Shown: positions 1 through 15,724 of the stretch, piece by piece
Layout: each line of letters opens with the position of its first letter
Numbering within the stretch: position 1 is the stretch's first letter
Assembly (NCBI GenBank): GCA_046318155.1
Contig: JBKCUU010000121.1
Coordinates: 1 to 15,724 of the forward strand
Length of the DNA: 15,724 bases
Direction of reading: 5' to 3'
From: Bdellovibrio sp.
GTDB taxonomy: Bacteria > Bdellovibrionota > Bdellovibrionia > Bdellovibrionales > Bdellovibrionaceae
Program-made: the position numbers and the translations under genes
Notes under the pieces: generated by a model
Seen by the model: only the letters and a program-made list of their open reading frames with translations
Databases searched by the model: none
Told to the model about the DNA's origin: nothing

Positions 1-27
1 CATCAGGGCCCATCCGAGAAAGAGGAT

Positions 28-417
28 CTAGTGAAGAGCAGTCGGAGCGATGAGGTAGAATTCGGGGATTTGGATTTCGAAGCTTTCGCCGATGTCGGAG
101 ACCATTTGGTAGGTGCCGCGCATTTGGCCTGAGGAGGTGACCAATGGGCAGGCGCTTTCGTATTCGAAATGTTGGCCCGGTTGAATCTTGGGCTGAAGAC
201 CAACGACGCCGGCGCCGCGGACTTCTTCGACCCGCCCCAAAGAATCGGTGATGATCCAGTGGCGCGACATCAGTTGAGCTGCCGAAGAACCCTTGTTCAT
301 GATGTGAATCTTGTAGGCAAAAAAGAATTGGTTCTGATCGGGGCGGCTTTCGCGCTCAACATAGGTGACCGAAACTTTGACTTCAAAATGGGGATTGATC
401 TGCTTCTGCATCGACAT
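28..417 (-). CDS. apaG: ApaG (CorD) protein
   Basis: Family motifs FAYKIHIMN, AQLMSRHWIITD, EEVRGAGVVGLQP, FEYESACPL, GQMRGTY. Start moved from the TTG at 453 to ATG 417 (or 411) because the TTG lies in a -35 box. Confidence 0.95.
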   Translation of the reverse strand: MSMQKQINPHFEVKVSVTYVERESRPDQNQFFFAYKIHIMNKGSSAAQLMSRHWIITDSLGRVEEVRGAGVVGLQPKIQPGQHFEYESACPLVTSSGQMRGTYQMVSDIGESFEIQIPEFYLIAPTALH

Positions 418-424
418 CGAGACG

Positions 425-453
425 AATCTAAAGTTTTGCCTCTTGGGCGTCAA
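425..453 (-). promoter_or_regulatory. Putative sigma70 promoter of apaG (probably leaderless)
   Basis: Minus strand TTGACG(453-448)-N17-TAGATT(430-425)-N7-ATG(417). Confidence 0.65.
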
Positions 454-462
454 GTCGGGCGA

Positions 463-1494
463 TCAAAAGACGGCAATTCTGGCCAATTCAAAGACCAAAG
501 GGTAGTGGTCGGATGGGAGCAGCATTTTGGCGTCTAGCGTCGTAGGGGGGTCGAAGGCTTGGCCCAGGTGGTCTTTGTAGCGGTAGACCCGCACGGACTC
601 CTTCACCAAATGATTTTGGAGCAAAGGCGATAGAAAGCAGTAGTCAATTTGGCGTCCGTCCACGCGTTGCGCGCGCGAGACTTGATAATAAGTGGCGCGT
701 TGATCCAGCGGGAGGTTCGCGAGCTCGCAGACATCTTCGAGTTTTGTTTTCTCATAGATCTGTTTGAACTCAGCTTCGGTGTTATTTTTTGAGGCCAAGC
801 CATTCAGGTCACCCGCGACCATGATGGGGACTTTGTTTTCAAACTTTTGCTCAAGCTCTTGGTACACTTCGATCAAAGCGGTGCACTCGGCCTGACGGCG
901 TTCAAATCCACCGGGATCTTTAAACTCGGGATCCAAACGCGATTTTAAATGTGCCAGCACAATCACCATAAAGGGATGACTGCGATCTCTTAAAAACAAA
1001 TGCAGCTCGGCCGCATCCCGCGAAAATTTATGGCTGACGATGGGTTTGCCACCTAGAGTGGTCATTCCGGCTTGCAAAGAGTCACGTTCGTGCGGGTACA
1101 AATAATTGAGGCTGCGATTTTTATTGGTGGTCAGATCAAAATAAACGCCGAGGTCTTTGCGAACCAAAAAGCCCACATCGATATGGCGATTCGAGTTGCC
1201 CTCGACGAGCGCCGCCGAATACTGGTCGTTCAAAAACAACTGACTAAAGTTTCGCAAGCTCTCGAGCCCGCCGACTTCACACAGTAAAATCAGATCGGGT
1301 TTGGTTTCGCGAACGACTTGCGCCAAGGCCTTGGCTTTTTGTAGTGGCTTATTGCTGTAAACGGAGGTTGAGAGCTTTTGCCACTGGATTTCATCCAGCT
1401 TTAAATGCTCGGCCCCCAGCTGCTGATCCGACAGCAGAAACAAGTTCTCGGCATTTAACAAAAGAACCCGCAGGTTCATAGTTAGAGGAGTCAC
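463..1494 (-). CDS. Endonuclease/exonuclease/phosphatase (EEP, DNase I-like) family protein
   Basis: Motifs LLNAENLF, PDLILLCEV, AHLKS, VAGDLN, IDYCFLS, PSDHYPL. No signal peptide. Start is GTG 1494 or ATG 1479. Confidence 0.9.
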   Translation of the reverse strand: MTPLTMNLRVLLLNAENLFLLSDQQLGAEHLKLDEIQWQKLSTSVYSNKPLQKAKALAQVVRETKPDLILLCEVGGLESLRNFSQLFLNDQYSAALVEGNSNRHIDVGFLVRKDLGVYFDLTTNKNRSLNYLYPHERDSLQAGMTTLGGKPIVSHKFSRDAAELHLFLRDRSHPFMVIVLAHLKSRLDPEFKDPGGFERRQAECTALIEVYQELEQKFENKVPIMVAGDLNGLASKNNTEAEFKQIYEKTKLEDVCELANLPLDQRATYYQVSRAQRVDGRQIDYCFLSPLLQNHLVKESVRVYRYKDHLGQAFDPPTTLDAKMLLPSDHYPLVFELARIAVF

Positions 1495-1499
1495 ACTCC

Positions 1500-2639
1500 T
1501 CAGTGTAGAAAAACGGGGCCGCAGAGTCGAGAGCCGAAGACCCGTGTACGCAGCGAGTTGATCGCTTTTTCAACGGGACTGATCAAAAATCTGAACGTGT
1601 CCATCCCGAAGCCTGTTTCGATGCGCACGAAGCCCTTCAGCATCGGAGACACCGTGATTCTGATGAGCACCTTGTTGTCGAGCGAGTTGGTGTACGTCAG
1701 CAAGTCGCCCAAAGGTGAGGGGGGCCACGTCAGTCCTGAGCTGATTCCGGTCTGAAACTGACTGGGCATCACCGCCGTGTAAGCGGGAACCATCGGGGGA
1801 TAAAAACTAATGCCTTTGCGAGCCATTTCACCAGGACGTTGATTCGAGAGGTACATCCCGGCTTTGCCTAAAACTCCCGCAACAAAGACGGCTTGTATTG
1901 TGGTGCTTTGAAAACGCTCAATATCCCGAAAGACTTGAATGGCAATGGCTCGAGTATCGCGGTTGTAGCCAATTGAAATTCCGATATCAAACAAGCCACC
2001 GCGGCCACGGTTCTCGGTGCCAGCCAAAAGCTCCACACCGGCCGAAGCCATGATTCCGAATTCATTTGAATGGGCAAAAAGCAAAGCTTGAAACCAGAGC
2101 TTGCGGTCGAGGGCCGTTAAAAATCCTTGGATCATGTTTTCAGAGCGGCTCTTCAGCGTGAGGCGCGCCAGTTCTTCGGCTTCCAGGGCTCGTTGTTCGA
2201 GAGTGCGATCGCGCGCGGCGAGCGCATCCTTCTGGCCGGTCGTATCAAGCTCAAGAATGCTTTTCATCGCGCGGTCATCGCGCCAAGATCTGAGGCCAAA
2301 TTTAATTTTTTCTTTAACCAAACTTCCAATCCCAAAGCCGTATTTCATCACTTGGAGTGCGCGGGCCACCTGGCTGAGAAAAACAGCTCGGTTATGAATA
2401 AAGACATCACGTTCTTGGGCGCTCAGCTGTTCAAAGTGGGCGCGTTCGACCGAGCCGGCAGAGGGGTCCTGTAATTTATAGACACGAAGTCCGACTTTGA
2501 TTTCAAGTTCTTGATTTTCGTGCGTGGTGGTCGCTGCCGGCGCGTCCATTTCCACATCAGGATCGTGGGCAAAGGCCGGCGCAGCCATGAGCATCATAGC
2601 AAAGACCTGCAAAAGGCGAGAGGTGAGTAAACGGACCAT
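1500..2639 (-). CDS. Secreted hypothetical protein
   Basis: Long ORF. GGAGAG SD precedes ATG 2639. Sec-type signal peptide (MVRLLTSRLLQVFAMMLMAAPAFA/HD). Helical N-half, Gly/aromatic beta-rich C-half, ends RLCGPVFLH. No family recognised. Confidence 0.75.
   Translation of the reverse strand: MVRLLTSRLLQVFAMMLMAAPAFAHDPDVEMDAPAATTTHENQELEIKVGLRVYKLQDPSAGSVERAHFEQLSAQERDVFIHNRAVFLSQVARALQVMKYGFGIGSLVKEKIKFGLRSWRDDRAMKSILELDTTGQKDALAARDRTLEQRALEAEELARLTLKSRSENMIQGFLTALDRKLWFQALLFAHSNEFGIMASAGVELLAGTENRGRGGLFDIGISIGYNRDTRAIAIQVFRDIERFQSTTIQAVFVAGVLGKAGMYLSNQRPGEMARKGISFYPPMVPAYTAVMPSQFQTGISSGLTWPPSPLGDLLTYTNSLDNKVLIRITVSPMLKGFVRIETGFGMDTFRFLISPVEKAINSLRTRVFGSRLCGPVFLH
1502..1530 (-). promoter_or_regulatory. 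Putative internal sigma70 promoter of the EEP gene
   Basis: Minus strand TCGACT(1530-1525)-N17-TACACT(1507-1502)-N7-GTG(1494). It lies in the 3' end of the upstream gene. Confidence 0.4.
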
Positions 2640-2773
2640 CGATCTCTCCAAAGTAACGGACGGAGTCTTCTCCAGCTAGGGCACACGGTACAAATTCAGT
2701 ACCGCGGTGAGGTTCCTCTAGATTGACTGGGGGCCCGATGGGGCTGCCCAGGATTTCGACACAGAGCCCTTTC

Positions 2774-2802
2774 TTGACCCCTTTAGAGGCGGTGCCTAAG
2801 CT
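2774..2802 (+). promoter_or_regulatory. Putative sigma70 promoter of the aminopeptidase gene
   Basis: TTGACC(2774-2779)-N17-TAAGCT(2797-2802), followed by GGGGAGG SD (2822-2828). Confidence 0.65.
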
Positions 2803-2833
2803 CTTTCAGACAAAGCTGCCCGGGGAGGCCAAA

Positions 2834-4360
2834 TTGAGTCGCAAACGAGTTTCAATGTCTGATGTGATGCAAATTCCTTCGTCTTTTTTAAAAACCAATC
2901 AGGCACCCACAAAGCTGAACAAAAAAGTGGGTCAGCTTGTCGTGTTTGGTCTCGAAGACAAAAATGCCTTGTCGCAGCTTTTAGTCACAGCGGCCCCCGC
3001 GTGGAAACGCAGCCACGAAAACTTTTTGAACCGCGACAACTTTGCTCTTGAAACCGAGCACGGACCTTTGTGGATTTTGTACCGGCGTCGCCCGCAAGGA
3101 CCCTTTTCGCACTCGGGTGCCCTCGAAGAGCCTGATTATGCTTGGTACCGGGATCAAGCCGGCTGGGCCCTCGCTCAAATGAAAGCCTCGGGACTTGCGC
3201 ACGTGTTGATTGATTTTCGTGGGACGGACGAGTCCTCTGAACGCGGATTTTTAGTTGGCCTCGAGCTCGCCGCTTACAATTATAAAAGTTTGATTCTCAA
3301 AAAAGAGTTTGATGGTCTTCCGACATTCTCGATCAAAAAAATGCAAGGCACCTGGAACAAGTCGGTCCTTGAGCAAGCAGCCGTTGAAGGACAAGCTCTC
3401 AACATGGCCCGCCACTTGGTGAATGTGCCGCCTAATTTTGCCAATCCCACCAGCATCGCGCATTTTATTCGTTCCAAGTTTCCGAAATCAGCCGAGATGA
3501 AAATCGAAATCTGGGATGTGAAACGCCTCGAAAAAGAGGGCATGGGGTTGCACGTAGGTGTGGGCCAAGGTTCCTCGAATCCGCCCTGCATGATCCGGTT
3601 TCGTTACCGGCCCAAAGGCAAATCGCAACGGCCCATCGCCTTTGTTGGTAAAGGTGTGACTTTTGATACAGGCGGGCTTGATATAAAACCCTCGAGTGCG
3701 ATGCGCTTAATGAAAAAAGACATGGGCGGAGCTGCGGGGGTCGTGGGCCTCGCGCTTTATGCCGCGCTCTCAAAAATCAAAGTACCCATGGATTTTTATT
3801 TGGCCTTGGCCGAAAACAGCGTCGATGCGGCGAGTATGCGCCCCAGTGATGTTTTGCAGGCACGAAACGGCCAGTTGGTCGAAATCCACAACACCGATGC
3901 CGAGGGGCGCTTGGTGTTGGCTGACGTTTTGGATGTCGCCGTCACCGAAAAAGGCAAAAACGAACCGCAATTGGTAATCGATCTTGCGACTTTGACCGGC
4001 GCGATCAAAACGGCTCTCGGCACTGAAATTGGCGGTCTGTTTAGCAATCATGATGAGCTTGCGCGTGAGCTTGAATCCGCCGGGACTCGAACGGGAGATC
4101 TCAGCTGGCGGATGCCCCTGTACTCTCGTTACACGTCGTCGTTCTCAACCGCCTTTGGCGATATGGTCAATGCGGTCGATGGGTGGGGCGGACCGATTAC
4201 GGCGGCGCTCTTTCTCGAAAAATTTGTGCGCAACAAACCTTGGGCTCACTTTGATATCTATGCTTGGACCGACAAACCCTCAGGGGCGATGAGTTCCAGC
4301 GGCGGCAATGCTCAAAGCGTACAAAGTTTGATTGAGTTTTTAAAATCCAAACAAGCTTAA
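2834..4360 (+). CDS. M17-family leucyl aminopeptidase (PepA/PepB-like)
   Basis: Metal-binding and catalytic motifs VGKGVTFDTGGLDIKP, MKKDMGGAA, NTDAEGRLVLAD, DLATLTGA. Start is probably TTG 2834 (5 nt after GGAGG) or ATG 2855, not 2723. Confidence 0.95.
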   Translation: MSRKRVSMSDVMQIPSSFLKTNQAPTKLNKKVGQLVVFGLEDKNALSQLLVTAAPAWKRSHENFLNRDNFALETEHGPLWILYRRRPQGPFSHSGALEEPDYAWYRDQAGWALAQMKASGLAHVLIDFRGTDESSERGFLVGLELAAYNYKSLILKKEFDGLPTFSIKKMQGTWNKSVLEQAAVEGQALNMARHLVNVPPNFANPTSIAHFIRSKFPKSAEMKIEIWDVKRLEKEGMGLHVGVGQGSSNPPCMIRFRYRPKGKSQRPIAFVGKGVTFDTGGLDIKPSSAMRLMKKDMGGAAGVVGLALYAALSKIKVPMDFYLALAENSVDAASMRPSDVLQARNGQLVEIHNTDAEGRLVLADVLDVAVTEKGKNEPQLVIDLATLTGAIKTALGTEIGGLFSNHDELARELESAGTRTGDLSWRMPLYSRYTSSFSTAFGDMVNAVDGWGGPITAALFLEKFVRNKPWAHFDIYAWTDKPSGAMSSSGGNAQSVQSLIEFLKSKQA

Positions 4361-4398
4361 TTTGAAGCTTCAGCCAGCACCGCTTGGTCTTAAAAATC

Positions 4399-5790
4399 TT
4401 AGAATCCGAACAGGCCGTCTTTTTTAATAAGGGCGGCGACGCTGGCGGGGACAAGCGACTCCCAGGTTTTATCTTTTTTGAGAATGTCTTGCCTGACTTG
4501 TTCCGAGTGAATGTACTCGTCGGCTTCGGCGCAGCCGGCAAGATCGACGATCCACTTTTGATTGCGAAAGTATTGGTAGATCGGGAGCAGCGCGGGCTCT
4601 GGAAAAAAGCTTTGCGCCGTCGTGCACAGATCTTTGCTCTTGTGTGGATAGACAAACAAATGCGTGTGCGGATCTAAAAATTTACCCATCCCTTCAAGCA
4701 AGCCGCCTTCCAGATCTTTGTAGTGAGCGGGATCGAAGAGTCGATCCAAGTGGTTGGCCGGCATGATCAGCGCGAGCGGCGCGCCCGTCGAGTCTCGTAA
4801 AAATTGCTTCAAGCGATAGAACAAAAAGAAATTGCTGACCAAAACGTGATGGCCGGTCGAGGCCAAGGTGCGAACGCGGTCCAAAAAGTCTTTCTCATCC
4901 ACATTGCCATCAGCTTTGAGGCTGCGCATGGTGAGCTCAAAAAGAGCAAGCGGTTTTTCTTTGACCGCGGGAAACTCGTTCTGAAATTGCGCTTTGGCTT
5001 TCTCGAGGAGTTCAACATGCGTGCGAGTGACGGGGCGAAAGTTGCCCCGCTCAATCACCAGCGGTTTTTGAAACAGAGTATCGCCCAAGCTCAAGATCGA
5101 TTCATCAGGACCAAACAAGATCGCATCGGCAAGTCCGCGTTTGACGAGCTCTAAGTTCAGCAGGTGATTGTTCATGTGCCCCAGGTCAGGCCCTGTACAG
5201 CGAATCATGTCGATGGTCATTTGACCTTCGCGGATATTGTCGATGAGTGCGGGGACCAAAGTTTCGATTTTGTCAGAAGCGTAAAAGGCCGCCCAGGTCA
5301 GGTTGACGCCTAAAACGCCCAAAGTTTCTTGCTGCTGCAAGCGGTATTTGTCGAGCATGCGGACGTGCAAGACAATATCGTTATGCGGTCCTAAAGGTTT
5401 TTTTTGAAAACGAATTCCCATCCAGCCATGGCAGGTGCGGCGTTTTTTATCGCCGGTGGCGACGGTGTTGGCAAAAGCAAAAAAACTGGTCTGTGGGCCG
5501 CGCGTTTGATCGAGCCGGCGGTGCAAGAGGTGAAACTCTTTATCCAGCATCTTTCCAAGCCGGGATTCGCAAACGTAACGTCCACTTTCTTCGCGGCCGT
5601 AGATCTCGTCTGAGTACACCATGTCGTAAGCCGAAATAGTTTTAGCAATTGTTTGCGAAGCGTGGCCGGCTTGAAAGAAAAACCTCGCCACCTCTTGGCC
5701 CGCGCCGATCTCGGCAAAGGCGCCATAGATCTGGGGGTTTTTGTTAATTTCAAGCGCCTTGGCCAGTGTCGATTGCTGCAGTTTAGACAT
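4399..5790 (-). CDS. Uncharacterised nucleotidyltransferase-superfamily protein (CinA/PncC-like N-terminus + NadD/CoaD-like C-terminus)
   Basis: C-half has GNFRPVTRTH (GxFxPxTxxH, HIGH-type) and the NadD-like tail IHSEQVRQDI...WESLVPASVAALIKKDGLF. N-terminal AEIGAGQEVA...GHASQT...AY resembles CinA_C spacing. Confidence 0.7.
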   Translation of the reverse strand: MSKLQQSTLAKALEINKNPQIYGAFAEIGAGQEVARFFFQAGHASQTIAKTISAYDMVYSDEIYGREESGRYVCESRLGKMLDKEFHLLHRRLDQTRGPQTSFFAFANTVATGDKKRRTCHGWMGIRFQKKPLGPHNDIVLHVRMLDKYRLQQQETLGVLGVNLTWAAFYASDKIETLVPALIDNIREGQMTIDMIRCTGPDLGHMNNHLLNLELVKRGLADAILFGPDESILSLGDTLFQKPLVIERGNFRPVTRTHVELLEKAKAQFQNEFPAVKEKPLALFELTMRSLKADGNVDEKDFLDRVRTLASTGHHVLVSNFFLFYRLKQFLRDSTGAPLALIMPANHLDRLFDPAHYKDLEGGLLEGMGKFLDPHTHLFVYPHKSKDLCTTAQSFFPEPALLPIYQYFRNQKWIVDLAGCAEADEYIHSEQVRQDILKKDKTWESLVPASVAALIKKDGLFGF

Positions 5791-6388
5791 CTCGTGCTCC
5801 GGGAACTCGGTTCTCAGTTTTGACCCATCCTGTGATCGCGAGGCTCATGGCTTTTTCGACCGGGATATTAATTTCGGTGATCTGAGATTTTTCGACGAGC
5901 AGAGTGTAGCCCCCAAGACCGTAGCTGAAAGGAACGTAAACAGTGACTCGGTCTTGGGCAAGCTGACCGAGCGGCAAATCAACAAAGGTTTCACGCGTGA
6001 CGATGCCAAGCATGCGAATGCCCGTTGTCCCGATTGTGACCAAAACCACTTTTCCCATTTCTTTGGGATTTTTTTGCGAGAATAAATTCATCAGGTCGCG
6101 AAGCGGCGAGTACACCGCTTTTAAAAAGGGGACGCGCGTGAGTCTTTCTTCGAAGCTCATCAAAATGCGGCCGGTGAGGTAGTTGTTCAGCAAAAGACCG
6201 AACATATAAATCAAGACCAAGGTGAGCAAAAGGCCCAAGCCCGGGATGTAGGTGGGCAAAAGAATTCGTAAAAAAGACCCCAGCAAATTTTCGAGAATGA
6301 TGATCGCCGAGTACAGGATGTAAACGGTGAGTGTAATCGGGAGAAGGGTAATGAGACCGCGGAAGAACACCTTATTTATAGACGCCAT
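5783..6388 (-). CDS. DUF502 family membrane protein
   Basis: FFRGLITLLPITLT N-terminus, two TM segments, RVPFLKAVYS, VYVPFSYGLGGY, VEKAMSLAITG. Its stop overlaps the next gene by 8 nt. Start is ATG 6388 (or 6397). Confidence 0.88.
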   Translation of the reverse strand: MASINKVFFRGLITLLPITLTVYILYSAIIILENLLGSFLRILLPTYIPGLGLLLTLVLIYMFGLLLNNYLTGRILMSFEERLTRVPFLKAVYSPLRDLMNLFSQKNPKEMGKVVLVTIGTTGIRMLGIVTRETFVDLPLGQLAQDRVTVYVPFSYGLGGYTLLVEKSQITEINIPVEKAMSLAITGWVKTENRVPGARDV

Positions 6389-6395
6389 GGGCCTC

Positions 6396-6425
6396 ATCTT
6401 AGTCGAGTGTCTCATTTTGTGTCAC
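6396..6425 (-). promoter_or_regulatory. Putative sigma70 promoter of the DUF502 operon (probably leaderless)
   Basis: Minus strand GTGACA(6425-6420)-N18-TAAGAT(6401-6396)-N7-ATG(6388). Confidence 0.5.
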
Positions 6426-6494
6426 GCGGATCCTGCGGGTCTCAGCCTGACACGATCGGCATGGGTCGGTCTGAGAATCCGGCGATCTTGAGAC
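6409..6494. promoter_or_regulatory. Cluster of GTCTCA-N3-TGAGAC-like dyads and half-sites
   Basis: GTCTCAtttTGTGTC (6409-6423), GTCTCAgccTGACAC (6439-6453), TGAGAA (6472-6477) and TGAGAC (6489-6494), all in a divergent intergenic region. Confidence 0.5.
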
Positions 6495-6515
6495 TAAGAT
6501 TTGCCTAAAGGCCCT

Positions 6516-6542
6516 TAACTCGACTGGACTTTCATCCGAAAG
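6516..6542 (+). promoter_or_regulatory. Putative sigma28 (FliA)-type promoter of the subtilase gene
   Basis: TAAC(6516-6519)-N15-TCCGAAAG(6535-6542) versus consensus TAAA-N15-GCCGATAA. Confidence 0.45.
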
Positions 6543-6578
6543 GAATCAAAGAACGCAGTTCTGTTGGTTCAACGCGGC

Positions 6579-6614
6579 CCCGCTGGGGCCTTTGTTAACT
6601 AAGCCCGCTGGGGC
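6579..6614 (+). repeat. 11-bp direct repeat CCCGCTGGGGC x2, each copy within a hairpin
   Basis: Copies at 6579-6589 and 6604-6614, within GGCCCC-GCT-GGGGCC and AGCCC-GCTG-GGGCT. Confidence 0.7.
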
Positions 6615-6625
6615 TGGGAGCACTC

Positions 6626-8491
6626 GTGGTCAAACACGTTATCGCAATTCTAGGGATCTTCGTGGCCTCAGCCGCCGCCGCCCAAGACTATGTTCCCGGC
6701 GAAGTTCTCGTCAAAATGAAGGGCCGTGCCTCCGGCTCAAAGTCGGCTGCCTTCATGGGCAAAGTCTCCTCGAAGCTCGCACTGAAGACGACCTATGGCC
6801 GTCTGAACATCCATCACATGAGTCTTAAATCGGGCCAAGATCTGCAAAAAGTGTTGGCCGAGTTGCGCGAAAATCCTGATGTCGAGTTTGCGGAGCCCAA
6901 TTTTGTTTTACGTAAAGTGCAAGAGGCACCTGGTCCCGGCAACCGCGTTTATTCCGTTGAAGAAGCAGGCCAAGTGGCCGCTCAATCGGCACCCGGTGAA
7001 TCCTACCACCAATCTTACGCCGATACCAAAGTGACCGAGACTTGGGCGCAGCTGAACGCGGGAAGTGACGATGTCATTGTGGCGGTTATTGATACCGGCG
7101 TTGATTACGCGCACGAGGTTTTTACAGAAACCAATTCGATCTGGAGAAATCCAGGCGAAATCGCCGGCAACGGGGTCGATGACGACGGCAACGGTTTTAT
7201 TGATGACATCCGTGGGTGGAACTTTCAGGGGCGCAACAATAATCCCATGGATGATGATGACCACGGCACCCACGTGGCTGGGATCGTTGTGGGAGTGGGA
7301 CAAGACATCATCCTCGGGCCTCGTGAGAATTCAAAAATCAAAATCATGCCTTTGAAATTCTTAGGTGCTGATGGGTCGGGTTCAACTTCAGATGCGATCT
7401 CGGCGATCTACTATGCCGCCAATAATCAGGCGCAAGTGATAAACAACTCCTGGGGCGGCGGAAGCTATAGCCAATCGCTTCACGATGCTCTTGCCTACGC
7501 TTACAGCCAAGGTGTGGTGCTGGTCGCGGCGGCTGGCAACTCCAAATCAAATAATGATTCAAGCCCCCTTTACCCTGCTAACTATCCCGTGCCCAGTCAA
7601 ATCTCGGTTGCGGCAACCAATGATTGGGATGTGCTGGCTTCATTTTCTAACTACGGTGCAAGTACGGTTCACATGGCAGCTCCCGGTGTGGGCATTTACT
7701 CGACCGTTCCTGGAAACTACTTTCGTTATATGAGCGGAACTTCGATGGCGGCACCCTTCGTCGCCGGGCTTGCGGCCTTGGCGATTCGAGAGGCACCGCA
7801 TTTGAGTGGTTATCAAATTCGCAATCTCGTGATTAACGCTTCATCGCCCATCGCCGCGCTCGCGCCGCGAACCGCCTCGGGATCGCGCGCCAATAGTTTG
7901 AGCACTGTCGTCAGCGCCAAAGGCCAAGGTGCGGTCAGTGCCGAGCAGCCTGGTTATGTCGCCTCGGCTCCGGCTGGTTACCGCGCGCCCGGTTCGGTTG
8001 AAGCAGCAGGTGGCTGCGGCTTGGTCTCAACCGCCGTCATGAGGCAGTCGTTCGGCAAGGGCGGCGGAACAAAAGGGGGGGGCTCCTCAGGATCGCCTCT
8101 GGGGTTGATTGTGGCGCTCACGCTTTTGCCTGTGCTGGCTTGGCAAGTGATTCGAATGCACGCTTTGGCGAATCCAAAAAATCGTCGCCGCTTTGAGCGC
8201 TTCGTGATGAATTCAGAAGTTAAAGTTCGCGTTGGTGATCGCGAGTTGGTCGGACAAATGAACACGATCTCGATGGGTGGGGTGTCGTTTAAAGCCGATG
8301 CCTTGCTTGAGCAAGGCGGCGTGGTCACCTTGCAGATCGCCAGTCCCGACGGACAACAGCAGGTGCAGGTCGAAGGCCGCATCGTCTGGAGTGAGCAGAA
8401 CCAAGCTTACGGTGTGCAATTCGGCGAGAACAAGGCCTCGGCCTTGGACAGCATCAAAGATTGGACGAAGGGTCTTGCCAAGGCCTCTTAG
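6626..8491 (+). CDS. S8 subtilisin-like serine protease with signal peptide, prodomain, C-terminal TM anchor and PilZ domain
   Basis: GGGAG SD then GTG. Signal peptide ending ASAAAA/QD. Prodomain YVPGEVLVK...VEFAEPN. Catalytic triad VAVIDTG, HGTHVAG, SGTSMAAP and oxyanion AAAGN. TM PLGLIVALTLLPVLAWQVI. PilZ motifs RRRFER and TISMGG...GRIVW...YGVQF. Confidence 0.93.
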   Translation: MVKHVIAILGIFVASAAAAQDYVPGEVLVKMKGRASGSKSAAFMGKVSSKLALKTTYGRLNIHHMSLKSGQDLQKVLAELRENPDVEFAEPNFVLRKVQEAPGPGNRVYSVEEAGQVAAQSAPGESYHQSYADTKVTETWAQLNAGSDDVIVAVIDTGVDYAHEVFTETNSIWRNPGEIAGNGVDDDGNGFIDDIRGWNFQGRNNNPMDDDDHGTHVAGIVVGVGQDIILGPRENSKIKIMPLKFLGADGSGSTSDAISAIYYAANNQAQVINNSWGGGSYSQSLHDALAYAYSQGVVLVAAAGNSKSNNDSSPLYPANYPVPSQISVAATNDWDVLASFSNYGASTVHMAAPGVGIYSTVPGNYFRYMSGTSMAAPFVAGLAALAIREAPHLSGYQIRNLVINASSPIAALAPRTASGSRANSLSTVVSAKGQGAVSAEQPGYVASAPAGYRAPGSVEAAGGCGLVSTAVMRQSFGKGGGTKGGGSSGSPLGLIVALTLLPVLAWQVIRMHALANPKNRRRFERFVMNSEVKVRVGDRELVGQMNTISMGGVSFKADALLEQGGVVTLQIASPDGQQQVQVEGRIVWSEQNQAYGVQFGENKASALDSIKDWTKGLAKAS

Positions 8492-8531
8492 ATTGAGGCT
8501 CGAGTGCGGGCCCATGGGAAGTCAGCTCAAG

Positions 8532-8572
8532 AAAAATAAAAACCCCTCTCGGCTCGAGAGGGGTTCTTGTTT
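8532..8572. terminator. Bidirectional intrinsic terminator
   Basis: Perfect 11-bp stem AACCCCTCTCG-GCT-CGAGAGGGGTT (8541-8565), A-rich on the left and T-rich on the right, between convergent genes. Confidence 0.9.
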
Positions 8573-8598
8573 GTCCCGACGTTGGAAGGTTGAGGAAA

Positions 8599-9174
8599 TT
8601 ACAAATTGAAAGGCGCTGAAACGCTGATGATCAACCCGTTATTATCGCGCGGATCTGTCGAGCTGAGATTCGTTGTCGTTGAACCTGATTTTGATTCTTT
8701 GGCTTTCGACATAAAGTACTCAAGATTGACGGAGATCATGGGTAAAAACGTAAAGCCAACGCCAACCTTGATCGGAGACTCGAGCGTGAGCTCAATGCTA
8801 TTACCTGAATCGGGTTTGGTCGTGTATTTTCTTTGCACACCATAACCAGCCCAAATGCGGGCCAAAACTGGCAGGTCAAGGCCCACATCCAAGTAAAGGT
8901 TCGAGGAATCCAGCTTTGAACTGCTTCCTTGTTCAGGCTTTGCATCGCCTCCCGTGATCATGCTGTAATCAACTGCAAACCAAGCCATGACCGGAAGCTT
9001 GTACCCCAGACGAAGGCCCACTGTCGGTCCCGTTAACTTGCTCGTCGTCGTTCCAATTTTTGATTCCGACGACTCGTACCCCAAGTAAGGTTCAACTAAG
9101 AAGCCCGCACTCGCCTGTGTTGCAAATCCAAGAGTCAGGGCAAAACTCACGCCCGTTAAGAAATTTTTAATCAC
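8599..9174 (-). CDS. Outer-membrane beta-barrel protein (small, OmpA-TM-like)
   Basis: GGAGG SD 5 nt before GTG 9174. Signal peptide ending ATQASA/G. Amphipathic strands (VEPYLGY, VGLRLGY, LYLDVGL, IKVGVGF, SVNLEY) and C-terminal strand ISVSAPFNL. Confidence 0.82.
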   Translation of the reverse strand: MIKNFLTGVSFALTLGFATQASAGFLVEPYLGYESSESKIGTTTSKLTGPTVGLRLGYKLPVMAWFAVDYSMITGGDAKPEQGSSSKLDSSNLYLDVGLDLPVLARIWAGYGVQRKYTTKPDSGNSIELTLESPIKVGVGFTFLPMISVNLEYFMSKAKESKSGSTTTNLSSTDPRDNNGLIISVSAPFNL

Positions 9175-9190
9175 AAAAGCCTCCATTAAT

Positions 9191-9208
9191 TAATGTCTCT
9201 AATGTCTC
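9191..9208. repeat. Tandem 9-bp repeat TAATGTCTC x2
   Basis: Perfect copies at 9191-9199 and 9200-9208, directly upstream of the beta-barrel gene SD. Confidence 0.7.
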
Positions 9209-9959
9209 AAGAGTGATCCCATTTTTTCAGCCTGTAAAGCCCCGAAACAGATCTCTCGACCTCGGTGGGTCCAGATGATCTCGAGGCCAGAAACTCGGTC
9301 CAACGGGTGGTGGCTCCGGGCAGATTGGATTCAAAAAATGGGGGGAGCGGGCTTTGCAAAACTTGAGTGGTTCCTCGTGGCGCCCAGATCAAGGCGGCGG
9401 CGTGCAGTCCCAAGCGCAGATCCGCGACGTGCTTGGCCAGATTTTGATTGTACTTAGGGTCTCCGTACCTGGAGTCTCCGACAAGTTCACACTTTGCAAT
9501 TGCGGCGTGCTTTCGGATCTGGTGCTGACGACCCGTTTCAAGAATCATCGCCGAAAAAATCAAATGACGAGACTCCAACAGCGGACACATTTTTGTCCAG
9601 CAAGGAACGCGGTCTTTCGAGAGGCCTTGAGGGTTTTTGCGCCCCTCAGATTTGTCGGTGAGGGCCCAATCCCAAACGCGGGCTTCGGGTGTAAAATCTT
9701 GAGGCCGGCGGTGCAAGCCGACGTAAATTTTTTGCGTCGATTCGCTTTGCCAAAGCTTTTGGTAGGCTTTGACCTTGTCGCTCGAGCGGATGGTGATCAC
9801 GAGGCCGCTGGTCTCGGCATCCAAGCGGTTCAAAAAGTGGGCGGGTCTTGAGTGCTGGGCCTGAATCATTTCGAGCAAAGAGGGCGCCTCATTGTGGGTG
9901 CTCATACCAGTTGGCTTGTCCCAGACATCAAAATCCGGAGCGGCGAGGAGCGGGTTCAT
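9207..9959 (-). CDS. RluA-family RNA pseudouridine synthase (no S4 domain)
   Basis: DKPTGM, NRLDAETSG (catalytic Asp), ETGRQHQIRKH, VGDSRYG, LHAAAL. TGATG coupling to mgtE. Confidence 0.92.
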   Translation of the reverse strand: MNPLLAAPDFDVWDKPTGMSTHNEAPSLLEMIQAQHSRPAHFLNRLDAETSGLVITIRSSDKVKAYQKLWQSESTQKIYVGLHRRPQDFTPEARVWDWALTDKSEGRKNPQGLSKDRVPCWTKMCPLLESRHLIFSAMILETGRQHQIRKHAAIAKCELVGDSRYGDPKYNQNLAKHVADLRLGLHAAALIWAPRGTTQVLQSPLPPFFESNLPGATTRWTEFLASRSSGPTEVERSVSGLYRLKKWDHS

Positions 9960-11362
9960 CAAAGCAGCGTACCTGCCATGATCAGGCTGGCCACGGTAAA
10001 GTAAATGATCAGACCGGTGACATCGACCAGGGTTGCGACAAAAGGCGCCGAGGCGGTGGCGGGATCGAGTTTACATTTGCGCAAAATAAAGGGCAGCATC
10101 GAGCCTGAAATCGTGCCCCAGAGAACGCAGCCAATGACGCTCACCCCCACGGTCATCGCGACGACCGCGTAGTGCTCGCCGTAAAGGGAATTGCGAGTTG
10201 GCCAAAAGTAAATCCGCGCCATCCCGACAAGTCCCAAAATCAACCCGAGTGAACCGCCGGCGGCGAGCTCGCGGATCAGCACCCGCCACCAGTCGCGCAG
10301 GCGCAATTCACCAAGAGCCATCGCGCGGATAATCAGCGTCGACGCCTGAGAGCCTGAATTACCACCACTCGAAATAATCAAAGGAATGAACAAAGCCAAG
10401 ATCACGGCTTTTTCGATTTCGTGATGAAAGTAACCCATGGCGGTTGCCGTGAACATTTCACCGACAAACAGGATAATCAGCCAGCCGGCACGTTTACGAA
10501 CCAGCTCAAAAAAACCAATCTTCATGTAAGGGGCGTCCAAAGTTTCGACGGCGCCTAATTTGTGAATATCCTCCGTGGCTTCTTCTTCAAGAACGTGGGC
10601 GATATCGTCAAAGGTCACGATCCCTTTGATGTGGTCCCATTCATCAACAACGGGGACGGCCATAAATTCATTCTGCGAAAAGATCTTGGCGACTTCTTCT
10701 TGATCCAGACCGACCGGAATTTTAATCAAATCCGTTTTCATCACGTCACGGATTTTTTTATGAGCCTGAGACGAGAACAGTTCGCGAAAGGACACAACCC
10801 CCAGCAGAGTTTGATCGGCATCGATGACGTAGGCGTAATAAATGGTTTCGACCTGCGTTTTGGCTTGAATCCGTAAGTAGCTGATCGCCTCATCCACGCT
10901 CATGTCGGGCCGAAGGCGAATGAAGCGTGAACTCATCAAGCCACCGGCGTTGTCTTCAGAATAAGCTAAGAGGGCGGTGACTTCCCGGCGGGTTTGCGTA
11001 TCCAAGCAGTCCAAGATCTCATCGCGGTGTTCGAGCCCCATCTCTTGAATCAAATCGGCGACGTCATCGGGCGCGAGCAAGCGAACCCAGGCCCGCTTTT
11101 CTTTGGGCTGGGCCTCTAAGATCAATTCGGATTGGGCATGGGCCTTGAGGCTTAAAAACAATTCGACGGCTTCGGGGCGAGCCAAGCTTGCAAACGCGGA
11201 TTTGCGCTCGCCGATCGACATCGCGCTCCAGGTCTCGAGCATCACATCAAAAGGATCGGCCTCGCTGGAGGAAGAGGACGGCAGTTCGTGGCCCTCGTCT
11301 GGCCGCAAGTTTTCGATTTCAGGCGTCGGGAGATCCTTCGGATCTTGATCAGAACTCGTCAC
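9959..11362 (-). CDS. mgtE: Magnesium transporter MgtE
   Basis: MgtE_N domain, CBS pair (AGGLM...ETIYYAYVID, VPVVD...GIVTFDD), five-TM domain with GGNSGSQ and DPATASAPFVATLVDVTG. Confidence 0.96.
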   Translation of the reverse strand: MTSSDQDPKDLPTPEIENLRPDEGHELPSSSSSEADPFDVMLETWSAMSIGERKSAFASLARPEAVELFLSLKAHAQSELILEAQPKEKRAWVRLLAPDDVADLIQEMGLEHRDEILDCLDTQTRREVTALLAYSEDNAGGLMSSRFIRLRPDMSVDEAISYLRIQAKTQVETIYYAYVIDADQTLLGVVSFRELFSSQAHKKIRDVMKTDLIKIPVGLDQEEVAKIFSQNEFMAVPVVDEWDHIKGIVTFDDIAHVLEEEATEDIHKLGAVETLDAPYMKIGFFELVRKRAGWLIILFVGEMFTATAMGYFHHEIEKAVILALFIPLIISSGGNSGSQASTLIIRAMALGELRLRDWWRVLIRELAAGGSLGLILGLVGMARIYFWPTRNSLYGEHYAVVAMTVGVSVIGCVLWGTISGSMLPFILRKCKLDPATASAPFVATLVDVTGLIIYFTVASLIMAGTLL

Positions 11363-13299
11363 TCGCCTAACATGCCCGAGCTTGGGGCAAAGGACAAGTT
11401 GGCCTTTTCGAATTCCTCCAAAACTTCACGGGTGGGGCCGAGCCGGTGAACCTGCCCGTTTTGTAGCCAGAGGATGCGGTCGCAGGAACGCAATGTCGAC
11501 AGGCGGTGGGCAATGATGATTTGCGTTCGCCCGGCAAAAAAGTCCTCGGTGGCTCGAACCAGAATTTCTTCACTTTTGGGATCAATCGCGCTGGTGGCCT
11601 CGTCCATCACGACGACGGGGCTATTCTGGAGCAGGCAGCGGGCCAGACAGATCAGCTGTTTTTCACCGACCGAAAGATTGCGGCCTTTTTCATCGATGAT
11701 CTTATTCAATCCCGCTTCGTCCGACCACTCTTCAAGGCCCACGCGTTTGAGAACGCCGGCCAATTCTTGATCGGTGTGCTCAAACTCGACATCCAAGTTG
11801 TCGCGCAAGGTTCCGCGGAACAAGGCCGGGTCCTGCGCAATAAAGGCGACCGAGCGCCGATACGCTTTCAGGTCCAATACCGATGCAGATGAAGAGTCTG
11901 AGTGACGAGGCGACAAGCCGCTGATGCTGATCCGGCCTTGGTCAATGGGGTAAAGATGAAACAAGGCTTGAATCAAGCTGGATTTACCTGAACCTGTTCG
12001 TCCGACAATGCCAAAACGTTCGCCGGGTTTAATCTCAAAGCTCAAATTTTTGAGCACCCACGGCAAGTTTTCATTGTAGCGGAAGCTGACGTTGTCAAAG
12101 CGCACGGCGGCCGCTTTAAGACCCGTGAGTGGATTGGATTTGCGCTCTAGCAGATCGCGGGGCGCATCTGTTGCGTGCTCGGTTTTAAAAAGAACTTTCA
12201 GCGGAAGGCGCGAGCCCGGCTCCAAGGGCGCTCGCAAGTATTGATTCATCCGCTCGACGCCCACCATCGCTTCTTCAAATTGCGCGAGCCATTCAAAAAA
12301 CATTTGGACGGTGTTGCCCGAGAGGGTAATAAAACCAAACGCAACACCCACGGCACCGACGCTTAAAGAGCCATTTTGCACGCCCCACAGAGCTAGAAAC
12401 GCAGACCCAATCAACATCAAAGCGGTGAGGATATTCATCTGCAAAGCAAAGTTCACGATGGCTTTTGTCGTTCGCAATTTTTGCAATAAATAATAGTTGT
12501 CCAGACCTTCAAAGCGTTTTGAAAAACTGTCTTGCTTGATAAAGCTGCGAATCGTCGAAGCCCCTTGTGCGGTTTCAGAAAAATGTGCGACCGAGGGCGA
12601 GCGGCTGGCCGAAAGTTCGCGCCGGCAATCGCGCAAGGTTGTTTGATTGCGCTTGTAAACCTGGTACTGAAAAAATCCTAAGACCACGATCAAAGGGAGG
12701 AAGAAAGGGCCGGCAACGGCGGTGAGCACCAGCATCCAAAACAGATCAAAAATGATGGATAAAAATTCGGCCAAGGGTCCACCAAAAAGGCGAAAGACAT
12801 TGCCGTAGTCGCTCGAAAAGCGAGTGACGACACGGCCAACGGGCGTTTGGTCAAAAAACGACATCGGAAAACGCGACGTTCGTAATGTGGTTTCATCATA
12901 CAGTGTGCTCACGGCATGGGCCGATACACCCGAAAATCCGACGCGAAAAATCCAGGTGAGAAAAAAACCCGAGACAACCATGGCTGAGAGCAACTGGATA
13001 AAGTCATCATTACCATAACTTTGGAGCCAGCCTGGAAGAGTCCGGCAGCCGGGGCCTTGGCAAAGCGAATCCACCCACCAGCCGATGATATTGGCGTTTG
13101 CTAGAAGCAGAGCGCGGCCGACAAAGCCCAGGATCAAGAACAGCAAAAGCCAAAGCCGGTAGGGCGCGTAGGCAAACTTCAAGGCTTGAAAAACGGCCGG
13201 ATCAAACTTTCCTTGAAAGCGGCTTTCGGACTGGATCAATTTGTCGTTCTGACTTTGGATCTGATTTTGGGGGGAACTTTTGTTCGAGGATTTGCTCAT
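11359..13299 (-). CDS. ABC exporter half (TMD+NBD), ABCC/MRP C-terminal-half type
   Basis: PMSFFDQTPVGRVVTRFSSD, SRSPSVAHFSETAQGASTIRSF, VGVERMNQY, Walker A GRTGSGKSS, QDPALFRGTLRDNLD, degenerate signature LSVGE, Walker B VMDEATSAID, IAHRL. Confidence 0.93.
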   Translation of the reverse strand: MSKSSNKSSPQNQIQSQNDKLIQSESRFQGKFDPAVFQALKFAYAPYRLWLLLFLILGFVGRALLLANANIIGWWVDSLCQGPGCRTLPGWLQSYGNDDFIQLLSAMVVSGFFLTWIFRVGFSGVSAHAVSTLYDETTLRTSRFPMSFFDQTPVGRVVTRFSSDYGNVFRLFGGPLAEFLSIIFDLFWMLVLTAVAGPFFLPLIVVLGFFQYQVYKRNQTTLRDCRRELSASRSPSVAHFSETAQGASTIRSFIKQDSFSKRFEGLDNYYLLQKLRTTKAIVNFALQMNILTALMLIGSAFLALWGVQNGSLSVGAVGVAFGFITLSGNTVQMFFEWLAQFEEAMVGVERMNQYLRAPLEPGSRLPLKVLFKTEHATDAPRDLLERKSNPLTGLKAAAVRFDNVSFRYNENLPWVLKNLSFEIKPGERFGIVGRTGSGKSSLIQALFHLYPIDQGRISISGLSPRHSDSSSASVLDLKAYRRSVAFIAQDPALFRGTLRDNLDVEFEHTDQELAGVLKRVGLEEWSDEAGLNKIIDEKGRNLSVGEKQLICLARCLLQNSPVVVMDEATSAIDPKSEEILVRATEDFFAGRTQIIIAHRLSTLRSCDRILWLQNGQVHRLGPTREVLEEFEKANLSFAPSSGMLGE

Positions 13300-15167
13300 C
13301 CGTCCTTCCCTTCGATCAAATCTAAGGAAGCGTTCGCGGCCTCATCCCCGGAGGCAACCAGGGGTAAGGGCTGAATCGAAGCGGTTTCATGTCGCTCTAA
13401 GCTGGCCGTGTAGTCACGAAACTCGGGGCTATTTTTCAAGAGTTCCGCAAAGGTGCCCTCTGCTTTGAGCCGCCCCTGATCCAAAAACAGAATGCGGTCC
13501 ACCTGACGCAAAACACTCAAGCGATGAGTGACCAGCAACCGCGAGCGGTTTTTCCAAGGACCTGAGAGCAAATTGTGAATCAATTTTTTCTCGGTGTCGA
13601 CATCGACGGCGCTTAAGCAGTCATCCAAGAGGACGATGGGGGATTGATAAAAATCCACGCGGGCCAAGCTGACCCGCTGCTTTTGCCCGCCTGACAAGTT
13701 GACCCCGCGTTCGCCGATATCGGTGTCAAGACCGTTTTCGACCCGCTCTTTTTCGATGTCAAACTGGGCTCGGCTGAGGCTGGCTAAAATAAGGGGATCA
13801 TTTTCTTTGTCGGAGTTGTACTGAAAGGCCACGTTTTCACGTAAGGTCGCCGACATGATAAAGCCTTCTTGCGGTACAAAGGTAAAAAACTGGCGCAGCT
13901 GATCGAGAGGCAGCTTGCGGGCATCATTTTCGCCGATCCAAAATTCTTTAAACGTCGCGCCCGTTTCGCCCATGAGCGAAAAGAGCAGCAAACTCTTGCC
14001 GCTGCCGACTTCGCCGACGATGGCTAAGAATTCTCCGACTTTGACTTCAAAATTAAGATCTTCAAGCAGCGAGTGTCCGTCAATCTCAAGACTGAGGCCG
14101 CGTACTTTTAAAGCGGGGTCGGGAGTCTCTAGACTGATGAGTTTTTGGAATTCGCGCGCCCTGGGCAGCGGTTCACGGTTGCGCAGCAAGAGGAGCTCGG
14201 AGACTCGTTTAATCGATGTCCAGGCATCAAATACAAACGTAAAAAACCAGGGCATCTGCCGAAAGGGGCGGGTCATAAAAATGGCAACAATCCACAAAAG
14301 TGCCAGCAAGGTTCCTGACGTGATCGTTTCTTTTTGGATGTTGATCAAGACCGAGATCAGCACGACGTTCAAAACAAACGTGATGCTCGAAGCAATTCCA
14401 TTCATCGTCTGCCCATTGTTGAGCATCGAGATCCGGTTGCGAGTTTCGACCCGCCGCACGTGAAAAATCTTTTCTTCAAAAGCCGAGATCCAGCCCAGGA
14501 TGCGCAGCGTGCGCATGTTTTGGATCCACTCATTGACGTAGCCCACGCGGTCGGCGGCCAAGCGCTTAAACTGAAAAAAGTATTCGCTCTGGCGAAAAGC
14601 TAGAAAAAAGTTAAGTACGAGCACGGCGCCTAAGATCGGAAGCAGGACGCTGGCGGGCACATTTAAAAAATAAATCAAAACAAGCGGAGCGAGCGTCAGC
14701 GGAAACACAATGCCCAAACCTTGCGGAAGACTTTGCTCCAGAAGAATGGTCGCTCCCGGCACATCGACAGTGTAGATCGAGACGATCTCGCCCACGGGTT
14801 TTCGGTGCAAGGATTCTGTTCGCAGCGAGAGCGTGTGATCGTAAAGACGTTGCGACAAACGACGCTGCATCCAAAGCGATTCGCGGGTGCCCAGGTAGAT
14901 GACGGCCTGGCTTAAAGCAAGAGCTCCGAGCAAACTTAGAAAAGTGAGAAAGAGAAGGCTGCCCTGAGAAAAAGCGTCGAGTGCTCGAATCTGAACAAAC
15001 GAAAATTGCGAAGAGCCCGAGAGGCGGTCTAAAAAAACTTTCTGAAACAGGGGCCCCAGTAGTCCGCACACAGTCGAGAGAAAAGCCAGAGCCAGCATCA
15101 GGACTCGAACCCAAAACCGCGTGAAAAGAATCTCAAGAAGGAGTCGAAGTGGGGAGGCATTCATCAC
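13296..15167 (-). CDS. ABC exporter half (TMD+NBD), ABCC/MRP N-terminal-half type
   Basis: DRVGYVNEWIQNMRTLRILGW, SIKRVSELL, Walker A GEVGSGKS, IGERGVNLSGGQKQRVSLAR, degenerate Walker B LLDDCLSAVD, LVTHRL. Start is GTG 15167 or ATG 15164. Confidence 0.93.
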   Translation of the reverse strand: MMNASPLRLLLEILFTRFWVRVLMLALAFLSTVCGLLGPLFQKVFLDRLSGSSQFSFVQIRALDAFSQGSLLFLTFLSLLGALALSQAVIYLGTRESLWMQRRLSQRLYDHTLSLRTESLHRKPVGEIVSIYTVDVPGATILLEQSLPQGLGIVFPLTLAPLVLIYFLNVPASVLLPILGAVLVLNFFLAFRQSEYFFQFKRLAADRVGYVNEWIQNMRTLRILGWISAFEEKIFHVRRVETRNRISMLNNGQTMNGIASSITFVLNVVLISVLINIQKETITSGTLLALLWIVAIFMTRPFRQMPWFFTFVFDAWTSIKRVSELLLLRNREPLPRAREFQKLISLETPDPALKVRGLSLEIDGHSLLEDLNFEVKVGEFLAIVGEVGSGKSLLLFSLMGETGATFKEFWIGENDARKLPLDQLRQFFTFVPQEGFIMSATLRENVAFQYNSDKENDPLILASLSRAQFDIEKERVENGLDTDIGERGVNLSGGQKQRVSLARVDFYQSPIVLLDDCLSAVDVDTEKKLIHNLLSGPWKNRSRLLVTHRLSVLRQVDRILFLDQGRLKAEGTFAELLKNSPEFRDYTASLERHETASIQPLPLVASGDEAANASLDLIEGKDG

Positions 15168-15176
15168 GACTTCAGA

Positions 15177-15722
15177 CTAAGTCGTGCGAAACCAAGCGGT
15201 CAAACTGTAGCGGGGTCTTTTTGGTGATTGGACCGAATGCAGGATCGTATCAGAGCGAAAGAGCACCATTCGTCCCCCCACAGGCAAGACGCGTGTCACT
15301 TCAGATTCTTCATGAATCAGGAGTTCGCCTTCGTCCTCGGCGGTCCAATTTGAGTTGAGATACAGAATAAACGAGATGGCGCGTTTTGACGGGGTGAGCT
15401 GGCTGCGGTCCATGTGGGGAGCATAAAATTGGCCCGGTTCGTAGACGGCAAAATGGGCCTCAAAATGATCAAGACCTAAGAACAATTCGCGGTTCAGCTC
15501 GGCTTGCAAATCACCCAACTTGGTTTTGACCAAGGGCCAGCAAGTGTCTTGTTCACCTAGCCAAAAAATGCGGTCGCTCCGGACCGTGGGTAGATACTCT
15601 TTGTCCCCACCGAGTCCAGCCGGACGAAATCCTTGCACGTGAGCGTCGGCTTCAAGGCGCCCAGCTGACCCCTCACTGCGGGTGGCCCAGTCATTCTCCA
15701 CCGACCAAGATTTTTCGACCAG
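15177..15722 (-). CDS. 2OG-Fe(II) oxygenase, PHD/EglN (SM-20)-like; 5'-truncated by the window edge
   Basis: RSDRIFWL, HFAVY, HxD triad FYAPHMD, ILYLN..W...GEL, distal His HSV, 2OG-binding RYSLTAW. The frame stays open to the window end (LVEKSWSVENDW). Confidence 0.9.
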   Translation of the reverse strand: MVEKSWSVENDWATRSEGSAGRLEADAHVQGFRPAGLGGDKEYLPTVRSDRIFWLGEQDTCWPLVKTKLGDLQAELNRELFLGLDHFEAHFAVYEPGQFYAPHMDRSQLTPSKRAISFILYLNSNWTAEDEGELLIHEESEVTRVLPVGGRMVLFRSDTILHSVQSPKRPRYSLTAWFRTT

Positions 15723-15724
15723 GT

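Follow-up and report, generated by a model that had tools for sequence, protein, structure and literature searches.

A split pair of half-transporter genes in Bdellovibrio as a candidate unfused relative of the ABCC exporters

Two adjacent half-transporter genes in a Bdellovibrio sp. genome raise the question of whether an ABCC exporter (MRP/SUR/CFTR) is encoded here in two pieces and, if so, whether the pair precedes the fusion of the two halves or results from the breakage of a fused gene. The window, meaning the whole stretch of DNA that was analysed, covers 15,724 nucleotides of contig JBKCUU010000121.1, and its features are collected in Table 1.

Table 1. Features of the half-transporter locus, in positions of the window.
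Feature	Position	Strand	Remarks
First half-transporter, P0001	13296..15164	minus	ORF from ATG, 622 aa
Second half-transporter, P0002	11359..13299	minus	ORF, 646 aa
Purine-rich stretch and ATGA stop/start overlap	13296..13313	minus	junction letters; out-of-frame junction in 15/15 relatives
2OG-Fe(II) oxygenase gene	15177..15724	minus	directly upstream of P0001; may begin past the window edge
mgtE magnesium channel gene	9959..11362	minus	start overlaps the P0002 stop

A first-pass annotation had described two TMD-NBD genes overlapping by ATGA. Both ORFs (622 and 646 residues) and the junction were confirmed, and every motif that it quoted is present in the translations. Each ORF carries Pfam ABC_membrane and ABC_tran domains above cut-off; P0001 has an alternative GTG start one codon upstream of the ATG, which would place the end of the gene at 15167. 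The junction reads GAAGGGAAGGACGG-ATGA, with the ATG at 13299-13297 and the TGA at 13298-13296, and translation of the two genes is probably coupled there. That the junction is an assembly frameshift within a single gene, as the annotation had asked to be checked, has a negligible probability: nothing favours it except the 4-nt overlap, whereas split organisation was found in 26/26 relative loci where both halves are visible. Every wide locus of a relative has two ORFs, ordered as here and out of frame with each other (15/15), and both ORFs were also seen in 11 further loci. Two independent short contigs, taken from other studies, run through the junction without a gap, one with 0 differences (X5 record 9) and one with a single substitution (X7 record 16), at a depth below 3. 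A single internal stop occurs in 3/21 matches, one of which was inspected (G015, L033) and comprises two intact ORFs. No fused form of the split family was found among 8000 longer candidates; a 960-aa open frame in G308, considered as a fused split-type gene, turned out to reflect a long open frame upstream, and the locus still holds two genes.

Both halves are related to ABCC proteins. Their best PDB sequence matches are eukaryotic short ABCC proteins (MRP4/ABCC4, MRP5/ABCC5; the core of MRP1 and Ycf1), in domain order, the first half matching the N-half and the second the C-half. A search of 1.84 billion proteins with a TMD2-only profile returned about 58 family members, followed mostly by full-length ABCC-type proteins. 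In a joint tree the split halves join the ABCC halves with SH-aLRT values of 100 and 99, and the same grouping was recovered for the TMDs (support 100 and 97) and the NBDs (94 and 95) taken separately. The proposal that the pair is closer to ABCC than to MdlAB types is upheld by the separate domain trees and the TMD2 profile together. The deeper signal is inconsistent, because the NBD-only trees trace NBD1 to MdlA types and NBD2 to MdlB types, whereas the TMD trees join ABCC TMD1 and TMD2 together inside the MdlB types. P0299 was omitted from these domain trees.

P0001 consists of TMD1 followed by an NBD1 with a canonical LSGGQ, a degenerate Walker B (LLDDCLSAVD) and a retained H-switch. P0002 begins with a leader, E..F.G....V...L..AY, followed by a TMD2 with the ABCC-type motifs FFD.TP.GR...RFS.D and SRSP...HF.ET..G..TIR and by an NBD2 with a catalytic DEATS and a degenerate LSVGE signature. 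The claim of asymmetric ATP sites was borne out, with Asp in the NBD1 Walker B and LSxGE in NBD2 in 15/15 split pairs each. Asp is also found in the Walker B of 14/14 MdlA-type outgroups and is therefore not specific to ABCC. Of the proposed ABCC fingerprint, the TMD2 coupling motifs stand; the cited NBD motifs are common to MdlA and MdlB types. Eukaryotic short ABCC proteins share with the pair the TMD2 motifs, the degeneracy of the Walker B in NBD1 and of the signature in NBD2, and kinship in all four domain trees; the pair differs from them in comprising two genes and in having no lasso, TMD0, linker or R region.

Several ABCC features are in fact missing. A lasso (L0) motif ahead of TMD1 is an ABCC feature according to PMC10305233 and PMC8640958; P0001 has about 15 residues ahead of TM1, and its alignment shows a gap against the fused and eukaryotic rows. 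MRP1 NBD1, as described in PMC10305233, lacks 13 residues that the split pair retains. Walker A to Q-loop spacing is 48 in P0001 and in 23/28 split halves, whose full NBD1 segment aligns gap-free to MdlA; it is 35 in 89/95 eukaryote-type sequences, which have the 13-aa deletion, and 35-45 in 83/88 fused ORFs. Four of the 28 split halves have a shortened NBD1, two of them also with a DDP D-loop, and NBD1 shortening is homoplastic. The D-loop is DD[C/S/T] in 25/28 split halves and DDP in 87/88 fused and 91/95 eukaryote-type sequences. At the LNW.R pore column the 15 split pairs have Glu (13) or Asp (2), against Arg in 19/20 fused and 19/26 eukaryotic rows, and the NRW motif is missing from the split consensus. 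With no lasso, no 13-aa deletion, no DDP D-loop and no MRP pore arginine, the pair is not an ABCC member; the trees place it with the ABCC halves, as a stem group outside fused and eukaryotic ABCC. Nor is it a single TMD1-NBD1-TMD2-NBD2 chain, being two out-of-frame ORFs. The TIGR00957 model (cut-off 1470 bits) gives 162 bits for P0001 and 233 bits for P0002, and the fused gene described below also falls under the cut-off; in MRP model scores the split halves (233 and 161 bits) lie far below the fused gene (448 and 308), with 176 for an MdlB-type protein. The label 'eukaryote-type ABCC' survives as kinship to ABCC halves and fails as membership.

The same genome encodes a fused ABCC of 1240 aa (L036), and fused ABCC genes were found in 59/400 other sampled genomes. 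These exporters share organisms (Bdellovibrionota), ABCC lineage and ATP-site asymmetry with the split pair; they differ in being a single chain with a lasso-like start, DDP, NRW, LNW.R and a shortened NBD1, and are much more eukaryote-like. Their TMD2 is only about 20-30% identical to that of the split family. A second, lasso-bearing split lineage in Silvanigrella relatives has a lasso-like start, DDP and RW, yet retains the long NBD1 segment.

We then asked where the split pair branches. The trees used rows hand-picked for diversity (38 in the N-half tree, 27 and 33 in two concatenations, 31 and 29 in two further row sets), including 4 of 8 loci of the second split lineage in the 33-row concatenation; 17/77 rows were dropped from the C-half tree. 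Eukaryote rows were BLAST-near matches with no plant row, and the outgroups were 16 pairs that did not include TmrAB, TM287/288 or LmrCD. Most trees were fast or quick searches with SH-aLRT as the only support. In the concatenated trees the order runs from MdlAB through the split pair, the second split lineage and the fused bacterial forms to eukaryotic ABCC. A fused and eukaryotic clade excluding the split pair was supported at 99/93 in the N-half tree, 99 in the C-half tree and 99.4 in the 33-row concatenation (97.3 with the second split lineage in the clade). AU tests, with site profiles drawn from the rival topology, rejected a split plus fused grouping (p 0.0003 in the 33-row concatenation, 3e-7 in the C-half) and a split plus eukaryote grouping (p 2e-5 in the 33-row concatenation). 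From these data we infer, with a probability of roughly 0.6, that the pair descends from an early branch of the ABCC lineage (MRP/SUR/CFTR), has survived without fusing and is not a broken eukaryotic gene. An MdlAB-like pair would have given rise to split ABCC-like pairs, one line of which would have acquired the lasso, undergone a single fusion and then shortened its NBD1.

Other readings fit parts of this evidence. The pair might be no more than an MdlAB/TmrAB-type heterodimer that resembles ABCC through convergence or shared old motifs, as would suit the NBD motifs common to MdlA/MdlB types, the first rank of TmrB in a Foldseek search with the N-half model and the equal scores of the N-half with the NCBIfam MRP and MsbA-like models (about 162-163 bits). 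Like MdlAB, YheIH/BmrCD, TmrAB and TM287/288, it is encoded by two neighbouring TMD-NBD genes, of which the one with the Asp comes first, and has a full NBD1 segment, a DD[C/S] D-loop and the type IV fold; it is in that sense a type IV exporter. It nevertheless forms its own long-stem clade joined with ABCC and has ABCC-type TMD2 motifs; all four domains group with their ABCC counterparts, the next matches of the TMD2 profile are ABCC proteins and not MdlB, and the genome carries a distinct MdlAB-type pair. Neither half grouped with MdlAB in trees from which TmrAB, TM287/288 and LmrCD were absent, and this very improbable reading is largely refuted.

Fission, which the first-pass annotation had set beside a pre-fusion origin, is unlikely: a fused ABCC, bacterial or eukaryote-derived, would have come apart, shed its lasso and evolved rapidly, with long-branch attraction pulling it towards the root. 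The N-half alone rejects neither split plus fused (AU p 0.235 and 0.087 in two tests) nor split plus eukaryote (p 0.053), a fused ABCC is present in the same genome and elsewhere, and two split halves of one genus combine the short segment with DDP. Both stems are long (1.2 for the split pair and 1.7 for the outgroup in the 33-row concatenation), and long stems can draw a derived group rootward, a pull to which the AU test is also subject. Against this, the C-half and concatenated AU tests reject fission even with rival-tree profiles, and fission would also require that a 13-aa segment without gaps against MdlA was regained, that DDP reverted and that the lasso-bearing split lineage came apart independently. 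A pre-fusion origin is thus favoured in the concatenated and C-half trees, while the N-half trees leave fission unrejected. Split and fused bacterial forms could instead be one radiation beside eukaryotic ABCC, with the order of fusion unreadable and perhaps two fusions; the N-half AU test (p 0.08 for split, second split and fused together) and a TMD1 subtree order unlike that of the NBD subtree would allow it. An all-bacterial clade is, however, rejected by AU tests (p 0.011 in the 33-row concatenation, 2.6e-5 in the C-half), and the lasso, DDP, NRW, LNW.R and shortened NBD1 are common to fused and eukaryotic forms, so that we consider it improbable.

Under the preferred reading of an unfused early branch, the split family offers, in culturable Bdellovibrio, a concrete candidate for the stage before ABCC fusion. 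The available part of Xiong 2015 (PMC4649718) infers that ABCC stems from the fusion of two divergent prokaryotic halves and names no living donor lineage. More speculatively, Bdellovibrionota and their kin may retain the whole series of ABCC birth (lasso-less split, lasso-bearing split, fused with partly shortened NBD1, and fused with the exact eukaryotic deletion as sister to eukaryotes), eukaryotes having possibly acquired the already fused MRP/SUR/CFTR ancestor from these predators before their last common ancestor. With two split lineages and fused forms at hand, the order of lasso, fusion, NBD1 deletion and anion pore becomes testable, and the pair offers a small bacterial model far nearer to MRP/CFTR than TM287/288 or TmrAB. 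A literature search found no description of split or fused ABCC genes in Bdellovibrio, although transporter surveys of Bdellovibrio and the Xiong 2015 supplement may mention the genes.

A heterodimer in ABCC domain order, as had been proposed, is supported by a predicted P0001/P0002 model (ipSAE 0.73, against 0.00 for the best of 3 controls), at a mark reached by 116/157 solved pairs and 2/215 mismatched pairs, although resemblance to solved heterodimers can itself yield such a pass. The runs agree at 97%, with partner pLDDT of at least 76. MRP1 NBD1 matches structurally at an rmsd of 1.9 with 36% identity; the top Z-scores in the structure comparison are tied at 27-29 with rmsd near 8, so ABCC is inseparable there from other type IV exporters. 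TMD1 and TMD2 are predicted to form a domain-swapped 12-helix inner-membrane pump. Since known heterodimers work in this way, only the site formed by NBD2 (Walker A, Glu567 and His598) and NBD1 LSGGQ would hydrolyse ATP, while the other (NBD1 Asp515 with NBD2 LSVGE) would bind ATP and hold the dimer, the cycle driving alternating-access export into the periplasm. The transport mechanism as such would be ordinary.

The pore arginines of NRW and LNW.R have a role in anion binding. Export of glutathione-type conjugates, guessed at earlier by analogy, found no residue support, the LNW.R arginine of MRPs being replaced by Glu/Asp in 15/15 split pairs, and is doubtful. At slightly less than even odds, the substrate would be a charged, polar amphiphile, for instance a lipid or metabolite, that the cell routinely makes or meets, because the gene is core, both TMDs contain family-invariant Arg/Lys/Trp residues and the MRP pore-Arg position is acidic; broad detoxification, ranked behind it, is a weaker possibility.

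The first half was present in 56/56 sampled genomes of the Bdellovibrionaceae, a family assigned by homologue names. Searches found no relative of the pair in viral contigs, no match to the N-half in plasmids at E 1e-38, and no match in a metagenome scan with P0326; in plasmids the C-half matched only generic ABC exporters (25-30%), and a promoter scan gave a chance-level result (4 vs 2.9). The oxygenase gene and mgtE likely belong to the same operon as the pair. An upstream family is common to 7/26 loci and, from its size and place, would be the oxygenase gene; mgtE is the next gene in 11/26 loci, every one inside the Bdellovibrionaceae. We considered both as functional partners and treat them as synteny only, because the association has no support outside this family. 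The 4-nt ATGA overlap within the pair is unremarkable at this locus, since P0002 overlaps mgtE in the same way (11359-11362).

The window encodes two TMD-NBD half-transporters, P0001 and P0002, whose genes overlap by ATGA with a purine-rich stretch ahead, as the first-pass annotation had described; all of the motifs that it quoted were found in these proteins. The closest solved structures by sequence are MRP1 (residues about 400-875) for P0001 and ABCC5 (residues 821-1409) for P0002, so that the best solved relatives of both are ABCC proteins in matching domain order. Homologues bearing names come from Bdellovibrio and its kin, and the family of this genome is accordingly taken to be Bdellovibrionaceae. 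P0002 was matched in 18/18 genomes of the same family and in 2/12 other families of the order, and the first half, with four candidates scored per genome, in 56/56 family genomes and 14 others of a 400-genome phylum sample. The division into two genes is genuine and old. An assembly frameshift within one gene was ruled out, since two ORFs in unchanged order were present in all 26 loci showing both halves and two low-depth contigs from other studies crossed the junction gap-free; the halves were also out of frame with each other in 15/15 loci checked. No fused version of this split family was found among 8000 longer candidates, the best being 28-36% identical.

Features of the window and of related loci
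Feature	Location	Strand	Remarks
P0001, first half-transporter, 622 aa	window 15164-13296	minus	TMD-NBD
P0002, second half-transporter, 646 aa	window 13299-11359	minus	TMD-NBD
2OG-Fe(II) oxygenase gene	window 15177-15724	minus	upstream of pair
mgtE gene	window 9959-11362	minus	downstream of pair
Subtilase-PilZ gene	window 6626-8491	plus	
Hairpin	window 8538-8568		T-runs on both strands
ABCC-like single ORF, 1240 aa	L036 (G000:C49) 4751-8473		own genome
Fused bacterial ABCC	L046 (G184) 2375-5950		spacing exactly 35, equal to eukaryotic NBD1 deletion
Split first halves, one genus	L032:8703-10358; L058:5431-7086		short NBD1 segment, DDP
Second split lineage	L172-L177; L149:1083-4723; L154:1306-4946		

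A lasso and a 13-residue NBD1 deletion are given as ABCC/MRP1 features in the portion of PMC10305233 consulted, whereas both are missing from the split family of the window. The spacing from Walker A to Q (quoted here one lower than the values of the counting script) is 48 in 23/28 split halves, a value also seen in MdlA and in every NBD2, but 35 in 89/95 eukaryote-type proteins and 35-45 in 83/88 fused ORFs, a set including a few duplicates. The NBD1 segment kept in the split family aligns gap-free to MdlA. Likewise, the D-loop reads DD[C/S/T] in 25/28 split halves, like MdlA types, and DDP in 87/88 fused and 91/95 eukaryote-type proteins. NBD1 length and D-loop are not clean markers, because four split halves have a shortened segment and two of these, from one genus, also carry DDP, apparently by independent change or through conversion by the fused paralogue. 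The Asp Walker B, also shared with the split family, occurs in 14/14 MdlA-type rows and is therefore not an ABCC mark.

The same genome also encodes a separate MdlAB-type pair and a fused gene (L036) with a lasso-like start, DDP, NRW and a shortened NBD1. The MRP model gave 448 and 308 bits for the fused halves, 233 and 161 for the split halves and 176 for the MdlB type. Of 400 other genomes sampled, 59 carried fused forms. When 185,579 GTDB genomes were scanned by motif, 271 ABCC-type TMD2 matches emerged; among the 80 listed, 68 were titled Bdellovibrionota and 10 other phyla, with complete ORFs fused in every case. The L036-type gene is widespread in the phylum and occurs in a few Kapabacteria, Ignavibacteria, Hyphomicrobiales and Didemnitutus genomes. 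A second, divergent fused type (L047 and L048) has a TMD2 about 30% identical to the main one.

Another set of two-gene ABCC-like pairs, the second split lineage, was found in 3/401 genomes, these three within one family, and in 30/131 Silvanigrella-group genomes. Its half-size proteins number about 60, with entries from Silvanigrella, Fluviispira and Spirobacillus among them, and some are automatically labelled 'subfamily C'. The N-half lay directly upstream of the C-half in 6/8 loci fetched. These N-halves have a lasso-like start and a long NBD1 segment, with DDP in 5/6, and the C-half bears an RW motif.

A TMD2 profile run against 1.84 billion proteins recovered about 58 family members, followed mostly by full-length ABCC-type proteins. 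When both halves were placed in a single tree, those of the split family grouped with ABCC halves (SH-aLRT 100 and 99) rather than with MdlAB, and did so again in TMD-only and NBD-only trees; the split pair is therefore not a chimera. The ABCC kinship first proposed holds by phylogeny, as a stem group, but by architecture the pair is not an ABCC member. The two NBDs arise separately, NBD1 among MdlA types and NBD2 among MdlB types, whereas ABCC-group TMD1 and TMD2 join each other inside MdlB types, a conflict reflecting either early TMD replacement or long-branch attraction.

The first-pass annotation had left open a pre-fusion relative or a fission product. A careful N-half tree placed the split family beside a clade of fused plus eukaryotic forms (99/93), with L046 sister to eukaryotes (100/99). 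A concatenation (33 rows, 1111 columns) gave the order MdlAB, split family, second split lineage (97.3) as sister to fused and eukaryotic ABCC (99.4), then L046 with eukaryotes (99.9). Final AU tests, with site profiles from the rival tree, rejected split with fused (0.0003), split with eukaryote (2e-5) and one clade of all bacterial forms (0.011); a clade uniting all split forms was not rejected (0.062). Fission from fused forms was also rejected by the C-half alone (3e-7), but not by the N-half alone (0.087; 0.235); an earlier 27-row test, with profiles from the free tree, agreed (0.001). Given long stems, mostly fast searches, hand-picked rows and outgroups of types other than TmrAB and TM287/288, long-branch attraction may still contribute. 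The split pair is a real, conserved two-gene exporter at the stem of the ABCC lineage, and we put the probability that it represents an unfused stage of that lineage at about 60%. That the graded bacterial series includes the source of eukaryotic ABCC is a more doubtful proposal. L046, sister of eukaryotes in most trees, sits in a bacterial operon of overlapping genes whose neighbours resemble, by eye, ATP-grasp and aminotransferase genes; its type is known from one genome with 6% contamination, and it could be a transfer from eukaryotes. The value of the split pair is evolutionary.

The split pair is predicted to work like a heterodimeric type IV pump. P0001 was modelled as six TM helices and an NBD (pLDDT 83.6). 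The proposed heterodimer is favoured by a complex model of P0001 12-590 with P0002 30-362, which scored 0.73 (best control 0.00), a mark reached by 116/157 solved and 2/215 mismatched pairs, although this may stem from likeness to solved heterodimers. Runs agreed on 97% of contacts, with partner pLDDT at least 76. The modelled interface lists P0002 237-256 (TMD2 coupling helix) and P0001 420-429 (kept NBD1 segment), a predicted contact that fits a full socket. Structure searches did not tell ABCC and other type IV exporters apart, the top Foldseek match being TmrB. In NBD2 the catalytic Glu and His are invariant and the signature is LSxGE in 15/15, suggesting one hydrolysing and one degenerate ATP site, consistent with the asymmetry noted at first.

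Arginines of the NRW and LNW.R motifs of MRPs have a role in anion binding. The LNW.R Arg column holds Glu or Asp in 15/15 split rows and Arg in 19/20 fused and 19/26 eukaryotic rows, and NRW is missing from split rows. The family has its own invariant residues in TMD1 (E95, K200, W291, R302, W306) and TMD2 (R62, R119, R170, W337, Q340). The consulted portion of PMC10305233 describes just a cationic pocket and a hydrophobic pocket. On these grounds, we hold an endogenous amphiphile bearing charge to be a likelier putative substrate than conjugates.

In the part consulted, Xiong 2015 (PMC4649718) inferred ABCC from fusion of two divergent prokaryotic halves and mentioned small prokaryotic clades, given no names there, as basal to each ABCC half, which its supplement may name; the consulted part of a CFTR evolution review (PMC8640958) has 'bacterial' once and 'prokaryot' nowhere. 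The literature covered, which excludes two Bdellovibrio transporter surveys, held no account of the split family, and this exporter is probably undescribed so far.

The oxygenase gene, both halves and mgtE form a compact run, conserved within the family only; mgtE follows the pair in 11/26 loci, every one within the family. The window also encodes a fusion protein that combines a subtilase, a membrane segment and a C-terminal PilZ domain, and a similar gene lies near the split pair in 8/26 loci. The subtilase and outer-membrane protein genes converge, and the strong hairpin that separates them is likely a two-way terminator.
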